Assembly: GCF_000002075.1 (NCBI RefSeq)
Contig: NW_004797466.1
Coordinates: 622,381-686,380, forward strand
Source of the DNA: Aplysia californica
Lineage: Eukaryota
Direction: 5' to 3'
DNA: 64,000 bases
Each line of letters begins with the position of its first letter. Within the stretch, counting starts at the first letter, position 1. A model generated the notes under the pieces. It saw nothing but the letters and a program-made list of their open reading frames with translations, did no database searches and was not told where the DNA came from. Position numbers and translations under genes: made by a program. Shown one piece after another: positions 1-64,000 of the stretch.

Positions 1-35
1 CAGAATCATTATTTTGTATCAACCTTTGTTGAAAG

Positions 36-92
36 ATGGCGGCGTCCACAAACCCAGGAACACAACAGAAAAGTATTGTCACTACAAAACAG
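36..92 (+). CDS. PSMG3: PSMG3 coding exon 1
   Basis: ATG at 36 in aagATGG context; donor CAG|GTTGGT. Confidence 0.85.
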
Positions 93-3000
93 GTTGGTTA
101 GTGGGTGATTTTCAATTATTTGTGGTCAATCTTCTTTTGAATTGACTAATTCGGTAAGGATGGTAGAATCATTGTGAACTGTGCAATACACAAGGGTCTG
201 AATGTCTATAGCCTACTAACTTCTCAGATCTTCCTCGTTCTCGATGACAGTGCCAGTGCTCAGCTAGACAGTCAGTCCGCGGCTAAGTCGCGCACAAACT
301 GTGTAGTTCGCTTCAAATCTGACAGACTGCCTTAGAGCTTTCTTTCAAGGGGAGTCACATTCTGCCACGCCTGTGTACGAAGGGTGGCGTAGCGCAAGCA
401 GTGCTGAAGGATATGGATGGCATCCTCTTGGACCTGTCCACGTTCACAGATCAATCGCTGCGGCGATTGTTAAGATTCCCGCGTTTAATTCCGATGTGCT
501 TTTTTCATACCCTCAGGCATATTTCGCTTTGGTCCCTAACCCTAGGTTAGGGTTAGGGTTAGGGCCAGGGTTAGGGTTAGGGACCAAAGCGAAGTATGCC
601 TGAGGGTATGAAAAACACACATCGGAATTAAACGCGGGAATCTTAACAATCGCCATCGCTGCCTCTCCTACTTTTAATTTGGTGTGCATATGGTATTTTT
701 GAGTCTGTTGTGGCCACAACGGAGTCTAAAGATTGTGACCTGGTCTGCTCTATTTAGTATGTAGATTAGTAGGGGTCAAGTTAGTTGTGTTTAGGGTGGG
801 ACCTTTTCCGTCTGTTTCTCAAGGCAGATTTTATTAGTGTTACTAACTAACTTGTCCTTAAAAGCGACCATTTTAGAGCTGAAATTGATATAGTCTTTTG
901 TGCCTCTCTTTGTTTATGTGTGTATGTGTACGAATTGAAATTGAAAATTACATGTACTGCTGGATCAAAGGCTACTTTAAGTTACCATGACAATTGTTTT
1001 GTTTGTGTGTTTTTGTAGGCAGCTGCTGATATAGCAGGTCATCATACAGAGATTGTAGTTAACAACTTCAAGGACCACTTGTTCATCATAGCCACCCAAT
1101 ATATGAAGCTTGGAACTGTTGTAAGTGGCTTTTTTTCTTTTTGTCTCATTTTGGCACTATATGGTGCTGCTGAATAGAATTTATATAATTATGACACATA
1201 GATTTCTGACCATTGTGTCAAAAGAATTGTACCTATGTTTCCTTTTAGGAGACCATAAAATGCAAGAGGGTGGCCAATTGTCAAACCTCAATATTACTCA
1301 AAGTAACTAACCTCAAGAATCTGTGTCAATGAAATGCCTCATCTAGCTTGAACACTAAGTAATTTAAGTATAAAAATGCTGGCTGGGAGGCTCTGTCCAC
1401 ACTTTAATAGTCAAAGTTACTCAAGAAATATTGAAGACTATTGCCACAACCATGGTGCCTTAGAAAATCACAGAGGACAATTATTCATACAGTACAGTCT
1501 CTCTATAACGACATTGTTGGTATATAGAGAGTTGTCATTATAGAGAGGCAACTAAAATATTACTAAGTGGGTGGTTGGTGGGTGCTCTGGTGTGGTTTGC
1601 TCTTTCTTTTCTTTCTAACATCTATAGTCCTTATCTCCCCTTCTTCTTTTTTATGTTTGTTACTCTCTTGTAACACCTCTAATCTTCTGGCGCTCATATG
1701 ACCTTACNNNNNNNNNNNNNNNNNNNNNNNNNNNNNNNNNNNNNNNNNNNNNNNNNNNNNNNNNNNNNNNNNNNNNNNNNNNNNNNNNNNNNNNNNNNNN
1801 NNNNNNNCTCTCTTGTAACACCTCTAATCATCTGGCACTCATATGACCTTATGCAGTTGCGAGCGCCGTAAAACCTCTACTAAAACAAAACTAAAATATT
1901 ACTATTTATATATAAGGAAAACCATGTCGCTATACAGAGGATGTCGTTATATCGAAGAGGCTGCACTGTATGTGATTCAAGTAATCATAATTCTGTGTCC
2001 CATTTAAAAATACTTTTGTTTATGTGTGGATTTTAGCAAAAAATGTCAATAAAAAACAAACAAAAATGTAAATTTGCACATTTCAAGGATTCTCATGCTT
2101 TGTTGTTTTGTTTAGTATAGGGTTTTACGGCGCTCGCAACTGCATAAGGTCCTATGAGCGCGCGGGACACACCTAATACTTTTTCGTTGGTAGGAAATTT
2201 TGAATTTTGCTCGGGTGGCGGCCGAAGCCTACTCTTATCGATTTTAGACCACCAAGGGATCTTTAACGTGCGCAACTTGCACACGGGCCCTCCGAGATTT
2301 TTCGCCCTTTTCTGAGAAGGCTAGGTGTAGATCTTTCCTACCAGAAGATCAGGGGTGTGGCAGAAAGACAGCAGTTAGGAGGAGCCAAGGAGTAGCAGTA
2401 GAAAGGCTGCAGAAAGAGTCAGGAGCCCAGAGGAGGGGGCAAAGGAGGTGAGGGGGTGGGGGCAGAAAGTGGAAATGAAAGCGGACAACAGAACATTGTT
2501 AGAGATCAGGAAAGGATGTGAAAGGAGACAATTTTAGAGAAAAAATTTTTTTGGTCGCTACCCGGAATCGAACCCGGGACCTTTGAATGAGAGGCCAACA
2601 CCTTAACCTCTAGGCCACGAGAGCCCCCTCTCATGCTTTGGAAGTCATTATATTTTGGCAGCCATTTTATCGTTCTTTTTACCTCTGACACCAGACGATC
2701 CCCCCACCTCCGTCAATTGCAAATGTCTTGACTTCTATTCAAGATAGATGGATATTCTTTCCACCAAAACCAATACAAGTGAACAAGATGATATCATTAA
2801 CTATTAACCCCATGTCCACGAAAATTGTTGTGAGCTGATTCTACCATGTCTTGACACAACTATAAAATTTACATAATTTTAGGTGCAAGTGACACAAGAT
2901 TTGATTGCTGATGAAGTACAAGGAAGCTGCCCCATGTTCTCAACAAATGTTTTGCTTGGAAAGGATGAGGTGAGGTTTCATTATTATTATTTTACATGAA

Positions 3001-4526
3001 CATAATGTATTTTCTTTTTTTATTGCATGTAAATCTATTAACATGTTGCAAGAACCCATTTAGCCGGAGGTTGGAGGGCGCCACTGGTAGGTTCTTCTCC
3101 TTCACTTTCCCTCTGTTGTTTCTGTCTGTCTTACTTTTTCCCAGCACTAAATGACCATTTTGTTTATGTTAAATGATAAATGTATGAAATGAGACTGCGG
3201 ATGAAATGATTCAAAGCACAACAAATTCCTTTTGTCTACCGTTCAATTTTGCTTAATCAGAGATTTCGATGAAAACAAGATTTAACAAACATCATTTTAG
3301 ATCAATAATCCGGTAGGGATATGTGTTAGGTTGCAATGCAGTGTTTACAGCAATTATTGGCTTCATGTTGGGACACCCTTTTTTTATTTTCCCTTTAATC
3401 AACAGTGGTTTGGTTTGAATTGAGACACTTTCTTTTCTTTGGTGTGTGAATGTGTCAGTGTCAGACTAGAGAACAAAAACGACACATCTTAATGCTTGTT
3501 GTGGTAATCCGTATTACTCAATATATAAATAGATCGTTAAACGCAAATTTGCATTATGCTGTTAGACTCTCCTATTTTTCTGAACACAACAGTTTTGCAG
3601 AACAAGCCAACGGCTAAGGTAAGAGCTGGGTATTTGACACTATGGGTCCATGTTTAACATGTTACTATTGTTACTGCCATGGCTGTAGACTTCTATGAAT
3701 ACGATTTATGAACCGACGTCTGTGGTGAAGTGGTTAGGTGCTTTGCCATCACATGCAGAAGACCTGAGTTCGATTATGATAGTGTAAGGGGAATTTTCAT
3801 GACATATCTTGGTCTTTCTGGTGGGACATTGTATCCTTCACTCTCAGTCCTAGTTATTGGCCCTTACAGAGTTGAAGCCAGCCTCCTAAATCTTCTAAAT
3901 TGTGTTGATGGGGCATAAAATATTTTATCTACCCAGTAGTTCTACATCAAAAATTTTATGATGGTGGCATATTTGCACCTCTGTTATCAATGCCCAGCCT
4001 GTTAACCTCCACTCCACCCCGCCCCCCACTTCCCCACCCCTTCACTGAAGAAATTAAAACGGTTGGACTTTTGTCTGTACCCACACAATGTGGGTGTTCT
4101 CTTTGTGTCAGCTTCTTGGACCAATGAACCCTGACCTCCTGAGCCCAAAATAACCTGTTCCCTGGCTTCTGGATGAAAAATATCTACATGGCTACACACC
4201 AAAGTATATATATTCAAATCAATTCCCTTTTTTATCCCTGTATGGACTGCTTGTAGACTAGCATACACTGATGTATCGGTGCTTCGGGGAAGGAGCAGAT
4301 AACCCGCACACTGATATAAATCGGTGTCATGGATTCATTGGGCTAAGTTTTTATTTTCTCTTTCCCCCTTTCTTTCATTTGCCAGCCTCTCACCCATGTG
4401 ATGGCCAAGACAATAGTGGCTGCCCTCAACCCATCGAAGGACGTGATTCTCTCTCTAGCCTTGAAAGACACGACACCAGACACGGTGCACGCCGTGACCG
4501 ACTTGATCAAAACTTGTTTGAGATAG
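36..4526 (+). CDS. PSMG3: Proteasome assembly chaperone 3 (PAC3), 4 coding exons join(36..92,1019..1120,2883..2969,4386..4526), 128 aa
   Basis: Spliced translation MAASTNPGTQQKSIVTTKQ|AAADIAGHHTEIVVNNFKDHLFIIATQYMKLGTV|VQVTQDLIADEVQGSCPMFSTNVLLGKDE|PLTHVMAKTIVAALNPSKDVILSLALKDTTPDTVHAVTDLIKTCLR* matches PSMG3 motifs (TQ.GK.GT, VLLG.DEPL.HV.AK). All three introns are GT-AG, phase 0. Confidence 0.93.
462..654. mobile_element. Foldback MITE: 83-bp TIRs, 8-bp TSD ATCGCTGC, central telomeric TTAGGG repeats
   Basis: 462..544 is the reverse complement of 572..654 (3 mismatches); ATCGCTGC at 454..461 and 655..662; GG...CC termini. Confidence 0.9.
1019..1120 (+). CDS. PSMG3: PSMG3 coding exon 2
   Basis: ttttgtag| acceptor, |gtaagt donor; AAADIAG...YMKLGTV. 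Confidence 0.92.
1490..1968. mobile_element. Tc1/mariner-pogo-like MITE (TA-flanked) interrupted by a SINE
   Basis: TA|CAGTACAGTCTCTCTATAACGAC ... GTCGTTATATCGAAGAGGCTGCACTG|TA imperfect TIRs. Confidence 0.7.
1566..1888 (+). mobile_element. Short retroposon family A (gap-split copy)
   Basis: 16-bp TSD AACTAAAATATTACTA at 1550..1565 and 1889..1904; shared 3' stem-loop tail. Confidence 0.8.
2103..2628 (-). mobile_element. Full-length tRNA(Glu-like)-derived SINE (family C)
   Basis: A box TGGCCTAGAGG, B box GGTTCGATTCC, GCACGTTAAAGATCCC core, shared 3' tail; 12-bp TSD TCTCATGCTTTG at 2091..2102 and 2629..2640. Confidence 0.85.
2883..2969 (+). CDS. PSMG3: PSMG3 coding exon 3
   Basis: ttttag| ... 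|gtgagg; VQVTQ...VLLGKDE. Confidence 0.92.
3718..3920 (+). mobile_element. Degenerate tRNA-derived SINE (family E); also at 7454..7656 and on - strand at about 30578..30775
   Basis: TGGTGAAGTGG A-box-like and GAGTTCGATT B-box-like motifs; colinear homology with the reverse complement of 30578..30775. Confidence 0.6.
4386..4526 (+). CDS. PSMG3: PSMG3 coding exon 4 (terminal)
   Basis: polypyrimidine tract then ccag|; PLTHVMAK...TCLR TAG; AATAAA at about 4960. Confidence 0.92.
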   Translation, partial: PLTHVMAKTIVAALNPSKDVILSLALKDTTPDTVHAVTDLIKTCLR

Positions 4527-4708
4527 AAAGAATTTGTGTGGGCTGAGAAATGTGAATGAAAAAGAGAGGTTTTGAAAGGCTGAAACATGCTTGTGTAGGT
4601 GTGTAAGAGAGAGAGAGAGATGGGGGGGGGGGGGAAGAATGACTCTGAAAATGAGAGAAAAGAGAAAGAGCAGGAAGAGAGAGCATGAGAGAGGGGGAAG
4701 CGAGTGAC

Positions 4709-4751
<43 letters not shown>

Positions 4752-6580
4752 AAGAAAGAGAATGAGAGATAGATGAGATTGTGATTGGGGAGGAGGCGGG
4801 AAGTGCTATGAAAGAGAGATGGTCAGTGTCAATGTTTGAAGTGTGTATTTGGAAGTATGGTGATATTATAAACACAATACACTGAGCAAAAGGTATAAGA
4901 AAGTGCATGTATACACAAATGGAAGTGAATTTTGTTATTGCAACTTTGAATGGCTACTGAATAAAGTTAGTCTAATTTCTTTGCAGTTGTTGTCTTGCTT
5001 TCTGACCATTTGTTCATTTTTGAAAATGACTTAGGAAGGAAGACTTAATAAGAAAGGGACACACCAGCATAAAAAGTCCAGTGTCCTAACAGAGTCTCTA
5101 ATCCAAAAAGGGTTTGTAACACATCTGCATTTTGTATTCCAATGCTTTTGTGAGGCTTGAGGTTTATATTTAAAATGATTATCTACAGGTATAATGTCAT
5201 GATGTTAAGCTTGATGTATATTTTTCAAATGTTTATATCATACATGTACTGGTAAAGGCATCTGTGGTGTAGCGTCTAATGTTTAAGTGAGTTCAGTTCC
5301 TTAGTTCCTATAGGAGAAATATATTTTACCGTGTGTCTCATTGTACGCCTGGCCTCCTCCAAGATGTAAATATGAGTTTGAGGGGAGTTATAACATTGAG
5401 GTCAACTGCAGATTATGTTATATGTGACAAAATTGTGCTGGAGCCACTTTTTTTGTCCGAAAAATGACAACTTGACGTAACATTTTTCATTTTTTTAAAG
5501 AATGTAGGTTGGCTTTCTGATACTTTATCATTTGCAGATCATTTGAGTACTTAAGACAAAAACACTCAAAACAAATTTTTTTTCGATGTATACATGTCTT
5601 GTATTTTCTGTTACTGCATTATATGAATTATAAATACAATCGTACAAGAGAACTCTACTGACAATAATTATGGACGGAGGTAACTAAAAATATTATCACA
5701 GCTGGAATTAGACCATGGGTCTACAAATATAGTGTCTAACAGTATACAGTAATACAATTTAAGGTATTTGATCACTGTTGACCATTTATGGTTTTACCAC
5801 TGCCTCAACAGTACCATACACACGTAGAGGGATACACAAACCATTCCCATACAACACTAAGCATTACATTAACTCACTCACTGTCTGGCACTTTATGGCT
5901 CAACATTCAAAGAATGCCAGGTGTTTTGGCACCAATCTAAAAATAAATAAATCATTGCTACCTTTCTATTTACCACTCAACAAAGAAACTTAGCTTGCAA
6001 AAAGGCAATAAAATTATTGCTACCTTTCTATTTACCACTCAACAAAGAAACTTAGCTTGCAAAAAGGCAATAAAACATACAATAAAATTAAAAAACGGGT
6101 CGTCAGGTAAAAATAATTTGAGTTAATTTGAGATTTTATTTATTTATNNNNNNNNNNNNNNNNNNNNNNNNNNNNNNNNNNNNNNNNNNNNNNNNNNNNN
6201 NNNNNNNNNNNNNNNNNNNNNNNNNNNNNNNNNNNNNNNNNNNNNNNTTTTTGGTCGCTACCCGGAATCGAACCCGGGACCTTTGAATGAGAGGCCAACA
6301 CCTTAACCTCTAGGCCACGAGAGCCCCCTCTCATGCTTTGGAAGTCATTATATTTTGGCAGCCATTTTATCGTTCTTTTTACCTCTGACACCAGACGATC
6401 CCCCCACCTCCGTCAATTGCAAATGTCTTGACTTCTATTCAAGATAGATGGATATTCTTTCCACCAAAACCAATAGAAGTGAACAAGATGATATCATTAA
6501 CCCCATGTCCACGAAAATTGTTGTGAGCTGATTCTACCATGTCTTGACACAATTATAAAATGTAGGCTACATAATTTTAG

Positions 6581-6667
6581 GTGCAAGTGACACGAGATTT
6601 GATTGCTGATGAAGTACAAGGAAGCTGCCCCATGTTCTCAACAAATGTTTTGCTTGGAAAGGATGAG
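6581..6667 (+). CDS. PSMG3: Second copy of PSMG3 exon 3 (probable haplotype/assembly duplicate; Q to R change)
   Basis: Identical to 2883..2969 except CAA to CGA; lies in the duplicated block after a 100-N gap. Confidence 0.6.
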
Positions 6668-8132
6668 GTGAGGTTTCATTATTATTATTTTACATGAACA
6701 TAATGTATTTTCTTTTTTTTATTGCATGTAAATCTATTAACATGTTGCAAGAACCCATTTAGCAGGAGGTTGGAGGGCGCCACTGGTAGGTTCTTCTCCT
6801 TCACTTTCCCTCTGTTGTTTCTGTCTGTCTTACTTTTTCCCAGCACTAAATGACCATTTTGTTTATGTTAAATGATAAATGTATTGTTTATGAAGATAAT
6901 CATAATGACAGACAATATATATATAATATGTGAAATGAGACTGCGGATAAAATGATTAAAAGCACAACAAATCCCTTTGGTCCACCGTTCAATTTTGCTT
7001 AATCAGAGGTTTCAATGAAAGCAAGATTTAACAAACATCATTTTAGATCAATAATCCGGTATTGTTAGGTTGCAATGCAGTGTTTACAGCAGTTATTGGC
7101 TTCATGTTGGGACACCCTTTTTCGATTTTCCTTTTAATCAACAGTGGTTTGGTTTGAATTGAGAGACACTTTCTTTTCTTCGGTGTGTGAATGTGTCAGT
7201 GTCAGACTAGAGAACAAAAACGACACATCTTAATGCTTGTGTTAATCCGTATTTCTCAATATAAATAGATCGTTAAACGCAAATTTGCATTATGTTGTTA
7301 GACTCTCCTATTTTTCTGAACACAACAGTTTTGCAGAACAAGCCAACGGCTAAGGTAAGAGCTGGGTATTTGACACTATGGGTCCATGTTTAACATGTTA
7401 CTATTGTTACTGCCATGGCTGTAGACTTCTATGAATACGATTTATGAACCGACGTCTGTGGTGAAGTGGTTAGGTGCTTTGCCATCACATGCAGAAGACC
7501 TGAGTTCGATAATGATAGTGTAATGGGAATTTTCATCACATATCTTGGTCTTTCTGGTGGGACATTGTATCCTTCTCTCTCAGTCCTAGTTATTGGCCCT
7601 TACAGAGTTGAAGCCAGCCTCCTAAATCTTCTAAATTGTGTTGATGGGGCATAAAATATTTTATCTTCCCAGTAGTTCTACATAAAATTTTTTATGATGG
7701 TGGCATATTTGCACCTCTGTTATCAATGCCCAGCCTGTTAACCTCCACTCCACCCCGCCCCCCACTTCCCCACCCCTTCACTGAAGAAATGAAAATGGTT
7801 GGACTTTTGTCTGTACCCACACATTGTGGGTGTTCTCTTTGTGTCAGCTTCTTGACCCAATGACCAATGAACCCTGACCTCCTGAGCCCAAAATAACCTG
7901 TCCCCTGACTTCCTGGATGAAAAATATCTACATGGCTACACACCAAAGTATATATATTCAAATCAGTTCCCTTTTTTATCCCTGTATGGACTGCTTGTAG
8001 ACTAGCAGCATACACTGATGTATCGGTGCTTCGGGGCAGGAGCAGATAACCCGCACACTGATATAAATCGGTGTCATGGATTCATTGGGTTAAGTTTTTA
8101 TTTCCTCTTTCCCCCTTTCTTTCATTTGCCAG

Positions 8133-8273
8133 CCTCTCACCCATGTGATGGCCAAGACAATAGTGGCTGCCCTCAACCCATCGAAGGACGTGATTCTCTC
8201 TCTAGCCTTGAAAGACACGACACCAGACACGGTGCACGCCGTGACCGACTTGATCAAAACTTGTTTGAGATAG
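8133..8273 (+). CDS. PSMG3: Second copy of PSMG3 exon 4 (probable haplotype/assembly duplicate)
   Basis: Same coding sequence as 4386..4526; no second copy of exons 1-2 visible. Confidence 0.6.
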   Translation, partial: PLTHVMAKTIVAALNPSKDVILSLALKDTTPDTVHAVTDLIKTCLR

Positions 8274-8455
8274 AAAGAATTTGTGTCAGCTGAGAAATGT
8301 GAATGAAAAAGAGAGGTTTTGAAAGGCTGAAACATGCTTGTGTGTGTGTGTAAGAGAGAGAGAGAGATGGGGGGGGGGGGGGAGAATGACTCTGAAAATG
8401 AGAGAAAAGAGAAAGAGCAGGAAGAGAGAGCATGAGAGAGGGGGAAGCGAGTGAC

Positions 8456-8495
<40 letters not shown>

Positions 8496-10582
8496 AGAAA
8501 GAGAGAGAGAGAGAGAGATAGATGAGATTGTGATTGGGGAGGAGGCGGGAAGTGCTATGAAAGAGAGATGGTCAGTGTCAATGTTTGAAGTGTGTATTTG
8601 GAAGTATGGTGATATTATAAACACAATACACTGAGCAAAAGGTATAAGAAAGTGTATGTATACACAAATGGAAGTGAATTTTGTTATTGCAACTTTGAAT
8701 GGCTACTGAATAAAGTTAGTCTAATTTCTTTGCAGTTGTTGTCTTGCTTTCTGACCATTTGTTCATTTTTGAAAATGACTTAGGAAGGAAGACTTAATAA
8801 GAAAGGGACACACCAGCATAAAAAGTCCAGTGTCCTAACAGAGTCTCTAATCCAAAAAGGGTTTGTAGCACATCTGCATTTTGTATTCCAATGCTTTTGT
8901 GAGGCTTGAGGTTTATATTTAAAATGATTATCTACAGGTATAATGTCATGATGTTAAGCTTGATGTATATTTTTCAAATGTTTATATCATACATGTACTG
9001 GTAAAGGCATCTGTGGTGTAGCGTCTAATGTTTAAGTGAGTTCAGTTCCTTAGTTCCTATAGGAGAAATATATTTTACCGTGTGTCTCATTGTACGCCTG
9101 GCCTCCTCCAAGATGTAAATATGAGTTTGAGGGGAGTTATAACATTGAGGTCAACTGCAGATTATGTTATATTTATTTGTGACAAAATTGTGCTGAAGCC
9201 ACTTTTTTTGTCCGAAAAATGACAACTTGACGTAACATTTTTCATTTTTTAAAAGAATGTAGGTTGGCTTTCTGATACTTTATCATTTGCAGATCATTTG
9301 AGTACTTAAGACAAAAACACTCAAAACAAATTTTTTTTCGATATGTATACATGTCTTGTATTTTCTGTTACTGCATTATATGAATTATAAATACAATCAT
9401 ACAAGAGAACTCTACTGACAATAATTATGGACGGAGGTAACTAAAAATATTATCACAGCTGGAATTAGACCATGGGTCTACAAATATAGTGTCTAACAGT
9501 ATACAGTAATACAATGTAAGGTATTTGATCACTGTTGACCATTTATGGTTTTACCACTGCCTCAACAGTACAATACACACGTAGAGGGATACACAAACCA
9601 TTCCCATACAACACTAAGCATTACATTAACTCACTCACCGTCTGGCACTTTATGGCTCAACATTCAAAAAATGCCAGGTGTTTTGGCACCTATCTAAAAA
9701 AAATAAAATTATTGCTACCTTTCTATTTACCACTCAACAAAGAAACTTAGCTTGCAAAAAGGCAATAAAACATACTGCACAATGCAAATAAAATTGTTAA
9801 GATACCTATGGTTATTTTTTAATAATGTTTTGCAAATTATCAAAATAAATTTTTTTAAACGTTTAAAAAATCATGTTCAGTGTCACTAATCCAAACAGCC
9901 TTCCACTACCTCTACTAAACTCTGGACCTTGTGTTTCGGGTCGTCAGGTAAAAATAATTTGAGTTAATTTGAGATTTTATTTAGTTATCAAGGCATGCAA
10001 CTCAAACACTACTCAATCAACTCATACTCATAAAGGACAGCAGTTACAAACCCATAAAGACCAGCCCTGAAACACATAAGGTAATAGTAGATAAAAAAAG
10101 TAAACTTGAAACCAAAGTGTTTCGGTAACAGCTGTACCCAGTCTATTGACTTTTCCCAAATTATTTTGGGTGTGGCAGCGAACAAGTTAATTCTCAGACT
10201 TCTTTAAATTCAAAAAGGTAATGTCGACTTTCATTGTGATCACTGGTAAAAAAACAGTTTAGCACTCTTAATGAAACAACAATACATTTTTATGGCATTA
10301 GAGTAGAAGTCAATATAGAGAATTTGCCATTACCACACAAGAATTGGTCTCTAGATTAACTTGAAGGACGTTTGAACAATTTAAATAATATTCATCATGA
10401 ACTGTACAAATATTTTCAGTTCAGAGCTGCCCTCCTACTTCTTTAGCGCTTATCTACATAGTTTGCTGTTAGGACCTTGTGCTATCTACACTGTAAAAAG
10501 TGAAAGCTAATTGACAGAAAATATGCAGACAAAACAAAAGTTCTGGTAGTAACAGTAAGGCAGTGACAAAGTTCTGGGAAAA

Positions 10583-10771
10583 CTATCTCATCCGGATAAG
10601 CGACGCTACATAGAGCCAGATGGACATGACATTGTTGGAGTATCCATGGACGTAGACTGCTAGGGCAAACTCCACCTCACTCGTCTCCTGAGCATGGACG
10701 CCCGTGGCAAAGACAGATTCTGTGATGCTGTCCATGTCTGTGTAGGGAATGTTCAGAGGGAAGCCCGACAC
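10583..10771 (-). CDS. CC2D2A: CC2D2A terminal exon
   Basis: ctctag|[10 protein letters not shown]...[12 protein letters not shown]. Confidence 0.93.
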   Translation of the reverse strand: MSGFPLNIPYTDMDSITESVFATGVHAQETSEVEFALAVYVHGYSNNVMSIWLYVASLIRMR

Positions 10772-13700
10772 CTAGAGGAGGACCAGACACAACAAGCATG
10801 TACAGACCATGTGGAAAAGGGGATGTTTCATCGTTTTATCAAGTGTTTTACGGCACTTGCAACACAATAAGGTCATATAAGTGCCGAAGATTAGAGGTGT
10901 TACAAGAGAGTAACAAACACAAAAAAGAAGGAGGGGAGATATATGGATGATGAATGTTTTGATTGGAAAGAAGGAGCAAACTGTAAACAACATCAAAGCT
11001 CCCACAAATGATGAGGTATGGGGGAGGTGTTATAATAGTTATAATATAATAAAATCATAAATAATGCTGATGATTTCCATAGCACCCACTCCCATACACA
11101 ATGCAGCTTTGCGTGCTTTACCAAAACTTCATCTAAATACGAAGTACAAATGAATGAATATGATGCATACATTACACTGATTAGAATAACGTAAAAACAA
11201 AAGTGCGGTACTATGAATTTGAACAAGAAGGACTAACTATCAAGATGGCATTTCATAAAGGTATGTTTTTAAATGAATTTTACATTGTGATGCATACCAC
11301 CATACAGATTGCATTTATTTACATGCAGTCTAAAACACCAAGCGAAATTAACCCTAAGCTTTAGGCATGGCATTAGTAGTTTTGGCTCAAGTCTGATCAG
11401 TGAAATTCCAAGTGGTCCTTGCCATTGGTTCAGGGTGGTACAACTTGCCCCTTTTTACTTTCTCCTCAGCTTACGGGCAAGGATGCACCATTTTCAAAGA
11501 GAGGCTAGATGCCTGAGAGAAAAAATACACTTAAACCAGTGCCAGTAGCGAAAAATTTGAAAAATTCTTTTAACACACTATTAGTATATCAGTTCTCCTG
11601 TCTCCCCCCCCCCTTTTTTTTTCTAAGCACACTAAACACTACACATAGAGAAATAGTAATTTATTTGAAGTCTACCTTGTAGGATTTGAAAGAGTCCTCC
11701 AGATCTTTCAGATGAGATTCATCAATCGGTTTTCCACAGTTCTCCTCCAGTCTGAGGGAAAAAAAAATTCTTTGTGGTACAAAAAAGGCATCATTAGTCC
11801 TGAAAATTGCACATTTTATTTTTCATGTTTCATGGCTTTGAAATGATACATTTTGCTCTTGTGCCAGGAGAGACAGACAATGGAATATGTCCTCAGTTCC
11901 TGTAAGGTAGGCTATCCCTTGCTGATGGCAGGTGCACATGGCGGCACAACAGAGTGCGTGAAAAAGCTGGTCCTCCCAATTCTTTGCAGTCTGGAGACCG
12001 ACACCGACAGCAGACTAGCCCCAGTCCAGGTATTCTCCACAGCAGGGACGAATAAGAAATGGGTTGGAAGAAAGCAAGTGCCTTCCTTCTCAAGGACAGA
12101 GTAAAAACTCTTTAGGATCCGCAAAGGATTGGGAACTAGCTGCAGATCTCTCGGAGTGGCGAAAGTGCCATCCCATGATCAAGAGAACAGGTCTTAAACC
12201 AGATTTGTTCCCTGGTCAGAAACTGATGTCAAGATCTTCCAAATTGAGATGGCAGTTCCATACGAAAGTAAGATAAATGCACAACATCAGTTCAAGCTGG
12301 CAGAATATGAAGAACACTCAAATTAACTTCAAGGAGAGGGTTCCAGCTCCAAGATCATGCCAGTAGAAGTGGGTGCACAAGGGTTTGTTGCAGCCTCAAC
12401 ATTCACACTTCTGGGGCAACTAGGTCTTAAAGGCTGGGAAAAAAGGTAGCCAGCAAGCGCATTTCAATATGGCAGAGAAAAGTTCGAGCTGGCAGTGGAC
12501 GATGAAACAGAATGAAAGTTGAGCCGCAGAAATGGAACAAGAAATAGATATAGAAATTCCACAAAAAGTCTAGTAGATTCATATAGCTTTGAATTTGCTA
12601 TTTCCACTAGAAACTTCGTGGCATTGCGCAAACATTCATGGACTGAAGAACCAGAGATGCCCCAAAACCACTAGGGTTCCCCGACAAGCGCCAAAGTAAA
12701 AAGAAAAAAAAAAAGCAGGAGAGCACTTGGGAGTCATGACCTGAGTGTGGCCCGGCCCCCTTAGGGTGTAGGGTAGTTCAGGCCAAAACACTCTCTTGAA
12801 TTAAGTTGAAGGGGGTTCTTCCTCTGAAGATCTTTTGCAGTCCGCTCGCCCAATGAGTTTTCTCTCAATTCACCATTATGAGAAATTTGGTGATAGAAGA
12901 GAGGAAAATTAATGAAATGACAAACTAACAAAAAATTCTGACATGTGCTTTTGTGCACATATTTGATTTCAGGAGAATCAGATCACCTACATAATCAAAG
13001 AACCTGTCTGGAAAAAAAACAACTAAAGCATAAAAGTGTGCAGTTCTAGCAAAACATGACCCATCACATGCCACAAAAGTGTCAGCATCAACAGTACAAT
13101 TTTGAATTCAACATAAATCAGGCAAAAATTCATCAACAAATAACAAGAATAAACGATTTAGCATTGGATTTTTCTCTTTGAAATATGCATAACACTAAAC
13201 CTTTTCAAGGCTTTCCAGTGACTTGACTTGGTATGTTAGAGATGGATATTGAATTCAGATATCCTGCCTCTTTAATAACCACAGACTTCCTGTAAAGGCA
13301 TTAAACCCACCATATCAAGCCAACACTTTCATGCTGAGCATGCACTTGGTGTGGGGAAGGGCAAAGGTAGCATGCACTGAGCTTGAACCTGTAGGGTGAA
13401 TCAAAATGACTAGTGTACATTATTATAATTTATTTAAGTCCCCTAAATATCATCACTAAGACTAAGACTCACATGGGCAGAAGTTTCCTCATGATCTGGG
13501 TGCAATGTCTGTTCCAGCGTGTGATGTAGCGACTCCTCCACTCCATGATCTTGTTCTTGAGCAGTTGTTCTATCCTCTCCTGTAGCTCCATCACAAGGCT
13601 GTTGAATTTTTTGTCCTTGCGTCGATAGTGAAGCTCACTGGGCTGTAGGCAGAACACAGACACAGCTATAATAACATTGAACATATGTATCACATACCGG

Positions 13701-16700
13701 TACTTTTCTCTTTATTCTGCTCAATAATATCAGTCAGGAACAGATATGTTAAATGTTGTTATTAGTACAAGTATTGCTAAAAAGAAGTATTGAGATGAAA
13801 TTTAGATGTTTAGCAGCTAGAAGAAATCAGGTGCTCGTCAAAAGAATGAAATCAAAGAAATCGGCATTTCCCACTCATTGGACAATTTTTATCGGATTTT
13901 CCGTTTTACTCAATGCCTTTTGTGTCCATTTAAAAACACATTTCTGTGTGGATTTTACTGAAAAACCTCATTCAAATCACAAAAATTGTAAATTTGCAGT
14001 TTCTAAGGACACTCAGGCTTTGTCAGTTAATTCACCCAACTTTGGCAGCCATTTTCTCACTAATTTTACCTCTGACAAAAGTCAACCCCCATCTCCTTCG
14101 ATAGCAAAATATCTCAAATTCTATTTATGAAAGATGGGTATTTTTTACATCAAAAGCAAGACAAATGAACAAGCTTTTACTATACTTCAGTAAATCCATA
14201 TGCCCAATAATCCAAGAGCACCACATTGTGACACATTTATCGTTGTTTGTTTTAGTAGATGTTTTATGGCGCTCGCAAAACTGCAGAAGGTCATATGAGT
14301 GCCAAGGGGTGGATGTTAACAGAGAAGCCCTTGCAGGGAATCAGGCTTACTCTGCTCACCCCTCTAACTTCAACAGCACAAAGTCTGCTTTGACTATCAA
14401 GACACTCCGGAAATAGTGGGTCACAAGAGTGTGACAAACATATATTATAAAGAAGTAGAGGAAAAATGACGATAGTAAAGATTAGGAAAGAAAAAGCAGC
14501 AGTTCCCTGTTGAAGTTCAGGCACAGTTATGAGCATGACATTGATGAATCAGCCCATTCACACTTACAATTCTACTGTGCATAAGAACATGGTTAATGTC
14601 AAAGTATCAGTAGGCCCTACCATGAGGAAAAATGAATATATCAAAATTTTCAAGACAAGATTTACAATATCCTAATGAAGAATCTTTCACTTTATTTTAG
14701 ATACCTGAATGGAGGCTAATCCTCTGCTGGGAAAAGATTTGTTGTAGAAAGTTTGCCATTTGCTTGCATTGCTCAGGTTGAAATCCATTTGGGCTGGTTT
14801 TTCATACTGCTGGATGTTGGCGTAGATCTGCAACAATTGAAAAGAGAAATATGAAACCATCAGTTCTTTTAACTTTGACATAAACAACGAAAAGCAGTTG
14901 GTAGAACTTACATCACATAGTAATCTTTGTTTTACCATCCTTCCCATATTAAACATTAAGTTTTACTGTCCATATCACAGTACAATATTATTAACTTAAT
15001 CCTCAATGTCTTTCCCAAACACATTAAAAGCCCGCAGTCCTTTCTGTATAACAACATACAAATCTTTAACCTAACCATCTTTCCCACATTATAGATCATC
15101 TTAAGCTTCACTGTCCTTTTCATTTTACATGATAAAGTTAACCTAACCATACAGCTGTTACATTTGAGAAAGCAATATTTGTCCTTGCAGTCACAAAAGT
15201 TACAAAACCGTATTAACCAAACAAGTGTTTCTTGAGATTTGAATTGAGGAGGAATTAGAAATTTCTGTCTTCCTCTTTCCGACATCTTTTTTTTTTACAG
15301 CCTCAAGTAACCGCATTGCATCCGGCAGGGAATTTAAAAAACTATAACAACCTACTTGAGGTCTTAGCCAGATAGACTCACATTCTCCTGGTTGATGACA
15401 GAGCCAATGCTCTGAACTGGGCAGTAGTTGTCGAAGACACTAAACCGCTCCCCAGACCTCGGATTCCACAGAGAGTACTGACCACCATCATCTGTCAGCA
15501 CATAGGCTGTCTGACCCTCAGGAATTGCATTACCTGGAATAACATTTAAACTGTGTAATAACTATGTCTGAAATGAAATTAACGCTCAGCAATCACATTA
15601 CTAAGACTAACAAGTAAATTAGAATTCAGCAGTCACGCACTCAGCAATCATGTTGCATGGCATAAATTTAGCACCTAGCAATCGTTCTCTGGGAAAGAAA
15701 CTAATACCCCACAATCATGTGGCCTTAACTTAAGTTAACCCTGAAGCTGATAAGGGCAAACAAGTTTGGCCCTAAATTTCTTGTTGCGGGGGTGGTTATG
15801 GCCAATCTATTCCCCAAATTTAAATGCATTTTGAAATACAACATAAAACCAGTCCACCCCTTTGACATGATTGATATAACCAGGAAGAGGTCACACTTAT
15901 CATCATTTTTACTTCCATCAAAGGTAAATTGCATTATGACTCATCGATGAATTGATCTGAAATTTTAGGCCAAAACCAATGTGCACTGGGCTTTTAAAAC
16001 AACAAAAGAATATTTTCTGAACATTTCAAAAAGATAGGTGAGGATTTAGCTATTTCTGGTCTGAATGTTGAAGTAAGACTCTGATGATGAGGATTTAATA
16101 GACTTTATTACTTTATAGAGTCTCAGGAGCAGTAAACAGAACTAGATCAAGCTCATGAAAATTAGAAGTCACAAGCCTTCCATCATAGAGCTAGTGGGGT
16201 TATTGTTCGAATTTCTGGACCCATACTTTTGCTGTGGGAAAACTGTTATATCCGTTTATTCAAGAAGATCTATACATGTACTCTCAAATAGTTTTTTTTT
16301 TAATTTCTTCAAAAAATTTCTTGGAAATAGATTCTACATGTATAATAAAATATTCAAATAATTTCAGGATAAAAACACAATCAATAACCATGTTGTGATC
16401 TATTCTTTTGGTCATATATTTCCAACTTACCTAGGACAAGGTAAGCATTTTTGCCCATCCCCAGGAAGAAGTTTGTCAACAGTACAGCATGCTCTTCCTC
16501 GTCTCCGCACAGCATTTTCATGAATTGCTGAAAATATCAATACAAGCATCTAAGAAAATCAGTGCACAAAATAAACGACAAAGCTTTGTGGAAAGACTTT
16601 TGATCCCTCATGCAGTCTTGATAGGGTAAGTATAACATTTGCCCCCCCTCTATTCAGTTCATTAAAACAGTCTATGTAATGATTCCCAATGTCTTCTTCC

Positions 16701-19700
16701 TCATCCTCAAGTAACTTCATAATCTGTGAAGGATCAGAGGCATCAAACACTTCAACACCAATCAGAACAGATATTGTTTATATTGCTGCTCATTTATATT
16801 ATGCATGTGATTGTAAGCCTACGTGTTACCTTATCTGATACGAAGTGAAGAAGGTGTACACTATTGCATATTATTATTCCCCTTCCTATCTCTCTTGCCG
16901 TGAGAGAGAGAAAGGAGATGAAGAAAGAGAGAGAGAGAGAAAGAGAGGGGGGGGGGCAACCAAACCATTGTGTCCTAGCAACTCTATTAAACATCAAGTA
17001 CCGGTACCCCGAAGTGAACAGAATTACCAGAGAGCTGCTCACATAAAAGAAGAAAGTAAGAAGACACTCACATTGCAAGTACTCCAAATATCACATTGGC
17101 CTGGAAAAAGATTTGTGTCTGCCACAAAAGGAATCATAGCCACATAGCGAGCAGCAAGCTCCTGTGGAAGGAAGGGTGGGGGTGGGAGGTTAGAACAAAT
17201 CGCGCTAGACACGACAAAAGCAACATTCGAATCTTGTTTCCTTTTGGGTATACAAGAGACTGAAGAAAACTGTCTGACAGATCTCCTTATATCTATTTTG
17301 GGGTTTATGCCATCTTATATAAAACTTTATTTGCATGCTGACAAAACTTAAACATTATAACACAAACCAAATTCAGTGTCATTTTATCTCAGCTAGATAA
17401 CCAAATGTTTAGGGAGAAATCACAGTGTGAATTATAAGGCTGGAGTGAGGGGGGGTAAGTGTCCTGCTAAAAAAAAGGCTTGATATTAAAAGTCAAACAT
17501 TGGTGATACACAAAATGCAATTCAAAATTAATGATATTGAGTCCTCACGCAAAGTGAACATACTACTGAAAAGATTAAATTTCAAGAACCTAAGCACCTT
17601 TAACAAGACGAGTGTCTATTATTACGCACACACACACAGAGATATAAGCAATATTTTGGGAATTACACCCTTTATCAGGAGACATACCCCTTGAACGACA
17701 AACACTCTATGGCACTCAGTATATCGCATTATAAAAGGTGCACAAGACATGACGTTATCTCCGACGAGGGGGCAGGGGTGGGGGATGGGGGGAATAAAAG
17801 CCTCTAGGATATTCAATGGTAACTGACATGACATTTGGACTATACTTTCTTACAATGATATCACTGTAATTCATTATAATATAATTTATTTCAACTTTAA
17901 ATGATCAGAATATTTGAAAGACATATTAAGAGAATCATATTAAAAGCAGTCATTTGAAAAAAAATGTACTTTATGCAAATTTTGTGACGTGCTTAGTTCT
18001 AGTAATTGATGTGACTAATGATGTATTTTTTTTCTGTCCTGCCAGTCGAATAGTCCTTCTGATCTATAAGCACCATTGTCTCGACAAGGTTAACTGGGCT
18101 ATGAAGACTTGCCAACTGTTTTAAAACCCAGCAAGTGGCAACCAACCTTAAAAAATAAGATTACGCAATCACAAAAAAAATTATATTGAGTGGGACTGGT
18201 TTTAGTGTTGTGTATATGATAAGGCTACAATGTTCTCTCAAACTGCCGAATGTTGTATCTGGGACAGTCTATGGGAAATTCAAGACAGTTGGCAAGCCTG
18301 GTTTGGGTACAGAGTCAGGGTGGTTGATTGGCGGGTGCTCTGGTGTGGTTTTCTGCTTCTTTCCCGTCAAATATCTATCGTCCTTATCTCCCCTGATTCT
18401 TTTTTGTGTTCGTTATTCTCTTAACTTCAGCACTAATTTATGACCTTATTGTGTTGCAGGTGCTGTAAAACTCTTACTAAAACTAAACTAAACAGAATCA
18501 GGACAACATTCACGCAACCTACCATGGCTTTGGCAGGCTCGGTGACAGCTTCCACTTCTGGCGGGGGCTTGATGGCCTTGAAATACCTGGAGATGAACAC
18601 ATTCTTTCCTGAGGTGTCCATCACAGTGGTGCGGTAAGAGCGCTCTGGGAATCTCCTCTCCAGTGCCAACTGCCAAGCTTCTGCATGCATAATCAGGTCT
18701 TCTTCTTCGTTTGTGGCAAGCTGATGACATGGATGCAATAAATGTACGGACTTTAGTTAAAGGTGAAACCCTCGGGATATATTCATAGGAGTCCGCTTAT
18801 TCCAAAATCTGTGGGACCACTATATTTTCTTCGGTTTAGCCAGGTTTTTGGTTTAGAGAGTCTGCTCAAATAGAAGAAATAAAATTGGGGATGTCATTTT
18901 CTTTAGGTTTATCCTTGTTTTCGGATTTGAACGTGTTTTGTTAAAAGCGAACTCTGTTGTATAGTGTTGGAATGGTCCAAGACGGTCACCAAACGTCAAA
19001 AAGAAACGTAGTTGTCTAAGACATGTGGACATGTTGGAGAGTGTCATTATATTATAGAGATAGAAAGCAAAGGGGGAAGTGTGAATTGGTCGTTAGTACA
19101 GGTGATAGTTTTGGACAGGTGATAGTTAAAAGCTAGAGCAGGTTCAACTACAGGACAGAAGTACTGCATGGGCCACACAATCAGGTATCCACACTAAACA
19201 AGCTACAAGTTTGACAGTTGCCAGAAAGGTCGTTAATTGTTCTATGAAGGCCATCAAAATAGCTAAAGGAAGACAGTCGTACAGCATTTATTTTGGGTGT
19301 TTTCAGTATAAAACTTTTAAAAATAAAAGCTGTTGGATATATCAAACATTTCATTTCTTTCTCCAAGAACAAAGGGGTTACGTAGAGCAAAGGAAAGTAT
19401 TCTCCTTCACACTTCTTTCCTGTGTTAAACAAGACGCAAACGCATCTAGACTTATTTTAACGAGGAAAAAAAACCCCAATAACCATAATAGTTATAATTA
19501 ACATAAAAATTACGGTAAAAACAATAATAATGACAGTTACTATAAAATAAAAACAATAATACTGAAAACAATGATAACATAATAATATAATCATCATCAT
19601 AATAAATATTTCTAAAGCCTCGTCCTTTGAAAGTTCAAGCTGGAGGCATTCCAGGAATGTAGTAAACAGTACACAACAAATGACAGATAAAAACTTTAAC

Positions 19701-22700
19701 TAACATAAGACAGTATGAACGAGCCAGCTGTGAGGAAAGTTCCATAAAGAGACAACAAACATTATCCAGACTGCTCTTGTGTTTGAACCTGACCCTTACA
19801 CACACCGGATCAAACGTGTAAATTGTAAACCTACTTCGCAACAGCTGTCAGGAAGGCCAGAGAACACAGACAGAGACAGAAAACAAAACTCAATACCCCA
19901 ACTGCACTTATATAACTGCATGAGAAAATGCTTCACCCGCTCGCTATTACTTTTGCAGCCCCCGCGGTTTCCAATTTTAAGAAATTTGTTGTGTATTCTA
20001 CTTGCGAACAGTCCAAGAGCACCAACAACATTAAACATTAATAAATGAAACAACTTCTCGGGTTGTGTTCCACAGTTTAATATAAGACTTAAACTTTACA
20101 TGATTGTGACTTGTGCTGCCATAGGCTAGACATCTTTGTTGTTTTTCTATATAATGTGTGTTGCTCTTTTCTTGCTCTCTACGATACCGATATACTAACC
20201 ATTACAGTACTCGTTCTGGAATACTGAAAGTGGGTACTTATAATGTTACATCATGATTACTTTACTTTACAACAAAATTCTGCCTCACAAAAGTATCGTC
20301 ATAGTTGTCATAGTGTCATCAGGACATAGTTTCTGAATTTTTACCCCAATTTTCAAGACTCTATATAAAAAAAAACAAGCAACAACTCAAGGCTAATTGC
20401 TTTCTTATATATTTTTCACTATGTTCTGAATCAGCCCTCAAAATATCATGGATCTATGATTAACCATGAAAGCACAGTGATTTTTGCTTTTCCAAATGAC
20501 TGATACAAAAGGAAAGCAGTGCTTAAAGTGGCCAGTATTGAGAAAATAAAGAAAGAAAAATGACCTCTGAGAAGCATCACTAACCAGCCCCATAAATACA
20601 AAAATATCAACACAAAAGCATAAAAATGTACATGAACAAACATGCAATGNNNNNNNNNNNNNNNNNNNNNNNNNNNNNNNNNNNNNNNNNNNNNNNNNNN
20701 NNNNNNNNNNNNNNNNNNNNNNNNNNNNNNNNNNNNNNNNNNNNNNNNNNNNNNNNNNNNNNNNNNNNNNNNNNNNNNNNNNNNNNNNNNNNAAAGGATC
20801 TATAGGTTTGAAAGCACCACCAAAAAAAAGAAAAAAAACCCTTTTGTTTAAAGAACATATATTTTCTGATATTATGGTGAAAATATAGCTGTCCTCAAAT
20901 AATGATGCTTCAGCAGTGAGCAAAACAAGCTGCCTTTCAAATCTACTGATGACATGCAAGTGAGTGAAGACAGTGAGAGATATGACGCTGCCAAAGAAGA
21001 GCCGATCTCAAACAACCAGTGACAGATTAAAAAGAATCACTTTCCCATACTCTCACATTCTCAGACAAAAGAGAATGGGCACAGAATTTTAAAAATTCCA
21101 AAGAAAAGTGTGACATGCTGAAGTGATCCTTAAAGCAAAAAGTGTCTGAGGCAACCCCTTCACAAATCATACCTTGAACTTCATCATAGGGAAATGGTGG
21201 ATATGGAAATGCAACAGTCATTATTGGTCATTGATACAAACTACTTAATTATTACATAGATATAAAGGAGGGGGGAGGGTCGTTATCCTCTGGCAAATTA
21301 ACAAATAACACTGGAATATTTCAACCTTAATTATTACTAATTCCTTTACTTTATCGAATTTATGAGGTAGCCAAAATTTCAACCTTAAAAAGTAACTCTA
21401 TGAGACAACTTAATCCATCTTCGAAACAGACAACATTTGAAACTATGAGAAATTTTCTGAAAAATCTTCGAAACAGACAACATTTGAAACTACGAGAATT
21501 TTTCGGACAAAGTTTCAAAGTACACAAAATTAAGCGCTTATACCGAACAATATATCTATAAGACTTATAAAATTAAGTAAGGCTATCTTATTCAACTTAT
21601 TACTAACACGGCATATAGGCCTACATGTAGAAACAATAGGAATAACTGCATGTCCCCGTGTCTATGTCATTGAGGTGTGTGGGGTTTGCTGCTTTATCAA
21701 AGTCTAAAAGGGAACTAGTACGACCGACTACATTCTACAGTTTTAATACCTTCTCCTTGAAAGGCTCAGGCAGGATAAGCGAGGGTTCGATAGTGATGAA
21801 CATGGAGATGAATGTGCTGCCATGACCCCGTGTGATGTTCGCCTCCACCTCAGAGATGTTTGTTTGACCTTGAGACGTGTCGTGCGTGTAGCCCAACAAG
21901 ACAGGCGGCGTGTTCAACCGGAATGTGCCATCAATCTGAAAAGGCATACAAAAATTTGAGTAAAAAGGTATGAATGACTTCTTCATGATTATAGGGATAT
22001 CAAGCTATTTCTTAAACGAAATTTAAGATGAACATGGGGCCCTTTTTTGGTGCCAAATCTAAAAATGACAAAAACGTAAACCGGTTTTTGGCAACTAGTT
22101 TGATGTCGAAGTCGCCGTAAAGGAAAGTGCCCGAGCTGCTGTCAGGGGATCACCGGCACAGTGGTTTGGACTGCGAGCCGCTGGGAGCAGCTTGCCGGAG
22201 ATAAAGAGTTAATGAATATTCTCCCTACAAGAGGAAACAAACTCATATTCTCCTGCACGTTACAACAAAGAGTCTAAACACTATACCACAGATGCCAGTT
22301 ACTGCTGTAATTAAATACACTTTCCCCAAACAAAGTTTTATTGTTTATCTATAGCCATGTATCCTTCAAAAAAGGCTTACAACACTTAACAATAACACCC
22401 TTGGCTGGTCTGTTCATTTCAAACAACCGTTTCAGTCAGTCCCCCCACCATCAATAATAATATTCTATTTTTTGTGTCTCTCTGACTCTGAGAACATAAA
22501 TCACAATAACATGTAGGTTACACACTTTTGCGCTATTTAATAGCCTACCAACAAAAACAACAAAATATGGCACCACAAAAAATATATTTTTTTTTAACCA
22601 ACAACACTCTTGTACACTCACCTTACTGTTAAAGTAAACAGTAGAGAATGGAATATTGATGCTACCCAACCATTTCTTGTCGATTCTTTGATGAACATTT

Positions 22701-25700
22701 GAGTCTCTCTCTCTGTTGTCCTGAGGAAAACAAGATTATAAAATTGTTTAAATGGTAAAGCACGTGGGATGCTCAATGTTAAAAACAATCAGGAAACGAC
22801 AAATGCAATTTTTGGGACACCTGAATAATAATAATAATAATAATAGATAGCATTTGTATAGCGCATATCCCCGCTCAACAGCAGGCTCTATGCGCTTTAC
22901 ACTATATTATTACCCCAGCAGACCATAGAACACTCCGAAACATTCTCAGCTTCCCGGGAAGCATACAGTGCGAGCAGCCGATTAAGCGCTCAAACACTAA
23001 CAAACTGACAAGATCTTTCGCTGTCTATAGCCGGGTACCCATTCCCACCTGGGTGAAGTGAGGAAAATTCGTGTAAAGTGCCTTTCCCAAGGACACAACG
23101 TCGGGCCCCTGACGGGATTCGAACCCACGACCTTACGGTTGCGAGTCCGAGAGCCTAAAATGAGGGTCTTGAACATCTAGCTCTCACTGGCAAAATTGAA
23201 GGCAAACAAGGCAGGGGTAGACCCAGAACAATCTACTTGGGAAACCTAAACAAATGGGCAACAGGGAAAAATCAGGGAAACATAGCTTTTTTGAGAGCAT
23301 CCGAGTAAAGGAATGAATGGAGAACCATGATCGCCGATGTCTGTCGCAGATCTGGCACTGGATAATGATGAAAGCACATTACGTGCAGCTTGCTGATAGA
23401 CATTTCAGCATGAAGAAAACTTTACTTTTTATTTCATTAAAAAACTTTAAAGACCAAAAACCTTCCATTAACATAACCAACCCACACCATAATGTACCAC
23501 CCATATTAAAAAATAGGAAGAGGTAACTATACAGTATATACCATAGCTGACAAACACTGATGGACTCAGCGAAAACTATTACTGCTTATGTGCTTGACTT
23601 TAGAACAAATTACTATTCATTTTGTAGTTTTTATTGAGTCTATCAATGCTTACATGTTGCAGAAAGATTGGCCTTCTCCTACCAGCATCATCTGCACTAC
23701 CATTATGTTCCCTTGTTATACCTCTGTACTTTTGACAGCCCGACAGTCCCTGGAACTTAATGTCAGTAATCATGTTGATGTGTTTCTCTTTCACTAATAA
23801 ACCACTTTAAGGAAAAGGGAATTATAATATCCAGTGCCTACTGCAAAAATTGCCATTAAATCCTCGTTTAATATGGTTTGATCCACTTAAGAGCAGCCAG
23901 ATTTTCCTTCATGGAGGGGCAAACGCTAGTATTTTGGAACAATTCAATCCAGTCTTCCAAAACCAAACACATTTGACTTTTTAGGTTACGACAGGGTGCA
24001 TTTGATGAAAACTGGCCAACAACCAGATGGTCAGTAAGAGTCACATGAAAATGCACATTCAGATCTTCCATTTGTGCAATGAATGGGTCCTGATTGATAA
24101 CCTGGTCAAATTAAATGAAGCAAAACAGACGTCTATTTGATAGAGTGGGCACTGACAAGCACAATTGTCTATCCCAACCCGATCAGTTCACGAAGATGCA
24201 GCTCTGTTTGCCCATTGCACACATCCATTCTTACCTCCAAAACATCCACGGTGACCTCGTCAAACACGTTGAGGTAAATGACATCATCAATAGCTTGCAG
24301 AGCCGACGGGGAGTAGTCATCGTTAGGCACCCTGATGGGAGACAAAACCATATGTAACAGCTGCGACAAACAATAAAGGGAAGACACACACTGTAAGAAC
24401 AGTCACCACGAACAAATAAGGGGGGAGAACCAATAGAACTAAAAACCTATCAGTCACGGTCTGGGCAAATGAGAGACTGCTGATGTCGGTGCATAAGAAA
24501 ATCCAGAAATGGAGGCAAACAAGATAAGGCAGCTTCTCTGGTGTTAGGTAGGTAAGAGTTGCTGTACTTGTGTTGGAAATAATCTGTATCAGCTTTAGTT
24601 TTTCAATAGAGCTTATTTTCCTTTTGTGTAGAAAAAGAGGAAATTCTTTACAGCAAGGGGTTCTTTATGGGGTGTTTTTGAGTAAAAGTACACGTAAGCA
24701 TGTTTTTTTCCCCCTGAAAAATTAAAAATTATTCAGCACTCAGTTGTTTTGAGATATTGGGAAAAAACCTTGAGCTTCTCAAGAATGTGTAAATAGCTCC
24801 TTAACTTCAAGTGACAAATATTTTGGAACAACAGCTGCTTGAGAAAAATTATCTTCACCCTTTTGTAGGGCTAAAGCAAATCTTTCAGTTGATACCCACA
24901 TTGTATTATTGTCATGCAACATGTGACTCATTTTATTGTGTTGCTACACATATATATATATCTCCTAGTCTTACTTGAGAGTCAACTCCAACTCCTCGTT
25001 AAAGCTCGGGTTGACACCTTCTGCTCGCCTTGTACGAGTTCGAGACCGCTGGAACATGACTTCCACATAAGGACAGACCGACTCCTGTTAAGGATAAAAC
25101 ACATGGAGATATTGTGGAAAAACATGGAGATATTGTGGAAAAACTTGGGGATTTGTCCTGGTCAAAGCACGATTTCCTCGTCAAATCTTTAGTTTCTAGT
25201 TACTGGTAATGTAGAAAAGCCTGTTATTTGTTTCATATTCTCAATATACAGGGATTTTGTTTAAATAATTGAGCATCTTTCAGTTTGCAAAAGTCTTGAG
25301 AACCACTTAAGTAAACACTGTTTTTCTATGTCTTCTCTAATTGACAAAAATGGCAAAGGAAATTAAGCTCAAACACAGCTTCTCTGAAAACAGCAATAAA
25401 CCGAAAGAAAATAATATCCCCAATTTTTTTCTTTCTGAAAACCCTGCTAAACAGAAAAAAATCCAGTGGTCCAGCAAATTTCAGTTTCAGCAGACTCTAC
25501 CGTATAACAGTTGAGACCAAAAAAATGAGAACAATACCAGATGAGTGCTTCATGCTCTTTTACACCTACATGACCACCTCAAACAAAAAAACCAAAGTCA
25601 AACCATCAAATGTCCCCCACATTAACAAAATCAAAGATTGATGGCCTTTCCAACAATGACAGTATAAGAACATGACAAGATGGGAAAAAAATGTAATTTG

Positions 25701-28700
25701 TCAACACTTCACACTTTCCACATGTTCACTTACACTGTATGAATCTCCTGCCCCTTTGTCAGCATCTCTTCCTCCACTGAAAAAAAAAAGCAAATGAAAA
25801 AATCCAGTTAAGATTATAAATACATTATAGTTGCATACTTTATTCAGTGAGAACAAAATACATGACATTTGTCCTCTCTTTTTCAACCAAACATTGAGGA
25901 CAAATTTACTACAATGAAGTTATCACAAAGCACACCTTCACAAACCAAGATTTTTGTGTGTGTGTTTAAAGAGCAAATTCTAGCGCATAAGTGCAGCATA
26001 GAACAAAGCAATATCGTTTTGCTTTCATTGATTAAAAAGGGGGCTCCGAAGCTCAACAAGTGTGGTGTTCACCTGTCAATTCAGAGGGCCTCAGTTGGAC
26101 CCCACCAGCAATGGGTTTTTTTTTTCATGTTTTTCTGTACTCCCTGATCCTAGGGTAAGTAGGATAGTCAACCTAGCTTCTCAGATACGGACCCCAAAAA
26201 AGGAGGTCCTGTGAGGAAATTTCCTTTGTTAAAGATACCTCGGCACTTCTAAAATCGTAAAGAGTAGGTCCTTCAGGCCGCCATCTAATCATCTTGGCAA
26301 AATTCCTTCCCAAAACTGAAGCCACTTGAGTCAATACTAATATTAAGAGTACCTTTGAAAATAGCATGTGTCAGGCAAGGGATGATTCTATGTTCTATGT
26401 AGATAAGATGGCAAAGTACATAAAAATTAAATGCACTGTGAGATGCAGATCTTACAATCAGATACCCCCTGCACTTTAGCATGGGTACGTAGAAGAAGAG
26501 GATTTGTTTTTCTCAATTTGAAACCCCCTATCCTTGATGTCATCAAGGGTTAAGTCATCCCAAAGGTTTATGCAGCTAGAACAGAGATCAGATATTGAGA
26601 TCTGCACAAAATCAAAGCAAATCCTACACAAAAAGCCACTGTCCAGCTCTTTGACTGTTTACATTTGAAGTCATAAATCTTCAAAAATTATGTGTGTGCG
26701 CATAAAAGAGGGAGGGAGAAGGAAGAAGGGAACGTGAGAGAGATAGAGTGAGAGAGAGACTAATTCTTTACCCAGGAATTGACTTGCGAACAGGAATGTA
26801 GGTGGCCCTCATGATATTGATAAGGATCTTGACATCCTTGCCATCCAGGGCTTGGGCAGTGACTTTCTTTCTCTCTTTCCGGATAGGCCGTAAGGGACGT
26901 CTTGGTTCTGACAGACGTAACAAACTGTTTGCCAACATTCTGCAATGGTCAAGTCAATAACAAAATGTTAATAGTGCTACAATACATTCCCTATATTTCT
27001 TCATTTGCACTCTTTAAAAAGCAACAGGGCAGACATCAGTGATCTCATCTTAATTTTTTTTTAATACAACAAGTCATGATATGTGGCAGGTTCTAAAAAA
27101 TGTTAAGACAGTTTTTCTTCTTATCACTGAGATAACCATATGTTTCAAATGAAAGTTTGATGAAAAACGTTTTGTACAGATGTGTTTAGCAACTAAGCCA
27201 AATTGCAGCATGTCTGGCCAAACAAAGCCTTCATTTATTGCTACAGAGCTGAGCTCTATTCACAATTCTCAGACTGTCAAAATTGCCCAAGACGGCCACC
27301 TATTGAAGAGAAAAATGTCTGTCTTAGACAGGTGGACATCTTAAACAGTGTCACTATAATGTGAAAAAAAAAGGCAAGGGGGAAATGGGAAGTGGTCGTT
27401 TGTACAGATGATTGTCTTAAAATACAAGTGGACGTTAGAGCAGGTTCGAGTGTACTTAATCGATCTTTCCACATTTCTAGACTGTGTAATAAAATACAGG
27501 AATGGTATGAGAGGGTAGGTGTCAAGGGAAATCGCCAAATAAGCATTTGACTTGTATCCCTGATCCCTGCATAATGTACTTCTTCTAAAGGTTGTCTTGA
27601 CTGCTATATAAAATATTATAAGACAATGTTGGATGCCTCGATAAGCATTCTTGTTCTCATGCAAAATGCACCCCAATCCTAAATAAAGCTATTAACCATT
27701 AACCATTAACAGTCTCGTATGACCCTTCTCATAAAGAGAATCCAACACCCATGGGTGGTTGCTCTGGGCCAAACCCAGTCATGTACAACTTTTGTGGCAA
27801 AGGGTGCACACTGTCATACCTACTTCTAGACTCAGATAGTTGAGTACCATCCCAACTAGCAAGTAAGCTGTATGCTTCACGAGAAGTTGAGATTGTTGCA
27901 GAATGTTGTTAGATCTGTTGAGGTAATAATGTAGATTGTAAAGTGCACAGAGCTTGCTGTTCAGAGGGAAGTCGTGCTATACAAATCAACTGCTCAGAGT
28001 AAGACTTCATTATACATGGCTTTTCAAATTGGTTTGTGGTGGTGTTTTACACTAAGTAGTTGAAATGCAATTTATCATCATTACAAGCTTCTCGAATAAC
28101 TCACGTGATGTTAGGAACAGTGTCCTCATTCACCATGTCCTGTAATGATTTCTGGTGTGAAGCAAACCGGTACTGCGCCATCACCCGGTCTTTAATCTGC
28201 AACAGATGCAAAGAAAAAAAATACATGACATACTGTGATAAGCAATGATATAAAGACTGGAAATGTTCACTATCTCTTTCATTTTCTCTGCCTATCTTTT
28301 TCACACTCTCTCAAAGATGAAAAGGAATTTGGTTCGAAAAAATGTTCAGGGTTTATCAAACTAGTGTAAATACATACAAAAGGGTTCACTTCTCTATCTG
28401 AACAGCCAAAAGCATGCGTTTTAAATTTGGCATTAGCAACATCTATAACATAAGTGAGCATTTGATACTATTATTAGAGAGTGCAATATCTTGTATGTAA
28501 ATAGTAGGAGAAGTGCCATTCCTTTTGGAATGCATACATCTATTGCTACTTTGAAATAATAAAGGGTATTTATTCTTGTGGTGAATTTGGGGAGGGTCTA
28601 AAGGTTAGAGAAAATAAGGATGGTGCACAATGACGGCAGGGAGAGGTGAATTTTACTTTTTTAAATTGGTGCAAAAAGTAACTTATGTTCCTCTTAAACC

Positions 28701-31700
28701 ATAATGTAAGAGTGTCTTACCTTTTGCAGATACTGGTTGACTTGTGCGCGGTGTTGGTCCAGATCACCCTTGCTGGGCGGCAACTGAGTGTCCTCTCTGC
28801 GTTTTTTGTCATACTCCTATAAAACACAACAAAAATGTTCTTGAATAAAAGGTGCGACTTTACAAGGCTGTAGTAAAAAAAAATATTTGCTGGTTTTGGC
28901 TTTCATGCGTTCATCCACCTCTGTTAGAGCAAAATATTGTGGTAAAATTTTTTTGGCCTGCAACAAAGTCATTCACATTTATCAACAACAGCCATTAAAC
29001 AACTTTTGGGGACCACAAAATGTGCCCTGTGCATCTGTACTAAGAATGAAGCACAATAATTAACATATTTATTTTTAAAAAGCGATAAAATCACAGTTGT
29101 CATCTCAGCACCATGCAAATGAACAAATGAATGAAAATCAGACTATGACATTCATATCATGTACAAGAAAATCACTGGCTCAAGTTACAAAAAAGCAAAC
29201 GATGATGAAGAAAAGTAGAGTCTGGTGTATCTGAAATAAACCCCAACGGACAACAACTCATAAATTACATTTGACAACAATACAATAAATGCATACAGAA
29301 GAAAAGCATTTACAGTTGTTCTTTACAAGTAATGTTCCTGTAAAGCCTAATCCAAACAAACTTTTGAAAAGAGAAACCTTCTCCTGAGAGATACAGAATT
29401 AAACTGATAGTTTCGGTCTCACGATTACTGTAAAGAAGATGTTAGTGAAATTATCAGCTGCATGTATACAAAATACCATTTTGAAGGGAGTGACCCAACA
29501 GCAGGATGACAGACTGAGAGGAAACATTCTAGAAGAATACAGAAAATCTTCACCTTTCTTTGACTAACACTTTAAACTGTCAAAGAAAACAAACCAAACT
29601 GCACCACAGAAGCTGTGAAAAGCGTCTGTTTTGATTCAATAAGTGTCACGACGTAGTGGAATCAGGCGCTCGTCAATTTTCGGTCATGTGGAGTTATTGG
29701 TAATATCTCAAAGGTTATTCATTTGCCCCCTTCTTTCGAGGAAATAAACGTCCATTTATCAGGAATGAAAGTCGTGATTTTTGCGATTGAAGGAGGTGGG
29801 GTTGCCTAGTTTCAGAATAAAAATTAGAGAGAAAATGGCCGCCAAAGTTTGGTGACTTCCATCGCTTAAGAGTCTTTGCAAACTGCATATTAAAATCTTT
29901 TGTGCCCCTAATCAACGTTTTTCAATAACATCCACAAATAAAGGTGTTTTTGAACGGGCATACAAGATGTTGAGTCAAAAAACAAAAATTCTAAAAAAAT
30001 GTCCAAACTGACCGATAAATGCCGATTTCTCGGATTTTAATATTTTGACGAGCACCTGATTTCACCAAGATGCCTCACATATGAAAAATAAAAGTAACTA
30101 CACAAGATGATAAGAAGTAATTGTATGAGATGAGACAAAAGGTAATCAGACGAAAAAGACAAAAAGTAAGTGAATGACATTAGACAAGAATCAACCAACC
30201 AAGAGAGCACAAAGTGTAATTATATGAAAGAAGACAAGCAGTAATAATACAAAATAAGATCAGAAGTAACTGAATATATGACATAAAACAAGAAGAATGT
30301 ACACGAAATATGAGACTCACCTTGAAAATATCGCGAGGCAGCTCTTTCTCGAGCGGCGGGATCATCTGGTATCCCTTGAATATGGGATGCTCCTCGTCGC
30401 GCAGGGCGATCATGCGGAACCGCTGGTTGTTCTCTATCTCCTCCAGTGTGGCCAAGTCAAACTCTTGTTGCATGGGCTCCAGGCGGAAGTACTCCCTCGG
30501 CTGCAGCAGACTCTGGTCGTTGCCCTGGAGGGGAGAAAGTTCAATCGAAAAATTAGAAATTAAAATATACGAGCCTTCGCCCCCCCCATCGACACAAATT
30601 AGATTATTTACGAAGCGGGCTTCCGACTTTACCAGTCAGGGCCAACCTGAGCTGAGAGGGATACAACATCCCAGGAGGAAGACCAAGGTACTCGATATAA
30701 TTTTCTCCCCACCCAGGATTTGAACTCAGGTCTTCTGCTTGTGACAGAGAAGTACCACACTGCTACACCATATAGCTAGTAGTCAGAAGATTGCCAACTG
30801 CTACAGGTGCTGGTTAGTCTAGAGTAAGGGAGTGTGTCTCTCAGGCCAATGTGCTCGGTTCAAGCATGTATGATCACAGAACTGTTCTCTCTCTCATATT
30901 TTCTAAACCCTTAATCCCAATATAAATGGGACCTGCCATCTCTTCTCTCTCCCTCATCCTTTCTCTCCCTGTCGCTGTACCTCTCTTCTGCCTCTCACTG
31001 TCCCTCTCTCTACCGCTCTCTGTCTTTCTTCCTCCTCCCCCCGTCCTCTTGGATAAAATCTTACAACTAAGATGGTGCAAGTTGATAAAAACTTTCATAA
31101 CAGAAGGTTGAAAAAGTGCAGGCCATCAAAGGCAAGTTGCCCAGGCTAAAATTCCAACTTAATTCCTATACAAAACTGACAAAATTTTGGAGAGAGCAAA
31201 CAATTTGCATTACCCTTGAAGCAGACATAAGGCTGTCCAAAAAGCAATATACCATACTCTGATGCTAGGTTTGAGTTCAATATCCAACCAGAAATTTATT
31301 TCCTCAACCAAGATGCCCTACTAAACACATAATAAGAGGTTTCATCATTGTTTAAGAAAGGATCCTGGAACAATTTGAGTTGACAGGTCTCATAAGTGTC
31401 TAATGGCGTTCTCCAACTGGAAAAGGAATGGAAGATTTTTTTTAAAATTCCTTGTGACAGAAAAGATCACACAAAAGACAGAGCAATTTCATTAATATCA
31501 GCAACCAAAAGAAATTTTAAAAGCCAAGACAATAAATTTACAAATTCTAGAAGTAGTATCAAAAACATGGCAATCCATAACTGCAAGGGTGAAGCTCTAC
31601 ACAAAACTTTACAATAAAATGAACACCTAAATTCCTCGTTATGCATACCTTCTGTCTCCCCCACCAGGGCAGTGCCACTGACCGAAGTTGTCTTTTGGCC

Positions 31701-34700
31701 ATTCCCAAAGGGGGGAAATTAACATATTCTTATGCACAGAATTGTAAATGGACTAATTTATCAATGTCATGCTCGTACTGTGCCGAAACAACACACAAGG
31801 ATCTGCTGCTTTTTCTTTCCTCATCTATACTATCGTCCTTTTTCCTCTACTTCTTGAGTATGTTTGTCACTCTCTTGTGAACTGCTATTTCCGGGATGCC
31901 TTGATAGTCGAAGCAGACTTTGTGCTGTTGAGGCTAGAGAGGTGAACAGAGTAAGCCTGATTCCGCGTTTGGACTTTTCTGTTGACATCCACACCTCATA
32001 TGACTTATGCAGTTGGGAACACCGTAAAACCGTACTGAAACTAAAACTAAATTACCTTCAGCACATAGTTATGCTTTCTTAATTAACACATGTCTGACAC
32101 GTAAAATTTATTACATCATCATTTCCGCAGCTGACAAAGGAACACGGCACCAAGAAATAAACCAAGCAACACGAGGGAAGAGTAAAGCAACAAATGGAGA
32201 AAGAAAAAAACAAACATAGAAAAACATTTGTGAGACTTACACTCAGCATGTAGACAATGTCTTTGTTGTTGGGGTCGTTTGGATCAAGTTTGGACTCTTT
32301 GAACCACTGAAGCAGCTTTTCCAGGTTGGCAACCCCGCTGGCTCCGATGGCAGCGAAAGGATCCAACCGTTTCATGTGCCTGTTCATAGGGTGCAGATAA
32401 TGGGAAAACATGGGGTCACCACATTTCATATGAATTTGTTTCAGTTAATGAGAAGCATACAGCCATAAAGGATATTCACTTGCGGGGAAAAAGTAAGAAG
32501 TCAAAACAAAATGAGAGGCAAATGGTAAAAAAGAAAAATCGACCAGAGGCAGCCTCCAACCGTCCACTTGATAATGAATGTTCTACAAAGATAATAACAG
32601 CGGATTGCATTTTTGTAGCCATCCCAGTATAAGCTCTGAGCATTTTATCCCAATGACATGATCACTGAGAGTAAAACCTCAAACACACAAGGAAAAATCA
32701 TTTCATATAAACAAGAAAACCAGTTCAACCACATAAGGAAGAACTTTCTCAGCCATATGTTAGTTATGTGTACATAACAGCAGATTGCATTTATGTAGTG
32801 CCCCATCCCATACCAGTACAAGCACTGAGCATTCCACATCAATGACATGATCACAGGGACTAAAACCTCAAACACACAAGAAAAATAATTTCATATAAAC
32901 AAAACAACCAACTAAACCATATTATGAAGCATTTTCTTAGTCATACATTAATTATGTGTACAAAGTGACAGCAGTGAACCCCCCCCCCCCCAAACAAACA
33001 ACCAAAAAACATTAGCACCTGGTAACACACTCCAACAAAAACAAATTACTTTATGTTGGCCTACTGTTGACCCGAGGCTCAACCAGTGTATGACTTACAT
33101 GGCCGCCTGAAAGCCAACCCCGAACTTCTCTGTGGGTACCAGAGGTAAACCGTCATCTCCCACGGCCCAGGCAACGCTTGAGTTGAGCACACCAGAGGTC
33201 ATCAGGGTCACGAGGTCAGGGACATGACCTTCAAATTTGAATGCAACACCTGGAAGAAAGCAATGTAGAGTGAAATAACCACAATAAAATGCATAAATAT
33301 TTGTCTATTCATTTCATCATGGATACATTTACTACAAGATTTCTCAGTAACTCCTTGCTTAAACTGAACCAGATTTTTATCTATATTTATTTTGTCATAT
33401 GGCGTTAATAAGATGGTTTTTACATAGACAGTTCCACTGTCTCTTGAACAAAAGCATTACAGCTACAGTTGAGTTATCTTCGTAAACAATTTTTTATTTT
33501 AAGCCATAAGAAGCAGTTTTTAACAGTGAATTTTATTCTGAGCTATAGAGTCATGCAATCTAGTGGGGGGATCATTTAAGACAAGGAGGCTGTTCAAAAG
33601 CACTCATAGCTTGTAGGGCATGAAAGCTCACTTTTTAATCCTTTTCCCCATTTTCTTGAACAGAAAAGCTCAGCAAGCTGCATACAAATTTGTCTGTTGA
33701 ACATGACTTAAGTTTAAGGTTTTGAATCCAAACATTTATGAACATGAGTAAGAGACATAGTGGTCATGGTACACATTCTACAGGTTAAAATGTAGGCCTA
33801 TAAAACATCACGATTTGGTCATAAATAGCCCCAAGTATCTCAAAAGATGCTTTTTCTCCTGAACAGAATGTAATAATTTTCCACTGAAATTCTCTCAGTT
33901 TCTGTATGATGATGTAAGAGAAAAAAAGACTTTCTGTGAATATCATCATATCAGAGTGAAACCCCCATACTATCTATCTTACAATTAGCAGACAGATGCA
34001 ACAAAACAATAATTTTAATTCCCATAAACTTTGAACTGAATATGACTTGACCCTGCAAAGACGTGAAAACATTATAGAATGCCTGAGGCATGACATATGA
34101 AGAAAAATACATACAGAGTTACTTTACTCAACCTCGAAGCTGAGAATACAGCTTGCTTATGGGCGGGAATGCTATTCATTATTTATTTTATTACTATTAT
34201 TAATCACTTCTTACCGCTGCCCACCCCTTCATGACTGAATTGAATCTTCTCATAGGAACTGAACTCCACATTTTCAAGCGCGACGCTCTGTGATGTCACC
34301 GAAGACTCTGGGATAGGTGCAAATAGCTCAGCCAACTGCCTGCCACTTCCAAAGCCTGCTGTCTCATAGATCTGCCACAGACAATGGAAAAGATAATGCC
34401 ATGAACATTTCAGGCAATAACCAATTCCTGAACATTTGTAAAATACATTACAAATACCACAGCGGTCTTTTTTATTTTCTTATGCTGAGAAGGAAAATGA
34501 ATGGTGAAACAAGTAAAATCAATAAACTGTAAGGCCCGCATCCAGCCCAACAAACAATTAAATCCAGCCTGTGAGACAATTTTAGGGAATCCATCCAGAG
34601 ATTCAATTTAACACAGAACTTTACTCCAGTCACAAACAAACTTGTTGCCAAGAAAAGATTTCAAACATCTATCCAGCTCTGACAAAATGGCATCACAGCA

Positions 34701-37700
34701 AAAATTAGTATGCCTTGATTTGTTATCATTTTAACTTNNNNNNNNNNNNNNNNNNNNNNNNNNNNNNNNNNNNNNNNNNNNNNNNNNNNNNNNNNNNNNN
34801 NNNNNNNNNNNNNNNNNNNNNNNNNNNNNNNNNNNNNCTTCTTACCGCTGCCCACCCCTTCATGACTGAATTGAATCTTCTCATAGGAACTGAACTCCAC
34901 ATTTTCAAGCGCGACGCTCTGTGATGTCACCGAAGACTCTGGGATAGGTGCAAATAGCTCAGCCAACTGCCTGCCACTTCCAAAGCCTGCTGTCTCATAG
35001 ATCTGCCACAGACAATGGAAAAGATAATGCCATGAACATTTCAGGCAATAACCAATTCCTGAACATTTGTAAAATACATTACAAATACCACAGCGGTCTT
35101 TTTTATTTTCTTATGCTGAGAAGGAAAATGAATGGTGAAACAAGTAAAATCAATAAACTGTAAGGCCCGCATCCAGCCCAACAAACAATTAAATCCAGCC
35201 TGTGAGACAATTTTAGGGAATCCATCCAGAGATTCAATTTAACACAGAACTTTACTCCAGTCACAAACAAACTTGTTGCCAAGAAAAGATGCAAAACATC
35301 CATCCAGCTCTGACATACTGGCATAAGAGCAAAAATTGGTTTGCCTTGATTTGTTATCCTTTTAAGTTTTGTATGTTTTAATTCATATCATTACTACTGC
35401 TTAAAAAGAGGTTTCGTTTTTCCACCGCTAAGTGAGTGTTGATCCAGTTCGGCCTACAAACTTAGTAGTATATGAGTTTGGCCCCTATGCAATTGAGTTT
35501 GACACCCCTGCCGTAAGATACAACAGTCAGAAACTCAACATATCTTAAAATTACAATACAGTTCTGGTGTTGAAAAATATCAAACACATTTACTTGCCAC
35601 AAATGCAGCTTAGGTAGCTTTTAGAAAAACTCTAACATAAAAACATGACAATGCTGTGATGCACAAAGAAATGGAGATATTAACAATTATTCTGCAAGGG
35701 CTAAAACAAATAGCTTTGTAATCATATTCGTTAAAACTGTCAGATTTCACAACTGCATAGAAGACTATATGATTAGATTATACTTCTTTACATACCTTAT
35801 GAGTCAATGCTAATCTTTAACAGACATTACCTCAAATACATGGTTCATTGTTAACAGATGTCCTTTAGCAAATTGTGTCTATTATTATAAGTATATTTAA
35901 ATACCAGACAAAGAATAAAAGAACTATATATTCAATGTTATGCAAACAAGATATAACAGAAACCAATGCAATTTCAGTAACAAATTCCTAATGATGCGTA
36001 CTGAGCAAATAAAACACAAACAGCATACTCACTTCAAACTTGATACTCTCTGGCCATTCAACAATTTTCAGATTGTAAATCTGACCAAAGTTGACTCTGA
36101 AGTCTTGAGACAAAGGACTGAAACGAGAAGGAATAGAAAGCATTGTCAATATCAGACTGTCTGGGCTAAAACGGTAAACTGATTGACTTTCTCAAACAAT
36201 GTTTGCACGGGATGCATGGTAGACCTTAATGATTGAGTACTTTAAAAAAGTGGCCAACAAAGAGCCAGAGTTATTCAGAATAAAGTTCTCCACTTTAAAT
36301 TAATTTAGCAAATAAAAAACAGCAAAACATTTTTAAAAATCTATGTCTAAGTTTCTAAAGTGACAGCATACAGTCCTCTATAATAAAACAGACCACAAAA
36401 TTTGCATGAATACTAGCTTGGTACAGCAAAGCAATGCTAACATGACTAACAATAGGCATTTGTGAAACAATGTTCCAACAATACGCAAGAGCACAAATAT
36501 TGCTCAAGTTCAGAAGAAAGTTTACAATAAATCTGAAAAATAAAGGGAGCATTTTGCCACAGACGGATTAGAGTCATAGGAATGTTGATAAGCAAAAAGG
36601 AACAAATGAAAAAATCCCAGCATAGAAATTTGGGTTAAAATGCATAAAATAATAATTTAAGGGATGCATGCTACACAATAAAACACTTAAACTGACAATA
36701 TTTCAAAACAACCCATTGCTTGCCTGTATCCATTTACTGAACTGAGGAAAATAAGGTACTTTTTCTAAGGATGCAACACCCTATATGACACAGCTGGGAA
36801 TTGAACACACAACTTTTTAATGACAAGCTCAATGCCTTACCATTTGACAATGATAATTTCCCCCTTACAACCGCCCTCCATCCCCCCCCCAAAAATGAAA
36901 CAAAAACAACAAAATCCAACCTCATTAACGTTATGAAAAAATAAAAAACAACTATCAAAGTGACAAAAGAACCAAACATTAAAACCTATAAGAACTTTAA
37001 TTTAAAACTGTAAACAATTAAAACAAAGTACCTTGATCCAGTGCGAGACACTTCCTTCCCATTGAAGAGAATCTTGACATAGACTTTGCTCTTTGAGACA
37101 TCGTCTCTTCTCTGCTGCTCTCCTCTACATAAAGCAAAACAAAGTCAACTGTACCACACCATCACCAAAGACAAAAAGGAAACCACATAACAGCATAAAC
37201 AAAGAAAAACATAACAAGCATTTCATTCAGAAGAAACACTATTAAAATTTGGACAAGTTACTCTCAGAAAATTTGTAGTTAGATAGATGCTCATGTGTTT
37301 CATTTGCTACAGAGTACCACCGCAATCTTTTAATCTTTTCAATTCTTTTTTTCCACAATCAAACCCCGCAGTAAAATCCCCCATCTTTAAAATGACTGCT
37401 CCCTTTTTTTTGTTCTGTGTTCATTCTTAAACAAAACAAATTATGCCATCTGAACCTCATAAAGTAATGAAATAGAGAAAAACAAGCTTATGGACTTGCA
37501 GACATTTTAGCAGTCAAAAATCACACTTCAAGAGCTGTTTCCACTTTTTTATTAAAAGAATGTTTCTTTTGTATTCTAGATGCTACTGTCCTAAACACCT
37601 TTTCTCCATCTGCCTTGGAGGAGTCATGAGGTGAGCACCTAAACTTCTTTTGTCCGACAAGCCGTTCCCAGCGTGGTCAGAACTGCTATACCTGTCATCC

Positions 37701-40700
37701 GTGGGCAGTGGCTCGGGCACATCCCTTTATGACAACTTTGATATCAAATTACTTTTTGGCAACTGCTGAAAACAGGTCTCTTACTGGGAGTTCATTCATT
37801 AGAAGAACTATTGAAATAGGTTCACTTGTTTTGATTTAATGAATAATTTAGTGATGTATATGTAAATTTTATATTTCGTACCATAAGAGGGCCCTGGCAC
37901 AGTGGGTTTACCCCCCTTGGAGATAAAGAGTTAATCCTGCTCACAAATAGAGATAGACAAAGCTCTTGACGATAACTCTTTGAAGGACACACCTGCACCT
38001 GAAGGGTGTTAAACTCAAACCAAAACCAAATCAAAGGAAACTCAGTTTTCAGTTGAACGTACCTTGAGCACTGACTGGATGGTGTAACTGTTGCCGTGTT
38101 GGACATCTCTGGAAACAGTTTAGCCTCACCTGGTCAACAAACATGAGGCATTTGTAAATGACTGTTTCGTCCTCACTGTAAGGGCCCTTGCCTATTTCCT
38201 TCTGTTCATATAGCCACATATGAGAAGTTAGTAAAGTTGAACCCTCTCTAAGGGCTACCAGTCAAAGACAATCACCTGTACAAATAACCAATTCCTGCTT
38301 CCCCCCTCACATTTTTCTTTACATTATAATGACACTGTTCAAAATATCTCCCTGTTGAAGACAACCACTTTTCTCCTTGACAATGGGTAACTGTCTTGGA
38401 CAATTTTGACTTTTCTCGGGAATTGGAAGACACAGAATATGTAAATGACAACAGTACAGTGTTCCTCGCCATAGAACTGGCCACTGGGACCACCAGGAGG
38501 CCTAAAATATTTTGCTCATATTGGGTTTTCAAGGAGGAAGTTAAGGGTCACCACAAAGCTTCTACTGGTTGCCACCCTTGTTGGTTCATAGCAATGATCA
38601 TACATAACAAGACAGTCCACTCAGCCAACAAAGTGTCTGCCGGAAGTCCGCGCAACGGCTCAGATGGCGCTGAAGTCTTTGTTTTGAAGCTCTCTTTTGT
38701 TTCTCAAGAAGAAGAATAGGAATAGCAGCTCCTTGCGTGCGCAGATCGACTGCTGTTCATCAGCAGTTCGGGTTCGTTCAGTGAGGAGTATTAGGGTTTT
38801 AAAAAATTTTAATGACCTCTCGCATCTCATTCTAAAGTCAAATTAAATGAAGAAAGCAGTCGCCTATTCCTCCGGAAGGGGTTTTTTGTCAACGTAACGA
38901 TGTAAAAAAGCGTTCTTCCGAAATTTGAATTCTGATTTATAAAAAAAACTTGTTAGTTTCACTTTGATTTTTTCCACACAGGTAGGGTAACTCTGTTCGC
39001 AAAGGGTGCGCATTTGTGAGGAAGGCGCCATCGAATTTTGAGGACATTTTTTTAATTGGCTAAAAGAGAGGAGTAGACCATCTTGTTATGTATGATCATT
39101 GTTCATAGTTGAAATATGACCTGCAGGTGATTCTTATGTGCTTTGGTGGGTTTCTTTTAACATAATGGGTAGAGCAGATGAAAACAACTTTATGACAGAC
39201 CAAACCACTTCTGCAGAGCTCATAGGTGGGCCTGTTCCGCTGTGCATGCTCACGGAGATTTTGCCATACTCCCACTCCCCTTTTTTCACCCTATTTCCTT
39301 TATTTATCACTAGTTAACATCATGCACAACAGTTACAGCATCATATTGCTTCTTCTGGTGATATGCTTGAAATGTGTGAAATGAGCAGGCTGAACAAGGG
39401 AGGTAATAGTGAACTATAAAAAAAGCGATGCAAAAAAAAATCTTATAAACTCTACAAATCTCTTCCAGTCTTCATGATATTCACGGCTTGGGCAACTTGA
39501 GTTCATACAATTCTTGAAAATAGTTTTTATTCAATCCATCAGCCGTAAGAAGTCAATGAGGGGCGGAATATTGTGGCAGCAATTAATGGGTTTTTTTCCA
39601 CCAGTAGTTTAGGGAAGAAAGCAGGCAAATGACTGCCATGGAACCAAACATCAACTACCTGACAGATATCTCTATTTGTCTGGTCATGTGTTTAGTCTGA
39701 ATTTTTCAGGATCCTTTTTATAAGCATAAATGGTAAGAAATTTGGAACCATTCATACTGCCGTCTTATGACAAAAAAAACGTATACATGCGTAATTAGGA
39801 AAAGTAGTATTTTTTATAGGGGAGAAACCTCTTTTCATTGCGCATCTTTCTATCTTGGTTTTATGGCTGTACAATTAAAATTAAGGAAGCTTTGAACGCG
39901 TTATGACCTTATTAGATATCAATATTGTTACAATACAAGGAATTTCAATCAGTTACTCCGTAACTATTTACGTTACACACAAAAAGTTAGGTTTTTGCCT
40001 CTCTTGTAAAATTTTATTTTTGTAATATTCGTTTTTTTGTCATAAAACGGCAGCATAGGTGTGTTTAGTCCATTACACAGAAAATATTTCCGTGATCTGG
40101 ATACACTATACAAAGCAAAATTGGTAAAAGTAAAGTATAACCTCACATGTCTTCATGCATCACGACAATCACAGCCCCCTATTTCCTTTTCCTATTAGAC
40201 ATAGTTGCAACCTAATTGCGACCTCCTCAGGGACCCCAGATGATGCACAAAATGGTCAAACAGTTCAAAATGGGAGGGCTATACTGTCCTTTGCCCGCAA
40301 AATTCATACATAGGGCACCAAGAACACCCTACCTGGGCGTCGCTTGGCAGCCATAGCTTTCGCCTTGATCTGTTCTCTTACTGCTCTCTCATCGAATGCC
40401 TCTGGAGGCTCGGGCTTTGGCAGAGGTTCTTCGTCAATGATGTCTTGGTCTTTGGCGTTTTCTTCCTGATAGACATAGATCAGAGGACTTGTTGTGTACC
40501 TTACAGATGAGCAATTACACAAGCTATTGTAGATGCCATACATTTCTTAGTAAATGTGCAGCCTTTACCCAATTTTAACAATAGAGTAACTCCTGCAACA
40601 ATAGCTTTCAAAATGTGTACATTAATTGACATCAGATACTGATGAAATTTTGCGTCTTTTCAAATAATTTATACATTAGAAAAAGCTTTTCTACAAGGCA

Positions 40701-43700
40701 AAGGATTATTTTTTTTCTTTCCTCCTGCAAGACTCACACAGTCACCAATAAGTATTTTGTGCACATTGCTCTGACCAACCTCGATGGCTTCATCTTCATT
40801 ATCCTCCTCTCGTGGCTGGTCACTCCTCAAAGACTCTTGGGAGTTTCTGGACATCCGGGATTGTTTTGATGTCTTTGACCCTCGACGCTGCTGACTTCTC
40901 TCTGCTATTCTTTTCTGGGCCTCTTCCTGGATAAAATCACAAAAAAGAAAATAAAAATGACCGACAAAGTATTTACAGATATATCTCGTTGCAAAATGTC
41001 ATAACCTTATATTGTCATGATGAAAGTTCAAAACAATAAACACAGATGCCCAGGCACACCCTGCATAAGTTACTTCCAAATTATACTGTGATATTTCAGG
41101 AAAGAAATTGGTTTTTTTCCCTCATCTAGGGGACCGTGATCTTTGTTTTAACAGCTCCCTGTTAGATTATTATTAAGAAGTGGGATCTCATACTTAAACA
41201 TTCACCTCGAAAGGCTTGTGCCAAGAGGGTGGAGTCTTTTAGACAGTAGTCTTGCATGAAACAAACTGATGCTACAAGTGTTTATTCATGAGTATATATA
41301 TATAAGAATTTGTAAGTGAGTGCATCAATGCACATTCCTGAGTCTGCCTGTACTAGTGCACACATGCTTTTGTCTGAGGGCACATGTTGACCAGTTCATG
41401 TGCTTATGTATATGTTGCCGCTGTTACGAGCAATCCACCTTAGTCTAAATTTTCGAGAAATTTCAGTTTTTAACCCTCCCAAAGCTCTCTCAAAGATGCA
41501 CCTTTAAGCACCATCAAAATGCAGTTTAGTGCTACGGTCAAGGCTTACAATTTTCTTGCTTTTCATGCTTCCTGATAGAACAACACAATAAAAGCTTGTT
41601 TTTTGTTTCGGGTGTAAAAAGTACCCAAACGGACCTGAGTAGATTGCTTGCTACACTGGCAGTATGTACAGATTTTTGGCGCTTGAACATGCACATGTGG
41701 GCTTTACTTTTCTCTTTACATTGAATTTCAATAAGAGTAATATATAATTTAATTTCTATGTATACCTGAATGTGTTTTTACAGTCCAGTGCAGCCAAGAA
41801 AAGATTTCCTGTGAGACAATTAAGTATTACCTTATCTTATCTTAAATGTTTGTGCATGATCTTGTTTATGCTTGTGTGTACATATACGTGTGTTCATCCC
41901 ACCTTCCCCTGCTGCTGCTTCTCATATTTCTCCATTTGGTCTTTGTACATGGCCTCTTTCCTCATGAATTCCTCCTCATGTTTCTCTCTCTCCTCCATCA
42001 GTTCTTCCTCCATTTCAAGCTTCCATCTAGCTAAGTCTTCTGATTTGTTTGTTTCCTCCCTGCAAAATAAATACATAAATAAATAAAATAAAGACCATAA
42101 CAAAGCAATAAAGTATGAAGATGCAAACCATCAATGTTTGAAGTGTAATGGTTCAATTAAACATTTGCTTTGTAAGCCAAGAGCACCAGTTCAGTTCCAA
42201 TATGGAGAAGAGGTCTTATCAGAGGTCTCTTCATGTGACCTAGATAGTGTCAATGGGGGGTGAGAAATATTTACTACTTATGACAAATTATGGGTATTGA
42301 TATTTGCTAGTGAAAGGTGCCAGTACTTTTTATTTGCAGAAACATTTGAACAGGCTTAATAGCTTTCATGTGAATAAAGAAGGAGATATCAGCATTATTA
42401 TTCAAGGATTAGAAATCAGAGAAGTTGTTGTTTTTTTTCAGAAAAAATAGTAAAATATTAAATATTCAAGGTTACCAAATTCATAGGCACAGAAACTACA
42501 GTCATGGTGCGAAAGCAAAGCAATGATTTATCATAAAAATACAATACACACCTGAAAAAATGCCGACTTTTCTTAGGTAATATTGCACTTACACTTACAT
42601 ATTACGGATCTGAACTAATTTCACATCTCTAGTCCCTGGTTACCCAAGAAAGTTTTTGTGCTGGAGCGCCACTCGAGCACTTTCACAGGCACTGGTGACA
42701 TTTCATACCCACAACGCCCTGATCATCTGCACCTCTGAGGTCTCACTTGGATTGGGTAACATTTACCTCCAAGTCGCACCCCCTCCTTCCCTTCCTTGCC
42801 TGGCAGCATGGCGTAAAGGTTAGAGCCGTTGGAATCAAAATTGATACTTTTGTTTCAAATCAGGGCTGAGTGGGCAAAGCATTTTCCATCTTAGGTAAAA
42901 ACCCTCCAAAGGGAAGAATTTCTCTCTCTGTTTCCGCATTAAACAGGTTTCCGTGTTATAGAGGTAATAAAGAGGAATTTATCAGGGGGGGGGGGGGGAG
43001 ATTCCGTCGAGACAGGCTTTCGTCTCTATTATAGATAAACTTTAATTTGCTTCTTAATTACCAAGATTGTATTGAAAGCCCCGTAACACTCAAACTCAGA
43101 CAACAACAAAGACTCACTTCCTGATCTGTAGCTTGACAGGTGTGTTGGTGTATTTCTGTAGCTCCCGTAAGGCCTTGACTTCTTTCCATGTGTGAATCAT
43201 GCTCTTCAACAAAGTGCGGTCTATCTGTTCTTCCTTATCTCTCAAGAAACGCGTTTGTCTGAGAAAAATAAGGAAAATTAATCAAGTTAGAGAGCATCCT
43301 TAAATACAAGCAGCTAATTCTGATAAGCCTTATCGATTCAAGTAAAAAGTATTCATGAGAACATAATATTCCAATCTAGGGCCGTCTCTTCAACCGGATC
43401 TCATCTGCCACTGGCCTCTCTCTTGTTTTAGTGGATGGTTGGCGGGTGCTCTGATGTGGTTTGTTTCTTCTTTCCTATCAAACATCTATCGTCCTTATCT
43501 CCCCTTCTTCTTTTTTATGTTTGTTACTCTCTTGTAGCACCTCTAATCTTCTGGCGCTCATATGACCTTATGCAGTTGCGAGCGCCGTAAAACCTCTACT
43601 AAAACTAACTCTCCTGTCTTATTTAAAATTACTTCTTTTCATGTCTGATTTTGTCTTGCCATTTAATCTTGAGAATTTTTAAGAGACATCTAGCAAAAAA

Positions 43701-46700
43701 TATTTTAGTTTAGTTTTCTTGCGTGCACCAGCTGTCGACTATCATACAAATGGAACATTTATAGCTGTTTAACTGCTGAAATTAACCGACAGACCTCATG
43801 TTCGTGTGTATAAATGCATCATCCGAGTTGATTCACATCTGTTCAATTCTTTACGTAACAACTTACATATTCTACTGAGCCAAATACGACAAATAGGGCA
43901 AGGACCATCATGTTTCATTCCCTTATGACAGCTGCCAACCAATGATGATGTTTTTAATATTCACTGCTTTTTGTCAAGAGCCCAATGTTCTTTTGAGCAC
44001 TATTTGTAAGTGATTCTACCATAACATTAATACTTCCTGTGCTGTTTATTGTTCTGTCCCACATGTTTCTTACTGTCTTTATTTTTTTTTAAAAACAACA
44101 GAAAAAAGGGAGTAGGCTCATGCAGTGGTGAAGTCTGTCCTTCTGTAGTTATCTCAAGGATTCTACCAACCTGATTTCACACTTGTAATCCCGTAGCCTT
44201 CTTTCATAATTGTCACGGTCTGCCACCGACATCTCACCCTAAGGAAAACAAAACAACGTTCACTTTAGACCTGAGAAGCCACCAACTAGTTCTTTTATCT
44301 CCCAGCCAGGGTTGGTGATTTTTTTGATTTTTAAAATAAAAATTTTAAAAATCGATTTTTTAAATTTAAATCAGATTTTTTAAATTTAAATCGGATTTTT
44401 TTTATTTAAAAAAAAATGCCGACTCAGTTTGGGATTTTTGGTGGCTAAAAGTAAGTTCTTTTAGTGCAAAATGCATTGTCTTTAATTTAACTAATGATTA
44501 ATTTAAGCAACTGCAATTTTAGAAAGCCTTAATCTGCTATATCAGTGAATTATGGCTACAGAAAAAAAATGAAGAAAATGTCAGTCTAAAAGGAAGGAGG
44601 GGGGAGGGGGTAATTATGCATAGATAAACTTGCATTTTATCACAGTGTGTGTGTGCACGCGCGCTTGTGTTTGTATAAAAAGAAAAAGAAAAAGCTAATT
44701 TCAATTATGAAAAAAGAGTAAATTGAATACAGTAATTATTTTACTACTTACAGTGACAGGGGTGAAAGCAGACTTTTAAGCATGATTTTTTAGTCTACTA
44801 AACCTTATATCTGTTTTATAAAACCAAGGAAAGGAATTCTGACTGTTTAAAGATGTAAAAACAGAATACATTTTTTAAAGTGATTTAAATCACTGAGTTT
44901 TATTTTTTAAATAAAGTTGATTAAAATTTTTTTTTAATCAACTAAATCAACCCAACCCTGGTTTTCAATTATGAAAAAAAAGTAAATTGAGAACTTAAAT
45001 GAGAACTGTATTATTTTACAGTGACAGGGGGGAAAGCAGACTTTTAAGCATGATTATATTAGTCTACTAAACCTTATATCTGTTTAATAAAACCAAGGAA
45101 AGGAATTCTGAATGTTTAAATATATGTAAAAGCTGAATACATTTTTTGAAAAGTGATTTAAATCACAGATTTAAAAAAAAAAATCAAGTTGATAAAATTT
45201 AAAAAATCAACTGATTTAAATCAAACCAGCTCTGATTTCCATGAAAAAAAAAGTAAATTGAATACTGTATTATTTTACAGTGAAAGGGGGGAAAGCAGAC
45301 TTTTAAGCATGATTATATTAGTCTACTAAACCTTATATCTGTTTAATAAAACCAAGGAAAGGAATTCTGAATGTTTAAATATATGTAAAAGCTGAATACA
45401 TTTTTTGAAAAGTGATTTAAATCACAGATTTAAAAAAAAAAATCAAGTTGATAAAATTTAAAAAATCAACTGATTTAAATCAAACCAGCTCTGATTTCCA
45501 TGAAAAAAAAAGTAAATTGAATACTGTATTATTTTACAGTGAAAGGGGGGAAAGCAGACTTTTAAGCATGATTATATTAGTCTACTAAACCTTATATCTG
45601 TTTTATGAAACCAAGGAAAGGAATTTTGAATGTTGAAATGTGTAAAAACTGAATAAAAATACATTTTTTTAAAAGTGATTTAAATTACTGATTTTTATTT
45701 TAAAAATCAAGTTGATTTAAATAAAAAAAATCAATTGATTTAAATCAACCTGATTTAAATCAACCCAACCCTGCTCCCAGCAGCACTCCTTTAGAGACCA
45801 AGGGCACAAATTAACACCCAAGCATAATTACACTTCAAAATAAACCAGTCAAACTCTTTGTACTATCTAATTTACCTTTTCTAAACCTTTACTTCCAAAC
45901 TAAAAGTGAATACATTCTTTTTTTTATCTGTGAGGTAGACATTTACTAGAAATAGAATTGTTCCAATCTTAGCGATGGACATGTTTTTCTGGAAAACACT
46001 GTCAGCAGCTATATCCCTTGTTGGTCAGCCAACCAGAGCTAAGGTACTGACCCTTTTGACATGAACAGGCAACACTAAATGCTTCAAGTCATGTACTTGT
46101 ATTATATTCAGAACAGTTCAAAATTTAACCCTTTTTACCTCACTGCAAAAGAGCTATGGTTCGCCAAATGTTTTCTCTTGCCACATAGAGCACAGTTAAT
46201 TGTGAAGTAAGTCATCTGCCCCCTGTTTATCCCTGCTCCTCAATAAATTGACTGCTTAATTTACAACTCGACCATCAGACATTTTGAAAAGAAATAAGAC
46301 GGAGTCTTACACTGAACAGTCAAAATGATCTTTAACTTAAAGACAGAAACTAAACAACGTGTAATACCATTTTCCTACAACTAGCCTTTGTGCAGAGTAT
46401 AAACTTAAAATAACCGTCTTATGTTCATGCTCCTGGTTTCACAAAAAATCTTCTTGTTAAAAAAAACACATCAGCAAAGAAATGAGAACATAATTGATGC
46501 TCTAGAAAAAGCTATCTTTGGATCATAACATTACCTTGTGTGCGGCTATGTAGTCATGGAGGAGGGCTGCAGAGTTCTTCAAAGCTGCCAGCTGAAAGAG
46601 AAATGTAATAATTAAATAATAATAGATTCATTTGTATAGCACAAATTCCCGCTCAACAGCAAGCTCTATGCACTTTACAATCAATACTATTATCCAAGGA

Positions 46701-49700
46701 GACCTGATAGCATTCTGAAACAATCTTAACTTCCTGGGAAGTATACATTGTAAGCTGTAGTTTATCGGCACTAAAATACTAATATACTGACAAGATCTTT
46801 TGCTGTCTATGGCTGGGTACCTATTCCCACCTGGGAGAAGTGAGGAAAATTCGAGTCTAGTGCCTTTCCTAAGGACACAACGTCGGGACTGCGGCTCAAA
46901 CCCCCAAACTCACGATTACGAGTCACCTTTCAAAGCAATATACAGAAGCTCAAAAAGCAAAGGTCCCCTTTAGTTTTAGTTTTCTTAACAGTTCTAGAGC
47001 CTTTGCAACACAATATGGTCAAATAAGTACCAAAGATTGGAAGTGTTATTAAAGAGAAACATGCAAAGAAAAGAAGGAGAAATAAAGATGATAGATGTGG
47101 AACACACCACATCAGAGTGCCTGCCAACCACCCATGCTATGGCATCAGTGAGAAGGTCAGGTGCTTTGCAGGTTCAAGAAACGACAGTAAACTATTTCAA
47201 AGTTTTAACAGAAGAATGCAAAAATCAATCAAAGTAAATCTCTTTTCCACCCATTTACCTTTGTTTACATTCCTCCCGCCTCCTTCACCTTCTCTTTCTT
47301 TCTCTTTCTAAATATCTCTCCTTTTCTGTCTCTCTGTCGCTTTTTTCCTACTTTAAATGACAGCTATTATGTCAATGTGCTTCTATCTACTCAAATCAAA
47401 CTTGAACCCTTTCTTTTATTTTCTGTGTCTTTTTCTTTCTGTTTCTCACTCTTTCTTCTGTCTCCTTCATTTCACATCCCATAAAAACCTAACATAATAA
47501 ATAGCGCATATCCCAACTCAACAGTATGCTCTTTGCACTTTATAATTATTATTACCCTAGCAGACCCTAAAACACTCAGAAACATTCATGGCATCCCGGG
47601 AAGCATACAGTGCAAACAGCTGATAAAGCACTAAAACACTAACAAACTGACAAGATCTTTCGCAGTCTACAAAAAACAACAACAAGCAAACGACAAACGA
47701 ATCTGGCCGACTCGCCTTCTCCAGAAGGAACTCAGTCATATTCCGTTTGCTGCGGCTGAGGTATTCCTGGTACAGCAGAGTCAGCTTGTGGGACAGCACG
47801 TGCTCTTTGCTGAACAGGTGGTGGTGGCTGAAGGACACCGAGTTGATGTCTACGTCCAGCTGGTAGAAGCCGCCCCCATCTATAGCACCGTCAATGTAGC
47901 GGCTGTCAAACTCCCTCATGATAGCCTGGCACAGGCACAGGGAGAGAGGTAGAAGGGGGGGGGGGGAAGGAGAGAGATAGGGTAGAGAGTGAAGGAAGGG
48001 GGATGTGGAGGTGAAAGGAGGGAAGGGGGGGGGGGGGGACAACAAGACCATAGTCAATAAAATTTGTAACAACCTCAAGATGGGGACAACGATGACATAC
48101 ATCCTTAATATATTAGAAATCCCCAAAGAAGCCAAATCGAAACAATGTGGTGCCTTCAACAGGTAAAAGTGTTACTTGCACATCTATTAGCAAAGTATTT
48201 TAATTGTACAATACCATCTCTTACCTTCCACCATCATGATGATGATGATAATCACAGCAACACAGGATATAAGGTAATTCCCCCCCCCCCCCCCATATGA
48301 ACAGAGAGGAAATTATGCAGCTTTTGTTTGACTCAGGAAAGGCAGCATAACCAATCTGGAGACACGTCTGACATTGTGTCTTTTGAAAAGACCTTTCAAA
48401 GAATATTTCTCAACATTAGACTGTCAGGCTTGCCAACTTTTTCAAAACCAAACCAAGGACACTCAATGTCATAACATCAGATTAAGTAACAATGGACAAA
48501 ATTGCATAATACAGGAGTTTGGAGTATTTGAGCAGTTCGACAACAAAGCCCGACAAACATCACTTTCTAAGTTTGGCCAAAACAAGTACCGCTGTTTCTA
48601 GAAAGGGGAAGCACATTTCAGAGTACACTTCTATTTTTACAAACATATCTTTTCCTCTCAAGCAAATTGAAGGTAGTTGTGCATTTTTTTTTTTAACAAA
48701 ATGCGACAAAAACGGTACACCACTTTTTTATAAACCGCGACATATCCTTTGTGCGCAATCAAGTTCTTTCCTGGAGTCATGTGACTTCACTTGTGGTTGA
48801 TGAAAGTTTGTCAGTGGTTCTTTCCCTTCCTCGCAAATATAATGTGGATATGTTGCGTTTTGGTTTTTAAAAAAAAAATTTACGCGGAAATTTCATCAAT
48901 TGTCATCTGCCCATCTTCACCAAACCACTTGGAAGGCTGTGGGACATCACAGAACAGTTCATTTAAAAATCATTTTTACAAAAACTTTTTAGAGAGAGCA
49001 CACACACACAGTGCAGCGTGAAGACTTCTATCCTAGTCATACCTCACAGTGCACCAGCAGTGGAATTGTAGTTGCAACGCAGGCAGTTCGACATTTGAGC
49101 GCTTATCACGTCGGGGTCACCGGGTTCAGCTCATTGTCGCCACTCTTGCTGGGCTGACTTAATTTTAGGTACTTTTTCAACTTAACATTTTGGGTGTATC
49201 CTTGTATCAATGGTAATTATCTTTTAATGCACCCAAAGCATGAATTTCTCCTCATGAGACTTTAAAAAGAATGAACATTGTAACTTGTCTGGTTATTTTG
49301 TTAGACGCCTTGAAGTTGGCAATGCTAAATTGCGATTTTTTTTTGGACAAGTGTGAAAAAAAGAAATCAAAAGAAAATAATTATTTTAAAAATATCTGAG
49401 TGGGGGAGAGTCTTTGACACACTGGCATCTCTTTTACGAGGTGAACTATAGCATCTGTTCCACATTTTTATGCATCTGCAATAGACATGGACTAACCTTG
49501 TAGAAAACCGTCTCCAGATAAGGCACTTCATCATCAGGCAATGGTGGTCGGGTGGGTGTCTCTCTCAACGGGTTGGGTAAGATGGTCATCTGTCCATCTT
49601 CACCAAACCACTTGGAAGGCTGTGTGCACATCACAGAACAGTTCACTTTAACATCTTGTTTTANNNNNNNNNNNNNNNNNNNNNNNNNNNNNNNNNNNNN

Positions 49701-50029
49701 NNNNNNNNNNNNNNNNNNNNNNNNNNNNNNNNNNNNNNNNNNNNNNNNNNNNNNNNNNNNNNNNNNNNNNNNNNNNNNNNNNNNNNNNNNNNNNNNNNNN
49801 NNNNNNNNCATCCCTGGTAGACTAATGCAATCATTAAGAAAACAAAAACTTGTATTACTACAGATAATTACCCAGGATTACATTTTAAATGAATGCTAAC
49901 CTCATCAGGAAGTAAAAGTAAAGTAACCTTTTATTCATAAGAGTAGTCACCATCAATGGTGTGTACTTTAAAAAACACTGTGAAAGTAGCGTGTGTATGT
50001 GGGAGGGAGGGAGCAAGGGAGAGGGGAGG

Positions 50030-50112
<83 letters not shown>

Positions 50113-53100
50113 AGAGAAAGGAGTATGGCGAGGTGGACAAATAAAGACAAAGAGAGAGAGAAAGGTGGAGAAGCAGGGAGAAAAGAAAAGAAAACAAGAG
50201 AGGGTAAGGGGGGGGGGGGGGGTAAAGCAAGAAATAAAGCAAGAAAAAGAAAGCAAAATAGGGGGAATTTCTAGGACACCAAAGCGAAATATAACATTGC
50301 CTACCCCCCCCCCCCCCCCTCTCCTTATTTTCTACAAGAAACAGAGTCACTGACCTGTTTCAAGTGCTCTGCTTCCTTGAGGAGTCTGCTCTCCATCCTG
50401 TTCTTGTTCCTGTCAGCCACGTATGGTTTCTCGCCCACATAAAATCCTTCGTCTTCCAGGAATCTCGGCTCGAGCTCCTCCCCCACAACCGCAGACGCTG
50501 GTTCTAAAAAAACAAAACAAAAAGGGAAAGTGGGAAAGTTAACATCAAATAAATATGAATAACCATTGCTCAAGTGCGTTGGGCGGGAGCTTAGAGCCCA
50601 ATAACATAATAAGAAAAATATCATACTAATAAAAACAATAATGACCGTGCTTATGAAGAAAAGTCTAGTTTTAGTTTTAATAAGGTTTTACGACATTTGA
50701 AACACTATTAGGTTCGAAAAATGCAGAAGATTAGACATTTACTAGAAAGTAACATATTGAATGAAAAGAATAATAAAAATAATAAATGACAACAATATGT
50801 GATCATGACAATAAAATGACAATAATAATACTAATAATGATAATACTAATAATAACAATAATAGTAGTAGTAGTAGCAGTAATAATAACAATAATAATTA
50901 CAACATAAGCAATAGTAATAAAAATATAGCAATAACCAAAATAGTAAAAATAATATATCAGTAACACAATACCATTGATCAAAACTATAACACTAAAAAT
51001 AATGATAACACTGCTAATGGTACTAATAATGCTTCTAATAGTAATGATAAAAATAATAGTAATAACTATGTGTGCAAAGATCCTCCGACCAACAGGTCTG
51101 CAAAAGCTTTTTTTTCTTTATCAAACTTAAACCAGAAGCTAAATGCCACGGCAGGAATAACAATAGGAAGTATTCTTTAAAAGCATTTTTTTAATTTAAA
51201 AAAAAAACTGAATGTGTTAAGACAGTAGCACAGCACAACTACGCATGGGGGCCTCCTTACGTTTGGCACTTGAGGGATGGAATAACATTTCCTGCTCAGC
51301 CTTCTCGATGATCGCTGGCTCCATCATATAGGCTTTGCGCACCGCTGTAGGGCCATAACCTTCCTCAGTGTAGTCAGCGTCATCCAGAAGTTTGGCAAGC
51401 TCTGTGAAAAGGAGCAGAGATACAGAATATGAAGTGAGGAGTACTCTATAAGTGTCACTGCAAGTAAATGGGAGAATAACTTCCCATATGGGCAATAAAG
51501 CTACATTCTTATTCTCTTTTTTTTTTTTCCAAGTTCTTAAGTAGGCGTGGGGAAACTACAGGCCACAGGCCAGATCTGGCTCATGAAAAATTTCAGTATA
51601 TCCCGCAAGTCGACCCAGTAATTGATATAATAATGAATGTGGCTCACTATGAGTTGGTGAATTAATCAAATTAAAACAGTCCCTTTAGAAAATTTAAATC
51701 AGTAGCTTCCAGTGGGCTGGAAGCACTAGATCTAATAATACTAATATTTTATCTCATGAAATGCCTTTGAGTGACATATACTACAGTATCAATTTTGATA
51801 GTCTTTTTAGAGTTTGGATATTTTGACTGCTTTTACCCAGTTGTCTCCTGCTTTGGCGCGTGAGGTATTTGGAATGGCTTAACCTGGCCCATGACTTGGG
51901 ACAGGTTTGAGTATGCCTACTTTAACCCTTTGAACTCTGACCTCTTGAGGCTACTGTGCCCCTCTGTCCGAGCTCCTGAGCGATTCACGCCTACATTACT
52001 CTCACATTTATATCATCATCAGAACCCCATTCCAAATCCCACTAAGGGTAGAAGATCTAGTCCTCATCGTTACCAGCACCTAATTCAGAAAGGTCTTCGA
52101 TATAATCAATAATATACTTTGTAGCAAACACTCCGTGCGTGTTTTGTTCCAGACGAACCGGGTTGGAAATAAGGCCTCGCTCACTGGTGGACCAGTGGTT
52201 AGGCATACAGGCAATTTTAAGTGCCATTGGTGTTAGTTTTAGTATGGTTTTACGGCGCTCGTAACTGCATAAGGTTATATGAGCGCCAAGGGGTGGATGT
52301 CAACAGAGAAGTCCTTACAGGGAATCAGGCTTACTCTACTCAACTCTCTAGCTTCAACAGCATAAAGTCTACTTCGACTATCAAGGCACCCCGGAAATAG
52401 CGGGTCACAACAGTGTGACAAACATACAAAAGAAGTAGAGGAAAATGACGATAGTAAGGATTAGGAAAAAAAAAGCAGCAGTGCCCTGTTGCAGTTCAGG
52501 CACAGTTATGAGCATGACATTGATAAATCAGCTTATTTACAATTCTACTGTGCATAAGAACATGTTAATGTCCCCCCCCCCCTTCCCCTTTGGGAATGGC
52601 CTAAAGACACTTCAGTCAGTAGCACCATCCCGGGGGTTAAACGGTGGTAAGGGCTCAAAGAGTCAAAGTAAAATGCAACCATACGAAACAGAAAACACAA
52701 ACAGTAACAGCTAGCCAGCCCCTTACACAACCCCCCCTTAAGGTTGTCACCATCAATACTGTTTGGAATATATGTGAAGAACCCTCACAGGACACTTGAC
52801 TACTGAATCCCCCATCACAAAGACAAAATCTTAACTAGAATTACTCTATACTGCTAATCAACCACTTTTTTCCTTCTTAGTACAACAAATTAGAATAAAC
52901 TTTTTCTGATTTACAACCCCAGCCTTATCTCAACCTGCATATATTTTCATTTGAGTGAAATGAAGGAAGAAATAAACACAAAGCTGATGGTGGAAGAGTG
53001 GAGAAATATCATGTCATTTACCTCCTTTGTCTTCTTCTTTTGCAGCTCTTTCCTCTTCCTGATAGAAACAAAAATTTAAAAACAATATCTAATAATACAG

Positions 53101-56100
53101 TCAATGCATTAGGGTAAAATTGGAACATAATTCACCAGGCAACCACGCCATCATCCATACTTACAAAACAGATGGGACAAAAGTTGTCGCACAACAATGT
53201 CATAGTGTTAAAAGTGGAGTTTTAAAAAGAGGACCAAAATGACTTACCTTTTTTTTTACTCATTCTCTGTCTAAAAGCACACACACCTTTTTACAGGGAG
53301 ACATTGCCTCCATTCATGCTTTCAACATCAAACACTCACTACATTCTTTAAGTACATGTAAAATTGAAGTAAGAACATTCCATGGCAACAAAACAAAGAC
53401 TGCCACTAAAGTTAACTATGGATGAATGACACTAAAGTTAACTATGGATGAATGACACTAAAGTTAACTATGGATGAAGAAAATAACTCCTGCAAAATAA
53501 ATGTCACAATGGTTCCAAAGAAAAAGGCCAACAATTTTTTAAACACATTATCTTTCTCGTGGACTCAATATGTGACTTATTTTGTTAGGTCAAAAAGCAA
53601 AATGTTTAGGGAGAATGAAAAAAAACCTGTTTCAATTGTACCAGCATTATGCATCTATTCTTGTACGTTTTTTTCAACATTCAGAATCTGAATTTTGACA
53701 AACAATTTTCGAGCACATAAAATAGGAAACTGCAGTTTAATAAATTGTTCCAAATTCTGGACTTTTTGCACCTGAACAGCTGGCTGATGATATGTCTACG
53801 AAGTATGACAAACATATTGCTCAAGTCCTACTGCTATCAGACAAAGCAACAAGAGGCTTTAAAACGGCATCTGTGAGGCAACGTAAACTCTTCTCCTTGA
53901 AACTCAGAGGATGTAAGCTCGATTCAAAAGCTGACAAGATATTTCATTAAATGTCTTTGTCTTTCCAATGGGGTGCAGTATTACACACAGCGTAGGCTGA
54001 CACTGACAGTCGACCATTTGAAAGATCTAAATTGCACCAAAAGAAGCATAAAACATTAACAAGGAAAAAAAAAACTGTTATAAAAAATTGGCTCTTACAG
54101 TCTCTGCTTCCTCTCCTTCCTCGCCTTCCTGGCTAGGACCAGGTTTGGGTTCTTCTTCTTCTTTTTCTTCTTCTTTCTTTTCTGCTTCCTTCTGTTCCTC
54201 TGGCTCAGGTTCAAAGACTCGAGTGAAGAAGTCAAATGCTTCATCTGCACTGGGCATGAACGCCATCTGNNNNNNNNNNNNNNNNNNNNNNNNNNNNNNN
54301 NNNNNNNNNNNNNNNNNNNNNNNNNNNNNNNNNNNNNNNNNNNNNNNNNNNNNNNNNNNNNNNNNNNNNNNNNNNNNNNNNNNNNNNNNNNNNNNNNNNN
54401 NNNNNNNNNNNNNNNNNNNNNNNNNNNNNNNNNNNNNNNNNNNNNNNNNNNNNNNNNNNCACACTGGGCTGGTAACAAACAGAAGCTTACAACTAGCAGT
54501 ACCAAAACTTATAAATGAACTGACTCACCAAAGGAGTTTTGAAAAGTCCCATGAATATTTCATTGGAGATGATAATAGTTATGAAAGTAACAACTTAAAC
54601 TCAAATAGATAACACAGAACTTACAGCTTCTTGTTGCTTTGCTCTTTCAAGTCTCATTTTTCGCATTCTTTCCGTCCTCTCTTCTAGCTTTCTGACTTCC
54701 TCTTCATCCATCTGAGGAATTGACAGCAATAGATGGTTGATACAAGCGATGTAATGCAGAAAAAGTCAAATAAATCACATCAGAAAGAAGACTCTCAATA
54801 TTGCTGAGGATTTGACTGTGTTGGGGAGAGGTCCCACATAGTTTAATTTAAATATAAAAGATAAAAGTGTCACGACGCAGTGGAATCAGGCGCTCGTCAA
54901 GTTTTGGACAAATGGAGTTATTTGTATCATCTTAAAGGCTATTCACTTGCCTTGCTTTCGATGAATAAAATATCATTTATCTTGAGTAGAAGTCAAGATA
55001 TTTGCGATTGAAGGAGGTGGGGCCTCCTGGTTTCAGAAGTAAAATTAGAGAGAAAATGGCCACCAAAGTATGGTGATTTCCATAGCTTAAGAGTCCTTGA
55101 AAACTGCAAATTTACATTTTTTGTACCTTTAATCAATGAGCCAAAAAACAAAAAAAACAAAAAAAATTCCAGAATGGTAGAAAAATGCTGATTTCTCGGA
55201 TTTCATTACTTTGACTAGCGCCTGTTTTCACCACGATGCATCACAAATGGTTTATCTACAACCACACTCAAACATTGAGTAGTGGCAGGAACGTCTCAAA
55301 TTCTTCTATTGGAACTCATAAGCATTTAACACTGCAAACAAATTGACCATGTCCGAATTCAAAAGAATTATTTTGACTGAACAGGTAGATACGTACAAAT
55401 CATATTTGTAAATCAGTCTTATCATTCTTATTTAGTTTTAGTCTTAGTAATAGTTTTACAGCACTTGCAACACATGAAGGGTGAGTACATTCATAACATA
55501 TATCATCATCAATTATAAATGAATGTGGGGTTTTTTTTAGTTATCATAAGTCAGAAGGATGACACTCTCCTTATCATATCCTGCCTATTTACATTTTTCA
55601 TGCTAAGCTAGAGTTTGAGTTTTAAAAACAAAACACACTACAAATCCCTTTGTTTCAACTAATTTCTAACAGCTTTTCACTTGTCAAGGTGTTCCAAGTA
55701 AAATTTCATTTAAATGGATTGGAACAGGTCAAAGCAAAAGCAATTCAGGTTTCATGACATATTCTTATTATCTGGTAAGTTTAGCGTTATATAAGCTGTT
55801 TGCTCAGAATGAGCAAGGGTAAATTGTTGTGGATAACCAAATATAAACTCACTTCCATTACAGTAACATGAGCCACAAGGCAGACATATGTTTCAGAGAC
55901 AAGTTATGAACATGACTATGATAACCTTCAGAACAAACGATTCTTTTATCAAGATAACAGATAAAGTAGATCAAAAACATTTGAGCTTTTATTCATTTTT
56001 CGTCTGTTTTCTATGTGCAAAAATAAAATAATTCTTATCACTTCATTTAAAAGAACAGAAAAAGGACAGTTTGTTTTAGTAAGGTTTTACGGCGCTCGCA

Positions 56101-59100
56101 ACTGCATAAAGTCTTATGAGCACCAAGGGGTGGATGTCATCAGAGAAGTACAAATTGGGAATCAGGCTTACTCTGCTCACCTCTCTAGCCTCAAAAGCAC
56201 AAAGTCTGCTTCGACTATCAAGGCACCCCGGAAATAGCAGTTCACAAGAGAGTGACAAAGATACAAAAGAAGTAGAGGAAAAATTACAATAGTAAGGATG
56301 AGTAAAGAAAAAGCAGCAGATCCCCGTATGTTGTTTCGGCACGGTATGAGCACGGCATTGATAAACCAGCACAGAAAAAGGACAGCCATAAAAAAAAAAT
56401 CCAGTTTACTGTAAGATATTGTGCTCTTGTGTGACAGTGATAAAACTCCAAACTACAACTAGAAGCAATGTGAGTGCACAGTCAAGTTTTTGTGATCATC
56501 TTTTTACAATGTACAGTGCTATCTGTCATGTCTTCATGTCCTCATGCCACCCTCCCCCTCCTCCTAAACAATTCTCTCCTTTCCAAAAGAAAAGGTTACT
56601 GAGGACTAAGGAATTCAAAATAAAGGGCACTCAAAATCAGCAAGCCAAGTATCTTTACTATTAACCTTCTCTGCATGCACTTTTTGAGTTGCCAATAGTT
56701 AGAGAATACTTAAGAGACCTCCAAGGCCCCAAAATAAAGGGCACTCAAAATCAGCATGGCAAGTAACTTTACTATTAACCTTCTCTGCACTCTTTGAGTT
56801 GCCAATTGCCAGAGAATACACAAGAGATCTCCACCTGATTATGACTTGCTGAATGGCAATGACTGAAGAGTCCAGATGAGTTCATATTTGTTCTGATTCG
56901 TGTCAACCCAATATGATCATCTGAATTCAAACATATCCGTTTTTCTGAGTCAATCAGACCTCACTTTTGGTAACCGCTATTTAGAAAGTGCCTCACAGAC
57001 AAATGAAAGCTAAACTTTTAGGTCAACATTGAAAGGACTGCAGCTCAACCATTAACTCGAACTACCTCTTTTCCTTCATGCATCACTGTGTGTATGAAAT
57101 ATACTGCACTAAATCAGTCTACTCGAACTACCTCTTTTCGTTCACGCATCCATGTGCGTATGTCATAAACTGCACCAAATCAGTCTGGTTTACACAAATC
57201 AGAGAACTGCTTTAACAGGTTTGCATTAGCCAGTCTGTCTTCTCAAGCCGTCCAGTTCTCTTGATCAAACTACATTTGAACCTGCTATAACAACCAGAGT
57301 GCAAGATATTAACCAGTATAAAAAAAAGCACTTCATGCCCCTCCCCCCTCCTCCTGTGTTCTTTTTCATATTAAAATGACACTGTCCAAGAGGACCGCCT
57401 GTCCAAGATTACAACTTTTCTCCTCAACAATGGGTGGTCATCTTGAGCAGGTTCAACTGTAGTTAAAGAAGCACTACACAGCTTCCAACTTTTTACTCAA
57501 AAATTGATGGGCTCTATTTCTTTTTTTTTTTTAATTGGGGTGCCCTTCAACTGGCTGTATTCATCAGAGCATCAAAATAAAGGAAACCATCAGCTACAAT
57601 TCTCAAACACAGTCATTTCTTTTTGGTCTGTCTCTGACCATAATCAGGAAGGAAAAAAAGCATTTCTAGTAGTGATTTCTACTGCATCACTCTCCCCTTC
57701 TTTTTTTTATCACAGTATATATGTGGAAGAAAAAAAAATTAAGGGAGTATTTGTCTTGATAGTGGGCCTACATGAAACTGCTACTTAATCAACAATCATG
57801 TGCTGTAGATAACTTGGTGCAAGAAATAATGGTATTTCAATTGATACATCCGCCACACGTGAATTCTGAAAACTCGCAAGGATTGAATAAAAATACCGTT
57901 AAAAGGTGTGCATAAACATGATGTCTGCCAGACTACAATGGTGCATAGGTACTGAGCAGACCACTCTCTGTTTTAGTAAGCGTTGTGGTGGAACTTGCAA
58001 CACAATAGGACCATATAAGACAAGAGGTTTGACAAGAAAGTAACAAACACAAAAAAGGAGGGAAGACAAGGATGATACATGTTTTATAGGAAAGAAGGAG
58101 AAAACCACACCAGAGCACCCACCAACCACCTGCTGACCACTCTTCTCCCCAGCAATCACATTTACACAAAAGAGAAGAGTAAACAAACTCATAAATCAAC
58201 ACACACACACACACACACACGCACATGTAAACATGAATTGCAGTGAATTCTAGGGTGACTTTTGTTTCAGGCCTTATAAACTTGTTACCTCTCTTTCATG
58301 CTGAAAGTACACAAAAACAGAGCCATAAAGTTCTGGCATGACTGAAAATATGAAACAATAGACTGGGAACAAGAAAAGAGTAGAATACGTTTGATCTCTC
58401 AGGGACATGTATGTATCTGCAAGTAAATTTCTAGAAATAAAGAGCAGGAGACAAAGTGTTGGGTACTAATCAACGACTGGTGTGACTTATTCGAGTATTA
58501 AAAGGTAAGCATGAAATACACATCTGCCATCTGCCAACCTCTTTAAAAAAAAACCAAAAAAGAGTTTTACAGAACACCCAAAAACAAAAATTGCTTGCTG
58601 AGAAAAATAGAATCAGTTGGAACACCACCACCATGTGACAGGCCAAAGCAGATTCAGATCCCATAATGAACTGACAGTTGTTAAAAAAAAAGGAAAAAGC
58701 GATGACCATGTACAAAATTGACTGTAGCAAACACCTTCCCTCACCCCCCCCCCCCCCCCCCCCCTCTGTAAGAACAAAACAAAACCAGAACTTTCACAAA
58801 CAGAAACAAGAAAAGGAACTTGAAAATTATCCACTTGTTATGTTTTTAAAAAAATAATGATGACCCCACCAGGTGTATGGAGAAATGAAATTTATATCTA
58901 TGGGTGGCACAAAACATCAACCATACAAAAGCAGACTACAACCTGATTTATAACTGACAAACATCCAAAATGAAAGAATAACCCTGCAAAAATTGATGCG
59001 GCTCACCATGTCCTCAAATCTTGTCTCCTTCTTGCCCTTCAGAGTCCTCTTCCTCTCATCTCGCTCTTGTTTCTCAATTTCTGTCTCCGCCTCTTCCTAT

Positions 59101-61643
59101 TGCAAAATAAAAACCAGTCAATCAAAACTGATCTTAAAACAATTTGTTCTAAAATACTACAGGTATGTCAAAAACAGTTTCAAGACAGATCGCTAAAATC
59201 ATACCAGTTACGATAGACAATTTCAATTCTGTATAGTTATGAAGGATCAGTACTGAGCTCCCAGCCCTAACAGCTACTTTCTGTCTGTCACTTCATCTTA
59301 CCTCCTTCCTGTCTCTGTCTTTCCACTTTTGTATTTCCCATGTAAAATGTCCCAAAGAGCAGCGTAGAATTCCTTCTCAGAACATACCCACAAAAGAATG
59401 TGTTAAGAACAAATTAGGAATCATTTATCTTACTTTTAAAAAATTATCCACAAACAGTTATCATTGACAGGATTATATCTTAAAATAAACTAAAAAGGAC
59501 TTACATTTGAAAAAGTCCCATAATGTACAGCCTTAGCATGTCATTTGTAAAACTTACTTTTGCTTTGGCCAATCGACTTTTCATTCTTTCCCTGATAGTA
59601 GATCTCCGTCTGTCTGTAGGAGGCCTTTCCTCTTCAACATCTTCTTCTTCTGGAAAATAATGACACAAATACACCCCATCACTGTCACATAAAAACTCGT
59701 CAACATCTACAGCACAGCAGCCCTAAAGCACTATCTTTTTAATTCTTTTTCCATCCTCAGTTTAATAACAACATATGACTCATACTGCAAAAAAGGATTG
59801 TTGCTTCAGAAGTAAAAAGAAAATCAAGCCTAACAAGAGATGAAAAAAGAGAAGGCTGTCATGTGTTTTAGTTTTGCTGTTTGAATTACATGAATACATG
59901 GTCATAGTTCAGTGCACTAACTGTAATGTAACCAAGCATGGCAAATTGTTTGCAAAGTGGTGCAACAGCATAACAAACTCAATTCAACAATGAGAAAAAA
60001 CACACCAAACACATCAAACGCATTTTAAAAATTGTTGCTAATAAGCTTCATCAATGCAAAAGTAAACCACGAAAAACAAGGCATGGCCCAATTCTTGTCA
60101 CAAACACAGTGACAGTGTACACAAACTGAGGGAAAAATCTTTTTTCCTTTGACTCGAAATAAAAACAAATTCAATATTCTCCATACTTCCACTCAACAAT
60201 TTTTGATGCAGCTGGGAAAATCTGTGACCAATGTTGGAATATTTTCCACCTGATTGAAAAAAAAAATTATAGGAAAAAAGGTAATTTCCCTTAGATAAAC
60301 CAACCACATCAGAATGAGATCTTATTCAAGTTCAAGGCAATTGTGCTTCATTACCCAATTGGAGTTTGCTCCCAGACCTCTTTTCACAGCCTGTGCATTT
60401 CATCACCAATTTCCTATGACTTTTTCAAATAATACTCCACAGATAGTGTTTCTCACCCATATCTAGGAAAGTATTGAGAATGTTTCTTTTTTTTTCATGC
60501 TTTACCATTTCTGGAATGGTAATGCTGCAAACACTTAGTTCACTTGAAACTTTTCTCTCTCATTACCAACTCCCCATTGACAAACACTTATAGAAAGAAC
60601 TATCCAGCTCCACACATGAAATCTGTTTCATAAGGTCAACCATGTTGCAGAAATCTGTATGCTTAACGAATTTTTTAAACGTGTCATTTTTGTGAACCTC
60701 CAAAAATCCTTTTTTTTCCTCCATAGGTACTTCTCCTGTCCAGCTTCTGGACTCAGAAACAATTCACTTTGTTATGACTCTCTTAGCCACTTGTCACAGA
60801 TATTGAAATAATATAAATAGCAGACAGGTGTCAGCTTTGAAACAATGTACCAAGAGGAAGATTTTCCCGAGTCAAATACTACGGAAAAAACAAAAGTGAC
60901 AAAATACATTTCCTGAAAAGGAGAAGAAATGAAAAGAAGACAGGGAAGTACTTTTCAAAAGATTGATGTCAACAAACACTGACAAAATAGAGATACTGAC
61001 AGTAAGCAAAAAGAAATTCCTAACACACTGAAACAAACATGAAAAATAGAACAAAATAAGACTTAGCAACAAGTAAGCAGGTGGTTGGAGGGTGAAACTG
61101 ATGAGTCTTACTTCTTCTCATTCCTACAGTTGTTTCTATATGTATGTATTATTTTTTCATGTACTTAACGGCAATTATTGTGAAATTATGCTTCTCTCCT
61201 CTCAAACAAACAAACTTATTAAGTCAACCAACCCATTGTTTGACACACATGGGCATCGTAAAACATTTACAACAAGTTCACAGATTTACAACACTTTTCA
61301 TGTACTCACTGCTCACAGTACGCTCCAGTGCTGTCGGGGGCTCCTCTTCCTCCTTTGAGGGTTCTGGCGTCTTCGGAGGAGACAACGGTGCTGGAGGTGA
61401 GGCAGCCACTTCATCTTCCACTTTTTCTTCCATCTCTCTCTCTTCTCCTGGCGGCGACTCCACAATGCCCTCCTCCTCCCTAACCACTGGGGCTTCAGCA
61501 GCTGCCGCGCCTGTAATATGAATTGGGAGACAGCACATTAAAAAGAATACTAATGACAATTTATATATAGTGCCCATCCTTGTATATGCAGTACACTGAC
61601 AGAATTATCACTCAACCAACAAACCATAGGACAGAAAACATGT

Positions 61644-61674
<31 letters not shown>

Positions 61675-63066
61675 TTCTCACATACAAAATTTACTGGCAA
61701 AGGAAAGTGTTGAAAATGTGTTTCTTTGAACTCTTCTTAAATATTGTCACCTCTACAAAGTTAATTGATCATGGGACACAATTTGGTTATCAATAAACAA
61801 TGACAAGAAGCATGGATATTTAGTTTGCCTCCAACAACACCAATTGAAATAGAAGATTTACCCACATTTCCTATTACAACTTAAGTGAAAAAGTAAATGT
61901 TTGAATTTTTGAGTTTCATAAGAATCAGTCAAAAACACATGAAGGACATTAACTTGTTCACTTCATAGTTTACGCCAAAAGATACAGCAGTGATGCACTT
62001 TTATTTGACAGGATGAAAGGAAATATCTAAAATAGTGGCACGGATTTCATCAAATGATTTAGAAAAGACATGTGAAATTCAAATTGCAGATTATGCCTCG
62101 GAAGTTATGAGGAAAGTGGGAGCTAAGATATTGGTTTCAGAGAGAGAAAGCATCTACAGTGTGGTCAAAGATTTGTGGCGCAACTTATTGTTAAATATTT
62201 CCTAAACTATTGAACATAAACTTTCCAGCTTTTGCTCAATGACTTGTATCAATTTGTCTTAACATATTAACATTTTGATTAACACCTGTTAACTGTATTT
62301 AAGAAAATTCCTTAAAAAATACTAATAAAAAATTCCAGTGGGTGGGTTCTACAGATTTTTAAAGGTTTATAGATGGGGTAATATTGCCGTTAAAAGCAAG
62401 TCCGTAATTTTTTTTTCTAATTGCAACATTAAGCTTACTGAACGCATGATTTGAGAACCTTTAGTGATAAAGGATGTTCACTATTAAATTAATTTCTTGT
62501 AACAAGTTTTGCCACAAAAAAGTGTCTTTGGTAAGCTATGATGTAGGTCATATGAGTATGCAAAATGTGTGTGAGAATCGGGAAGTGCTGTGAATAATCC
62601 CATTTTTCATGTCACAGAGACTTGTAGTATTTTATATAAATTTATGAAGAAAAGTTTATAAAATCTAGCCTCAGTTGTTGGAAAATATGACTAAGCTCAA
62701 ACAAATTGATATAAACTGCTGGGCAAAGTATGGGCGACACTGACTCACCAGTTAAAGAGATATATTTGAAGATAAGTTGCACCACAAATTTTTTACTGCA
62801 CTCTAGACCTCCTCTGATGAGATGAGTCTAGGGAATGAACCATGTGGTACACATAGGTCAGTCTCGGCGTTACCACAAAACTCCTGAAATAATTAAACAC
62901 AACGCTAACAAGAATTCTGTTGCTTTACAAAGTGTTCACCTGCAGCAGCCATGGCCTCGGCCAGTTCGTCTTCATGCTCCGTCTCTTCCACTTTTTTCTT
63001 GCTGTCAAGTTTCACTGTTTTCAGTTCCCCAGTCACATCGTCTTTCGGGGACACCAGCTTAGACAA
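10583..63066 (-). CDS. CC2D2A: Coiled-coil and C2 domain-containing protein 2A (MKS6), 5'-partial; 40 exons traced, 1669 aa plus stop
   Basis: Exons encode hallmark CC2D2A segments: [52 protein letters not shown]2 domain ([11 protein letters not shown]), [17 protein letters not shown], and C-terminal [28 protein letters not shown]. All junction phases are compatible and total length (5010 nt) is divisible by 3. Confidence 0.95.
10835..10990 (-). mobile_element. Short retroposon family A copy
   Basis: Reverse complement of the 43431..43608 body and tail. Confidence 0.75.
11676..11751 (-). CDS. CC2D2A: CC2D2A exon
   Basis: cag|..[25 protein letters not shown]|gtagac. Confidence 0.88.
11850..12522 (+). 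mobile_element. Degenerate 3' ORF fragment of a HERO-like (R2 superfamily, RLE-type) non-LTR retrotransposon
   Basis: Frameshifted peptides [75 protein letters not shown] = zinc knuckle plus PD-(D/E)xK endonuclease. Confidence 0.82.
13473..13642 (-). CDS. CC2D2A: CC2D2A exon
   Basis: PSELHY...[25 protein letters not shown]; AG/GT ends. Confidence 0.92.
13815..14233. mobile_element. MITE family M (about 400 bp, imperfect TIRs ...AATCAGG[CT]GCTCGTCAA)
   Basis: Homologous in inverted orientation to 29643..30079 and 54867..55245, and to the SINE-split copy at about 1990..2860. Confidence 0.7.
14249..14600 (-). mobile_element. Short retroposon family B copy
   Basis: Homologous to 31750..32050, 52233..52570 and 56073..56370; shared 3' tail. 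Confidence 0.8.
14705..14827 (-). CDS. CC2D2A: CC2D2A exon
   Basis: [11 protein letters not shown]...GLASIQ; AG/GT ends. Confidence 0.92.
15382..15533 (-). CDS. CC2D2A: CC2D2A exon
   Basis: [13 protein letters not shown]...WNPRSGERF...[15 protein letters not shown]. Confidence 0.92.
16431..16527 (-). CDS. CC2D2A: CC2D2A exon (transglutaminase-like core)
   Basis: [33 protein letters not shown]. Confidence 0.93.
17072..17161 (-). CDS. CC2D2A: CC2D2A exon
   Basis: [30 protein letters not shown]. Confidence 0.92.
18320..18492 (+). mobile_element. Short retroposon family A copy
   Basis: Family A body and tail; flanking ACAGA[G/A]TCAGG direct repeat. Confidence 0.75.
18523..18720 (-). CDS. CC2D2A: CC2D2A exon
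   Basis: LATNEEEDL...[19 protein letters not shown]...AKAM. Confidence 0.9.
18960..19150. mobile_element. Tc1/pogo-like MITE family P copy
   Basis: Homologous to 27273..27453, 38228..38405 (inverted) and 57370..57462; ends AGAGCAGGTTC[AG]A. Confidence 0.6.
21750..21935 (-). CDS. CC2D2A: CC2D2A exon
   Basis: [16 protein letters not shown]...FITIEPSL...FKEK. Confidence 0.92.
22622..22720 (-). CDS. CC2D2A: CC2D2A exon
   Basis: [33 protein letters not shown]. Confidence 0.92.
22825..23160 (-). mobile_element. tRNA-derived CORE-like SINE with L2-type (TTA)n tail (family D)
   Basis: B box GGTTCGAATCC, GTTGTGTCCTTGGGAAAGGCACTTTAC core, GTAAAGCGC...GCGCTATACAAATG tail, then (TTA)n. Confidence 0.8.
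24235..24331 (-). CDS. CC2D2A: CC2D2A exon (C2 domain)
   Basis: [32 protein letters not shown]. Confidence 0.92.
24975..25084 (-). CDS. CC2D2A: CC2D2A exon (C2 domain)
   Basis: [36 protein letters not shown]. Confidence 0.92.
25734..25776 (-). CDS. CC2D2A: CC2D2A small exon
   Basis: ttttcag|[15 protein letters not shown]|gtaagt; needed for phase 2 to 0 continuity. Confidence 0.8.
26772..26939 (-). CDS. CC2D2A: CC2D2A exon
   Basis: [29 protein letters not shown]...[13 protein letters not shown]. Confidence 0.92.
27273..27453. mobile_element. Tc1/pogo-like MITE family P copy
   Basis: Ends ...TAGAGCAGGTTCGAGTG|TA; homologous to 18960..19150. Confidence 0.6.
28105..28196 (-). CDS. CC2D2A: CC2D2A exon
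   Basis: [30 protein letters not shown]. Confidence 0.9.
28721..28816 (-). CDS. CC2D2A: CC2D2A exon
   Basis: [32 protein letters not shown]. Confidence 0.88.
29643..30079. mobile_element. MITE family M copy
   Basis: GTGGAATCAGGCGCTCGTCAA ... TTGACGAGCACCTGATTTCAC inverted termini. Confidence 0.75.
30321..30524 (-). CDS. CC2D2A: CC2D2A exon
   Basis: [23 protein letters not shown]...RFRMIALRD...DIFK. Confidence 0.92.
31750..32050 (+). mobile_element. Short retroposon family B copy
   Basis: Reverse complement of 56073..56370. Confidence 0.78.
32241..32379 (-). CDS. CC2D2A: CC2D2A exon
   Basis: [15 protein letters not shown]...[19 protein letters not shown]. Confidence 0.92.
33099..33249 (-). 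CDS. CC2D2A: CC2D2A exon
   Basis: VAFKFEG...[24 protein letters not shown]. Confidence 0.9.
34215..34371 (-). CDS. CC2D2A: CC2D2A exon (copy A of a gap-flanking duplicate)
   Basis: [22 protein letters not shown]...EFSS...HEGVGSG. Confidence 0.8.
34846..35002 (-). CDS. CC2D2A: CC2D2A exon (copy B, identical to 34215..34371)
   Basis: Same sequence offset by 631 bp across the 100-N gap 34738..34837. Confidence 0.75.
36033..36117 (-). CDS. CC2D2A: CC2D2A exon
   Basis: [28 protein letters not shown]. Confidence 0.92.
37032..37124 (-). CDS. CC2D2A: CC2D2A exon
   Basis: [30 protein letters not shown]. Confidence 0.92.
38063..38129 (-). CDS. CC2D2A: CC2D2A exon
   Basis: [21 protein letters not shown]. 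Confidence 0.87.
39757..40053. mobile_element. MITE with about 28-bp TIRs
   Basis: CTGCCGTCTTATGACAAAAAAAACG ... CGTTTTTTTGTCATAAAACGGCAG, flanked by CATA on both sides. Confidence 0.75.
40333..40465 (-). CDS. CC2D2A: CC2D2A exon
   Basis: EENAKDQD...[29 protein letters not shown]. Confidence 0.9.
40780..40926 (-). CDS. CC2D2A: CC2D2A exon
   Basis: [18 protein letters not shown]...[10 protein letters not shown]; AG/GT ends, phase 0-0. Confidence 0.82.
41903..42059 (-). CDS. CC2D2A: CC2D2A exon (coiled coil)
   Basis: [19 protein letters not shown]...YEKQQQGK. Confidence 0.9.
43118..43258 (-). CDS. CC2D2A: CC2D2A exon
   Basis: [46 protein letters not shown]. Confidence 0.92.
43431..43608 (+). 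mobile_element. Short retroposon family A, best-preserved copy
   Basis: Ends GGCGCTCATATGACCTTATGCAGTTGCGAGCGCCGTAAAACCTCTACTAAAACT. Confidence 0.8.
44171..44238 (-). CDS. CC2D2A: CC2D2A exon
   Basis: [22 protein letters not shown]. Confidence 0.85.
44307..45773. mobile_element. Non-autonomous hAT DNA transposon with tandemly amplified right end
   Basis: TIR CAGGGTTGG...CCAACCCTG; 8-bp TSD CTCCCAGC at 44299..44306 and 45774..45781; subterminal GATTTAAATC motifs. Confidence 0.88.
44699..45773. repeat. Tandem array of four units of about 260-275 bp
   Basis: Units start near 44699, 44963, 45237 and 45496, each containing GAAAGCAGACTTTTAAGCATGAT. Confidence 0.9.
46535..46591 (-). CDS. CC2D2A: CC2D2A exon
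   Basis: [19 protein letters not shown]; tttcag| and |gtaatg. Confidence 0.85.
46615..46925 (-). mobile_element. SINE family D copy (partial copies also at 47495..47670 and 27865..27985)
   Basis: Colinear homology with 22825..23160. Confidence 0.75.
46970..47133 (-). mobile_element. Short retroposon family A copy (diverged)
   Basis: ...CACACCACATCAGAGTGCCTGCCAACC, reverse complement of the family A 5' end. Confidence 0.65.
47716..47925 (-). CDS. CC2D2A: CC2D2A exon with non-canonical GC donor
   Basis: [10 protein letters not shown]...YQLDVDI...[13 protein letters not shown]...FLLEK|GCGAGT. Confidence 0.88.
49497..49619 (-). CDS. CC2D2A: CC2D2A exon
   Basis: [26 protein letters not shown]...LETVFYK. 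Confidence 0.92.
50030..50110. repeat. (GA)n microsatellite
   Basis: Directly visible. Confidence 0.95.
50355..50503 (-). CDS. CC2D2A: CC2D2A exon
   Basis: [26 protein letters not shown]...NRMESRLLK. Confidence 0.92.
50805..51068. repeat. Degenerate (AAT)n simple repeat
   Basis: Directly visible; similar tract at 19490..19605. Confidence 0.85.
51261..51401 (-). CDS. CC2D2A: CC2D2A exon
   Basis: [10 protein letters not shown]...[12 protein letters not shown]. Confidence 0.87.
52233..52570 (-). mobile_element. Short retroposon family B copy
   Basis: Homologous to 14249..14600 along its full length. Confidence 0.8.
53022..53058 (-). CDS. CC2D2A: CC2D2A small exon
   Basis: atcag|[13 protein letters not shown]|gtaaat; supplies the required phase 0 to 1 shift. 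Confidence 0.78.
53404..53478. repeat. 26-bp minisatellite x3
   Basis: CACTAAAGTTAACTATGGATGAATGA repeated. Confidence 0.9.
54099..54266 (-). CDS. CC2D2A: CC2D2A exon
   Basis: [24 protein letters not shown]...EEAET. Confidence 0.87.
54625..54711 (-). CDS. CC2D2A: CC2D2A exon
   Basis: [29 protein letters not shown]; AG/GT ends. Confidence 0.8.
54867..55245. mobile_element. MITE family M copy
   Basis: Colinear with 29643..30079. Confidence 0.75.
56073..56370 (-). mobile_element. Short retroposon family B copy
   Basis: Homologous to 52233..52570. Confidence 0.8.
56616..56833. repeat. Tandem duplication of about 110 bp
   Basis: CAAAATAAAGGGCACTCAAAATCAGCA... occurs twice. Confidence 0.85.
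57968..58130 (-). mobile_element. Short retroposon family A copy
   Basis: AACCACACCAGAGCACCCACCAACC, reverse complement of the family A 5' end. Confidence 0.72.
58289..58300 (-). CDS. CC2D2A: Candidate 12-nt CC2D2A microexon (HERE)
   Basis: ctgtttttgtgtactttcag|CATGAAAGAGAG|gtaaca; phase 0-0 within a phase-0 intron. Confidence 0.35.
59007..59096 (-). CDS. CC2D2A: CC2D2A exon
   Basis: [30 protein letters not shown]|gtgagc. Confidence 0.8.
59558..59649 (-). CDS. CC2D2A: CC2D2A exon
   Basis: [30 protein letters not shown]|gtaagt. Confidence 0.82.
61310..61510 (-). CDS. CC2D2A: CC2D2A N-terminal acidic/Pro-rich exon
   Basis: [14 protein letters not shown]...[10 protein letters not shown]; phase 1-1. 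Confidence 0.8.
62940..63066 (-). CDS. CC2D2A: CC2D2A N-terminal exon (most 5' unique exon in window)
   Basis: ttccag|[43 protein letters not shown]|gtgaac. Confidence 0.75.
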
Positions 63067-63097
63067 CTGGAATTATAAGTCCCACTGAGAGTTACCT

Positions 63098-63245
63098 TTA
63101 GTTTTAGTAAGACTTTTAAGGTCATATAACTGCTGGAGATTAAAAATATTACTAGACAGTAACATTTGAATAAAAGGAGGACAGATAAGGACAATAGATG
63201 TTTGATAAGGAAGAAGGTGCAAACCACACCAGAGCACCCACCAAC
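63098..63245 (-). mobile_element. Short retroposon family A copy
   Basis: Family A body running up to the gap. Confidence 0.7.
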
Positions 63246-63345
63246 NNNNNNNNNNNNNNNNNNNNNNNNNNNNNNNNNNNNNNNNNNNNNNNNNNNNNNN
63301 NNNNNNNNNNNNNNNNNNNNNNNNNNNNNNNNNNNNNNNNNNNNN

Positions 63346-63539
63346 AGTACGCTCCAGTGTTGTCGGGGGCTCCTCTTCCTCCTTTGAGGGTTCTGGCGTC
63401 TTCGGAGGAGACAACGGTGCTGGAGGTGAGGCAGCCACTTCATCTTCCACTTTTTCTTCTATCTCTCTCTCTTCTCCTGGCGGCGACTCCACAATGCCCT
63501 CCTCCTCCCTAACCACTGGGGCTTCAGCAGCTGCAGCGC
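63346..63539 (-). CDS. CC2D2A: Duplicate (probable other haplotype) of exon 61310..61510, truncated by gap
   Basis: Near-identical, with M to I and A to T changes; 63346..64000 duplicates about 61317..61972. Confidence 0.55.
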
Positions 63540-64000
63540 CTGTTATATGAATTGGGAGACTGCACATTAATAAGAATACTAATGACGATTTATATATAGT
63601 GCCCATCCTTGTATATGCAGTACACTGACAGAATTATCACTCAACTAACAAACCATAGGACAGAAAACATGTGCGCACACACACATACACACACACACAC
63701 ACATTCTCACATACAAAATTTACTGGCAAAGGAAAGTGTTGAAAATGTGTTTCTTTGAACTCTTCTTAAATATTGTCACCTCTACAAAGTTAATTGATCA
63801 TCGGACACAATTTGGTTATCAATAAACAATGACAAGAAGCATGGATATTTAGTTTGCCTCCAACAACACCAATTGAAATAGAAGATTTGCCCACATTTCC
63901 TATTACAACTTAAGTAAAAAAGTAAAAGTTGGAATTTGAATTTCATAAGAATCAGTCAAAAACACATGAAGGACATTAACTTGTTCACTTCATAGTTTAC

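Follow-up and report, generated by a model that had tools for sequence, protein, structure and literature searches.

The 193-bp fold-back element at 462-654 of the window (the whole stretch of Aplysia californica DNA that was analysed, 64 kb) is very probably a transposed, non-autonomous cut-and-paste DNA transposon (MITE). It lies in an intron of PSMG3, and its long arms meet at a core of telomere-type repeats. The best explanation as a whole, which is judged probable rather than secure, is a MITE driven by a Merlin transposase, with a core that was derived from subterminal arrays of its parent by internal deletion.

Structure of the element and its host intron

The dimensions given in the first-pass annotation (193-bp element, 83-bp arms with three mismatches, 8-bp target-site duplication (TSD), GG..CC ends) were all reproduced by recounting (Table 1). 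The arms are complementary at 80 of 83 positions, the mismatched pairs being 499/617, 500/616 and 522/594; the last of these becomes a G-U pair in the sense RNA, which results in stems of 37 and 44 bp. Flanking repeats were sought at k=2-14, and an exact one was found at k=8 only. GGG tracts start at 550, 556, 562, 568, 574 and 580, and CCC tracts at 534 and 540; the earlier count of six GGG tracts, two of them paired with the left arm and four left in the loop, was correct (four in the spacer 545-571). A perfect TTAGGG register fits the G-run 545-582 at 36 of 38 positions, and the junction of the C-array and the G-array consists of a shared TA followed by a unit with two G.

MITEs range from 0.05 to 1 kb and are marked by shortness, inverted ends, lack of coding sequence and an abutting duplication (PMC8969392). 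At 193 bp the element falls within this range and is non-coding (no Pfam match for either of the two ORFs of at least 72 aa that overlap it); its terminal inverted repeats (TIRs; 80/83) and the exact 8-bp TSD abutting its ends complete the set. An assembly artefact was considered as well and is ruled out by the N-free sequence (first gap at 1708), the three arm differences and the TSD.

The host gene was identified as PSMG3 by the Pfam PAC3 match of its last exon together with exon-by-exon protein identity: the four exons match 127 of 128 residues of the 128-aa A. californica proteasome assembly chaperone 3, and exon 4386-4523 matches this protein at 100%. Searched singly, exons 1-3 gave no PAC3 match in Pfam (the frame of the exon 1 query was off by one base); a PDB search with exon 3 was negative, as was an Atlas search with exon 2. 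The database protein is labelled isoform X1, so another isoform may exist. With the ATG at 36 and the donor at 93, the element lies mid-intron, with 370 nt between it and exon 1 and 365 nt between it and the acceptor at 1019, and its G-run is on the PSMG3 sense strand; the location, the G-strand sense and the distance of about 370 bp past the first donor had thus been annotated correctly. "Intron 1" here denotes the first intron after the start codon; the window starts 35 nt before the ATG, and an upstream non-coding exon is possible. From the gene model, we infer that PSMG3 transcription runs through the element. Two AG positions in the left arm (514-516 and 543-545), with 15 pyrimidines in the preceding 20 nt, are possible cryptic splice acceptors, and an ATTAAA hexamer is located at 627.

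Table 1. Coordinates of the fold-back element and of the PSMG3 exons in the window.
Feature	Position	Strand	Remarks
PSMG3 (PAC3) first coding exon, residues 1-19	36..92	+	19/19 identical
Host intron, GT..AG, holds the element	93..1018	+	gene model
Left TSD copy	454..461	+	8 bp, exact
Left arm, 83-bp TIR, GG start	462..544	+	two C-strand telomere-type tracts in last 11 nt (534-544)
Telomere-type core	534..582	+	C-array, then G-array (5 perfect TTAGGG units and 1 variant)
Unpaired spacer, 27 nt	545..571	+	four GGG tracts at 550-570; predicted G-quadruplex (sense RNA or single-stranded DNA)
Right arm, 83 bp, CC end	572..654	+	two G-strand tracts in first 11 nt; 3 mismatches versus left arm
Right TSD copy	655..662	+	identical to 454-461
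PSMG3 exon 2, residues 20-53	1019..1120	+	34/34; weak match to PDB 2z5e PAC3, E 0.037
PSMG3 exon 3, residues 54-82	2883..2969	+	28/29
PSMG3 last coding exon, residues 83-128	4386..4526	+	46/46; Pfam PAC3 E 2.6e-6, above cut-off

Transposition and the driving superfamily

Folding of the element gave z = -22.8 for RNA and -21.9 for DNA, and none of 200 shuffles was equally stable; the C-array/G-array pattern was found once in the 64-kb window and in 0 of 100 shuffles. As a background for the TSD, an exact flanking direct repeat of 7-10 nt was present at 1026 of 2,651,810 sampled position pairs (3.9e-4), and the iid chance of the element's own 8-mer is 7e-6. In a window-wide scan for TIRs combined with TSDs, the element ranked first among 17 rows; most of the remaining rows were nested artefacts or weak, and one was a second element (38592-39101). 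The flanks of the fold-back element are unrepeated elsewhere in the 64-kb window.

A one-off scar of double-strand-break repair, in which telomeric repeats were combined, in an immobile insert, with captured DNA duplicated in inverted form and with a duplicated target site, would agree with the lone copy found in the window. In the horse, 3 of 66 loci with interstitial telomeric insertions have target duplications, and 3 of 66 have inversions (PMC7215372). The left flank also resembles an element end: 452-458 copies seven of the last eight nucleotides of the element and forms a small hairpin with the left terminus. This resemblance (expected about 8e-4 within 12 nt, a post hoc figure) could be due to chance, to target preference or to a repair trace; plain random insertion does not explain it. 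However, such a scar would need several rare events together, the 8-bp duplication exactly abuts the GG..CC ends, and a clean duplication beyond which the sequence is unrelated would presumably not result from local template switching; a repair scar was therefore regarded as very improbable, and insertion of a MITE was retained.

That the element is young is a possibility based on only the perfect TSD and the three arm differences. CpG richness was discarded as an age signal: the observed/expected ratio is 1.5 in the arm versus 0.40 in the window, yet the adjacent 201-460 is equally CpG-rich, and the signal is weak.

When the element and its arm were compared with the window by blastn, they matched themselves and, in addition, 15 nt at 50278-50292 (E 0.036, taken as chance), and the terminal 13-mer with up to two mismatches matched the window twice, at the element's own ends. 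MITE families typically comprise several scattered copies of uniform size; one copy was found in these 64 kb. No match was obtained by blastn in the plasmid and phage collections. A scan of GTDB for the C-array/G-array pattern gave 12 loci; their arms were all short (extension of 12 nt or less), and none of them resembled the arm of the element (best E 0.097). The lack of relatives in GTDB, plasmids and phages is expected for an animal element and is uninformative. The GTDB loci (L001-L012, around 601-650) are short bacterial palindromes with telomere-looking arms, terminator- or REP-like; they are unrelated to the element and show that the motif pair arises independently. Telomere-like centres occur in fish non-autonomous GG-ended elements and in nematode inverted repeats. 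A literature search that covered few subscription journals and no Repbase Reports returned no molluscan MITE with a TTAGGG core, which is weak evidence of novelty; Aplysia repeats are already partly catalogued.

Merlin elements are defined by 5'-GG ends, TSDs of 8-9 bp and TIRs of 24-462 bp (PMC8101967). All three of these testable features were found here (5'-GG termini, an 8-bp TSD at one insertion, an 83-bp TIR), which supports the previous attribution of the GG termini and the 8-bp TSD to Merlin. A. californica has six proteins with DDE_Tnp_IS1595 (S1 Appendix, PMC8101967) and is the source of Merlin-1_Aplcal, so a Merlin-type enzyme is present in the host. Judged from the ends, the TSD and the TIR length, the driver was probably a Merlin (IS1016/IS1595-type DDE) transposase of Aplysia, acting in trans. 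Within the window, none of the 145 ORFs of at least 72 aa matched a transposase family.

Fold-backs of the Mutator type have G-starting ends and long arms that meet at a short spacer, as in this element, although a length of 9 bp is the commonest for their TSDs; (C/T)A is the start of hAT and P ends, whereas the ends observed here are GG..CC. The same kind of MITE could have had another driver, either MuDR/Mutator or, less likely, Zisupton, hAT or P. The superfamily of a non-autonomous element is assigned only through matching termini (PMC4455052); under the Repbase membership rule, positions 1-11 are shared with an autonomous element, with one mismatch allowed. TSDs in the MuDR group range from 4 to 10 bp (PMC10045372), a range that includes 8 bp and is not discriminating. 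Merlin is not alone in having GG ends together with an 8-bp TSD, and MuDR is a less likely candidate; exactly 8 bp together with GG..CC is nevertheless the stated Merlin signature (PMC8101967), and Merlins exist in the host. A driver other than Merlin was accordingly considered unlikely.

Origin of the telomere-type core

Both arms read CCCTAA inward, and the C-array precedes the G-array, a layout as if the opposite ends of a linear chromosome had been placed side by side. Molluscan telomeres use TTAGGG, and telomerase adds the G-strand to 3' ends; the polarity is wrong for healing or end-to-end fusion, because the G-array would then come first. Neither a single orientation nor a G-array followed by a C-array, the arrangements of healed or fused interstitial telomeres, was found. 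Given the C-strand-inward repeats in both arms, the symmetric tracts there must be older than any telomerase addition. Inheritance of the core from subterminal arrays of the parent is thus more likely than its synthesis by telomerase healing.

The first-pass annotation had suggested that the repeats were possibly made when telomerase healed a broken element; the inward CCCTAA of both arms speaks against this as the source of the arm repeats. If telomerase had healed a broken transposon, and the family had then spread the resulting core, the 36/38 identity to TTAGGG in the G-run and the left arm, which ends with TA in register with the repeat, would be accounted for; in-register ends are typical of mammalian telomerase-type insertions (PMC7215372), and the loop units alone could be additions. 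The repeats in both arms nevertheless run in the reverse of the orientation expected from healing, the junction unit has two G instead of three, and one unit is a variant; a healing origin was rated as quite improbable. Short interstitial telomeric sequences at DNA breaks (PMC7215372) likewise hold a few internal TTAGGG units and sometimes a target duplication. They are single-orientation inserts or head-to-head fusions, whereas the repeats described here are symmetric parts of long inverted arms, with the C-array first.

According to the favoured explanation by internal deletion, the parent would have been longer and would have carried an array of telomere-type hexamers immediately internal to each end, with the C-strand reading inward. 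MITEs can arise when an internal deletion removes all but the TIRs (PMC8969392), and a deletion that joined both arrays at a shared TA would have left two C-tracts facing six G-tracts, the four-tract loop being the unpaired remainder of a longer right-hand array. The transposase would then have bound the outer ends, excised the element elsewhere and inserted it in the PSMG3 intron with an 8-nt stagger. The insertion may have been tolerated by removal with the intron during splicing.

Several Merlin elements offer points of comparison, all from PMC8101967. The non-autonomous Merlin-N and Merlin1m elements (Feschotte 2004, via this source) have GG ends, an 8-bp TSD and the TIR range in common with the element, and internal tandem repeats are common among Merlin non-autonomous elements; the element differs by its TTAGGG core, for which no literature description was found, and by its one copy here. 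Merlin-1_Aplcal (Repbase), also from A. californica, contains a 39.5-copy period-6 array (2231-2475) downstream of its transposase-matching region (792-1610) and is the only entry with a period-6 array among the S1 Table feature rows listed. It differs in being autonomous and over 2.4 kb long; its tie to the element is a lead only, the array unit being unstated and the TIR listed as NA. Merlin Sy.m_F1 of the dinoflagellate Symbiodinium microadriaticum, which is active, has GG ends, an 8-bp TSD and C-rich hexamers followed by their G-rich complement, as found here, and is a layout precedent within Merlin for fold-back hexamer arrays. Its hexamer is of the CCAAAA type, not a telomere unit, and its fold-back is subterminal, near the 5' end of a 2.57-kb coding element. 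In Ptychodera flava (S2 Appendix), a 12-nt double TTAGGG with at least 36 occurrences lies about 340 bp (estimate) inside a multi-copy family with a sharp GG start (at least 77 occurrences), of which at least three contigs encode DDE_Tnp_IS1595; this motif comprises two TTAGGG units only, in the 5' region, and has the opposite polarity, its G-strand reading inward. Symbiodinium contigs in the Merlin supplement also contain telomere-like tracts, which were dropped as evidence, their placement inside elements not being established. The element may further be likened to the insect GTCY MITEs and Xenopus Xstir (PMC6947457), in which a MITE carries a simple repeat of a different unit.

As a lone intronic MITE, the element matters little and has the look of an ordinary passenger; its chief point of interest is a potential to carry telomere-like DNA to internal chromosomal sites. 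If the element belongs to a spreading family, each copy would be datable through its TSD and empty allele, and the calling of telomeres in Aplysia assemblies and by FISH would be affected. A more far-reaching proposal, which we consider improbable, is a Merlin lineage that bears the host telomere repeat in chromosome-end-like subterminal arrays, recruits telomere-binding proteins to pair or shield its ends during transposition, and seeds interstitial telomeric sequence through its MITEs. If this were true, telomere-carrying Merlin MITEs would account for a large part of the short interstitial telomeric sequence in Aplysia, each insertion being marked by its TSD, loop sizes would be held where a quadruplex-capped hairpin persists, and TERRA-like intronic RNA would extend across many genes.

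Predicted quadruplex-capped hairpin and other features of the window

The loop on the long stem had been described as quadruplex-capable, and the folding model agrees: with quadruplexes allowed, ViennaRNA placed one at 550-570 on an intact stem, with predicted energies of -168.3 versus -157.7 kcal/mol for the element alone and -382.0 versus -371.4 kcal/mol for the whole intron. The gain of about 10.6 kcal/mol in either case comes from a quadruplex model that ignores sterics and ions. Where the outer tracts were used instead, part of the stem was lost and the score was worse; without the quadruplex, the loop was partly self-paired. The quadruplex potential is on the sense strand only, formation on the antisense strand being impossible. 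On its two strands, the window contains 11 canonical quadruplex motifs, so the motif alone is not rare, and "exactly four" tracts is six minus two in a single copy, to which any significance is attached post hoc.

This lower modelled energy could be taken as a sign that PSMG3 is tuned by a selected regulatory RNA or DNA structure, either a miRNA-like precursor or a hairpin with a quadruplex cap, and in Caenorhabditis an association with small RNAs and repressive chromatin has been described for telomere-like tracts within introns (PMC6800518). Such a stem, however, forms in any MITE, the energy stems from a model without sterics or ions, and the Rfam matches are generic hairpins below the gathering score (best 58.2 versus 93 bits; 0 of 7 matches in 1-3000 reached the threshold). 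Selection for a regulatory role was consequently regarded as extremely unlikely. In line with the preferred reading as a MITE, the pre-mRNA would contain a long stem, possibly quadruplex-capped, as a by-product without selected function. The element would offer a natural duplex-quadruplex hybrid for biophysics.

The second TIR element (38592-39101; 510 bp) has inverted ends of about 31-34 bp that start with CA and an exact 7-bp duplication; it is a single copy in the window, with one 33-nt internal match at 24105-24137, and its ends and TSD look P-element-like. A dispersed repeat family with at least six copies of a 44-nt core was located at 1834-1886, 2118-2161, 10833-10885, 14259, 52243 and 56080, two copies being inverted and 245 nt apart. 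ARAGORN reported 0 genes; a weak tRNA-like segment at 2556-2624 suggests that these repeats are SINEs. An AT-rich 259-bp minisatellite (3.8 copies) extends over 44748-45748.

Near-identical duplications (95-100%) flank N gaps at 2548-6100 versus 6248-9800, 34207 versus 34838 and 61317 versus 63346, a pattern that probably reflects tandem assembly of the two haplotypes. In the window, two copies of the last PSMG3 exon are present, at 4386 and 8133. A multi-exon CC2D2A gene runs on the minus strand from about 13000 to 64000, convergent with PSMG3; its exon at 47692-47880 matches CC2D2A of heterobranch snails.
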